A stretch of DNA of 51,594 nucleotides, the filler included, from Sphacelaria rigidula (lineage: Eukaryota): assembly GCA_964200075.2 (NCBI GenBank). It is 4 parts of 4 records of this genome, joined end to end, with 100 filler letters (N's around TTAATTAATTAA, not from the genome) between each part and the next. Parts side by side here need not be neighbours in the genome. Positions count along the whole stretch, not along the records: positions 12,926 to 25,749 come from CAXNAA020003389.1; 3 more parts are not named here. The stretch is one strand, 5' to 3'. A program made the position numbers and the translations under genes. Below the pieces are notes generated by a model that saw only the letters and a program-made list of their open reading frames with translations, had not been told where the DNA came from and made no database searches. This document shows, piece by piece, positions 1-51,594 of the stretch. The stretch's first letter is position 1, and each line of letters starts with the position of its first letter.

Positions 1-817
1 TGGCGTCTGTACGGGAGTTGTGTCCGCGGCCGGGGGGGAGGGGGGGTGGGGTGGGGGGGGGGCGCGTCATAAAAGCTAGGCACTACATGTCAGTGGCATA
101 CACCGTCGTCCACGGTAAGCTCGTGGTCTCTACGGTGGGGTAGAGTGATCTTCGGATCAAATCATTGTGAAACGCGCGATCAGTCGTAGGCACCCGGGTA
201 TTCGGAGGTGCGCATGAATCACAAACCAACACTACTGAGTAGTCTGCGTGGTGCAGCCCTGGCCCGCCATCAAAAAGCGAGGCCATATAAACTGAGGCTC
301 GCGCTTTTTCAAACATGTGGGTAGGCATGAGGAACTTGATTCAGCTTTTGTCGCACCGGATGCAGAGCAGCAAGATGATCACAAAAGCTGCAAGCGTGCA
401 AACTGTGAAGACTTCGAGTCTCGGCCATAAACTACTCTCCGAATCCTTGTTTGTTTGTGTTGCGGCCGGATAGGCGTCTTACTACACCATGACTGTCGCG
501 GGAACGAAATCGACGTTCCAGATACCGACTTTGCCGTCGCGTCCCGGTGATCCATTTGCTATCCCAATGGACAGTTGGGGCGGTGCGGGCTCGAAGCCTG
601 ACAGATGGGAAATTTTTATCAGAATCTATCTGGTCTCCATTGTTTCGAGGGTGACGATAGGAGCACAATAGATGCTTCCCCGAGGGTCGACGGCGTGCGG
701 GAGTGCTGATTCAATCCTCGACAACGATATGCCAGTCAGGTACCAAGGGAGATATGGGCTATAATCCCTTGAGACTACGGATGATTCGTCCCGGGGAGGA
801 GGGGACGGGAGGACGGG

Positions 818-960
818 GATTGATTGATTTGGCTGATTGATTGTCACACTTCAACTGACCCCCCAACGGTCCAGCCGTGGTCTCATGAGAGACGTACCCA
901 ACAAAAACAAAAATGAAACGCTCGCTGAAGAAAAGAAGAAACATAAAAGTACAAGAAAAA
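818..960 (-). mobile_element. Retroposon 3' end with (CAAT)n tail; copies at 29500-29678 (+) and about 37190-37295 (-)
   Basis: Shared TTGGGTACGTCT.TCATG.GACCACGGCTGGA...GGGGGTCAGTT.AAGTG.GACAAT, followed by (CAAT)n or poly-A. Confidence 0.6.
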
Positions 961-1599
961 AAAAAACACGCCGCACTACCGGCACACCGAAAAGACGGCT
1001 TGGGCGGATATCGTGGGTTCGAGTCCAACTGGGTGTGGTACTTTTGTACAAAAGTCAGTTTCCGTGTTTGAACAGGTTAGACTTGATAATATTGATAATA
1101 TAACGCTATGCAAGTCGAGCGGCTGCCAGGGTGCTGATTCGGTACCCGATAATGGGGAGAGATGAGTTAATCCGTCGGGACCACGGACTCGTCCCTGGAG
1201 GGGGGGGGGGCGGCAGGGCTAAAATAAACGGATGAGAAAATTCCTCGACAAACACACTTCACAGCCACATCATGGCAACGAAGTAAAGTCCCCGGCGTAG
1301 GGTAAATGTCCCTAGATAAAGGGTACGTTCTGAAGAACATTTCTCAGCAGCAATATGGTCATTTGACCACCGTCGCGGCGAAGTACGAGAGTGTGATACC
1401 CCCGATAACATTTGCAACACCCGTGTGGCCGGCAGTTGAAGCTGAAAACAGCCAACATTCCTCAAAACTTGATACCGCTCGTAACACCGTCGGCATTTTT
1501 GAATATTTGATGGGGATTCGGGAGTACGAATTATCATTACTCCCGAGTGAGACCATCTTTTATGGCGCTCACCAATCTCGATTTTTTCGAGCATTGGGA

Positions 1600-2360
1600 G
1601 AAAAAAATCGGGGGACGCATTTCATGGGAAACCGATTTGGACCAAATCGGAGGCGAAAAATCTGGGAGTAACGATCTTGGAACCGTTTCTCCGTATCGTT
1701 CGGAGATCGCGACTGCGCCCGATTTTTTTGAGGTCATGTACATGCATTGACGTACGATGGTGGGGTACGAGGCGTTTGGTATTTTTGCAACGGCAGCAGC
1801 AGACAGTCTCGTGACAGCGCAGAGCGTGCCTGCCTGCGCCAGCTGCTGAAGTAGCTTCGCACGGGGTTTGACAAGCGGATAGTAAGTGCTGTGCCGTACC
1901 CTGCGGCGATGGTAATTGTTTACGCTGCGCTGCGCTGCGCTGTCATACGTATCACGATAACGAACGCTACTGTACTCTCCTCGTCTGTTGTCGCTGTACT
2001 TGAGGGGTGATGTACGGCACTGCACTACTGAATTCTGCTTGCGCACTGCTTGTTCACTGTTCTCGCGATACCGACTGTGCCATTATGTACTACCCCACGA
2101 CGTGATCATGTACTGTACTGGTGGAGTGTCCTGCACTGTATGTCCCTAGGGTACCAAGGTATGACGCTGTACTCGAAGGATCAGTCACCGCCGACCTGCT
2201 CTTCGGCTTCATGCACGAGTACATGAGTACGCCGTACCACACTCCTGCAGAAAATGACCGTCGGTGCACAGAACTGTTTCACAACTCGGTGCTCCTGCAC
2301 TGTCTGTCTGTACCATAGAACGCTCCCTCCGATTTTGAGTTCGCGACTTTTGAAAAGCCG
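1600..2360 (+). repeat. ~750-bp dispersed non-coding repeat, copy 1
   Basis: Colinear similarity to 19960-20625 (+) and 9237-9850 (-), e.g. CCGATTTGGACCAAATCGG and GCACGGGGTTTGAC.AGCGGATA. Confidence 0.85.
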
Positions 2361-2753
2361 GGGGCTCTAAAAATAGTCGAGATTCGTTTCCATAGAAGTT
2401 GGTCTTACCCACGGTTGAGGACGTGAAGACAGAGGGTGTGTTATACCCCGCCATTCGCCCAAACCCTCAGACTCGTCGTCAACACAACAGCGATGACGGT
2501 CACAGCGACAGGAAGTAAAGGAGCCCGCGCGGGTATACGTATGAAATCCAGCTATGCTTGATCCTGTGAGAGAATCACCGCAATCAATACAGACGCGTAA
2601 TGGAGGACTGCCTACATGTACGCTGAGGTGTATATTCCTCAGGCAGCAGGTCTTGGTCCGCCGGAGACATACGCCAAGTTGCATCTTTTTCCAACTCGAA
2701 AAGCGAGACACTACACTCTGCACACACGTTCAATATCAACACTCATGGCGTAC

Positions 2754-2885
2754 CTTGACATTTTTCAGGTGTGTGTTCATGCTCACGTCCACGCTTGCCA
2801 CCGTTCCATGCACGGTGGTTCCATTCTTTAGCTCCACTGTTACCGTCTCATTGTTCATCTTCATCAAAAACCGCACAAGCTTCAT
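2754..2885 (-). CDS. SNRPD1: Small nuclear ribonucleoprotein Sm D1, first coding exon (rest of gene not found in this contig)
   Basis: Manual translation gives [44 protein letters not shown] (44 aa), the highly conserved Sm D1 N-terminus. ATG at 2885; phase-0 donor AAG|GTACG. Not in the ORF track because it is short. Confidence 0.93.
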
Positions 2886-4454
2886 GGTGCTCCTCTACTT
2901 GTTTACAGAAGCAAGCTAGTGTCCCCTTGCTGGTCGCCCTGCAACACCTCCCCCCCCGCAAGCTGCAAAAGTACCGCAAGGACAAAAATTCCACGCAGGA
3001 ATAGACCCTCCAGCTGCTTCCGCTCCTTTATCTTGGGATAACCGCTCTTACGCACGTCGTGAGTTACTGTATCTGGGATAGGGGATGTCAAAGAAAACAT
3101 CACCGGGGTTAGGTCAGCCATCCGCGCGCGCGATACTGCGGCACAACAGCACAGTCAGCTCGGTGCGGTTCGATGGGCTATACTACTACTGTGACTGCGT
3201 GTGCTGAGAGTAGCGTGTTTAGTGTGGTCGTCGTTCAAAAACAAACGCACAAAACAATAACAAAGCGCGTGTATCGGTAGCCTTTCGGGGGCATACGCAG
3301 AGTCATAAGGCTGTAGGTCTACTAGTTCAAGACAGGTAGCAACACATTGTTGGCGACATGGTCCGTTCGCCACTTCGCGCCTTGCGTGGGTTGGTGGTGC
3401 AGTACCCTCCGTAACCAGGGTGGTAACACCCTGGTTGGCAAACTTTTCATCCTCTGTTTTCTCAATAGCTGTAAAAACTCAGCCACTGAGGATGGGCAAG
3501 TATGTAGAGTTCGTTCATCGATACCATTCGCCATACGGGATTAGTGCGCACAGCACACTGCAGGGAGCATGGCTTTCGAGAAGGTCAACCTTACAATACA
3601 TATCAATAGGGGTGTTATACCCCGTAATTTCACGATAGGTTCATCTCTGTCCGCACAGTTTTTGAAAGCAACATTTCTCTGCGGCGTTAACTTTTTGTAA
3701 AGGCACTCACCTTCCAGCTTCTGAGCGAAAATCAAGCACGCTGTGGAAATATTCACCCACTATCCGATAAGTAGTCGAATGCTGGACGTGTCCTTCGAAA
3801 GCAAAAGTCGTGCAGTCCTGGGAGGACAAAGTTGGTGTGTGATCCGAAAACGCCTCACAATAAAAAATGAAACCTGTGGATAACGGGACGTGAAGCTCTA
3901 GTGTGATGATCTGGGCATACTCAAATCGATTTCACACAGCCATACTGCACCGCCTCGAGACAACGAGTGCAGACAAGGAGAGCGTTTGCTCGAGCTACTG
4001 CTGTGGCTTGTTGAGGTGATGTAACTGGAGGTATAATATTTTACACCATGGTATTATTTGTGCATTTAACGTGTTGCAGTGCTTGGAAAGGCTCCCATCA
4101 GAGCTGTATTGCACGGACTTGTGTCTGCACGCTACTACAAGTACTACTGTTGTTGTACTGTCTGTTGTCCGGACTACGCGTTCATGCTATCGGTCATGTA
4201 TGCACGATGACCTCAGGTTGCACTGCCGTGCAGGAACTTTTCTCTGCACAGTTCCAATTGTTCACTGCGAGACACTATCCTTTTCCTGCCTTGTCCTATT
4301 TCATTCCCAAGTCTTACTATCATCGGGCGATACGGTTGAACGCTGAGCGGTCAATCTTGATTTGAAAATTCGAATCGAACAGCGGTACGTGTTCGTGAAC
4401 TTTCAACTTTCAAACCTCCGACACCGATGTTCTCTAAAATTGTGATTCACTTTA

Positions 4455-4550
4455 CTCTTTGATCGCGAGGGTGTATCATCTGGTCAACAGTGATTTTCCA
4501 CGTGAAATATTTACTGATTGAATACGTGACCAATTCCCGCGATCAAAGGG
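4455..4550. mobile_element. piggyBac-like MITE copy
   Basis: TTTA-CTCTTTGATCGCG...CGCGATCAAAGGG-TTAA. Confidence 0.65.
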
Positions 4551-5102
4551 TTAATACGCCCTACACGTGCAACGACGTTGCCGGAGGTTGTTCGAACACT
4601 CGTTGTCCAGGTACGCACATCATCGACTCAGTGTTCCAAGTGCGGTACTCTACCCTCGTATCGCCATACTATTGTCCGCACGGCTCCTGAAAATTGCTGA
4701 TTTATCTTTGAATGACGGGGGAGGGGGGGGAGGGGGGGGGTGCGAGATTGGGGCGGTGATGCATCATCCTAACTTCGACTACTGTTGTACTTGCAGCTGT
4801 GTCGAAAAGGTCGGATCACGTGCGCCGTGGTGACGGTCATTACCTGCGAACAATGTGGTATCAGAGTAGTACGTAGTTTAGCGTTGCACGTTTCATTCAG
4901 TTGTCAGGCCCTCTCATCAGAGGCGTTCACTGTTGAATGTGCCAGGAACCTCGAGACTGAGATACCATCATCGAGACGAAAATATATTGAAAGAGAAGTT
5001 ATGGAAACAAGAAAGTCCATACGCGTATGGTGTTTCACAGCCTCCTTATCTCGAGAAGTCGTCCGCCTTTCTTATGGGACCCCAAAATATGAGAAGAATG
5101 TG

Positions 5103-5437
5103 ATGATGACTTGACAACACGCGAACAGACCGGGGATTCCGGGCAGGGCGTCGATCATGCGCAAGGCGCATCGGCATTGTCGCACGGTCGAAACGCGGAC
5201 CGTCTCTCGCACGGGGAGAGCAGCAGCAGCAGCAGCAGCAGTTTTGGCGCCGGCTGGTTCAGTCCTGCTCCCAACCGTACATGCTGCTGCTGCTGCTTCT
5301 CCTCTGCCTCGTGCGAGAGACGGCCCGCGTTTCGACCGTGCGACAATTCCGATGCATGCGCCTTGCGCGTGATCGCCGCTCTGCCGGGACGCTCTGCCGG
5401 GAATTCCTGATCTGTTCGAGTGTCGTCAGGTCACCAT
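5103..5437. repeat. Imperfect long inverted repeat (~335 nt foldback); candidate pre-miRNA/hpRNA
   Basis: Arm TCGGCATTGTCGCACGGTCGAAACGCGGACCGTCTCTCGCACG pairs with CGTGCGAGAGACGGCCCGCGTTTCGACCGTGCGACAATTCCGA. (CAG)n/(CTG)n tracts close the inner stem around a ~40-nt loop. Confidence 0.85.
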
Positions 5438-5660
5438 ACTCTCATTATTTTTGTTTTGCCTTCGACAGGAAAGACGGGGAATTTTAGGCGAGCACGAAGT
5501 TACTACTACTGTATTGATAACCGTCCTGTTTTTTTCCCATTCTCACGATTTATTCTCGTTTTTTTGTGTCCCGATAACCTGTTGGATCGGCATCCCTTGC
5601 ACTTGAAACACTACTGCATGTGACCCAGATGGCTTACATTCGCGGCCAAAGGGGTAAGAC

Positions 5661-5909
5661 CAGGGGGGCCCGTATCGGGAAATGGCTGCACCACCGCTCC
5701 CCAGGCCGCAAAACCCTCATTTTGGGGTTGAAGGAGGGGAGGGGGGGTAACCCGGTTCTATGGGGGGGGAGGGTACCCCCTGATCGCTGGATATGGCTAT
5801 AGTAGTTTCTGTACTGCGCCGCACGTGTATTAATCTCACGTTAATTGCATTTGATTAGTTGGAGTTAGTATAGGTGGTGGTGCAACCATTTCCCGATATA
5901 AGGCCCCTC
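5661..5909. mobile_element. hAT-like MITE with ~30-bp TIRs and an 8-bp flanking direct repeat
   Basis: TIRs GGGCCCGTATCGGGAAATGGCTGCACCACC / GGTGGTGCAACCATTTCCCGATATAAGGCCC; GGTAAGAC at 5653-5660 and 5910-5917. Confidence 0.65.
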
Positions 5910-7474
5910 GGTAAGACAGGGCCCGAGAACGGAGGAACAATCCGATGAGAATTCGAAGGGGAACGTGAAAATGGTTGCCACGCGTGGGCTGTTCGTCACT
6001 CTCATTCTCATTGTCACGATGCTTTTCTCGTTTTTCTTGCCTCTATAGGACGGGGCCTTAGCTGCCTCAACCTTTTCCCTCACGAGGCCGTATTTCGCAG
6101 CAACATCACCGGCTGACAGTTCGCTCCGGCTGTCCGTACGCTGCACAAGTAGCGACCGAGGACCTCTGTCTGCGAGCACCACCCTTCATAGACTACATAC
6201 CGTGCATTCCGTGGTCTCCAATCCCCGACTCATGCGAGAAGGCGCGCCTCGCGAGAGGATATTGCCAAAACGCCACAACAAGGACGGGAATAAGGCGCAT
6301 AAAGCGCGCCTAATTTGCGCTCAAAAATCTTGGAGTGGGGCTTGAAAAATTCAAAAATACAGAAGAAGTTTTATAAAAATTATAGAAGCTTGATTTCAAG
6401 ACAAAATCGCGCATACAGAACTCAAGCCTGTACATTGCTCGTCGTGAAGAAAATTAAGAGGGCGAGTACTCGAGTCATGCTTGTTGTGTCTCGAGTGCAC
6501 TCGTTTCGACGAGTAATGACTCGTCCGACGTGTAACATGTTTCGCACCTTTTTGACTGGACCGCTCTTGGAGCGATGTCTTTGTCTTGTGCAATAGAGCT
6601 TACCGCTTGGTAGAAGTCTGATTTTAGTGTGGACATATCTGGATCTCTCAAGGGGGTGCTGTGCTCCTAGGGCGCTGATTTTGAGTTCTGGTAACGCACA
6701 CTCGTCTAGGGAACACTTTGCACTCTCCTTGCCCGAGGATTCTCGGGATGCCTTCGTGGGGGTCAGGATCCTTCTTCAGGAAGGGGATAATCCCCTTTTT
6801 CAAAATTGCCTTTCTGAAAAACGACCGGTGATTGCTCGCTGCGGTACCACCCCCTTCAAAAAAATCCCCTCAACGTGCACAGAAATCCCCTCTCCAGAGG
6901 GGATTTCAGGAAGTGCAGAAACACTTCTTCACATCCCCTCTTCCAGGCGGGATTTCTGTGCACCTCGAAGGGGAACATATGTCCCGTTGAGAGGGGCACA
7001 TGCTAAGGCTTACCACACAATCCAAAACAATTACAGCTGAACCTGAGGAACTTGTTGTCCCCGCGAACCAAAAACACACAGCTCAAGCCGTAGCTGCTCA
7101 TCAGCTGTGCACGTTATGCGTGACCTTGTTCAAATCTGTTTATAATTCATTGAGAAATTATGATTTGTGTGAGACACGCGCGCAGCACACGCTTACAAAA
7201 CGGTCAGCAACGACACGTTTTCGGTTGTTTTTGACACGCACGCGGCCGCCATTTGTCCAATAGAGAACGGATTTCCGTCAAACATGGACTGCCGTATGTA
7301 GATTAGCAAGGGTAGCAGTGAAGCTTGTGCGCGTGAGTGGTGGGTGCTGTCCGTGCCTATTCGGGGCTGGGTGTGTAGGTGTTGTGTTGCCTTGTTCCGT
7401 GATGTCTGCAGCATTACACAGATCTTGGACCTGCTTGGACTAACAACCACTTCCAGACCCGTCGCATTTCTTAA

Positions 7475-7573
7475 CCCTCAGACCGCGAGGGTAGTCTTAT
7501 CTGGATCATGCATACTTTGTTTCACTTGAAATTGATGCCGATTCAACAGAAGACTAACCTCGCGGTGTAACGG
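7475..7573. mobile_element. piggyBac-like MITE (~100 bp) flanked by TTAA
   Basis: TTAA-CCCTCAGACCGCGAGG...CCTCGCGGTGTAACGG-TTAA. Confidence 0.7.
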
Positions 7574-7707
7574 TTAATCTGCGTTCAGATCCGGAGTCCA
7601 ATCTATACGAAACTGCTTGTCGATGGGACTCAGGACTGGTCGTTGTGGGGCCAATCCCCTGTCAAAAGTAGACAGTGAAAAAGGAGATTGTCCCCTTCGA
7701 GAAGAAG

Positions 7708-7738
<31 letters not shown>

Positions 7739-7778
7739 ACCCCCCCCCGACGGAGCGCTGGCGCGCACGGTCGGTTAG

Positions 7779-7788
7779 NNNNNNNNNN
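7779..7788. other. 10-N scaffold gap flanked by low-quality poly-C sequence
   Basis: 10 Ns; long C homopolymers at about 7707-7748 and 7804-7882. Confidence 0.9.
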
Positions 7789-8728
7789 AGTACCCACTCT
7801 TTTCCCCCCCCCCCCCCTCCCCATCCCCCACGAGAAAAAGGGAGTTTTTCCCCGCGGAGAAAAGCCCCCCCCCCCCCCCCCCTTCGTTAAGAAGGGCCCT
7901 TAGGGTTACGGTTAGGGTTAAAGTTAGTGTTATTCGAAATCATAAGTTTCCGAGAAATTTCCCAAACCTACCAAGTGGTCAAGTGAAAGATCGCAGCGTA
8001 GCGGGATCTGTGGTTTGTGGAATGGATACGAATGTGAACAAGCTAGGCTAACGTGAGGCGATTTTGGAACGGTCTATGTAATGAACAGATCACAAAGGTC
8101 GAGAGCTAAGCTTGGGGCAACGAGGAAAGACGGGCCGGCAGTTGAGTTTGAACCCTATTTTTCGTTTTTTTTTACACATGCACAAGGATGCATGTTACGG
8201 TCTAGTTTGGATTTGTGTTGCGTCACATTTGATATTCGAATTAATGACAAATAGTCCACATTCATGAGGGGAGCAAACTAACCAGTACACCTACAGCTCT
8301 GGACAAAAATCTATGGTTGGCAGTTTGACTGGTTAATTTTGGAATGAAGAAGCATTATGAGGAATTCCATCGTTTGGGGCAGATCAGCAGTGGGCCCAGT
8401 GCGTCCAGAATGTGTTTTTGTCCGTGGATAGAACTGCTCCGTGGGAAAAGCGCGTTTCACGGTTCCAACCTCCCGCCAAGACGGTAGAAAGCGTTCAACG
8501 CACGGTGGTTAATGTCGCGGTGGACGCTGGTGCTAGAGTACTCTCAGGAGTGGGGTTATACTTTCATAAGTTCGACAAGGGACGCGACGTTCTATGCTGA
8601 GCATTTTATCCGCCGTCCCCCTTGTGTAGTATCTGGAAGCCCCAGCAAAACGCCTCCTTTCGGACTTCTTGGTATTTATTCACTGATATCCATACAATTT
8701 TCGCCGATACTGTAACCGTGCCATTTAA

Positions 8729-8826
8729 ACCCTTCGACGGCGAGAGTAGGTCATCTGTTGAATCGGTAAAATATTACTTGGAAAAACTACGCATGACCCA
8801 GATGGACTACCCTCGCGATCCAAGGG
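8729..8826. mobile_element. piggyBac-like MITE copy (opposite orientation to 7475-7573)
   Basis: TTAA-ACCCTTCGACGGCGAG...CTCGCGATCCAAGGG-TTAA; shared interior. Confidence 0.65.
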
Positions 8827-8859
8827 TTAACCGAGTATTGCCACAGTGCACCGTGGGGA

Positions 8860-9232
8860 AATACCGCGGTTTGTGTGGTTTGTTCCACGGAGGGGAACAA
8901 TCCGCTCCGTGAAAAAAATCGTGCGACGGACATTTGCTCCGCAATAATCCGTGCTTGAGTAGCGGGTGGATATCCGCTCAGTGACAACCCGTGATTTTTC
9001 CCACTAGCGGATATCCGCTCTGTACCATTTATGAAAAACCGGCTCCGCTCCGTGACATGATCGATGCCAGATATCCGCTCCGCAATAATCCGCGACATTT
9101 TCGATCGCGGGTATCCGCTCCGCCATAATCCGTATTTTTTTCGCACATTCGTATATCCACTCCGCTCCGCTCCGTGAGGTTTGAAGAAAAAATCCGCATT
9201 GCGCGGACTGGATTATCCTCCGTACACATCCC
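8860..9232. repeat. TCCGCTCCG/GGATATCCG motif-rich element (related patches at 21110-21235 and 22495-22655)
   Basis: Many copies of (A)TCCGCT(CCG) and CGGATATCCG palindromes, resembling subterminal repeats of DNA transposons. Confidence 0.6.
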
Positions 9233-9236
9233 TCAT

Positions 9237-9850
9237 CGTTTTCTGCAGGGGTGTCGTCACAATGAAGCCGAAGAACAGGCAAGCAGTGAATCATCTTTCA
9301 AGAGCAGCGTCGTACCGTGATACCCTAGGGTCTAATGCAGTGCAGTACACTCCACAATCACAGTACACGGTAATGCGGTGTGGTAATACATGATGTTACA
9401 GTCGGTATTGCGAGAACAGTGCACACACAGTCTGCGACAAGAGTTCACGAGTGCAGGGCCATTCATCGCCCTGCAAGTACATCGACAGCAGAGTGTAGGA
9501 TACTAAAACACCGTTGGTTATGATGGTACATACGGTGGCGCAGTGCAGCATCAAATATTACTATTGCAGCAGGGTACGGCTTCAACACTTCTTATCCGCT
9601 TGTCAAATCCCGTGCGAAGCTGCTCCAGCACACCCTCTGCTGTCACGACACTGTCTACTGCTGCGGTTACAAACATATCAAACGCCTGTTGCCCTATTAC
9701 GGTACGTCAATATATGTGCGTCACCTCCTACAGATTCGGGGAACCTCGATTTTCCCCCGATCTGCCGTCAGATTCGGGGAAAATCGTTCTCCAATCATGA
9801 TACACGAATCTGAGCTTCCCCGATTTGGGCCAAATTGGGGCCCATACAAG
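9237..9850 (-). repeat. ~750-bp dispersed repeat, copy 2
   Basis: Reverse-complement similarity to 1600-2260. Confidence 0.8.
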
Positions 9851-10302
9851 GCGTTTCCAGATTTCAGGTCCCCTGATCTGCGTACAGATCCGTTTTTGTG
9901 ACTGCCATTCAAGATGGTCGACGTATGTCAGATTCCCTCGGTTCGTTGTTTGTCCCGTTCATCCGTGACGAGATGCGAGGCTTCCCCTCGCACATCGTCC
10001 CACTCTTGTTCAGCTATCCAGAGCCCTCTCCATCAATGCGCCGTTGTAGCTCGATGGACCAGAGCACTCTGCTGTCCGCGGAGAGGCGATGGGTCATGGC
10101 CCTTCATCGGCATTATAGCGTTCATGGTCCTTGTTGGCGTCGAACGGTTGAAGCTCTAACCAACCCGAGCACCTGTCCGTTGTTGTTGTTGTTGTTGTTG
10201 TGTCCGTACACGTGAGCTCCTATCGTTCAGCATGTCTTCCGGAAAATAAGACCCTCCCGCCCCCTCTTCTGGCGGCGGCGTGAAAGGAGAAAAATAAGAT
10301 CA

Positions 10303-10817
10303 ACCTACTCTACCACGTCATCATCCCAGTCGGTGATCCGCGAACGTGCTAATCTTGGACCTGATCCGGACAGCGCAATTGCATGCAACAACGCGGAAAT
10401 TGACTCAGCTTGTCAAGGCCTCACGTCGATAACTCCCAAGATGCAGCAGATGCTGAACGAGCTGCTGGACTCAGCAAAGGCCGGGGAAGATGTACTAGAA
10501 TCGAGGATGACCCTCGTTACCAGCACTGGCGAGTATGTCTGCGCAACCTGGTCGTGTATCAATACACCACCAGATTGCGCAGACATACTCGCCAGTGCGG
10601 TCACGAAGGTCATCCTTTATTCTAGTATATCTTCCCCGGCCTTTGCTGAGTCCAGCAGCTCGTTCAGCGTCTGCTGCATCTTGGGGGCTGTCGACGTGAG
10701 GCCTTGACAAGCTGAGTCAATTTCCGCGTTGTTGCATGCAATTGCGCTGTCCAGATCAGGTCCAAGACTAGCACGTTCGCGGATCACCGACTGGGATGAT
10801 GACGTGGTCGAGTAAGT
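10303..10817. repeat. Near-perfect long inverted repeat (~515 nt hairpin); candidate hpRNA/miRNA locus
   Basis: Arms of ~255 bp are reverse complements with scattered substitutions; centre GTGTAT-CA-ATACAC at about 10560. Confidence 0.93.
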
Positions 10818-11021
10818 CAGTCTAAAAAGATAAGATATATATGATTAAAAAATGCCGTACCGACCTCCGTGAAAATCAAGAGGTTTTTAGAACGGATTTC
10901 GATGAGTTTTGAACGCATGCTGTAATAGATGAGAAAGATACGGAACATCGATTCGACTGTTATATAATCACAACCTTGGCCTTCAATTCCTCAGGTCTTT
11001 TCATCATCTCAAGCAATGCAG

Positions 11022-11465
11022 GCTCATCAACCGTTGCGCAGCGGCGCCAGCAGCATCCCTACAGGTGACGCCTGCAGGGCGAGGTACGACCACCTGGTCT
11101 TCGCTTCGGAACGATGTGCCGCCAGCAACAGAAGCACCAACAAGAGCAACACTCGCTCAACATCTGAGAGGATTCGGGGCAACGATGATACCGTTAGTGG
11201 CGATATTGCCGGTGCCCCACAGAGGCGACGGCTCCTCGAACTGGGAGCCTTGACCTTACTCGAGGCCGAGCTCGAGAGTTTGTCCGTCGCATCCGCTAGT
11301 GGCAACGCGCAGCAGGGGGGGAAGCAATCGACGGCCGCGGTGTGGGGATACGCCTCTTGTTTGAAGGCGATGGTGGACCGACACTACGACAACCTTTGTA
11401 AGTTGGCGTTTTTTGGTACATTGGGGAGGGTCGCGCATGTGCACGTGCAGAAGGAGGAAGCACAG
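11022..11465 (+). CDS. Probable internal exon of an unidentified, possibly helical-repeat protein; 3' boundary uncertain
   Basis: Open frame after acceptor ...AATGCAG|GCT. Protein-like text RRRLLELGALTLLEAELESL...AVWGYASCLKAMVDRHYDNLCKLAFFG. No family recognised. Confidence 0.4.
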
Positions 11466-12825
11466 GCGGCAACCGTGTGCTATGAGTATTTGTGCTGTGG
11501 GGAAAAGGCCATGCAGTGTTGCGCCGAAAAAAAAAAAAAAACTTGATTCGGAACAGAATCCGACATATTTTCGCCCCGATACGCACGCACCCACAACGCT
11601 ACTCCAGATTTAGCAACATGAGGTTGTTGCCTAAAATATACACGACATGCAGACGAAGTTTCAGCGCCTAAAAGTACTGACAGCGCGTGTACGGCCGTGC
11701 CTCCTGAATTGACCTTTACAGACAATACCAGAATTTGTACCGCACAGAATGTCATCATCCGCAATGGGTGCCAGCACAGATCGATGTTTGTTTCACGGCG
11801 CAGAAGCTGGGTAGTAGGTCATAACGTGGAAGTGAACGCACCCGCGTGTCAGAACATGCATCCAGCGATGTGTCGCGCAGAGTCTGGGCTGCAGAGACGC
11901 CGTTTTGAGGGTGTATGGACGGCATGACCCACAATCCGTGTTCGCTCCGTCCATTGTGTGCACTACCCATCACGTGCCGCCGAACAGCCTATATGCTGTC
12001 TATGTTGTGCTGTACCTACGTGCCAAGTTTGAAGCCGGTTGGTGGGGACACCGTGGAGGAATCCACGAACAAAGTAAAGTTTGAAAAGTGGGAAATTCGG
12101 TACTGAACGCTCGAAAAAATACATGAGGTGTGTTACGCCGCATATCACAAATTCGGTGAGATACCGCCATCCTATTTCCACCCCTTCGGCCACCCGCCCA
12201 GTATGATGGCAACACCTGCGGGGTTCGCGAACGCGTCGGGTGCAGGGTGCGATGGAAGACACTCCGCTTGTTTCTCGTCCTGATGGTGTGTACAGCGAGA
12301 AGCACTGTGGGCTGAGGTATCGCGCAGATGCGATCCCGCACCCCACTGAGGGTGTGTCTCCACGCCAAATATTCTGTCGATGCCGTGACAAAGGTCAGGT
12401 TCAACGAACGCCTTCTTTTCGTGTGTCTTTGTTGTACCACGGTAAATATATCTGGCCACTAATCGCGTGTAAGAATGTATCTCGATGGAAACCACCTGTT
12501 TGCCCTCCCATGAGTAATTATCTCGCAGATGAGGTTTCGACAGAGGTTGACACGTCGCAGCGATTTTCCGTTCCAGGGTTATGTCACGGCTGTACTCGCG
12601 CCCGAAATTGTAATGTAAGCCACAAGCGGCCGACTGAATAAAATGCATGTCAGCAACGAGCGGCCAACTGAATAAAATGAATGAAGCACAAGAAAAAAAC
12701 GAAGTTGTTTCCATTACAAACCATCCACTTTGCTTCCAACAAATAAAAACGAATTTGTAGTCAACAACTGTATCGTTTGTTATTGCAATTGCAACTTCGG
12801 CCGCCAACGAAGGTGTCGCGTCCAC

Positions 12826-12925
12826 NNNNNNNNNNNNNNNNNNNNNNNNNNNNNNNNNNNNNNNNNNNNTTAATTAATTAANNNNNNNNNNNNNNNNNNN
12901 NNNNNNNNNNNNNNNNNNNNNNNNN
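12826..12925. other. Artificial contig-joining linker (N44-TTAATTAATTAA-N44)
   Basis: Exactly 100 bp, with a six-frame stop core; identical to the two other linkers. Confidence 0.97.
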
Positions 12926-12979
12926 GTTTTACAGCGCCGTTGCCACTCGACGCCAACCCAAGAGTCTAGAGGTGAGGGG

Positions 12980-13840
12980 GGCGTGTGGGAGGGGAACGTA
13001 GAATTGGTGAAAAAGTGAGAAACAGTCTGGATGGCAGCAGCCAAGCAAATACTCGGCTGCTCGAAAACGACGGGTAATACAGCAATGAGAGCAGAGTTGG
13101 GAATGTAATCACTTGAAAGAAGCAGAGATGCGAAGGAAGTGTGGTGGCAATACGGCGTAAAGAGTATGCAGATAAACAGATTCACCAGCTATAGTTGATG
13201 GGGCTGTATAGAAGAAAATTACGGAAGGGCATGCGAGAAAGTGGAACAGAGGAGTCTATAAAGTACAAAGAAATTAGGAGGAAATCAAGACGAAATGCTG
13301 TGCATAGATGAGGGCACGCGGTACAAAACAAAAGTAAGAGGCATGAGAAAAAGGGAAAAGGAGCGCTCAGACGCAAGAGAGACGAGGAACAAGACCTGAA
13401 GATATATGGTGGGTCAGAAAGAAGAAAGAGACTTACCAGTAGTCGTGTGGAGAAGGAAGTAGATGTACAAAACTGCCTCTGTGGCAAAGCAATAGAGAGC
13501 AGAAGTCACACGCTCGCAGAATGTGAGCTTTACAAAGAGGACCGGGACGCGCTTGAGGGGGAAATGCGGCACGTGAACGAAGGTGGCATGAAATCGTTCG
13601 ATGCATGAGACAGTAGGGAGAAAACGATGGTTACACCAGGAATAAATGGTGGCCAAAGACGGCGCAACAGGACTGGGATAAGATATCGAAAAGGTTTTCG
13701 TGCGATGTATGGAAGAAACGTAATGAGTTACGGAATGATGGAGGTGTCTCGGTTATGAGTAGGAATGGTGCTCGAAAGGGATCCGTGGTCATTGGTCGAA
13801 CGACTAAGGCAAGCAACAAATGAGTGCGCCCCGCCCCCCC
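12980..13840 (+). mobile_element. Degenerate non-LTR retrotransposon (LINE) ORF2 3' end
   Basis: Translates with stops to VWEGNVELVKK*ETVWMAAAKQILGCSKTTGNTAMRAELGM (post-RT region) and CLCGKAIESRSHTLAEC (CCHC knuckle). Ends in a C-rich tail. Confidence 0.85.
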
Positions 13841-14546
13841 TTATCGTAACATGGTCTCTTCGTTTTCATCTATCCACGTACACAATCTCGAACATACTTC
13901 GAGAGGCTCCGCGCCACACGCCCCGAGCGCCCCATCGCGGGCTGGCGCTGAGAATGAGGATGCACGACTTTGTTCCCTATGTAATGGTGAGTACTGACAT
14001 TCTCTCTGGGAGTTGGTTGTGTGAGTCTGGAGAAAACGTTGGCCGAAAAACAATGACTCTGTTGCGCGAATGAGCCTGTCAACTGCTCATTAGACACAGA
14101 ATACCAATAGGTTAGTAAGCAAGCCAGACAAATTAACCGTGCATATCTAAGTACGACGGGCACCATCAACGCTGTGCTTGACCGTGAACCAGAAAAAGTC
14201 GGCATGCGCATCTACAGTATGCTCTCGACGCACAAGCAGTCGTCGGGGTATGACGATCTCCGTGTTCAGTGAAACATAACACAACTAGCAACAACATCCG
14301 TCGCCAAGCGCTTTCGGTGTAGCGCAACGACCACGAGAGCCAACATGTAAAAACAAACAACTTCTTCACTGACATCAATTTCCTCTCCACGAACCCGGAA
14401 TCACGCAAACAAACACAATGAAAAGTCAGCTACGCACGCTCGTACATCACAACACCGCACCGTATTGCTCACGATGCCAACGAACAAACAAGTGAGAGTT
14501 CCTGGAGTCCTCCCGCTGCACGACTTCTTTTCCAGTCAATGAGAAA

Positions 14547-16664
14547 TCAGATCAAGGAAGGAGAGGAATAGGATAGCGCCAACTCCAGCTTCACATTCTC
14601 TACTCCTTCGCCAACCACCGTTTCCGTCTCGACCCCCGAGTGTCTCGATACTGTCGGTGAAAGTATACGATGCCGCTTGGGGCTTCGCTGACTGGTGAAA
14701 CAGCCATCAGCACTGCGGCAGTCGCTCAAGGATCGAACAGACCACCCGCTGGTCTTCCTTTTCCCACTGCGCACGGGAGTATGGCGGGAGACCACCAGCT
14801 CTAGCTTCATATTCGCCTCCTTGGAAATATCATCGTTCCCCGCGGACGGTTCCCCTGGGGCTTTCGGAAGCACCGGAGCAGCGGCGTTGCAGCCCTCGTG
14901 TACTGCACGACGAGTATCAACGGCACTGGTTGCATCGATACCGACACCGGTACATTCTTTGAGGGTTAATTCTCGTCCGTAGATAGCATCCCTACCCCCA
15001 CTCTTGCCTGGGTCATGAGTTGAGGGGAGCGGTTGATGGCCGAAGGTGGACATAGTGGGCATGTCCGCCATTTCGACAGCATGCTTGCGGCGGAAAGTCG
15101 GCTTGCTTTTACCCTGCAGATCACGCATGATGTACTTGGAGCAGCCCTCCTGGCCACACTTCTTCTTCACGACATCCACCATGGCCGTGCCAGCGAATTG
15201 AGCACCAAATCCCCCCCGCCTGCTGCCTGTCGTACCATTTGATGGCACCTTCGAGAAGCCCTCATGGCCGCATCTCTTGCTCACGACATCCACCATGGCC
15301 GTGCCAGCATGTTGAGCACCGAATGCCCCCCGCCTGCTGCCTACCGTACCATTTGATGGCACCTTCGAGAAGCCCTCCTGGCCGCACCTCTTGCTGACGA
15401 CATCCACCATGCCCCCGCCAGCATGTTGGGCGCAAAATTCTGCCTGCCTGTTGCCTACCGTACCGTATGACGGCTGTTTGGAGCAACCCTCCTGTCCGCA
15501 CCGCTTGACCACGACATTCACCATGCCCGCGCCAGCATGTTGAGAGTAGAATTCTGCCCGCCTGCTGCCTACCGTACCGTATGGAGGCTGTTTGGGGCAG
15601 CTCTCCTTGCCGCATCTCCTGCTCACGACAATCACCATGCCCGCGCCAGCATGTTGAGCGCAGAATTCAGCCCGCCTGCTGCCTATCGTACCGTATGACG
15701 GCTTTTTGGAGCAGCCCTCCTGGCCGCAACTCTTGTCCACGACATTCGCCATGCCCGCGTGAGCATGTTGAGCGCAGAATTCAGCCCGCCCGCTGCCTAC
15801 CGCACCGTACGACGGCCGCGTGGAGCAGCCCTCCTGCCCGCACTTCTTGCTCGCGACGTTGACCATGCCCGCGTCAGCATGTTGAGCGCAGTATTCCGCT
15901 TGTCCGCTGCCTATTGCACCGTATGACGGCTTTTTGAAGCAGCCCTCTTGCACGCAACTCTTGCTCACGATGTTGACCATGCCCCCGCCAGCATGTTGAG
16001 CGCAGAATTCCCGCCGCCTGCTGGCTACCGTACCGTATGACGCCTTTTTGGAGCAGCCCTCTTGCCCGCACATCTTGCTCACGACGTTGACCATGCCCGT
16101 GCCAGCATGTTGAGCGCAGTATTCAGCCCGCCTGCTGCCTTTCGCACCGTATGACGGATTTTTGGAGCAGCCCTCCTGCCCGCATCTCCTGCTCAAGACG
16201 TTCACCATGCCCGCGCCAGCATGTTGAGCGCAGAATTCCGCCCGCCTGCTGCCTACCGTAGCGTATGACGGCCATTTGGAGCAGCCCTCCTGGCCACACC
16301 TCTTGCTCACGACATCCACCATGCCCGCGCCAGCATGTTGAGCGCAGAATTCCCGCCGCCTGCTGCCTACCGTACCGTATGACGCCTTTTTGGAGCAGCC
16401 CTCTTGCCCGCACATCTTGCTCACGACGTTGACCATGCCCGTGCCAGCATGTTGAGCGCAGTATTCAGCCCGCCTGCTGCCTACCGTACTATATGACGGC
16501 CATTTGAAGCAACCCTGCTCGCCGCATCTCTTGCCCACGACGTTTACCATGCCCGCGTCAGCATGTTGAGCGCAGAATTTTGCCCGCCTGCTGCCTACCG
16601 TACCGTATGACGGCTTTTTTGAGCAGCCCTCCCGCCCGCAACTCTTGCTCACGACGTTCACCAT
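14547..16664 (-). CDS. EsV-1-7 cysteine-rich repeat protein (IMMEDIATE UPRIGHT-like family), ~705 aa from first in-frame ATG
   Basis: Uninterrupted ORF with 13 full and 1 degenerate 38-aa units matching C-X4-C-X16-C-X2-H-X12. The ORF-track start at 16739 is a TTG; the first ATG (16664) is in a GCCATGG context. Low-complexity C-terminal tail with basic clusters and two [MV]KLEL motifs. Confidence 0.88.
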   Translation of the reverse strand: MVNVVSKSCGREGCSKKPSYGTVGSRRAKFCAQHADAGMVNVVGKRCGEQGCFKWPSYSTVGSRRAEYCAQHAGTGMVNVVSKMCGQEGCSKKASYGTVGSRRREFCAQHAGAGMVDVVSKRCGQEGCSKWPSYATVGSRRAEFCAQHAGAGMVNVLSRRCGQEGCSKNPSYGAKGSRRAEYCAQHAGTGMVNVVSKMCGQEGCSKKASYGTVASRRREFCAQHAGGGMVNIVSKSCVQEGCFKKPSYGAIGSGQAEYCAQHADAGMVNVASKKCGQEGCSTRPSYGAVGSGRAEFCAQHAHAGMANVVDKSCGQEGCSKKPSYGTIGSRRAEFCAQHAGAGMVIVVSRRCGKESCPKQPPYGTVGSRRAEFYSQHAGAGMVNVVVKRCGQEGCSKQPSYGTVGNRQAEFCAQHAGGGMVDVVSKRCGQEGFSKVPSNGTVGSRRGAFGAQHAGTAMVDVVSKRCGHEGFSKVPSNGTTGSRRGGFGAQFAGTAMVDVVKKKCGQEGCSKYIMRDLQGKSKPTFRRKHAVEMADMPTMSTFGHQPLPSTHDPGKSGGRDAIYGRELTLKECTGVGIDATSAVDTRRAVHEGCNAAAPVLPKAPGEPSAGNDDISKEANMKLELVVSRHTPVRSGKRKTSGWSVRSLSDCRSADGCFTSQRSPKRHRILSPTVSRHSGVETETVVGEGVENVKLELALSYSSPSLI

Positions 16665-16801
16665 GGCTGTGGCAGCCTGCTGAGTGCAGAATTCCACCCG
16701 CGTGCTGTCTACCGAACGTCTGGCGGTCGCTTCGAACAACCTTCCATGCCGAACGTCTTACTCACGACATCCAACATGCCCGCGCCAGCATATTGAGGGC
16801 A
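15081..16801 (-). repeat. 114-bp coding tandem repeat array (EsV-1-7 units), ~15 units including a frameshifted 5' unit
   Basis: Period 114 bp; unit 1 Cys codon at 16640, unit 14 Cys codon at 15158; degenerate unit upstream at about 16641-16801. Confidence 0.95.
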
Positions 16802-18187
16802 AACTCTCCCGTTTGGACAGCCCGCTACACCACAGAGGGATTTATTGAGCACCTTACGGCGGAGCACTGAGGAGATATCGCTTACACAGGGCAAGGACGG
16901 AGTCGAACTTCACACACGTCGTCTTGGCCACAGGAACTCGCTCCGTCACATCCGCCCCACGACCAGGAGCTCCGACTGTAGTTCAGAAGTTTGTTCCGAG
17001 CATGGAGAGGAGGCCGGTCATTTAGCAGGGCAATACAGACGGTGTCAGCTTTTCCACACTGGTTCGGTGCAGTCAAGAGAGGGAAGCAAACTAACATGCC
17101 CTCAGGTCGTCGACAGAAGCACCATCAGTACGGTTGTTCACAGTGAGCCTCACCGCATGTGCTGAACAGTTCGGAAGCAGGCCGCATCTCGAGCACTAGA
17201 ATGCCCCCCCCGCCCACCGCCGGCAACAAATGGACCATACGTGAGAGTTGAACGGTGAAGAAAGTTCGAAGAGGAAATATTCCTACCGGTAACCCTGCTG
17301 CTCGAGGTAGAGGTGAAACAGGGTTCAAAAAGTGGAAACTGTAAGTGTCTACGCGGCGTGGATTTTGATGGGCTCGCAAGGGATCGCAAAAATTTGATCG
17401 CCAGAATTGAGAGTCGGGTTAGCCTGATCAGTAGTGTGGGTCGGTTCCGGCTGTACCTGTGTATAAGCTTTGAGTTGCCTTCATGTTTCCCCGAAGGAAG
17501 CGAGTGAGAAAGAGAGAACACGTGCACATACACGATATGTCTACAGTTGCGTGTGAGGATGTATAGAATCCTCGGTTCACCATGGGAAGATGACGCGAGG
17601 AGACTTTCGTGCCGCCGTTCAGTACAAGTCTGCTCTTGTATGGGAGTGCGTACTCATTTAGAAATCAGCACGCACTTTTTTATCCTGCAGCTTTTCCAAG
17701 CTTCGACCCTTCAATTCGGGATATTCAACCCTGAGTAGATGAAAAAAAAGGGGTGCAGAACCTGCCTTTGTAAATTGCTGAATGATCTGAACAATGGTGA
17801 ACATCCGTTCTGTACGCACACGAATCAGCCTTGCAGTGCCTCGGAAACACACTTCCGCATCCACACACATTCTCACGTGAACCTGGTATGGTATGCCAGT
17901 GAATGTTTGAGCATCGTTGCTGTTCAAATTAGATTTCTCCTCAGGTTTCTGGTCATCACGCGTCATCACGAGTGATGACGAATTCTGTTTGATCCCAAGC
18001 TTTGAGAATAGAGAGACATTGATACCGATCACGATTCCTGAAGAAGCAACCCCAGACCAATTTTACGAGCCTGGTCCGGCGAAAACCCGGCGTGCTCCGT
18101 CCCGGCTTTATAGGAATGCGAGGTCAATGGTCTCGTGACCGTGATATGCAAGACAATGACTTCCTCGCCCCACGCGCCTCCCCCACT

Positions 18188-18262
18188 GCTCCGTCTCGAA
18201 AGGGATGCGTGGTCAATGGTCAAATGACTAAGGCAAGCAACAAATGAGTACGCCCCCCCCCC
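18188..18262 (+). mobile_element. Very short 3'-terminal fragment of the same LINE
   Basis: TGCTCCGTCTCGAAAGGGATGCGTGGTCAATGGTCAAATGACTAAGGCAAGCAACAAATGAGTACG followed by a C-run. Confidence 0.8.
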
Positions 18263-19959
18263 CTCCACCCATCCCCCTGCCCTCCCGGACCAATCCTGAA
18301 TGAGTAACGTGCTGACCGGTCGTTGGGGGTCCTACAAGTATACAGCGCCCGACTCTCGCTTTTGACGTCTTCACTTGTTCGAACCCATTCTGATCGTTGT
18401 AGTGAACAATTGCACGGTTCAGGCTTTGTGCTCTATCGATATTCATGATGCCACAGATGAAAAAATGTGTTTTGGGGTCACATACGTCCGACAACACTCC
18501 CTCGACAAACGGGGTTTCCTCCGCGTCTGACACAGCAAGACGGGGAAATGCGTCTTGAGCACAACCCGCTTCTTTTTCCAACGCCTTGCGCATCTCAAAC
18601 GTTCGAATTACGGTGATCTTTTGCCTGCGAAAACATCCCTCTACAGTAAACAAAATAGTGGAACGCGGACTACTGCAACGCTTGCGCACTTCGACACTGC
18701 CTACATGACTGCAGGCTTCGTGGACCCGGACGCGTTCACAACCTGCAACAACGTTGTCCCATCATCCAGCGCAAATTGTCACCATCCCTGCACGCCCTAC
18801 ATCACGAGTGCAATAGAGAGCCGCCTGGTAGTGACCCTTCTGGACTAGAGTGCTCGTGTAGGTGTTTCGTCTCTTACTTTCTGCTCATGGACGGTAATCT
18901 GAAAACTCAAGTCAGTTTCTTGTGCGTACAGGTACACAGCTTATAGGTTGTTTGTCATATAAATAGTATAATACTCGGATAAGTATCCACGTTCGCTTCC
19001 CCTCGACACCCCACCGCAGATAATATGGCCTCTAAGCACAGCACCACAATTAAATACTTCGTATGTACTCTCCTCAATTCATATGCTGTAGTGGGGAAGA
19101 ATTAATGCGTGTCATGTCGGGTCAAAGGAGGTGACTCGCGCATGGCTCTCGAGTACGTTTTCCATCGCCCCCATGAGGAGATAGTCGACGACCATAAGAG
19201 ACATCCAAGCCCAGGAAGCTTCTATTGCCAAAGCAGCCTGAATCGTGATTCATTGCGCGGAACGTTGCCGACAGCCCGTCTAACAAAGACGGCCGACAAA
19301 GTTGGCTGTACCGCTGTCAAGTCAACCCGTTTCAGCACACATGCTGATAGTTCCGAATGGTACGCCGCTGATTCTCCGGCGAATAAGTGGAGGATGTCCT
19401 CCTTGTAGGCGAAGGCTGACGCAAGTTTGACACGGGCAGATAATGACAGTTTCGGTGAAGAATATTCGTTCCGCATCATAAGAAATGCTCCGTTCCTGGA
19501 CTTTCACGTGGGGGTGTCACGAAAACCATCCCACCAGAGATCGGTCAGTTGTGGCCGACCCGATGCATACCAATGCACCACAGCACGCCAGTGAACTAGG
19601 GCTGGTAACATTTTCGCATGCACAGGAAATTTCTGCTGGCGGGATCATCGCCCATGGCGGTCTCCAAGCGTTACAGCTGAATGTGAAGGGGTACAATTCG
19701 TGACTGAAGAGTATGATTATTGCCCAAGGCGTGCTCGTCGATCCTCATTTCCTCCAGTGGGCACAAAGCAGCGAAGCTTTCAATGAGGATATGAGTGCGG
19801 TGTATGTCTGACGCACTAGGGGTGCAGTTCAGCGTTGTGGAGCATTCAACCTGATCGAAGAGGTGCTGGAGATTGGTCGGAAATGGAGGGATTGGAAAAT
19901 GCGGAAAACACTGTCTACCATTTGTGGGACAGGGGGGGCGGGGGGCGTGCTTATTTGGG

Positions 19960-20625
19960 GAACGTATTTTCATGGGCCCCGATTTGGACCAAATCGGGGA
20001 AGAAAAAATCGGGGGAAGGCTGAGGTCCCCCTGGTTTCGAGGAGGTAACGTACTTACACTGGCATACACTGGTAGGGCTTCGAGGCGTGTGATATTTTTG
20101 CAATAGCAGCAGGAGATAGTCTCGTGATAGCGCCGGGCGTACCTGCTCGCACCAGCTGCTGGAGCAGCTTTGCACGGGGTTTGACCAGCGGATAAGTGTT
20201 GACGCCGTACCCGGCGGCGATGGTGATATCTCATGTTGCAATGCCCTGCCATGTGTATCACCCTAATGAACGGTACTGTACCGCCATAGCCTGTTATCGC
20301 TGTACTTGCAGGGTGATACATAGCACTGCACTACTGAACTCTCCTCGCGCACTGTATGTTCATTGTTCTTGCAATACCGACTGTGTCATCATGTGTCACC
20401 ACACGGCATTGTCATGTACTGTAATGATGGAGTGTCATGGACCGTATTACTCTAGGGTACCACGGGACGACACTGTACTCAGAGGATTATTCACCCCCTA
20501 CGTACTCTTCGGCTTCAAGAGTACGCGGGATGGACAGTACCAGAAAGACTGCACAGAACTATTTCACAAATCTGTAATACCGTGAAACGGTGCCCCCGAT
20601 TTGGAGTCCGCGAATTTGAGATTAT
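19960..20625 (+). repeat. ~750-bp dispersed repeat, copy 3
   Basis: Colinear similarity to 1600-2360, on an unrelated contig. Confidence 0.85.
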
Positions 20626-23459
20626 TTGCCAGAAGAGATAATTACAACATATCACCTGACCAGTATACATTGGGTGGGCGCATTGATGTCGGGTATATGT
20701 TCCACCGAACCATATCACTCAAGTGATACTCCCTCTGTTCCGGAGTATAAGTCCGATTTGGATTTTCCAGAAATAACTCCAGTTTCGCACTTGGGGGCGG
20801 TAGCGAAGGTATTTTTGCGCCATTTGTTTTTCATCGTGCTCGGACAGGTTGTGCAGTTGGAGAAGTGGCCAAAAACAGGGGACAACCAATTTTCATCCCC
20901 TTTCATGGCTTTCTTTTCCCCGAGACGGATCTTCCAAATATCTGGTGAGTAAAGAAAACTAGCGTGTCGTTTTTCTCCCGTACGGAGCGAGGAAAAGTTT
21001 TTTTTTTCCCGATCTTTTTTTGTGTGCGGAACGTGGCCATATGTGGCTACCTGTAGACGGATACTTTGAGGGGGAAAAAACTAGAGTTGTGCTCCGTTTG
21101 AATTCTTCAAACGGGGCGGATTTCGGATTTTGGGCAGTCTTATCCGGATCAATTCGTGGATTGAAAAAAATAGCGGATATCCGGATATCCGGATATCCGG
21201 ATGCCCGATTTGCAGACGGATTACAAGGAAAACTAGCGATGGACACTCCTCAAATCTCCCCACATGCATGCTGCGCATGCCTGAAAGGGGCAGTGGAGCC
21301 TTGGGGCACGTATCACGAGCCAGATGCACAAATCAAATGAAAATTGAAATGAGGAAGGTTGTCGTCGTTATCCACGCATTGTACTAGCGATGTGGAAGAA
21401 TGAACGCCTTTCTCACGGCTAATAACAGCGTTTTCGTGATATTAAGAGTAGAGAGGATACGCTTGAGAGTGAAAAGCGGTCAATTAGGGAATGAATCGTT
21501 TCAGATCCGAAATGCCCCTCCACGAAGCCCAACATGCCTTCTACAGTAGCTTGCCGCTGAGGCCTTTGATATCCCCGAGTAGGGTATTGACGTGTAGATG
21601 TAAACATACGCCAGTGGTCGAGACAACCAAAAGTACACACGGGTTAAAAAACAGATTTCACGCCACCCGCTGGCTACCTCCCACCCCCCACTCGTTACGA
21701 GAAGCACGTGCCGATTCTGATCCGATACGATCTACCGTTGTTGCGCTAATTCTCTTGCAACAACACTGCCGGGGATGAAGGTGCCTGGGCGTCGCTCATC
21801 GCGTCAAAACTTCACCTCAGTGGGAAAAGTCTGACATACCTCGTGTTCCATTTGTGTAGGCAATAGCCAGGCGTCAAAGATATCGCGCACTGTATGGCAT
21901 GTTGTTTTCCCCTTGTCCACAACGTGAAAATTTCCCATCCCAACGAACATTCACATTCCATCCTCAAGCAAAAATTATTTAACTGATTATAGTATAGTAT
22001 ATTATTTTCTTCCCTTTCAAAAAACAATAATCCAAACCCCAACCCAACCTTAATATTTATATAATTATCGATCAATTATCTATTAATTCTTACACATAAT
22101 GTAAGTTAATCTCAATTTGATTTGTTTAATTGCGCATGGCACCGATATAATATAAGCCGATATCTTACATGCATCACGTATTGAAGTCAAATATTCCGCG
22201 GTAGATCACCTGATATAGGTCTATGTATCAGCCGACGCCAGGTATGCATATCATAAATACATTTTGCTGAGCAAGCTCCATATAGGGTATAGGATATAAA
22301 GTCATCAAAAATATAATCATACATCATACCCTCCGAAATAACCATGACTAAGGTATGTGAAATATCATGTAGTATAGGGGGTATATATTGGCTAGGGGTA
22401 TACCTATACTAGGCTCTAGCGGGAACGTCTACAAGACGACTATCCTGGATGGTGGCCAGAGGAGATGAGACTGGGTGGGGCCTTTGGGGTGCCTTTATCC
22501 GGATTGTGAGGTGTAGGAGTGGCCGGATTTCGGATTCCCCACGTCAAACGTTATCCGGATAAAAAAATGGATTAATCCGCGGATTTATCAAACGGAGCGG
22601 ATTGGAATTGAAGTCAAATGGAGCGGATATCCGGAGTGGACGGAGCGGAGCACATCTAAAAAACAAAATCTTCCCTTTTGACCAGAGGAAAACTACAGGG
22701 TGCCAAAAATTGAGACCTTTCAAGCGAAAGAACAACGTGAAGGAAAAACAAATGAAAAAAAATGTGTTTTTTCCGAATAGGACTTACCCTCCGGAACAGA
22801 GGGAGTATACTCTACCCCGTCCTGAAAGTCATGCCGTCCAAAGAATTTCTCATTCATCGTAATCCAACAGGTGAATCATTCAATATTTTTCTTGGCGAGC
22901 AGGATATCTATAAGAGAGTCATTTTTTCGAATCCGTCCGAGAGGAAAAACGATCTCGCAGGGGTCGAGGAACAATGACTGTGCCGTCTTGCCGCGTCGAT
23001 GGGTTGCGGCAACAACCCGTGTACCGGAGGGCGTCAAGACTGCAATCGTCAAGATCGATGTTCTGCAGGGACATCGACTCCGCAAAGTCCCGCCAACTCC
23101 AAAGGCCATGCTATATTTCAGTCATGGCGTACGCTTTTAAAAAGGTCCAGACGCCATGGATGCCGGGGCCCGTGCGGATAGGGAAAAGCTTGCATGAAAG
23201 GAAGCCGCAGAAGTTCTCGTCCGTGGCTACGGAGAACTGTCGAAATACTTTGATTCATGGATTGGCCGGGAAATATGGTGACAGAAGAGGCGACCCAGTA
23301 TAATGAATGCTTTCTGATATTTGTCTGGCCAGCCGTGCGGTGCCGCCCATACTCTTCACAGTACGTAACATATCTTGGCTAAACTGTACGACGGCAAAAA
23401 ACGCGGGTCGATATGCGCCTTTTGGTACCCCTGTGGTTACTGGTGCTGTGTTTCTTATA

Positions 23460-24427
23460 CCCTGAACAATACAATATGTTCCAACACGGTATCAATACTT
23501 AATATTGAAGCCAGTGCGAATATTGACTTTTCAACATATATATGTTCAGATGCCCGCGGAGACATTGAAGCAGCGATATATATTTCTCGTGCCATGATCG
23601 CAAAGTGATGCATGGCAATGCATATTTGATATGCATTTGCTTCGGGAACAGAACATCCGACATATATTGTGCAAGCCGGCCGTGTATATATTGAAGTGTC
23701 GATATATGTTGAGTCAAAGCGATGCATACCATATTGTTGTCACACTATCTATATATTGTGCAAAAAAACATGCAAGAGTATTGTTTTTCCAATATGTAAT
23801 GCATCCGCTTGTTGCATAGCTTTTGTGCAGCCAATATAAATTTGACACGCTCGCGGAGGACTACAATCAGCGTTTTCGGCATCTGGTGATATACCTTTCA
23901 GTACCGCCCGCGAGTATGAAACTGCCCACCATACTAATTTCTATACATTTTCCGATATACATATTGAACCACCAATATATATATATATAATATATTTCTA
24001 CACCAACATATGTTGTGACGCTCGGCTCCCTCGTGTATTGTTCGCCCATGATATATTGCACGCATTGACCCACGTCATATTGGGGCGACAATATGTATTG
24101 GCGCTTCGGGTGTTAAATATATTGAATCGTCGATACATATTAACCTCGTGTGGCAGACAAAGTGTTACCCGACAAATATATCTTGGTGCCTTGCCGCACC
24201 AACATATTACACGGCCAATATATTTATTGAGGTGGCGCGTGTCGTGGTATATTGTTCGGTCGATAAGTACTGCACATCGCGAGCCTTGACATATTGATGA
24301 CACAATATATATAGATATATATCAACTTGTCCCTCTTGCCACATATTGCTCGCCCAATATATATTGACCACCCGACGCGTCGACATATCGAGCGAGCAAT
24401 ATACATTACATACTGCATTGTCCAGGG
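23460..24427. mobile_element. ~970-bp TIR-bounded non-autonomous element with dense ATATAT/CAATAT motifs
   Basis: CCCTGAACAATACAATATGT ... ACATACTGCATTGTCCAGGG inverted ends; interior saturated with ATATAT(T) motifs. Confidence 0.65.
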
Positions 24428-25749
24428 TGTGATCTATTCTGGGATTGGTCTCTGTTCTACGCGACCGTTTCGGGTATCGGCTTACTCGCTGTTACTATGT
24501 GTATACACCACTACGTGGCAAGGTAGTCGGGAGATTGCACGCGATGATTTTTCAAGATTACTTTAGGTCTAAAGCAGTTCAATCGGTCTAATACGGATCT
24601 ATCGTAGTGTAGGTGCCCTTTTTTGTGTAGATGCTTTGTTTCTTGCCTTCCTCTGCGGACTGTTGAATGTATGGGTATGGGTGGTATGCTCCTTGCACTC
24701 TGTGACAACGGGTTTGAGAGATCGAGCTAATGTGACGAACATAATAATCATAATACTTGAAATTTTGTGTGGGACCTCGCAGGAGCATGATGAATAATAA
24801 AATTGGGTACGTCCGTTTTTTGTCTTCTTCACTGGTTTAGTGCGTTTTTGTATGGTAAGGGCCATTTTTTACGAGAACGCCCGAACCACTCCCTCCCCCC
24901 CAAAGATTAAGGCTGTACATTTTATATTTAGCATACCTGATCCCCGCGTGATGCCAGCCGTGGCTTGTTCGCACCTTCTTTCGTCACGGAGTCTGCGGGT
25001 GCATGTCACAGAAGAGCGTGTTCCGAATCGCTCACAGCCTTGAATAGGATTTTAATGTCAGCTAAGACTTTTACCTCTCCAATGTCAGGGGTCACAGTTT
25101 CTACAATGTTCAACTTTTTTTGAGGAAAAACAAGCCGAATAACGCAATTTTCTCGACTTCGGCGGCGCTCCCGCGAGGCGCCCTCACCCGTCGGGGGGGA
25201 CGTCTGCGAGTATCAAGTTCGACATCCTCAATCTAGTGAGGCACAATGACACCAGGTGAGCTTTCCCGCAGGAAGGAGATGTGATTGGTGTTTTACTGCA
25301 AAAATATTCAGTTTTCGTTTTCGTTCTGTTTTGTCCGTTTTTTCTTTTTTTATTCTTTACGGGTGTTTCCGTTTGTTCGGTTTGTCACGTCTTCCTTGGT
25401 GCTGTTATTAGATGGTTTGTGTACATTTTCTTCTGCGAGGTTCCTGATTTCTGGGCAGACTGCATTTGGAGCGGCACAGATGTAGCTTGTAACTACAAAG
25501 CAGATCGCTTCCGTCTACCTGGGAATTGCCAGGAATATATTCTAAAACCTAGTGCTCGTGCGGTCCAAGCTCGAACCATGTTCCAGAGAAATACATGACT
25601 ACAGGAGTGAAATATAGTATATTGAACACAACTGTTTGTGTGTGTCGTTACTTTGTTGTTACTGCTGACTGCTGCCGCGATAGCCCCCCCCTGAACCGGC
25701 CAATAAAGGGCACGGAGGCGATGATCATAATTGCCTTTAGAGCTGGTTT

Positions 25750-25849
25750 NNNNNNNNNNNNNNNNNNNNNNNNNNNNNNNNNNNNNNNNNNNNTTAATTA
25801 ATTAANNNNNNNNNNNNNNNNNNNNNNNNNNNNNNNNNNNNNNNNNNNN
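25750..25849. other. Artificial contig-joining linker
   Basis: Same N44-TTAATTAATTAA-N44 structure. Confidence 0.97.
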
Positions 25850-26202
25850 GGTTTTGCGGGGTGGTTGTCGGGTGTGGTTGTCGGGTGGTTTGGGGCTTTG
25901 GTTGGGGGTATCACGGCATTACTTAGAGGGATCACAACAGTCCCAGCATCCCGAGTAGCGAGTACAGCAGACATTTGGACTCAAATCGGCGCCGGTTTCG
26001 GAGTCAAAACGCGATAATGCGTGAGAAAAACAGCGCACACTCGGCTAAGGGCATCTTACACATCCCTCTTGCCGAAGAGGACGACCTCTTCCCATTGGTA
26101 GGGTTGGGGTTAGGGTTAGCGCTACGAGTAGCGTTTTAGGTTCACGGAAACCTGCCTCCCGCCTTACATGTATCGTAGCTCCTTCCTCCTTGGCGGACTC
26201 AC

Positions 26203-26388
26203 CTCACGACCAGCCTCTAACTTAGCCAGAAGTGCCGACTGCTCAATCGCGAGAGAGGCAAGCCGTTCCCCCATCCCATCTTCGCAACACTGCAGCGCGG
26301 TCGCTATCCCCGCTACCATAGGCCCCAGCGCGTCTTCACCTATCGCCTGGGGCAACCCTGGTCGGCGGCTAAGACTCGATGCGGCCAT
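26203..26388 (-). CDS. Probable first coding exon of a small coiled-coil protein (possibly Snapin/BLOC-1-like)
   Basis: ACCATGG start; MAASSLSRRPGLPQAIGEDALGPMVAGIATALQCCEDGMGERLASLAIEQSALLAKLEAGRE; strong phase-0 donor GAG|GTGAGT. The family assignment is a loose resemblance only. Confidence 0.45.
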
Positions 26389-26806
26389 GGTACCTGGGCC
26401 TTGTTCCTGTAACAAGTTCATGCCGTAAATACAGTTTTTTGGGGGGTTACCGAGCTCGTCATCAACCACCAATGCAATACTTATTCCTCGTTTTTTGCCT
26501 GTGGGCCGAACCTACTGTGGCATATGATGCACGCGGCCCGTGGATGACAATTTCATGGGATCCGACAACTTCTCGACTCGGGGAGTGGTCCTTAGATGGG
26601 AGTTGATATACCGCTAACTTTTTCTCACCCTTGCCGGGAGGCCGAAGCAGTCCGTGTTCTCTCCAGATCAAGCCATTCCTCCCCCCCGGTGCTTACACTT
26701 GCATTCTGGTAGACCAGAGTGGATTAGCACCCCCGCATCGGATCGACTCTTATTGAATTTTTCTGTCTCGTGACGCGTTCAACGAAGGGAACCAGATTCT
26801 GCTTTA

Positions 26807-27119
26807 CCACTTGGGAGGGTGAGAATTTTCTCAGAGTTTTATAACTTCGAACGAACTATAACACCAACACCAACCCTAACCCGAACCCCAACGAAGGTAC
26901 ACCGAGAACCCCTCGGGGGAGGGAGTGGAGAGTGTTACCTAGGCAAAGGTTACGTCGCCAGACCTCAAATCGGCGCCCCAGGCGCCGATTTCGCTAAAAA
27001 CGCGTTTTGCGCAAGAAAGGAGCAGGCTTGGAGCATAGCCCCATTAAAGATCCGGATTTCCGCTCTCCACACTAAAACCAAGTCAAACTCACTGAGAAAT
27101 TTATCACCCTCCCAAGTGG
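26807..27119. mobile_element. MITE with ~35-bp TIRs, TA flanks and internal TAACCC-like hexamers
   Basis: TA-CCACTTGGGAGGGTGAGAATTTTCTCAG ... CTGAGAAATTTATCACCCTCCCAAGTGG-TA. Confidence 0.8.
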
Positions 27120-27132
27120 TAAACTAAAGTGA

Positions 27133-27359
27133 CCATAAGACGGCGAGAGTACGTCACCTGTCGAAACGGCATCGATTTCAGTTGAAAAAGTGTCGGTGAT
27201 CTAGATGGACTACCCTTCTCACGGTGTAAGGGTTAATTTTAATTAACCCTTTGGGAACCCATTGGCGATTTTTTTTTCATCGGCATCATTTCGACTTGAA
27301 AATGACTGAAATTGATGCCGATTGACAAAAACAAAAATCGTCGTTGGGTTCCAAAATGG
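27133..27359. mobile_element. Two adjacent piggyBac-like MITEs (27133-27232, 27247-27359)
   Basis: GGG-TTAA and TTAA-CCC ends; shared ATCGGCATC/GATGCCGAT interior motifs. Confidence 0.6.
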
Positions 27360-30300
27360 TTGAACAGTCACATCCTTTGGATGTACGAACTGGGCCAGCA
27401 GTAAACCCCGCGCATGCATGTCACACCATAACTCATCACCTTCACCAAATCAGCCCGACTTGAGAATATCGGTGTGACCTGCAGACCAACGTGGTAACGC
27501 ACGGGACCGCCGCTGAATGAAAAAACAAAATGAAAAAAATGTACTGCATAATGTATCACCTAACCGACGGAACAAAACAAAACAAAACATCGGGATTCGA
27601 TCTCGTGACCTCCATAACTGGAGTCAACTGCATCACTTGGATTAAAACAGCGCAGTCGTGCCAGACGTGAAGTTGGATGCTGCGCCAAATTTCTGGAAAT
27701 TTTGGCCGAAATTGCACCAGGATTCTCCCCCACACACGGACGCACAACTACACTAGGGATGCCCCCGTATTTCCCTATTTTCACGGAGTTATAGCATTTT
27801 TATAGTTTTTGCAGAAACTTCATTTTTTTTTCTTCATTTTTTTTCTTGGCGTCCCCGGGAAGGTTGTGCGTAGTGATGATAAAAATATTGCGTCGAAATT
27901 TCGGCGCCCAACGCTTCGGATTACCCACCGCCCGACCCGGATACATTCGCGAATCACTGTTAGCTGGCCCAGCTCGTAGCGAAAAAAGGCCGGAAAATCA
28001 TCACACGATTCGCGAAGAGTGAGGTCTTGAGATCCCGTTTCAACAAACGTAAAAAAAATGAACACGAGCTCATGAGAATGATATTGAAAATGAAGAACAG
28101 ATCGCACATGGCAACCATTTGAAGTTCCCTTTTAGATCCACATTATCGTTCTCGATCAGAATCAACCATTTTTGAACCTCCCTTGGTGAGAAAGTAGAGG
28201 CCAATCCGGTCAAAATGCGAAATTATTATTTATTCTTATTTCCGCACATTAGTCCGATCTCGCGAAAGGGAACGTAAAATGGTTGTCACACGTGTTAGGA
28301 TCCTTACAATCTCATTATCATTTCCTTATCTCGGTAAGACGTAAGGGGCCCTAGCGGGTTCGCATATACCGGGCACAAATTGACCCCTCCCCAGTGCACT
28401 TGTCAAGGTCTGAGGCTAACCCTGCAAAAAAGCGCATCCCCCATGGTAGGGCACATACAAACAGCGACCGTGCTCTTGTTCACTCCTGGGTCTTGTCCCA
28501 GCAATTGCCGTATTTGGTTGTCATGAGCGAGCTCTCTTTTGGACTTTCGTACAACATACAGAACGCAGTCGCTAAGTTGTCATCATTTTTGCTTGTAACA
28601 ATCACAAACATAGTCGTTGCTGTTGTTGTTGTTGTCGTCGTTGTTTTTGTGGTCTTCACATCAAAAACCGTTCCGATATCTGCGTAGTATTGTACTCTGT
28701 GCAGGGCATCTGATGCCGACGCCTTCCGTGGTCACAGGCTAACTACCCAAAATAGAGTAAAAGAAAACAAAATAATAAAATCTGACGCAGAAAAATTCAC
28801 ACATACACAATACAAAAGGAATAAAAAACAAAAAAAATAAGATACTAAAAAAGAATTAAAATAGGAAGGAAAAATAAATACTGCTAGCCCTCCAAGTTCC
28901 GATGCCGTATGCGACCATTCGGGCTACTGGGGGCAGGGCCCATTGGTCCACTCAATACGCGAGGCCGAACAGGAATGGACCTGAACTCGAGAGCCTTCAT
29001 CACCAGCCAAAGCGATGAGAGTCGTAGGGTTCTATCCTTATACCTCTAGAGGGATAGCTATGCGTACGAATATACCAGGCATAACAGGAAAAGCACCACA
29101 TAATAACACGCATCACCCCGGGGGGGAGGGGTGCACGAGAGTCAGCAGTTAGTATAAAAAATAGTGCACACCAGAATAGGATAGCCATCGTGCTACAGAA
29201 AACCCCCCATCACAAGTTTCCGGGATTCCTCGACGTTGCCCCCCTACGTGACATCCACGAGAGGTTTTCAACAGGTGAGGAGCCTGCTCTAGATGAACTG
29301 ATGAGTTCTGCTGCTGATATATCACGCCCCAGGACATGCGTTGAAGCTCGTGCTTCTTCATGCCACATTACTGCACAGAACATCTCCGATTAGACGTATG
29401 ATAGCAACAGAACCACGCACGAAACTGTGTATACAATTGAGCTTTGCGGGAGCCCATCTTTCGTCGGAGTACCTTTCTTCTTCCTTTCATGTTTCTTCTG
29501 TCATTTTCCTTCCTATTTTTGCACGCCTTAATCTACTATGTCGTCATGTTCCACTTTTTCTGTCCCTTCTTTTTCTTCGACGAGTGTTACAGTCTTGTCG
29601 TGTCTTGGGTACGTCTATCATGCGACCACGGCTGGATCCCTGGGGGGTCAGTTAAAGTGCGACAATAAAAAAAAAAAAGTATGTATGGTTGTGTGGTGTT
29701 CTCACTATGAATTATCATAGTGTGTACAGTAGTACAAACCTTTTTGCTTTGCCAGGGCAAGGAAACACTGTCGACATGAAACTATGCGCTTTGCAGAGGT
29801 GAAAGTGGACCGAGCGTCCTCCGAGTGAAATCTTCACTACTGCTGTTGTGATCTTCAATGTCGGTAGCTAGAGCTTGACGTCTTGTCCCTGACAAAAAGG
29901 GACTCAACCTCGCGTCCGCTCACTGCGGGTTTGTGAGGTACAGGGGAAATCGTCAACAGGCTTATTGGGTCTTTGATGCATATCATCAGTGGAAGTCCGA
30001 CGACGCCAAAGCTCCACATCATCGAAACCGAAAAAAATGTTTTGGAGTATATCTCGGTCCCATACGAACCGTTTTCAAGTCGAATTTTTGCGTTATATTC
30101 TCCAGCTAATGACGGTTACGACGGTTTGATCCATGATGAGATTGGATGCAAGATGTGTTGGATCTTCGCATTTCTGTTTTCAGAACAAGATGAAGGCCTT
30201 CGATTGACCGATAAATATTTTCACTACCAGCGCCACGGCAAAGGATGCGAGAATATAAATGTGTTCGCTCGCTCGTGGGGATCACTGTGATATGTTTCTA

Positions 30301-31887
30301 TCGAGTCCGTTTTTTCGTTCTGTATCTAGAGAGGAACAAAGTTTGGGCATCCACTCTGAACCAGCCTGTATGATGTAATTCAAGTGACTTGAGGAACACC
30401 TTGATATCTAGTCCTCGGATTGGGGTACTGGTACAGAAAGTTTCGGCGTGTTCTCCACCACGAAGGGTCTCCGATAGCGATATGGGAGATGATACCGCCA
30501 AAGTCCGCTTTGGTACCCTTCTACTAAGATACTGTACGAGAGGTGGGTTAATGTCTTTGCTATACATAATTGGCCTATTTTTCTGCACTACTGTACTGCT
30601 GTAGTCAAAATGGAGTCAGTTTTTGAAAGATCGAGAACTACGTCGTGTGGAGAACAAATAGGATGGTTGGACGCCATGTGTTACACAGACCCATGTTATT
30701 GTCTCGCACGAACTTTATATTTGAAATTATTTCACGAACCACCTACCCGACGAGGCTGTGAGTTGAACTCTGGTTCATCTCACGGCTCTAGTACCTACCC
30801 GTTGCCTTGTAAGGCGCAAAGCGCAGCTAAGGTAGCATGGCGTGCGGCATTGAGACCGGGCGCATCTTCACAAGCGACACATGCATGCGCAGTATACAGA
30901 GTCGTGCTGATCATGCCCGCTCTGCGCAGATTTCATCCAACGCATAGAGCTCGACTGCGGTACGGTAGGGACAGTTGTAAAATGTTCCCCTGTGTGCTAG
31001 TTGTGCTAGTGTACAAACTGCCCCACTGCATTTTGGAGCGTTCAGTGCTGCACTTAATCGTGCCGAGTGTGTTCGAACTTCTCATGTTCCAGTAAGTCCT
31101 TCCATCGTGTACTTGTACTTCGACTATTTGGCAATATAGTGCCAACAAGACCCGCATCGAAAATCAAGAAAAAATTGATAACGGTACAGAAGCCCTCTCA
31201 TTTTGTGCTGCTATGCTTTTCACCCGATCGTTGAAATCTCACATTCGTTTGCTCTGTAGATACAGCTGCCTAGTCACACCCAGCACGACCTGCCGCATCT
31301 GGCGGCGTAACGGTTTTGGCAGATCTTTAATTAATCAACAGTGCAGACCGTAGACAACACCAACAGCAATCGGTACAACCGTCTGTCCAATACATCCCCG
31401 CAGCCAAACGTTGAATACTGATCCAGATTGAAAGCAAAACATCTTATCATCTCATCTTCTATAGCGATATGAATAGTACCTGAACGGTTTGCCCTGATCT
31501 ATTAGCCGCAGCGCAGTCTACTGTAGCCTGTTCTCTTGGGGGCAGGGAGCAGCCCGAAGCGAAAGTGCCATGTTGCCCCAGTATTGCGTGTCTCGCCGCA
31601 TGCCTGTATGTCATCTGTATCATATGCCATTATCCAATGAAGCTTACTTTCTCCCTTTTCCCTATCTTGTATGCCCCCGCATAGACCTTCACTCCACAGA
31701 TGCTTGATGTGGGAGATGTATATTTTCCAGAGGGGATAAATTATATATCATACTTTCAATACGTCCCCGATTATTGCGTTTATAACGGATTTGGTCAATA
31801 TGGATCTCAGACCTGAACGAAACCTAATGTGATGACATTGTGCCGGACCAAACACGACGTGGTCACGACGACATTGTACGATAAACG

Positions 31888-31974
31888 ATGGTGAAGAGGC
31901 GCGTGTTGAAGCCGATTCCTGTGCTAGACGAGGCTCTTCTTCTGAAAGCCTTGAGAGATGAAGGCATCAAGGAG
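31888..31974 (+). CDS. rlmN: RlmN/Cfr-family radical SAM RNA methyltransferase, exon 1
   Basis: MVKRRVLKPIPVLDEALLLKALRDEGIKE then GAG|GTCAGT; joins in phase 0 to exon 2. Confidence 0.75.
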
Positions 31975-33195
31975 GTCAGTGAAGGCGGTGGAGTTTTGAA
32001 ATACGTAGACTGGGACAGCCGTAACCGCCGGATCTTTGGGTACGATGCAATTGATACAGTCTCAGAACGTGTATCGTACTCCGCTGCTAGTGTGCTGACC
32101 AGGCAGCACTGCCTCTATCAGAGTGTCTGTGCATGGATCAAATTTTCTATGTTTGCACCCCTTATTGTGGAAATATTGTCAGATTTTCCATTCAGGCATG
32201 GTTCTGCTCTAATACATGTGTAGATACTTCTTGACTCTGCCGCTCCACGACAGCAGCGCAACCCGTCACCATGTCCCCTATGCGTTCGGATACCCGCCCG
32301 AAACGCCACCCTCTCCCCTACTCACAGTACAGCAGTCACCATCTGTGTGAACGGGACCAAGGCGAGTCTAACTAAGCGAACATCATACCGACAACGTGTT
32401 CGCGTCGTGCCAAGCTCCTGCAGTCGTTAACGTCCTTGTTGGCAGCATCACAATACCCTAGAGCGCGAAAAATGCGCACCGTGCTTCTCCCCGCTCGCCC
32501 CGAAATACGGTACCCTTGCCGTGTACTGACTGTCAACACATGCAGTACGGCATACAGCACGGTACGGTCGCGGAAGACAGTCGTACAACAGCAGCATCTG
32601 CAGCAGCTGTGCCCTATAACAGGAACAGGGGGTGATGCAAGTAGGGGGGAAGGGAGGCAGGCACGGCATCCGCGATCGGCGTTTCGTCGGGGGTGGTTGA
32701 AAACGACAAAAAAAAACATGATTTTGGCGATGGAGGAGCTGGTGTTTGTGGATCAATCCGGGCCGATAGGAGATGAAATCCATTAACCGGTTCACTGTTG
32801 CTCCCACTTCTTTTGACTCCTACTTTGTACACAGCAGAAAATAAGCAGAACGAGCAGACAGTAGATGGTGGTTAATAACACCACCCCACCCCGACGATCA
32901 TTCTTCGCAACCTCGATTTCTCGACGAGAACGGTCTGCACTGCTGATGGACGTTGTGTATAGACGGATGTCAATGAGAGTGTGCTGACGACACGAGTTTC
33001 GGCGTCACGAAGACCGCTGTATCGAGGAGAATTGGGGTTATAGAAAGTGTGAAGGGAGTGGTTTTATCCTCCGTAGTTATTGACTGCTAAGCCCTGTACG
33101 TTTGGGGCTAGGGCATGCAGTGGTATGGCGATATCGGCTTTGTCCAGATTCCGGGTCCTTGCCTGGACGTAGGTGTCATGTCTACACATACCTGT

Positions 33196-33537
33196 CGGTC
33201 TTCCCGGTGGCTCAGTTGGTAACCTCGAAACCTTCTGACGGTTGGGACGCGGGTTCGAATCCCGGAGCGATCTAGGACTTTTTCTCATGCCCAACAGTGG
33301 AGAGCGACGATGTCGTAGGTACACGACATTCGACTTAACGGTCGACGAGGGTAAGGGACTGCTGAACCCCTCTCGCGATAAGAGAAAAGGCAAGCACCGC
33401 AGAAGGAAGGTGGAGTGGCAAAACAAAACAAAACAACAATAAAAACTGCTGTGTTGACCTTACTCCTGTCTGACCCCAGCTGGTGCGCCCACATATACCG
33501 AAAGGTGTAGCCCGGCGTCCAGAATACATGGGACAAC
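33196..33537 (+). mobile_element. tRNA-derived SINE with 12-bp target-site duplication (RlmN intron 1)
   Basis: Box A TGGCTCAGTTGG, box B GGTTCGAATCCC, CA-rich tail. TSD ACACATACCTGT at 33184-33195 and 33538-33549. Confidence 0.88.
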
Positions 33538-33786
33538 ACACATACCTGTAAGCATGAAGGGCGCAGGCTGTAACTGAGATTACGATGACCGTTAGTATTG
33601 ATGGTGGCCTCATGGCTCTTGCTACCCCCTAAAGCATAGTGCAGCAGTTGCTCTGGCCTCGTTATCAACACCGACTTCTTTGCTGTTTGGCTGCTGCTGC
33701 ATGATGCACACGACGACAACGATTACCATCAAACAACTTGAAAAAACCACATGGTCCAACAACATGGACAACCGGACTCTACACAG

Positions 33787-33990
33787 TTGCACGCCCGGGC
33801 AATCTGGAACTATGCCCTGGCGGAAGGCAAGGCGTATGGCTCAGACGCAAACTTCGAGAACTTCGAGAAAACGGACTACCACATGAACACGCCCGCGCAG
33901 ACGGGGCGGATGCTGCGTGAAAAGTTCGCCATCCTCACATCTACTGTGGTGGAGAAACAAGTCTCCGAAGATGGGACCGTGAAACTGCTG
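33787..33990 (+). CDS. rlmN: RlmN-like methyltransferase, exon 2
   Basis: ACACAG|LHARAIWNYAL...TSTVVEKQVSEDGTVKLL|GTGTGT. The S.DGT.KLL motif is typical of RlmN. Confidence 0.88.
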
Positions 33991-34522
33991 GTGTGTAATG
34001 CTGCGAGTGTTTCTTGTTTGTCTCGTTATGATGTTGGGGTTGATCCATCTTTTGTTGTTGTTGTTATTACTGTTGTAGCTAAATTCAACAATTCCGTGAA
34101 ATGTATGCCACATATGTGGCCTTTCGTTCGCTCCAGTACCCAACTTGTTTGCTACAAACGACTCGCAAGCGTAAAAAAAAATATCGAAAACGTAGTGATC
34201 AGCATTTACGGATTGTGCTTATCTTTTTTCTTTTTTTGTATTGTGCCGTGTACAGTACATCGTTTGCCTAGTTTATCTCTGTTATCATCGTTTCTTCCTT
34301 CATCTTTCTCCCTTCTCGAGCTCCCCTGAACGAGTGCTTCTGTTCCCGTTTTGTTCACCTTCGGTACGTCCATCCCGTCACCAGGACTGGACTCCTATTA
34401 CTGTATAGGGGATTAGCTACTGTGCGACAACCGATGAATCGATCAATCAACCACTGTGCAACTTGGAAGCGACCCGTCAGCCCCTTGCAATGTCATATCT
34501 TCCCGTATTTCCGGGCCATCAG

Positions 34523-34612
34523 GTTCGGCTGCAAGACGGTCAGATGGTTGAAACGGTGATAATCAGCCACGGAGGAACACACCCGAGGACTACCCTCTGC
34601 GTATCCTCGCAG
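34523..34612 (+). CDS. rlmN: RlmN-like methyltransferase, exon 3
   Basis: CATCAG|VRLQDGQMVETVIISHGGTHPRTTLCVSSQ|GTAAGG. Confidence 0.93.
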
Positions 34613-34935
34613 GTAAGGGACATCGCATGTTGATATCCTGCCCATGGGCTTGCGCTGTCATTGTTACCGTCACCGGTGCCCGAACAACGAACACGGAAGG
34701 AGACGTTTCCGATAAGCTGATGATATAAACCATGGTCGGTGTTGGTGCGATTGCGGCATGCTGCGGTATGCTGCTGCAGCTATCTTGTTGGGTATCCGAC
34801 TACGGTGAGAAGCTGTTGTTGCTGTACGACACACGGAGGTTCCCCCGCACGTGGTGACCCTGTACTAGTAGGCGTTCAGCACAATTTGATGCCCCAGTGA
34901 GGGCTCTCCTGGGGTTTCTGCGAACCATATTTCAG

Positions 34936-35071
34936 GTGGGATGCCAAATGGCCTGCACTTTTTGCGCGACGGGTACGATGGGCCTCAAGGGAGACTTGAG
35001 CGCCGGGGAAATCCTGGAGCAGGTGCTGCACGCGTCCAGGGTATCGCCCATCCGCAACGTCGTCTTCATGG
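34936..35071 (+). CDS. rlmN: RlmN-like methyltransferase, exon 4 (radical SAM CxxxCxxC)
   Basis: [36 protein letters not shown]...IRNVVFMG; phase-1 donor G|GTGAG. Confidence 0.95.
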
Positions 35072-36110
35072 GTGAGCATGCTGTCGCAATGCACTCGAGA
35101 TCTACCGTGTGTGACTCCGTACCGCACCAGTACGCTCTGTACTACCCGCAATCGCGGATAACACCCCCTCGTGGTAGCTGTTTGTCTAGTTTGGCCACCA
35201 TGTGGGTATACCTACATTAAGGCACCGGGGTATATGTTGTATACCAGTTCCGCTAGAAGAACACCGCCGGCGGTGGAGTTTCAGGTCCTGGATATATAAT
35301 CTCTCCAAATATTATTTATAGCAACCGTCGTGCTCATCACCGATAGGATAGTATTCGGGAGCTGTGGTGGTTCTTTAGTTATGAGTGCTTGAGCCACCCG
35401 GGCACCCCACGAGATGCCTATTGTACACGTACTTTCTCGGAGAGGGGCGGCAGCTGGTATGTCATAGTCGGACCCACGCGTGCAGCTGTGACGGATACAT
35501 CCAACGTACCCCGGCGGTCCAAGTGACTGTTGATATCCCGTTGCGGCGAAAGGTTGGGGATTCGATTCCCGAGTTTTTATTATTTATTTATTTTGCTCAG
35601 AAGAATCTTGTTTCCGGTCCGTTTTTGAGAGCGTGAGAATGTGGGTAGCACAGGTTGACGACAGTCGACTAGGTGTGAAAGTGCTGATCTGACCCGCGAT
35701 GGTACCATATTGCTAGATTTGTATCGCAAGAGACGAGCTGATCCCTGGGGACTACGGAGTCGTCCCGAGGAGAGGGAGAGGGCTAATAATTTGACGAAAA
35801 TAGGGATAAAGTTCAACGCGGATGGTGACGGCTGAAAGCCATGTCTTCTTTCACGCCTCACCTCTTTTGCTCGGTTCCCGTCACCGGCGCCATTTGCTGA
35901 GTCTTGCAACAATAACACGCTTTTTTATTGTAGACGCCCATTCCCCCGCAATTGCTGTTGGCTCGTTACAGGTATGTTGTCTACTGCTGTGCCGGTAACG
36001 GACAGGCAATGTATTGTTGTATTTTTCCCTCCGACGAAACAAAACCGCGTCGCACGGTGCACTCCCTTCCTCGTCGCTCGCTACTTTCACTGTCGTTGCG
36101 TGTTGAACAG

Positions 36111-36301
36111 GGATGGGCGAGCCTCTAAACAACTACGACGCCGTCCTCGCAGCGATTCGAGGTATGTCGGACAGCCGAATGTTCAAGCTGTCGCCCAAGC
36201 ACATCACACTCTCTACCGTTGGCGTGGTGCCCCGCATGAGACAGCTGACTATGGACGCTCCGGAGACGCAGCTGGCGTTGTCGCTGCACGCTCCAAATCA
36301 G
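36111..36301 (+). CDS. rlmN: RlmN-like methyltransferase, exon 5 (MGEPL and SLHA motifs); later exons lie beyond the contig end
   Basis: GAACAG|(G)MGEPLNNYDAV...ITLSTVGVVP...LALSLHAPNQ, followed by CAG|GCAAGA (probable GC donor). Confidence 0.93.
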
Positions 36302-36433
36302 GCAAGACAATGTTGCCAACGCCCTCCGGTGGTCCAATAATATAGCTGACACCACTCGGGGCGGGAATAACGCGGATTCAATTCCCTCAAGATGCGTCTA
36401 GTTCGGCTTCCTTTTCTCAGAAATGCTAGTAAC

Positions 36434-36793
36434 GGGTCGCCCCGGTGGCTCAGTTGGTAACCTCAAAACCTTCTGACGGTTGTGTCGTGAGTTCGAATCT
36501 AGGAGAGATCTGTTTTTTTCCCTCACACAATGCCCGGCAGTGGAGAGCGACGCTGTCGTGGGTACATAAAAATCGACTTAATGGTCGACGAGGGAAAGAG
36601 ACTGCTGAACCCCTCTCGCGATAAAAAATAAAAAGCAAGCACCGCAGAGGGAAGGTAGAGTACAAAAAACAAACAAAAAAAGGAAAAACTCCTGTGTTGA
36701 CCTTCCTCTTGTGTGACCCCGGCTGATGCACCCACATACACCGAAAGGTGTAGACCGGCGTCCAGAATAGATGGGACGACAACACAACACACA
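36434..36793 (+). mobile_element. tRNA-derived SINE, second copy (RlmN intron 5)
   Basis: Full-length similarity to 33196-33537; box A/B present; (CA)/(CAA) tail; possible degraded TSD CTAGTAAC/CTAGTGAT. Confidence 0.85.
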
Positions 36794-38527
36794 CTAGTGA
36801 TAGCGTAGTGTCTGATTTATGTCAGTGAAAGCGTGATTACGTGAAAAGGAAACATAGTCCAGTTGGCTGTCTTGGTAAGACGACAGTCGACCCGGTGTGG
36901 GAGTGCTGGTCATCATCCAATCCGTGAGACTCAATGTAGGGCGTTTACCGGGGGAGAGATGGGTTGGTCCACTGAGACACGGACTCGTCCCGAGGAAGCG
37001 GAGGAGTTAAAAGTGAGGGAAGAAGAAAGGTCTTCATTTTCTTGAGAGACCGACTGCCCAAAGGTATCCAGAGATTCACATGCTAGGCCGACTTTGACCA
37101 TCCGTACATGCTAGTTTCCTGTGCTTGTGGTGTAAACATTTTGTGTTTGTGTGCAGAAATATGCGATGTCTACATACACAGGATGATGATCAATTGATTG
37201 CTTGATTTATTTATCGACTGTCGCCTGTTGTCTAATCCCTGAGGTAGTCATGATCCACCCGCGGTTATTATACACAAGATAGACGTACCCAAGGTGAACA
37301 AAGTGGAAGCACTCGCTAAAGGAAAAGTTAAGGAAGGTAAAAGACAAATAAATGCAAATATTACGGGCGGAGTAAACTAAGGATACACAAGAGACAGATA
37401 TGCCCACTAGTCGTGGTGAGGCTGGTTCACTTGCCGAGGGGTCGAGGGAGGAACATGAGTCGAGTGATTCAGTTGTACCTCCGCCCAACTGTGCGGCAAG
37501 TCGAACATGAGTCTTGTTGCTTGCGGTGTGCGGGCAAAGAGGAAAATGATCATGATGGCTTCATGAACGGCGGCTTCGCGATAGTATCTCAATAGGTGGC
37601 GCGAAACTGCAAGGTAAAGGGTGAGGGGTCGCCGCGCGCCACGACCTTTCGGCGCGGTGGCGACGTGGGCTTGAGGGGGCGGGACGGAGAGTGTCTACAG
37701 TTCATGTGCCGCTGTGGAGTTCCTGCATGGGCCACGACCCCTGTGACTGCTGTGACTGTTGTGGCTTGGTTAACTCTCTTCCCTCGCGGAACAGTGACTT
37801 GTGATTCCGCTGCTTTTCATGACTCCCGTATCCACCTATATGACACCCCTTGCGCTGTGAGGATAGGATAGAGTCTATCGTGTGTCAAATGCCCAGAATC
37901 GACGTGGGAGGGAAGGGAGGGGCTACTGTACATGTATGTGCCTACGAAGTACTCTGATTTTGCAGTCCTGTTGTATTTTTTTTCATTTGTCAGAAGAGTA
38001 CTCCTTCGGAGCATTCTTGATTTAGCCCCTTGTACTTTGGCTTGGGTTCTTAAGATGCGAATCTCTGAGTGATCACCGTTTTTAATATTTGTCGAGTTTC
38101 TCGTCAAAAAGTGTGAGTTTAATCCCTTGGCCGCCGGACATGACAATGGGCCCCAGCTTAACCACTGTAGCAAAAAGAAGCAAAAAACAAGATATCTGAT
38201 TAATCGCTAAACTTGAGTCTGGGGTCAGGGACCATGAAAGATACGGCATAGTGTCGTCGGGGATGGTAGGGGCGAGCAGAGGGCAGTTGGTCGAGAATGG
38301 CATCCGAGAAATTGTTCCGAAAATATATATTGTTCTGAAACGAGGTACGGCGGTCAAAGCTCTCTGACCGCAGCACATTCAAACCCGTGATTGGCAAACG
38401 GCACCAACAACTATGTGTACACGGCGTCTTGATCCAAACGCGTCCGGAAGTAGCTGTTTTGTACTCGGAGCTCATGTGAACGTGCGTCACATCTTATTTC
38501 CCCCCCCCCCCCCTCCGAATGCGTGGT

Positions 38528-38600
38528 TGCTCCGTCTCGAAAGGGATGCGTGGTCAATGGTCAAACGACTAAGGCAAGCAACAAATAAGTTCGCACCCAC
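38528..38600 (+). mobile_element. Very short 3'-terminal fragment of the same LINE
   Basis: Near-identical to 18188-18250 and embedded between C-runs. Confidence 0.8.
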
Positions 38601-38672
38601 ACCCCCCCCACCCCCCCCCCCCCCCCCCCCTCCCCCCCCATCAGCGCCACACGACCTCCCCCCAACCACCAC

Positions 38673-38772
38673 NNNNNNNNNNNNNNNNNNNNNNNNNNNN
38701 NNNNNNNNNNNNNNNNTTAATTAATTAANNNNNNNNNNNNNNNNNNNNNNNNNNNNNNNNNNNNNNNNNNNN
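38673..38772. other. Artificial contig-joining linker
   Basis: Same N44-TTAATTAATTAA-N44 structure. Confidence 0.97.
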
Positions 38773-39293
38773 TTTTTCTTTTATTACCCCAACATTTCGG
38801 TGATCGAAATCCAAGTTCCTATGGCGTGTAGCAGTTGTCAATAGCTATCAGTAAGTGAAGAAAGGGAACCATATTTCGAAGATTTGGTGTGGATACGAAG
38901 ATTTTAATTCTCCGGGTTTCTCATGCCCAATGAAAGATCCATCCCCGATTTGTAAGATCCCGTGTTTGTAGTCAAGTTAGAGCACTGATTCCCAGGAAGA
39001 TCCACCATGCTATTTGGCCTTGCAAAAGCATTCGCCAGCCCAAAAGGCTCCAACCGCGAATACCACGAGTATGAGTTTAGTTTAGTTTAGTTTAGTTTAG
39101 TTATCGTTTCATTTTTTTTGTTCATTTTATTTTGCTTTCTTGCATCGCGCTGTGTGAATTTTCTGGGTTCGCCTTTATTTACTTTTTTATTTCTTGTAAT
39201 GCCCTATGTCCGGTAGTTTGCCTACTGCCACGGAAGGCGTCCGCATTAGATGCCCGGTACAGAGTACTGTGCAGATATCGAAGCGGCTTCAAA

Positions 39294-39627
39294 CCCTTCG
39301 GGAACTGAAGTGCTGAATTTTGTTTTATGAATCTTTTTGAATCGGCATTATTTTAACTTGAAAATGAATGAAGATGATGCCGATGCACAAAAACAAAAAT
39401 CAGCACTCGCTGGGGGTCTGGATCCCAAAGAGTTAATGTGAGGAAAACAACAAGAAGGACAAGAAAAATAAGAACAAGAACAACCACAACAAACCACAAC
39501 CACAACAATGGCAAAGAAAATGTGAGATTGACCCCGTTACGGCCAGGGCGGATCATCAGTTGAATCGGCACTATATTCACTCGAAATGATTGGAAGGCCG
39601 ATTTGACCCTCCCTGGCGATCAAAGGG
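39294..39627. mobile_element. Two piggyBac-like MITEs (39294-39432, 39532-39627)
   Basis: CCC...GAG-TTAA and CCCC...GATCAAAGGG ends; interiors similar to the 27133-27359 copies. Confidence 0.55.
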
Positions 39628-39634
39628 TTTCACT

Positions 39635-40105
39635 GGCTAGGGGTCATGCTACTTGTTTACAAAGTGTACACCAGCAGCTGAAGACGAACGCTAATATTTC
39701 GCACAAGGACGATGAGGGGTATGAGGAGATGTCTCAGGCGGAGAATGCTGCAGAGAAGGGTGGCTTGAATCCTCCACCGAGCAACGGACTCAGCGCAGCG
39801 CAGGGCGTGACTAGTGGATGCCAGGACACGGTTCTAGCCCGAGGCATGGAGGAGGCCGTTACTTATGTGCCGCGGGTCTGAAAATAACGGCCTCCTGCAT
39901 TCCTTCGACTAGAAGCGTGCCCTGGCATTCACTAGCCACGCTCTACGCCGCGCTGAGTCCGTTGCTCGGTGGAGGATCCAACTTACCCTTCTCTGCAGCA
40001 TTCTTCACCTACGCTCGTCCCCTTCATCATCCTTTCGTAGAAGGTTGGCGTTCGCCTTCAGCTGCAGGTGCGCATTGTGTACTCAAGTAGCAATGGTCCT
40101 AAGCC
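39635..40105. repeat. Imperfect long inverted repeat (~470 nt foldback); candidate pre-miRNA
   Basis: GGAGGCCGTTA (39851-39861) pairs with TAACGGCCTCC (39885-39895) around a 23-nt loop. Perfect 28-bp core 39769-39796/39950-39977; pairing continues out to 39635/40105. Confidence 0.9.
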
Positions 40106-40275
40106 GGCCAAGCTCCTGTGACATCGGCATCTCAACATATATTTACCTCCTAGTTCACGATTGGACGCTATATTCAACGAAGTAGCAGTCTTGTTGTGTT
40201 TCCGAGGGGGGGGCATAGCAGTGTATACTGCGAGCCGGCCTTGCTGGATCAGTTGAGCTCTAGTAGAGCTGAGGA

Positions 40276-40565
40276 TTTGTACGTAAACAATGGTTGGTAC
40301 TCGATTTTACTTGATTTTAGACTGAACAAAGTTCTGAGAAAATTCATGGTCTGAGGCAGGTGAGCAGTGGACCCAGCTCGTCCAGAACGTGTTTTGGTCC
40401 AAAATCGGCTGAAAGGCGTCGATTTGAGCTCTGGCAACGCACACTTTGCCTAAGGAACACTCTGCACCCCCTTGCCCGAGGGTTCTCGGTATGGCTTGGT
40501 CGGGGTCGGGGTTAGGGTTAGGGTTGGCGGCATCTCCATAGTACCAACCATTGTTTACGTACAAA
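40276..40565. mobile_element. MITE with perfect 26-bp TIRs; interior related to 26807-27119
   Basis: TTTGTACGTAAACAATGGTTGGTACT / AGTACCAACCATTGTTTACGTACAAA; interior carries GGGTTAGGGTTAGGG. Confidence 0.8.
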
Positions 40566-41120
40566 CTCTCGGGTCGCCTCATAAAAATACCGTTGGTATT
40601 TGAATGAGTCTACTCTGCACTTTCTCTGAACATTCTGCGACCTTATGTTTCGACACACGTTCGACCGCTCCCCTCCCCGGAACGAGTCCGTGGTCTGAAG
40701 GGATCAACCCATCTCTCCCCCGATATACGCCGAACATTTTGATCTCGCGGATTGGATTAGCACCACTGCATCGTTTCGACTCTCGTCTCATTGAATGTTT
40801 CTTGCTACTCACGTCCTCGCGTTTTCAACGACGGAAGCCAGAAATTTCTCAGAAAAATCCAAAGGTATCTTCCGGGATTTGCACCGGGAATCTTCCGACA
40901 TGATTGGTGATAGTTGTACCAATTAGACCACAAGGCTGCGATGGAACCGTTAATCATTTGAAATAAATCTTCATTCGTTTTTCTCCAAGAGATACCAGTC
41001 AGCGATGCGTACAATTTTTTACATTTACATGTTATTTGTGCACAACAAGGAGGAGGTGACTGGTCCGTGTGTACTCACAAGGTATATACCTACATGTGTG
41101 TACGTGTGTGCGATTTCAAG

Positions 41121-41216
41121 GTCACCGGCGAGAGCTCGTCATCAAGCAAGCGCGACCAGTTTCCCGTGACATTCTTCACGCCGATATCGCTGAGATACAA
41201 GAGGGTCTCTCCGACG
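41121..41216 (+). CDS. Possible upstream exon of the UBL/C2-domain gene
   Basis: AAG|...G|GTGAGC bounded 96-nt segment, open in two frames; frame ambiguous. Confidence 0.35.
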
Positions 41217-42791
41217 GTGAGCAAGCATACAACGCAGCCGAGCAATCGTAATGGGTGTAGAAAACCCCAAAGATTCGTATGCAGTGCTCGTATGGTGATG
41301 TCTCTCCGTAGCATCCCTCGGAGCATTCATCAGTGGTGTTTGGTGTATTCTTCATCGAGCCGTTCCTTCATGGTCAGAGTGAGACACCAACGGCCAGTTT
41401 CAGCGGCCTTAACAAGTTCAAATGTGGCAGATACCATCATGATGATATTTCGTGGAGAATCTACTTTCTTCGTTGAAGGCGTGAGAGTTTAAGCAGCGAA
41501 AAAAAAACCCGATGGGCTGCGGGAGGGTTGATCCAACGCGCGAAACGAATGTAGTACAAGGCAGATACCGGAGGAGAGATGGATTAATTCCTCCAGACCA
41601 CGGACGAACTTGTTCTGAGGAGGGGGGGTGGGGGGTGTACTCATGATCTTGCGTGCCGTACTCATAAGACCGTTGACCTCGCATCTCTACAAAGCCGGCA
41701 CGGAGCACGCCGGGTTTTTGCTGGACCGGGCTCGCGATTACCAAGCGCGAAACGCCGTGATGTGTTTCGCACGTCGCATGAGGGTGGGCTGCATCCTGCT
41801 AAGATTGTTCGGCACGACGCGTACTGATGGGGGGGCGCACAAACTTCAAAATATGACATATATATATATATATATTAGTGTGTTGTCCTACACCTGGAAT
41901 ATCCAATCATGAACACGGTTGTTACACTTGGTGCTAATTCAAGAAAAGAAGTGCCCCTGGGTCTTCGGAACATGTACACCTATTGTAGGGACCCTTAGCT
42001 GGTATTCAACCGCGTAGGCGCTGTTGGATCCGGTGGTCGGCCCGATATTGTGTGCGGCTTTGTCGTCTGCAGCCTTACGGTTCTTACGTAACCTCTAGCG
42101 AACATGGCCGGCTCGCACCGCCATTGTTGGTGCATTTTATCTCTGTTTTTCCTTGAAGGAAGGAGGAAACCTCACCCAATACTTACACCGCGAGCTGTTT
42201 CGTGTGCCGATTACGCAGAGGCTCTGCCAGACCGCCGCACGGCAGTCATGTGAGGCACGCGTCTCGAGCGTTCGGAAAGCTTTGCTCAAGGCGGTGTCAG
42301 GGTCGAACCCACTAAAAAAAACCTGTCAACTTGGCGCAGTGCACGCGCCGCCCTACTCTCATGAACTTCGGCCCTAGTTATTCTTACGGTACGGTATTGG
42401 TATTGTCGGTATGGTGTATTCCGGGGGCTATGCTGACATTTACAGCACCCTGCACTGACCGCTGTACAGAGGAATGCCGGCAAGCACGTCAAGTCGCCGT
42501 GAAGAAGAACCTGTGCCCTACATTTTCAACAACTTCTTTCGATACTACGGGCTCATCATTAAGTTACTGGATATTCTGTGCCGTCACTTACGGTAGATAT
42601 AACCTGGCGTTCCCTTGATTCCCTCATGCCTCGTCGTACTGGTGAGTGTCCTCTCTACGAAGATCCTGCAAACATGTGCACCGTTGTGACCGGCGAATCG
42701 TGTGATCTCCTATCGGACCCTATCGGACGGTGTTATTGCTGAACGGCGCATCTGGCATCTTGTTTTCCCCTTGCTGTCTTGTTCAAAGCAG

Positions 42792-42904
42792 AGGAACGCG
42801 AGTTCGAGGCGACCGCAGCCGCACGCGAGGAAGAACGAAGGCGAAAGCTGGAGGAGACGGAGGCATCTGCTGTGGCACAGGCCGTGGCCGGAGGTATCGA
42901 CAAG
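42792..42904 (+). CDS. UBL/C2-domain protein, coiled-coil exon
   Basis: CAG|EEREFEATAAAREEERRRKLEETEASAVAQAVAGGIDK|GTGGAG; phase 0 joins the next exon. The donor is weak. Confidence 0.6.
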
Positions 42905-44520
42905 GTGGAGAACAAAAACGTACTTATTATGCTGTTGCTGCCGATGTAACCGAAATGCCTATGTCAACATGTGGTCAACGATCAGTCAATGTCTCGGTAG
43001 GTTGGATAGCAGTAGTAGCTCCACCCGTGCAGAATTAGTCGACTCGACGATAGAATGAAAATAAATAAAACTGAAATATACGTGAAGGAGAGGCCCCGTA
43101 GAATATTGTGCCCTTACCGCGACGCGACTTCTTGGCCGTGCGGAGCCTACTCTACCCGAAATACCGCACGCCCCCGTGCGCTGTACAGGTATACAGCAGG
43201 CGTCATGTTTCCCGCACAGAGCTGTACTTGACGTTATGTTGGTGTTAAGGGCGAAATGTAACACTAACGTCGTCGAAAGTTCTCAACTGTTGGGGAATTA
43301 TTTGAGTATGTTCCGGTGGAAAGGAAACGCCGTACAGTAGCGAGGGAGAGAGAGAGAAAATAGATAATTCACCCGCAATCCTTGGATTTCAACAAAAAGA
43401 ACTCGTTAGCTCACAAGGTTAGTTCACCGCAAAGGTTCTCAACCATTAGCTGACGTCATCCACCGTTTTCTCCCGGACGTCAGTCTTTGATTTTTCGGGC
43501 GGGGTGAGCGAACGTTTGGGCGTGGATAACGTCATTTTTCAGGTATACTTCTATTCTTTGCTTCGTACACAGGAGCACCTTCTCACTCCGTCGCCTGTTT
43601 GTCTTGCGGATGATGACAAAAACATCCACGAGGTTTTCTCCCTGGATAGTTGTTTGTGGAGATATTATTTCGGAAGTTAATTCATCCGCGATGAAAATAA
43701 CATTCACGTTCTCCGCTCGAAATGCTGTGGGTAACGTCGGCCGATGACTGCGGGATTTTCACCCGCTCCTGTATGTTCGCCCACTTTGATCGCTAGTGAG
43801 GAGACTGCGCGACATGACTCGATTCTTCTCTCGATCGTTATCTCTCTCCCTCTCTAGCCGGGTGGTGCGTTCGTCGTACTTGAACAGATAACCGAGAAAA
43901 TAATCAATAGGCACTGCTAGGCGGGGTGTGTGGCGTCACTCCTACATTTTACAGTAAGCGGTGTACTGACTACTTACTGCATGGATGTTTCGCTATGTTT
44001 CTCTTGCTGTTGTTGCGGCACGCTCACGTTCTTGCACTTTCGTAAAAAAAAAAGTACGTTTTTTTCCTTGGTGGTTGGTCGAAGTGAGTGACTTCACAAA
44101 GTTGGTCGGAAACTAATCCGAAGATACACCATCGCATCATGCAGCAACATTTTATACAGCAAACATTTGACTCACTGAAGATAACGTGAACCTGCCACCC
44201 CGAAGTAACTGAACAAGCCATGACGACCTCCTTTTTTGTTTTTGCGACGTCGCCCGCGAGAACATGATTCTCGCCAGGGCACAGTGCAGCCGTACGACTT
44301 CAAAAACACTGGCTTTCATGTGTGTGCCCGACAACGCGATAGGTTTATTTGAGCTACTACTTATCGCAGTGCTTCTGCACATGTATCCACCGTGGCAAGG
44401 TATGTTCCGCAGCTGTGTGACGATGCATGCGCTGATTCGCCCGTGCGCGCCACTGTATGCTTCCTTGCCTTTTGTACCCTTTTGTGAAAATATATCAAAC
44501 GACAATACGACCACCACAAG

Positions 44521-44674
44521 CTCGGCGGAAACAAAGCGGAGAACTGGCACGACATGGCAAAGGTGCAGGAGGCTGCCAAAGCGACGTTCGCCGCAGAACT
44601 CAAACAGCTCGGCCTCGCCAAGCTGGACCAAGACAACAAACCGGCCCGGACAAGCGCCGCGGACCCTGTTCCCG
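44521..44674 (+). CDS. UBL/C2-domain protein, exon
   Basis: AAG|LGGNKAENWHDMAKVQEAAKATFAAELKQLGLAKLDQDNKPARTSAADPVP G|GTGGGT; phase 1 matches the next exon. Confidence 0.7.
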
Positions 44675-44857
44675 GTGGGTGACAAATCCTTGCCACCGAC
44701 GGCGCCCAGCCCACAAAAGTCCGATATTTAGGTGATCCACAGCGCCACTATATGGTGTACGCGCCGAGCACTGCTGATGTTTGGCGTACGGCTGCGCCAA
44801 CACGTTATGGAGGCTTGGTCAATTATCCCACTTAGTCGTGCGTGACCAGTTGGTTCT

Positions 44858-45121
44858 GAGTGATCCCGCGATAGCTCCCCCCCCACCCCCCCAAATCTGC
44901 CCCCAAACCGCCACGAGATGGCAATACAGCGCATGATAAGCTGGTTTCAGACTGGGTGAAGCGCCTCATATAGGCGACACCAGCAAAAACGACCCCAAAC
45001 GTGCGAGTCTCCAGCTCCTTGGCGTTCTCAGCCTTCATCTTTTTGATTCGCATAAAGATTTTGCCTCTTCAAACCAGTCACTTTTTTGGGGGGGGAGGGC
45101 AGGGCTATCGCGGGATCACTC
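44858..45121. mobile_element. ~260-bp MITE (GCGATAGCCCCC-type TIR family)
   Basis: Perfect GAGTGATCCCGCGATAGC / GCTATCGCGGGATCACTC ends; interior matches 50310-50560. Confidence 0.8.
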
Positions 45122-45266
45122 TTCTATGATCAACCAAATGCGGACTTTCACATCTTGGCAACTTGATCCTCCTGTGCCGTTATGCATCACCTCGGGGCGC
45201 TATCTTCTTGGCCGACACCGTGATTCTCGCGGCGTGGGTTTTTTGTTTTCGACATCGCACAAAAAG

Positions 45267-45384
45267 ACGAGATGCCGATACCGGCCGCGCCGTTCGTGGT
45301 GGTGAAGGTCCTGCACCCTTGTCCGACTTCTTTGCTGAGGTCCAAGCTCGCTACGATTCTCGAGATCCCGCGCGATCAAGTCAG
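45267..45384 (+). CDS. UBL/C2-domain protein, exon (first half of ubiquitin-like domain)
   Basis: (D)EMPIPAAPFVVVKVLHPCPTSLLRSKLATILEIPRDQV AG|GTAATG; phase 2 matches the next exon. Confidence 0.75.
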
Positions 45385-46024
45385 GTAATGGTAACCATCT
45401 GCTGCTACCTTTCATTCTGACATTGTTGAAACCCGGGCGTTGATGTCGAACAAGCAGCCAGGAAAAAAAAAGGTATGCCCGTGTGCGTTATCTAAGCCAA
45501 CCTTCCGCGTATAGGTTCAAGACTGTCCGTGTATTGGGTGTGGCAAGATACAAGGCGAGGATGGGGGTGGACGGAGGGGGAGAAGTGTTTCCGTATTGTC
45601 GGTGCGGCTAGCCTCCGACAGTAAAAACTCTTTGCCTCGCCGCTGCCCCCCGGAGAGACTTGAGCTCGAACAGCATTCGCTCATAAGCAGTAAATATGTA
45701 TATATATATATATATTTGTGATTATGTCTTACCTCCCGTGTACGTCCCCCATTTAACAGTACAGGATAAGGGCTGATGAAGCATGAGAGTAGTGAAGCGA
45801 AGTAGGATCATGATCCAAATCACAGTCTCGTGGGGGAGGGGTTGGTGAAGTCACGATAGGGTTTGTGCAAGAAAAAGACGTGTGTGCAGAAAATGTCAAT
45901 GCATTGGGCACTGCAACGTTTTTTAACTACATATGCTATACCCCCCTCCCCCCGCATGAGGACGCCCCTCCCTATCCCGCCCCCGCCCCGCCGTACGCCA
46001 TTCTTGGCGGAGGCACTTATCTAG

Positions 46025-46268
46025 AATCGTGCATCGCGGTCGAGCTCTTAAAGATTCGGATGCTGTGCCGGATGATACCGTGGACCTGGGAGAAGAAACG
46101 CAACTGGACGAGCTGGGGACAGGCGAAGGATTGGACGTGAGCCTCCTGTGGGTTGTGGACGCGAGAAATCTAGAACCGCCTTCGCCACGATCCTCTCCGC
46201 GGTCTGCCTCCACCAGCAAGAAACGAAAGAAACGGCAGAGCACGGGCGTAACCGACTACCAGCAGCAG
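46025..46268 (+). CDS. UBL/C2-domain protein, exon (second half of UBL domain, basic NLS-like KKRKKR)
   Basis: TAG|(R)IVHRGRALKDSD...KKRKKRQSTGVTDYQQQ|GTACGA. The spliced text LRSKLATILEIPRDQVRIVHRGRALKD resembles a ubiquitin fold. Confidence 0.8.
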
Positions 46269-47289
46269 GTACGAGGGATTTTGTGAAAATTAACGCCTTT
46301 CATTCGGCGTATGTCTGGAACTACGATGAGAGCAAATTTGCCCCGCAGGTATGACGATTTCGGTTGTAGGGAGAAGTTTGGCCCGCCCAGTTTCGTTCGT
46401 TTCGTCGTACTTTTGGCCTCTCCCTTCCTCCGCGACGAGTGCGTAGCTTATAATGATCAATCCAACTCCCCTCTGGCACCTGGTTTACATGTCGTTATCC
46501 AGGATTAGATGATGACCATCATCACTCCCGCTACCCGTAGATTTTTCGTCAATTTTGTTTTTTGCTGCTCGCGTTCTCAAAATTCGGCCACGGAAGGCAG
46601 ATCTTTCTGAAAAAGAAAAACACTGTATGTGTCGGGATGCGAACTCGCAGCCTTAACTGGCTGTTGGTGTACTGGTTGGACCATCGGGCCGCGGCGAAAT
46701 GTAATGCGATTTACTTGCTTCTTGAATATCTTGTAGCGTATGTATATTCGCACTATACAATGTTGTGTCGTGCGCAGCATGGTGATTGTTGTGTCACTGC
46801 ATGGCAAAGTAGCGCAAATCATCGTACATTATGACTCTTGTCGGCGGGGGCTGTCGCCTCCAGGAATCTGTGTGTCATCGTGCGTCATACCCGGGCAGCA
46901 GATGGACAAGATTCAGCTATCGTGTTGTTTTACAGGATAATTTTTGTCATTGCCGTCGCCGCCGCCGCCGTCGTCGTTGTCGTTTTTGTTGTCGTTATTG
47001 TTGTTGTTGTTTTTGTCATCATTATCGTTGTAATCGCCGTTGTCATCGTCACTATCCAGTTTTGTCGTTGGTGTCGGTCACCCAGGAGCCCAAATTTTGT
47101 TCATCTCTCGAGCGTTCAGGTTACCCGCCCGAGGTAGTTGTCTCTGCGCCTATACCATGTACTGCACCTTACCAGGTACATCACAAGCATGCTTACTCCC
47201 TACATCCTTTGAAGATCCTTGATCCCTGGTCTACGTGCGCCATTGCTGCACCCCCCGCCTCCTCCGGGATATATGCGACGCGTCTCCAG

Positions 47290-47563
47290 GCTGCAGAACA
47301 ACAACAGCAAGAACAACAGAAACAAGGAATGCGTCAAGAGAAAACTTCGGACCGCAGTGATGAAGTATCCAAAGACGATCATGGAGACGGAGCGAATGCC
47401 GGCGGCGATGCAGGGAAGGAGGCAGTCGAGAGGGTAGGAGGACCAGCGGCGAAGGCGGCGGTAGAACAAACAAGAAACGTGCAGCAATCGAGGAAAGAGG
47501 CTGTCGTTGGCGAGGCACTGGAACAGAGCACTGGCGGAGATCATGTCGAAGATATCGCGGAGG
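47290..47563 (+). CDS. UBL/C2-domain protein, low-complexity linker exon
   Basis: CTCCAG|AAEQQQQEQQ...GDHVEDIAE G|GTGAGT; phases 0 and 1 fit both neighbours. Confidence 0.8.
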
Positions 47564-48044
47564 GTGAGTGGGTTGTCGATACTACGGGGAGGATCGTGTT
47601 GAGGTGACGGGACTGGCTCAGTAGAGCTGAGATAATGGGAGTGGAGGAAGCGCGATTCGGAGCGTCCTCGAGTAAGTGACGCATTAATAAAGAGCTAAAA
47701 AAAGCAATATATACATATATATATATATGAGGCTTATATCAAAATCCGCGTGATGGAGTGCATAGTAATACGGGAAGACGTCGACAAACGTTGCGTGGTT
47801 GGTGCGGCATGCATAGCCATAAGGTGAAGTTTTTGAAATTGTCACCATCTTGGCCGGTCCCAGTATAAAATTTAAAATATTCGCGCTTTCACGTATGTGT
47901 TACTGTCATGTTCTTGGTTGGGTCTCTGGCGTGTGCGTGTGCGCGTTTTGTAGGGGCCTCACTGTTCATGAGAGTAGGAAGTGTTCTAGTGCAATTGGCA
48001 CACGTATGAGATTCTATTATTATTTTGTAGTTTATCCGTGTATG

Positions 48045-48291
48045 ACTGCTACCGAGATAGCCCCCCCCCTGAACCGGCCAAAAACGTGCACGGAGTCGAT
48101 GTCCAAAATGCCGTTAGAGCTGGTTTCGTGCTGCACGACGCGACTCATTTGGGCGTTGTAGCTGATTTCGGACTGATACACGCCTCTCATGTGGGCGAAA
48201 TTGCTGGACACGCGCCCAAAAGTGGGATTGCAGCCGGTTTGTCGGACAATATCCGGTGAAGCTTTTGTGGGGGGGCTATTTCGGCATCAGT
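48045..48291. mobile_element. MITE, same family
   Basis: ACTGCTACCGAGATAGCCCCCCC / GGGGGGGCTATTTCGGCATCAGT; left end also seen at 25667-25749 (cut by contig end). Confidence 0.75.
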
Positions 48292-48825
48292 TGTATATGC
48301 TGTTGGCATCTGAAATGTAGTCAAGGGTTCGCCGTTGGCTTGCAAGAATGGTAGATACTCCGTTTTCCCCCCGGAACGTTGGCCAGGCAGTGCGGAGACT
48401 GTGGTGCACGAAGTATGTCTCAAGTACGGCGACAGGTGTTAGTCATGGACGTGATGATGATGATACTCGTAATGCCCTGAGGTCTGAAAGGCGTATTTGG
48501 CGTAAAGGACGGCGATAAACTCCTTCGTACTATGGTGTGAGGAGATGTCAACGATGGTTGAATTGAAACAAAAATGCAAAATGAAGCGACAGAACCGGCA
48601 GCGCCCCCCTTTTGTAGCCCTTTCATTCGTCCGAGGATGTGTGTACCGTAAAGAACAGGAGGCATGAAGTTTCTCTGCGCCAGAGAACGTTTGAATGTGT
48701 TCGGCATCTTTGGCTCTACATATTTCGCCCGGTTCGAACATCACCGCAAAATTAACACCAGTGCTGTCAACTACACTTTCAATAAACGACAGAATTGTAC
48801 GTTCCCTCCGTTGTTGATGTCTCCG

Positions 48826-48856
<31 letters not shown>

Positions 48857-48940
48857 AGTAAGCGGGCGGAAGCACTGCTAAAAGGAGAATATGAAGGGTC
48901 GTCGTCGTCGTCGTCGTCGTCGTTGTTGTTGTTGTTGTCG
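48826..48940. repeat. (GTT)n/(GTC)n microsatellites
   Basis: Direct inspection; similar tracts at 46950-47050, 28615-28650 and (AGTTT)n at 39073-39102. Confidence 0.9.
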
Positions 48941-49421
48941 TTATCTGCTGCTGGTGCTGTTGCCGCAGATATTGTTCGTCTTCGTGATAAAAAAAAAGTC
49001 AGACCTAACCGCTTTCAAGAAAGTAATTCACGCGTACAAATTCTTCTCATTCGGCCGAGTTTGCCCCCAAAACCGTGACGAAAACTTCCATGATCATTCG
49101 AGCCTTGAGGACTAATAGTCCCAACCGCTCGCCCGCGTGCGAAGGAGGCGTTTTTTGCTGTCGAATCGACGCCTGCAGCCTGCGGCACCGATTTGAGCTC
49201 TGCCAACGCATCCTTCACCTCGACCACCTACCCTCTGCATTCCCCCCTTGCCCGAGGGTTTTCGATATAATACTGTACCCTGGACTACGGGTTTTTCGGT
49301 GAAGGCTACTTTAGCATTAGTGTGTGGCAAAGGAAGCATGCGTCAACCATGGCATTCTGACGATAAATTGGGGATAAACGCCTCCTAATATGATTTGCGC
49401 GGTTGCCGTCGCGGAAATCAG

Positions 49422-49660
49422 GGGGGGAAACGACCGCTGGGCCCACCTTAGCCGCTGATGCTGTCACGGGCAAACCGCGTGAACCCGAGGTGACAACAAA
49501 AGCCTCAAGGGACGAGGGCGATACGAAGAAAATCCTAAACAAGAGCAACGGCAATAAGAAGAAGAAGGCAAGGGAGAGGGTTGTTCCGGGGAGCTTGGTG
49601 ATAACTGCCGTTTCGGCATCAGGGATGCCGGATACTGAAAAGGGCGTGTTTTCCAAGCAG
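49422..49660 (+). CDS. UBL/C2-domain protein, exon ending in the start of a C2 domain; gene continues beyond contig
   Basis: ATCAG|...PGSLVITAVSASGMPDTEKGVFSKQ|GTGTGC, which resembles the first strand and loop of a C2 domain. Confidence 0.75.
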
Positions 49661-49678
49661 GTGTGCTTTACTGCAGAG

Positions 49679-49978
49679 AACACCGTTTTCGTGAGGTTGA
49701 GAGTAGAGTGCTGATTGAGAGTGGCTTTGGTCATTCGCTCCAACTTGGCCAATTCTTCATTTCGTGTGTGCTTTTTTCTGCCTTTATCATTAGCGTGTGC
49801 TTACAGCTACACGTCGATATCCTACTCAGGGATATCAAGGGCCTCAGTGGCGAACTACTACATGAAGCATTTCGGGCCTCGCGGAGGAGCATTCTGGAAC
49901 TGAAACGGTTCGTTTAATTATTGACTGCTTTTCACTCTCAATCGTATCCTCTACTCTCAATCTCACGAAAGCATTGTT
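49679..49978. mobile_element. ~300-bp MITE with ~45-bp TIRs; partial inverted copy at 21419-21640
   Basis: AACACCGTTTTCGTGAGGTTGAGAGTAGAG... / ...CTCTACTCTCAATCTCACGAAAGCATTGTT. Confidence 0.7.
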
Positions 49979-50309
49979 AGAGGTGCATTTTCCACTCCAA
50001 GTTGTCTCTGCGGGTTGTGCAGTGGGTCGGATGAATGAATGAAGACTTTTGCCCTGTAGGTTCCTGACAAGCTATTATTATTTTTTTAATATCCTAATTG
50101 TATTGGTAGTATCGTATGTTCTCGGGGGAAGGTGTTCTCTCGAAGAAAAATTCAAGTACTGTACGGCTTTGAGGCGGCACGCCCTTTTTGTTTTTTATAC
50201 TTTTTTTTCAAGGGTTTTCACATGACCGGCGTTACCCCTCTATTTTTCACGTGTCTATATATGTTTCTGGACCGGTTCGAAGACTTGTACCTGGTACAGA
50301 GGTGGTCAT

Positions 50310-50560
50310 GACACTTTCTGCGAAAGTCCCCCCCGAAAACCAGCCCAAATGTATCACGAAAAAAATGATCATACAGCGCCTGATGTTTGGATTCAGACTG
50401 CATGAAGCGCCTCACATGGGCGATATCGGTGAGAACGAACCCAAGCGTGAGAATTCCCAGCTGCTTGTTGTGCTCGGCTTTTTCCAATTTGATTTAGGTG
50501 AAGATTTTGCCTCCACAAACCGGGCACTTTTAGGGGGGGGCGGCTATCGTAGAAAATGTC
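50310..50560. mobile_element. MITE, same family
   Basis: GACACTTTCTGCGAAAGTCCCCCC / GGGGCGGCTATCGTAGAAAATGTC; interior matches 44858-45121. Confidence 0.7.
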
Positions 50561-50731
50561 GCATGTGAGATTCTCGCTTTTGCCGTCCGGTTCAAGGAGC
50601 GTCATGTTAGATTTGTACCCACTTCAAAGGTGGTCATCTGAGAGCATGCCCTGCACGTAAATAGCCTTTGGATCGTTTTATATATTAAAGAACTCGAACC
50701 GAGTGATCCTACGACATGGGGAGGGGGGGGG

Positions 50732-51516
50732 TACTTATTTGTTGCTTGCCTTAGTCGTTTGATCATTGATCACGCATCCCTGTCGAGACGGAGCACCGTT
50801 TCCTACTCCTAATAGAGACACCTCCGACATTCCGGCGCTCATTACGCTTCTTCCATACACTACACAAAAACCTCTTACCTATCTTATCCCCACCCTTTTT
50901 CACCGTCTGTAGCCACCATCTATCTTCGAGTATAGCCATCGTTTTCTCCCTACTGTCTAATGCATCAAACGATTTCATGCCACCTTCGTTTACTTCCCGT
51001 GTTTCTCCCTCTAGCGCGTCCCGCTCCCCCTTGTATAGTTCACATTCTGCCACTGTATGGGTCCTGCTCTCTAATGCTTTGTCACAGGGGTAATTATGTG
51101 CATCTACTTCCTCCTCTTCTCGAGTACTAGTAAATATTTTTAATTATTTCTGGCAGATCCAGGTCCCACACACGCAATCGCACTTTCAACTTTTTCGCGG
51201 AGCCCATTGCCCATGCAGATATATTTTCATTCCCATCCCCTCTCTCAACCCGCCGCATATCTTCAGTTGCTTTTTCCTCGCCTACTTTCCGTCTTAGCAT
51301 TCTTTTCCCCCTTTTTTCGATCATGTCTCTTACTCTTGTCTTTTACCCCGCGCCTTCACCTATGGACAGTATTTCGTATTGGTTTGCTCCTATCTCCTTC
51401 CGCACTTTGTCGACTACGCCACCCCATCTTATTCGAGCCTATCCTTTCGTCATTTCCTTCTATACAGCCTTATCAACTATGGCTTGCAATCTCTTTCTCC
51501 ACATGTTTTTCACGCT
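50732..51516 (-). mobile_element. Second 5'-truncated copy of the same LINE 3' end
   Basis: Reverse-complement similarity to about 13150-13830 (AECELYKGERDALEGE...WKKRNE). G-runs on both sides. Confidence 0.85.
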
Positions 51517-51594
51517 GGGGGGGGGGGGGGGGGGGGGCGGCACTTTTTTTTTGGTTCCTTGGGTGTTTTAAAAAGGGAAAACCACCCCCTCGCC

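Follow-up and report, generated by a model that had tools for sequence, protein, structure and literature searches.

The window, that is, the whole stretch of 51,594 nucleotides of Sphacelaria rigidula DNA analysed here (filler included), contains on its minus strand a tandem array of EsV-1-7 units in which the variation from unit to unit is focused on position 9 and its neighbours, in a conserved basic context free of acidic residues. The preferred reading, to which a probability of about one half is given, is that of a recently expanded array of zinc modules, in which a variable patch would touch a polyanion, with DNA or RNA as the likeliest candidates. The gene is an ordinary, newly added member of the known EsV-1-7 family. 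The focused variation is what the analysis adds; its outcome is a set of specific residues to mutate, together with the testable hypothesis of a polyanion-contact patch.

Gene organization and coding status

A single open frame that runs from stop to stop over positions 14547-16757 (minus strand, 736 amino acids) comprises the array and a C-terminal tail and is by far the longest frame of the window, the second-longest having 264 amino acids. The coding sequence presumably begins with the ATG at 16662-16664 and thus spans 14547-16664 of the minus strand (705 amino acids). This codon specifies the conserved repeat Met of 'MVNVVSK', which precedes unit 2, and the same repeat Met is the start in five of the six S. 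rigidula gene models viewed (MVNVV..., MVDVV... or MANVV...), the sixth (P0001) opening with MTSVAKREC. Two decayed units lie upstream in another frame (16644-16909, minus strand), the frame being broken there because the sequence is 1 nt short of the repeat consensus near 16714. DNA contigs of the runs X1 and X4 have an extra T near 16714, which would join both frames. The C-terminal tail of 195 amino acids (14550-15134, minus strand) matches no Pfam family. Along its entire length it shares 56% identity with the C-terminal end of the S. rigidula protein P0135 (E = 3.6e-59), and such a tail is common to a few S. rigidula proteins only. No other EsV-1-7 units are found elsewhere in the window, and a Pfam scan of 12 other window frames matched no family. 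A regular-expression match at 11065-11142 was discarded as an EsV-1-7 unit, as it has none of the family residues.

The array-wide pN/pS ratio is 0.59, a value that is as low in 1.1% of the simulations at omega = 1 (P = 0.011), which shows weak purifying selection on the array. With pN/pS below neutral and the tail similar to that of another S. rigidula protein, the gene looks real. Contigs of two possibly-RNA runs of one study cover 14698-16735, ending in the bin 16622-16735, and do not cover 16736-17400, where the DNA runs continue. The limits of these contigs are a weak hint, and the array gene is probably expressed; none of the runs on record as RNA contains the stretch. The stop-free frame of 2.2 kb, compared with a next longest of 264 amino acids, the pN/pS ratio below the neutral expectation, and the retention of the tail and of degenerate 3' units in S. 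rigidula proteins make it quite unlikely that the pattern merely reflects drift in a dead array, the gene being a pseudogene or dying copy. The frameshift in the upstream units, which would favour such decay, lies upstream of the start Met seen in five of six S. rigidula models, and the DNA contigs of two runs do not show it. The four of 14 units without full ligands, the mild constraint expressed by pN/pS, and the lack of the stretch in any run on record as RNA remain in keeping with decay.

Family assignment and repeat anatomy

An earlier note on this DNA had assigned the array to the EsV-1-7 family, and the assignment holds. The Pfam family EsV_1_7_cys (PF19114) matches the window frame in 12 stretches with a score of 565.3 bits (E = 2.3e-174), where the gathering score of 25 bits served as the family cut-off. 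PF19114 is carried by 92 of 92 and by 64 of 64 homologues listed, and the unit profile is matched by 3007 cluster representatives at E <= 0.001. The best named matches are Sphacelaria, Ectocarpus, Pylaiella, Scytosiphon and Ascophyllum proteins, with viral matches too. A scan of viral contigs with the unit alignment yielded four loci, three of which have identical unit sequences.

Tandem Repeats Finder delimits the repeat at 15136-16801 (minus strand) with a period of 114 nt, 14.6 copies, 82% matches and 0% indels. Cut in register, units 2-15 form 14 tandem units of exactly 38 amino acids each. The C-x4-C-x16-C-x2-H ligand set, with approximately 12 residues between motifs, corresponds to the published EsV-1-7 formula. 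It is complete in 10 of the 14 units; the description of 14 CCCH-type units in the earlier note is therefore correct as to the tandem count, but full Cys-Cys-Cys-His ligands are present in 10 only.

Units 2-10 (15618-16643, minus strand) are nine intact units of the form C-x4-C-x16-C-x2-H-x12. The remaining units are on the same strand. Unit 11 (15504-15617) has lost its third ligand through a Cys23 to Tyr change, and unit 12 (15390-15503) is intact. Units 13-14 (15162-15389) exhibit the changes Cys6 to Phe and Cys23 to Gly, to which unit 14 adds His26 to Phe; the two are sister copies (support 1.0), and a degenerate unit similar to them is found in the S. rigidula protein P0098. Unit 15 (15048-15161) keeps Cys1 and Cys6 and then decays, without Cys23. 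Its junction 'CSKYIMRDL' is kept in P0098, and the 'IMRDL' part of it in P0135.

The position-9 codons extend over 15132-16616 of the minus strand, in steps of 114 nt from 16614-16616 in unit 2 to 15132-15134 in unit 15, and the -1 codons are at 16641-16643 and every 114 nt below on the same strand. The residues that had been read for units 2-15 are exact, both at position 9 (K, W, K, W, N, K, K, R, K, Q, Q, V, V, Y) and at -1 (S, R, M, R, R, M, S, K, S, R, R, R, R, K). Four of the 14 'code' residues (both V, Y and the Q of unit 11) sit in units without the full ligand set. Presumably, the array grew lately via duplication of the 114-nt unit, in which case the central units, which are alike, would be young and the decayed end units older.

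Codon 9 in the window array

The codons seen at position 9 are AAG, TGG, AAT, CGG, CAG, GTG and TAC. These are the codons on which a claim of multi-base changes had been founded; they are as listed, but most of them form single-step chains (AAG-CAG-CGG-TGG and AAG-AAT). Codon 9 has the most changes in the window array, with seven amino-acid changes by parsimony, and also the highest pN, 2.15 times the array-wide pS at a GC content of 61%. A codon as extreme as codon 9 appeared in 4.7% of the simulations at a uniform omega of 0.59 and in 23% at omega = 1, and the codon-9 excess in the window array alone is borderline. Coding DNA for codon-level pN/pS came from two arrays, that of the window and an unrelated giant-virus array, and in the latter codon 9 again has the highest pN (2.47 times pS, GC 29%). 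The very different base composition of the two arrays argues against a mutational hot spot; a CGG/CpG hot spot as the sole cause was rejected, codon 9 ranking first in the viral array of 29% GC as well.

Variability across the family

Position 9 is variable above chance across the family. In 205 other arrays (1157 units), 81% of the unit pairs within arrays differ at position 9, which is the most variable residue and is top or joint top in 68 of the 205. It also ranks first in 64 HMM-defined arrays (0.80, with 0.63 at the core column ranked next; Wilcoxon P = 7.5e-4), where its within/between ratio is 0.92 compared with about 0.65 at most columns, and in sets of 139 and 205 regex-defined arrays. 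In the 35 most homogeneous arrays the rank order of variability is 9, 36, 11, 35, 33, 0, and in the 10 intact units of the window the two most variable columns are -1 (0.78) and 9 (0.76).

RVDs are the pair of residues that give a TALE repeat its specificity, and the earlier note had postulated a single RVD-like site. The family data speak against one such site, as position 36 is statistically tied with position 9 (0.79 vs 0.81, P = 0.097) and position 9 is only fifth in variability among arrays with x15 spacing. The per-column comparison across arrays that the note had proposed thus places position 9 on top (0.81 in the 205 arrays), but with 36 tied and positions 35, 11, 7 and 24/25 nearly as variable. 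Nor is the near-invariant scaffold described in the note general, the median unit identity within arrays being 0.54.

It is possible, if somewhat unlikely, that relaxed constraint alone produced this pattern, exposed sites of little import, so long as they are non-acidic, diverging fastest after duplication without conferring specificity. Some codon matches the codon-9 excess of the window in 23% of the neutral simulations, the linker positions 35/36 are as variable as position 9, and 45% of the residues at position 9 are R or Q. When related proteins are compared, other columns change faster than position 9, whose mismatch is 0.67 where position 29 has 0.76 and position 25 has 0.72, and no column co-varies with position 9 across the family beyond z = 2.1. 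Relaxation alone accounts less well for the top rank of position 9 in independent array sets and in two arrays that differ greatly in base composition, and for its within/between ratio of 0.92 when the equally diverse columns 2 and 7 have 0.64-0.66. In addition, D or E occupies position 9 in 16 of 1157 units (1.4%), a scarcity that marks the site as constrained.

Association between positions -1 and 9

In the window, K is found at position 9 in five of five units with a non-basic residue at -1, and in none of the eight with a basic one. These 13 units collapse to seven distinct (-1, 9) pairs, most of them seen twice, for which a hand calculation gives a Fisher P of 1/21. The co-variation described in the earlier note is thus perfect within the window but fails in the viral array and is not a property of the family, where the mutual-information z is 0.2, and where K at 9 accompanies S at -1 in 0 of 24 units and M at -1 in 4 of 35. 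The family shows a weak trend, with basic residues at position 9 after a non-basic -1 in 34% vs 28% of cases (shuffle P = 0.035).

Predicted fold

The AlphaFold2 model of four units (pLDDT 89, pTM 0.50) predicts for every unit two strands (12-14 and 31-33), with a bridge at 22 and a helical turn at 24-26 between them; the single-unit model is poor (pLDDT 53.5). At a pTM of 0.50 the model defines neither the arrangement of the units relative to each other nor a solenoid. In one modelled unit of the four, DSSP assigns isolated bridge residues to -1 and 9, which suggests that these two positions may be neighbours. Each intact 38-residue unit most likely folds on one zinc ion bound by Cys1, Cys6, Cys23 and His26, with a predicted layout of knuckle, hairpin and short helical turn and a positively charged surface. 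The contact surface would then comprise the knuckle-adjacent positions 7, 9 and 11 together with linker positions 35 and 36 and the -1 residue of the next unit, a putative patch within which position 9 appears to vary most from unit to unit.

A strict TALE-like code, according to which each unit would read one base or a short motif via position 9 with -1, is highly improbable. Position 9 as the top variable site within arrays, the prominence of -1 and 9 in the intact units of the window, their DSSP bridges in one of four modelled units and the weak family trend are all compatible with it. A code of one residue per base is nevertheless not supported, since several other positions are equally variable and neither the family at large nor the viral array obeys the -1/9 rule. 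Most arrays lack a near-invariant scaffold, the units with V, V, Y and one Q are degenerate, and the four-unit model, with its pTM of 0.50, defines no solenoid.

Foldseek returned no PDB match at E <= 0.001, and a PDB sequence search gave no match. The wide structure search with VIA had a best Z of 2.3, to the RING domain of IDOL, which was the sole match at Z >= 2; a second look with VIA found none at Z >= 2. PDB matches to the unit profile were short look-alikes only (plastocyanin, E = 0.036; a GLI finger, E = 5.6 over 14 residues) and were set aside. Among proteins without PF19114, the ESM Atlas provided no usable match. Weak Pfam likenesses in 104 family members include zf-MIZ (3/104) and an RBR E3 domain (1/104), both far below significance.

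Treble-clef fingers share the knuckle-hairpin-helix layout, and many of them bind proteins. The units might accordingly form a protein-binding scaffold, with zinc modules as in RING, LIM and MIZ fingers and a patch that selects protein partners. The IDOL match and the zf-MIZ and RBR E3 likenesses point in this direction but are all far below significance, and no partner domain is fused to the units in the 104 representatives. As strong, conserved positive charge and an acid-free position 9 are, moreover, more typical of nucleic-acid binders, a scaffold of this kind is rather unlikely.

Charge and proposed binding mode

The window array has a net charge of +42 and a pI of 9.5. Across the family the mean net charge is +2.7 per unit, 86% of 985 units being positive, and the share of basic residues is 94% at position 0, 66% at position 8, 65% at position 18 and 56% at position 19. 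The scarcity of acidic residues at position 9 and its conserved basic neighbours fit contact with a negatively charged ligand. On the preferred reading of a variable patch that touches a polyanion, position 9 may lie in a positively charged patch and contact the binding partner. That partner would most likely be DNA or RNA, and the protein a modular binder with unit-specific contacts. Protein or acidic-polysaccharide partners would likewise be compatible with a basic surface whose exposed residues vary.

A bolder proposal, that EsV-1-7 arrays are an unrecognised class of modular, sequence-reading DNA/RNA binders, each zinc unit touching a short piece of nucleic acid by a small variable patch around position 9 (with 7, 11 and the linker residues 35/36/-1), is improbable. 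If true, the brown-algal and giant-virus expansions would represent a repertoire of regulators or virus-host weapons in the course of diversification, and the family could supply missing brown-algal transcription factors. A recent preprint describes a promoter motif, CWGCWG, without exact match to known motifs; a link of this motif to the EsV-1-7 family is speculation. The term 'hypervariable' is absent from the two papers that treat EsV-1-7 at most length, and the pattern may already be contained in a logo or in Table S17 of a 2024 preprint.

Comparison with known systems

TALE repeats with their RVDs are, like the present units, tandem modules in which one position is the most divergent, with 34 amino acids per unit vs 38 here. 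A TALE repeat is a helical hairpin, whereas the window unit is a putative zinc module. In the EsV-1-7 arrays, four to six positions are nearly equal in variability and units are about 54% identical in most arrays, and neither a one-to-one code nor, at the pTM of 0.50, a superhelix is supported.

The SBP domain of plants, a DNA-binding domain, has the same C-x4-C-x16-C-x2-H spacing at its first zinc site; its second zinc site and basic C-terminal part are absent from the window units. Positions 1-37 of the 75 in the SBP profile (PF03110) score 31.4 bits in sum over four window units (E = 2.3e-7), with no single stretch of the window passing alone. SBP reaches E <= 0.01 in 4 of 104 independent family members, and other cysteine-rich families give similar counts. 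No SBP structures were among the results of the Foldseek and VIA fold searches.

PRDM9 and KRAB-type C2H2 arrays likewise consist of minisatellite-like coding repeats that duplication keeps alike and that vary mainly at few exposed positions, and at the top codon of the window array pN is above pS. Their fingers are C2H2, whereas the window units are Cys-Cys-Cys-His with 4/16/2 spacing, and the Pfam matches of the window frame do not include zf-C2H2. The variable sites are on the recognition helix in C2H2 arrays, and after the knuckle and in the linker in the window units. Unlike in those arrays, selection in the single window array is not significant, and DNA binding is only putative.

With the EsV-1-7 family itself (Ectocarpus siliculosus virus 1, Ectocarpus IMMEDIATE UPRIGHT and about 2000 brown-algal genes), the window array shares motif, spacing and the 38-residue period. 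EsV-1-7 genes are the largest orthogroup reported across brown-algal genomes. The family is shared with giant viruses and includes a developmental regulator, and the literature assigns it no biochemical function; one paper terms the motif only a possible zinc finger. In BFVD, the window model matches the predicted structure of the viral EsV-1-7 protein (Q8QNQ2; 49% identity, E = 5e-17) as well as 27 further proteins of giant viruses. Four of these proteins bear the annotation 'Endonuclease' and one bears 'DNA primase'; no nuclease Pfam domain occurs in the 104 representatives, 13 further proteins, the viral loci or the Pfam listings of the homologues. The window gene is presumably set apart from IMMEDIATE UPRIGHT by lacking its N-terminal domain, which has been described as IMM-only. 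Tandem arrays and family expansion agree with published descriptions, and with 14 units the window array is a long one, the median being 6 and the maximum 15 unit hits per protein among the first 92 homologues and the window frame.

Organization of the repeat array and its gene

Tandem Repeats Finder places the array at 15136-16801 on the minus strand, with a period of 114 nt, 14.6 copies, 82% matches and 0 indels. The repeats are held in a stop-to-stop frame of 736 aa at 14547-16757 (-), the longest in the window (the runner-up is 264 aa), which is matched by the Pfam family PF19114 (EsV_1_7_cys) in 12 stretches with E 2.3e-174. The ligands of each unit are numbered Cys1, Cys6, Cys23 and His26, and -1 denotes the residue preceding Cys1. 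Cut in register, units 2-15 read K,W,K,W,N,K,K,R,K,Q,Q,V,V,Y at position 9 and S,R,M,R,R,M,S,K,S,R,R,R,R,K at position -1. Both series, and the position-9 codons in the array DNA, agree with those of an earlier note, which proposed a TALE-RVD-like code at position 9 co-varying with -1.

The ligand pattern C-x4-C-x16-C-x2-H is complete in only 10 of the 14 units. On the minus strand, unit 11 (Q at position 9) has Tyr in place of Cys23; units 13 and 14 (V at position 9 in each) are sister copies in which Phe replaces Cys6 and Gly replaces Cys23, with an additional His26 to Phe change in unit 14; and unit 15 (Y at position 9) retains the first two cysteines before merging into a decayed unit that opens the tail. 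Two additional decayed units lie upstream of the array in a different frame, the break being a 1-nt gap near 16714 relative to the repeat consensus. The only contigs of the DNA sequencing runs X1 and X4 that span this site contain an extra T, together with three base differences nearby, and this T would bring the upstream decayed units into the main frame. Its origin may be strain or allelic variation, a paralogous locus, or misassembly within the window.

A conserved Met within the repeat (MVNVV...) is the start of five of the six Sphacelaria rigidula gene models with printed N-termini (P0004, P0024, P0098, P0118 and P0135, the exception being P0001), and represents either a genuine family start or systematic truncation of arrays by gene callers. 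The corresponding ATG at 16662-16664 makes a protein of 705 aa likely. The 195-aa tail matched no Pfam family. Along its whole length it aligns with the C-terminus of P0135 at 56% identity (E 3.6e-59). P0098 shares the CSKYIMRDL junction with the window array and has a comparable degenerate unit. Since these relatives contain one or two units versus thirteen in the window, the array centre has expanded recently and the 3' end is older. Separately, the window contains N runs at 7779-7788, 12826-12925, 25750-25849 and 38673-38772; three are paired 44+44-base blocks spaced by about 12.92 kb. The flanks are unrelated, which suggests masking or gaps in a scaffold and not a biological feature.

Constraint and transcription

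The array-wide pN/pS is 0.59, and values this low or lower arise in 1.1% of 1000 neutral simulations along the unit tree. A decaying gene would account for the lost ligands and the out-of-frame upstream units and sits poorly with this constraint; we regard it as improbable. Two runs of a single study that may be RNA have contigs identical to 14698-15154 and 15234-15480, which hints only weakly at transcription. Contigs of these two runs do not cover 16736-17400, where the DNA runs continue, and the stretch is absent from every run recorded as RNA.

Variation at position 9

Codon 9 is the most changed codon of the window array by parsimony (7 amino-acid changes, with 5 for the next codons), and its pN, at 2.15 times the array-wide pS, exceeds that of every other codon. 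Some codon reaches this extreme in 4.7% of simulations under a uniform omega of 0.59 and in 23% under omega 1, so that the excess is borderline when judged on the window alone. The family was represented by 394 proteins, with units extracted by HMM and, separately, by ligand-spacing pattern, and the variability of a column was expressed as the fraction of differing unit pairs within one protein. For HMM-defined intact units (64 arrays, 299 units) this is 0.80 at position 9 and 0.63 at position 11 (Wilcoxon P = 7.5e-4), with position 9 leading, alone or jointly, in 30 of the 64 arrays. Pattern-defined units (139 arrays, 784 units) yield 0.81 at position 9, 0.79 at 36 (P = 0.097), 0.76 at 35 (P = 0.012) and 0.65-0.67 at 7, 29, 25 and 11 (P < 1e-5). 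The values for all x16-spaced units (205 arrays, 1157 units) are 0.81, 0.80, 0.74 and 0.69 at positions 9, 36, 35 and 11, and the 35 most homogeneous of the 139 arrays rank the columns 9, 36, 11, 35, 33, -1. Among x16 matches to a giant-virus array (66 arrays, 373 units) positions 36 and 9 are equal at 0.80, followed by 11 at 0.79; in x15-spaced arrays (51 arrays, 283 units) position 9 ranks fifth. The within/between ratio in the 64-array set is 0.92 at position 9 and about 0.6-0.7 at most other columns. Between related proteins (98 pairs, 282 matched units), position 9 (mismatch 0.67) changes less than positions 29 (0.76) and 25 (0.72). In arrays of the brown-alga type, no residue is more unit-specific than position 9. 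It is not a lone RVD-like site, being the peak of a variable set that comprises positions 7, 9, 11, 24/25, 35, 36 and -1.

The codon-level comparison covers the window array and one other array readable as DNA, that of a giant-virus contig (12 units, 29% GC), in which codon 9 is again top with pN = 2.47 times pS; this disfavours a local mutational hot spot. Relaxed constraint, with variation that confers no specificity, accommodates the omega 1 simulations and fits less readily with the recurrent peak; it is a possible, though not the favored, explanation.

In the window, K occupies position 9 in 5 of 5 units with a non-basic -1 residue and in 0 of 8 with a basic one. The 13 units contain only 7 distinct (-1, 9) pairs, most occurring twice, and the two codons, 27 nt apart, share a duplication history; counted over the 7 pairs, the association has P = 1/21 (hand calculation). 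Family-wide, mutual information between the two positions is not above within-protein shuffles (z = 0.2), S at -1 is never followed by K at 9 (0 of 24 units) and M seldom is (4 of 35), and a weak trend is seen (basic 9 in 34% with non-basic -1 versus 28%, shuffle P = 0.035). The giant-virus array does not obey the rule either, and the proposed co-variation, perfect in the window units, fails beyond them. DSSP assigns isolated bridge residues to -1 and 9 in one of four modelled units (bridge partners are not in its output), and the two positions may be neighbours in the predicted fold. A strict TALE-like code would draw on the peak at position 9; given the several other variable columns and the failure of the pairing rule, it is very unlikely.

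Charge, predicted fold and viral relatives

Across 1157 units, five residues (R, Q, I, H and K) make up 68% of position 9, and D/E make up 1.4%. Basic residues account for 94% at -1, 66% at 8, 65% at 18 and 56% at 19, and positions 4, 21, 29 and 33 are frequently acidic. The mean net charge is +2.7 per unit, positive in 86% of 985 units; the window array carries +42 (pI 9.5). A four-unit AlphaFold2 model, locally confident (pLDDT 89) with relative unit placement that is not (pTM 0.50), predicts a knuckle, hairpin and short helix alike in all four units; no solved structure matched it. The most likely reading, at a probability of about 0.5, is that the array comprises recently expanded, probably expressed zinc modules; their basic surface, which includes a variable patch, would bind a polyanion, with nucleic acid (DNA or RNA) the most plausible partner. 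A protein-binding scaffold could use the same variable patch and is less in keeping with the prevailing positive charge, and we consider it rather doubtful. These readings overlap in part.

A BFVD search with the model of window 16188-16643 returned predicted viral structures, those of EsV-1-7 itself (49% identity) and of 27 other giant-virus proteins at E <= 0.001. Four matches, from Faunusvirus, cedratvirus and two Pithovirus, bear the annotation 'Endonuclease', and another is labelled 'DNA primase'. No nuclease domain was found in any scanned sequence; the putative array-nuclease fusions in giant viruses, if true, would point to DNA targeting. In three IMG/VR giant-virus contig loci (L001-L003), all EsV-1-7 units found are identical from one locus to the next. 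In L002 they fall in a frame of 684 aa that Pfam matches in 13 stretches, and two further small EsV-1-7 frames follow directly downstream.

In its latter half (positions 22-33, window 15390-16643) each unit reads FCAQHAGAGMVN, which agrees with the plastocyanin copper-binding loop YCAPHAGAGMVG at 10 of 12 residues (E 0.036). One family member matches Pfam Copper-bind (E 5.6e-4), and the Met of this stretch is present in 258 of 268 units, conserved nearly as well as the Cys/His ligands.

Comparison with known systems

Published accounts (2024 and 2026 preprints and two reviews) already cover the EsV-1-7 family, its expansion, its connection to viruses and its lack of a known function. A description of a unit-specific variable residue was not found in the EsV-1-7 papers searched, and 'hypervariable' has 0 occurrences in the two main family papers, although a published logo may already show the pattern. 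The present contribution is a modest, testable refinement of where unit-to-unit variation is located in an already known family. According to a recent preprint, a CWGCWG motif is enriched upstream of brown-algal coding sequences without an exact known-motif match, its nearest matches being C2H2 zinc-finger sites (10.64898/2026.04.27.720984); a link to EsV-1-7 proteins is speculation.

The units weakly resemble the SBP domain, which binds DNA, in its first zinc site (31.4 bits summed across four units), but no more strongly than they resemble other cysteine-rich families. PRDM9-type zinc-finger minisatellites are similar coding repeats that differ mainly at contact residues. Among known patterns the array comes closest to these, less so to the TALE repeat; the finger type differs, and binding here is a prediction.
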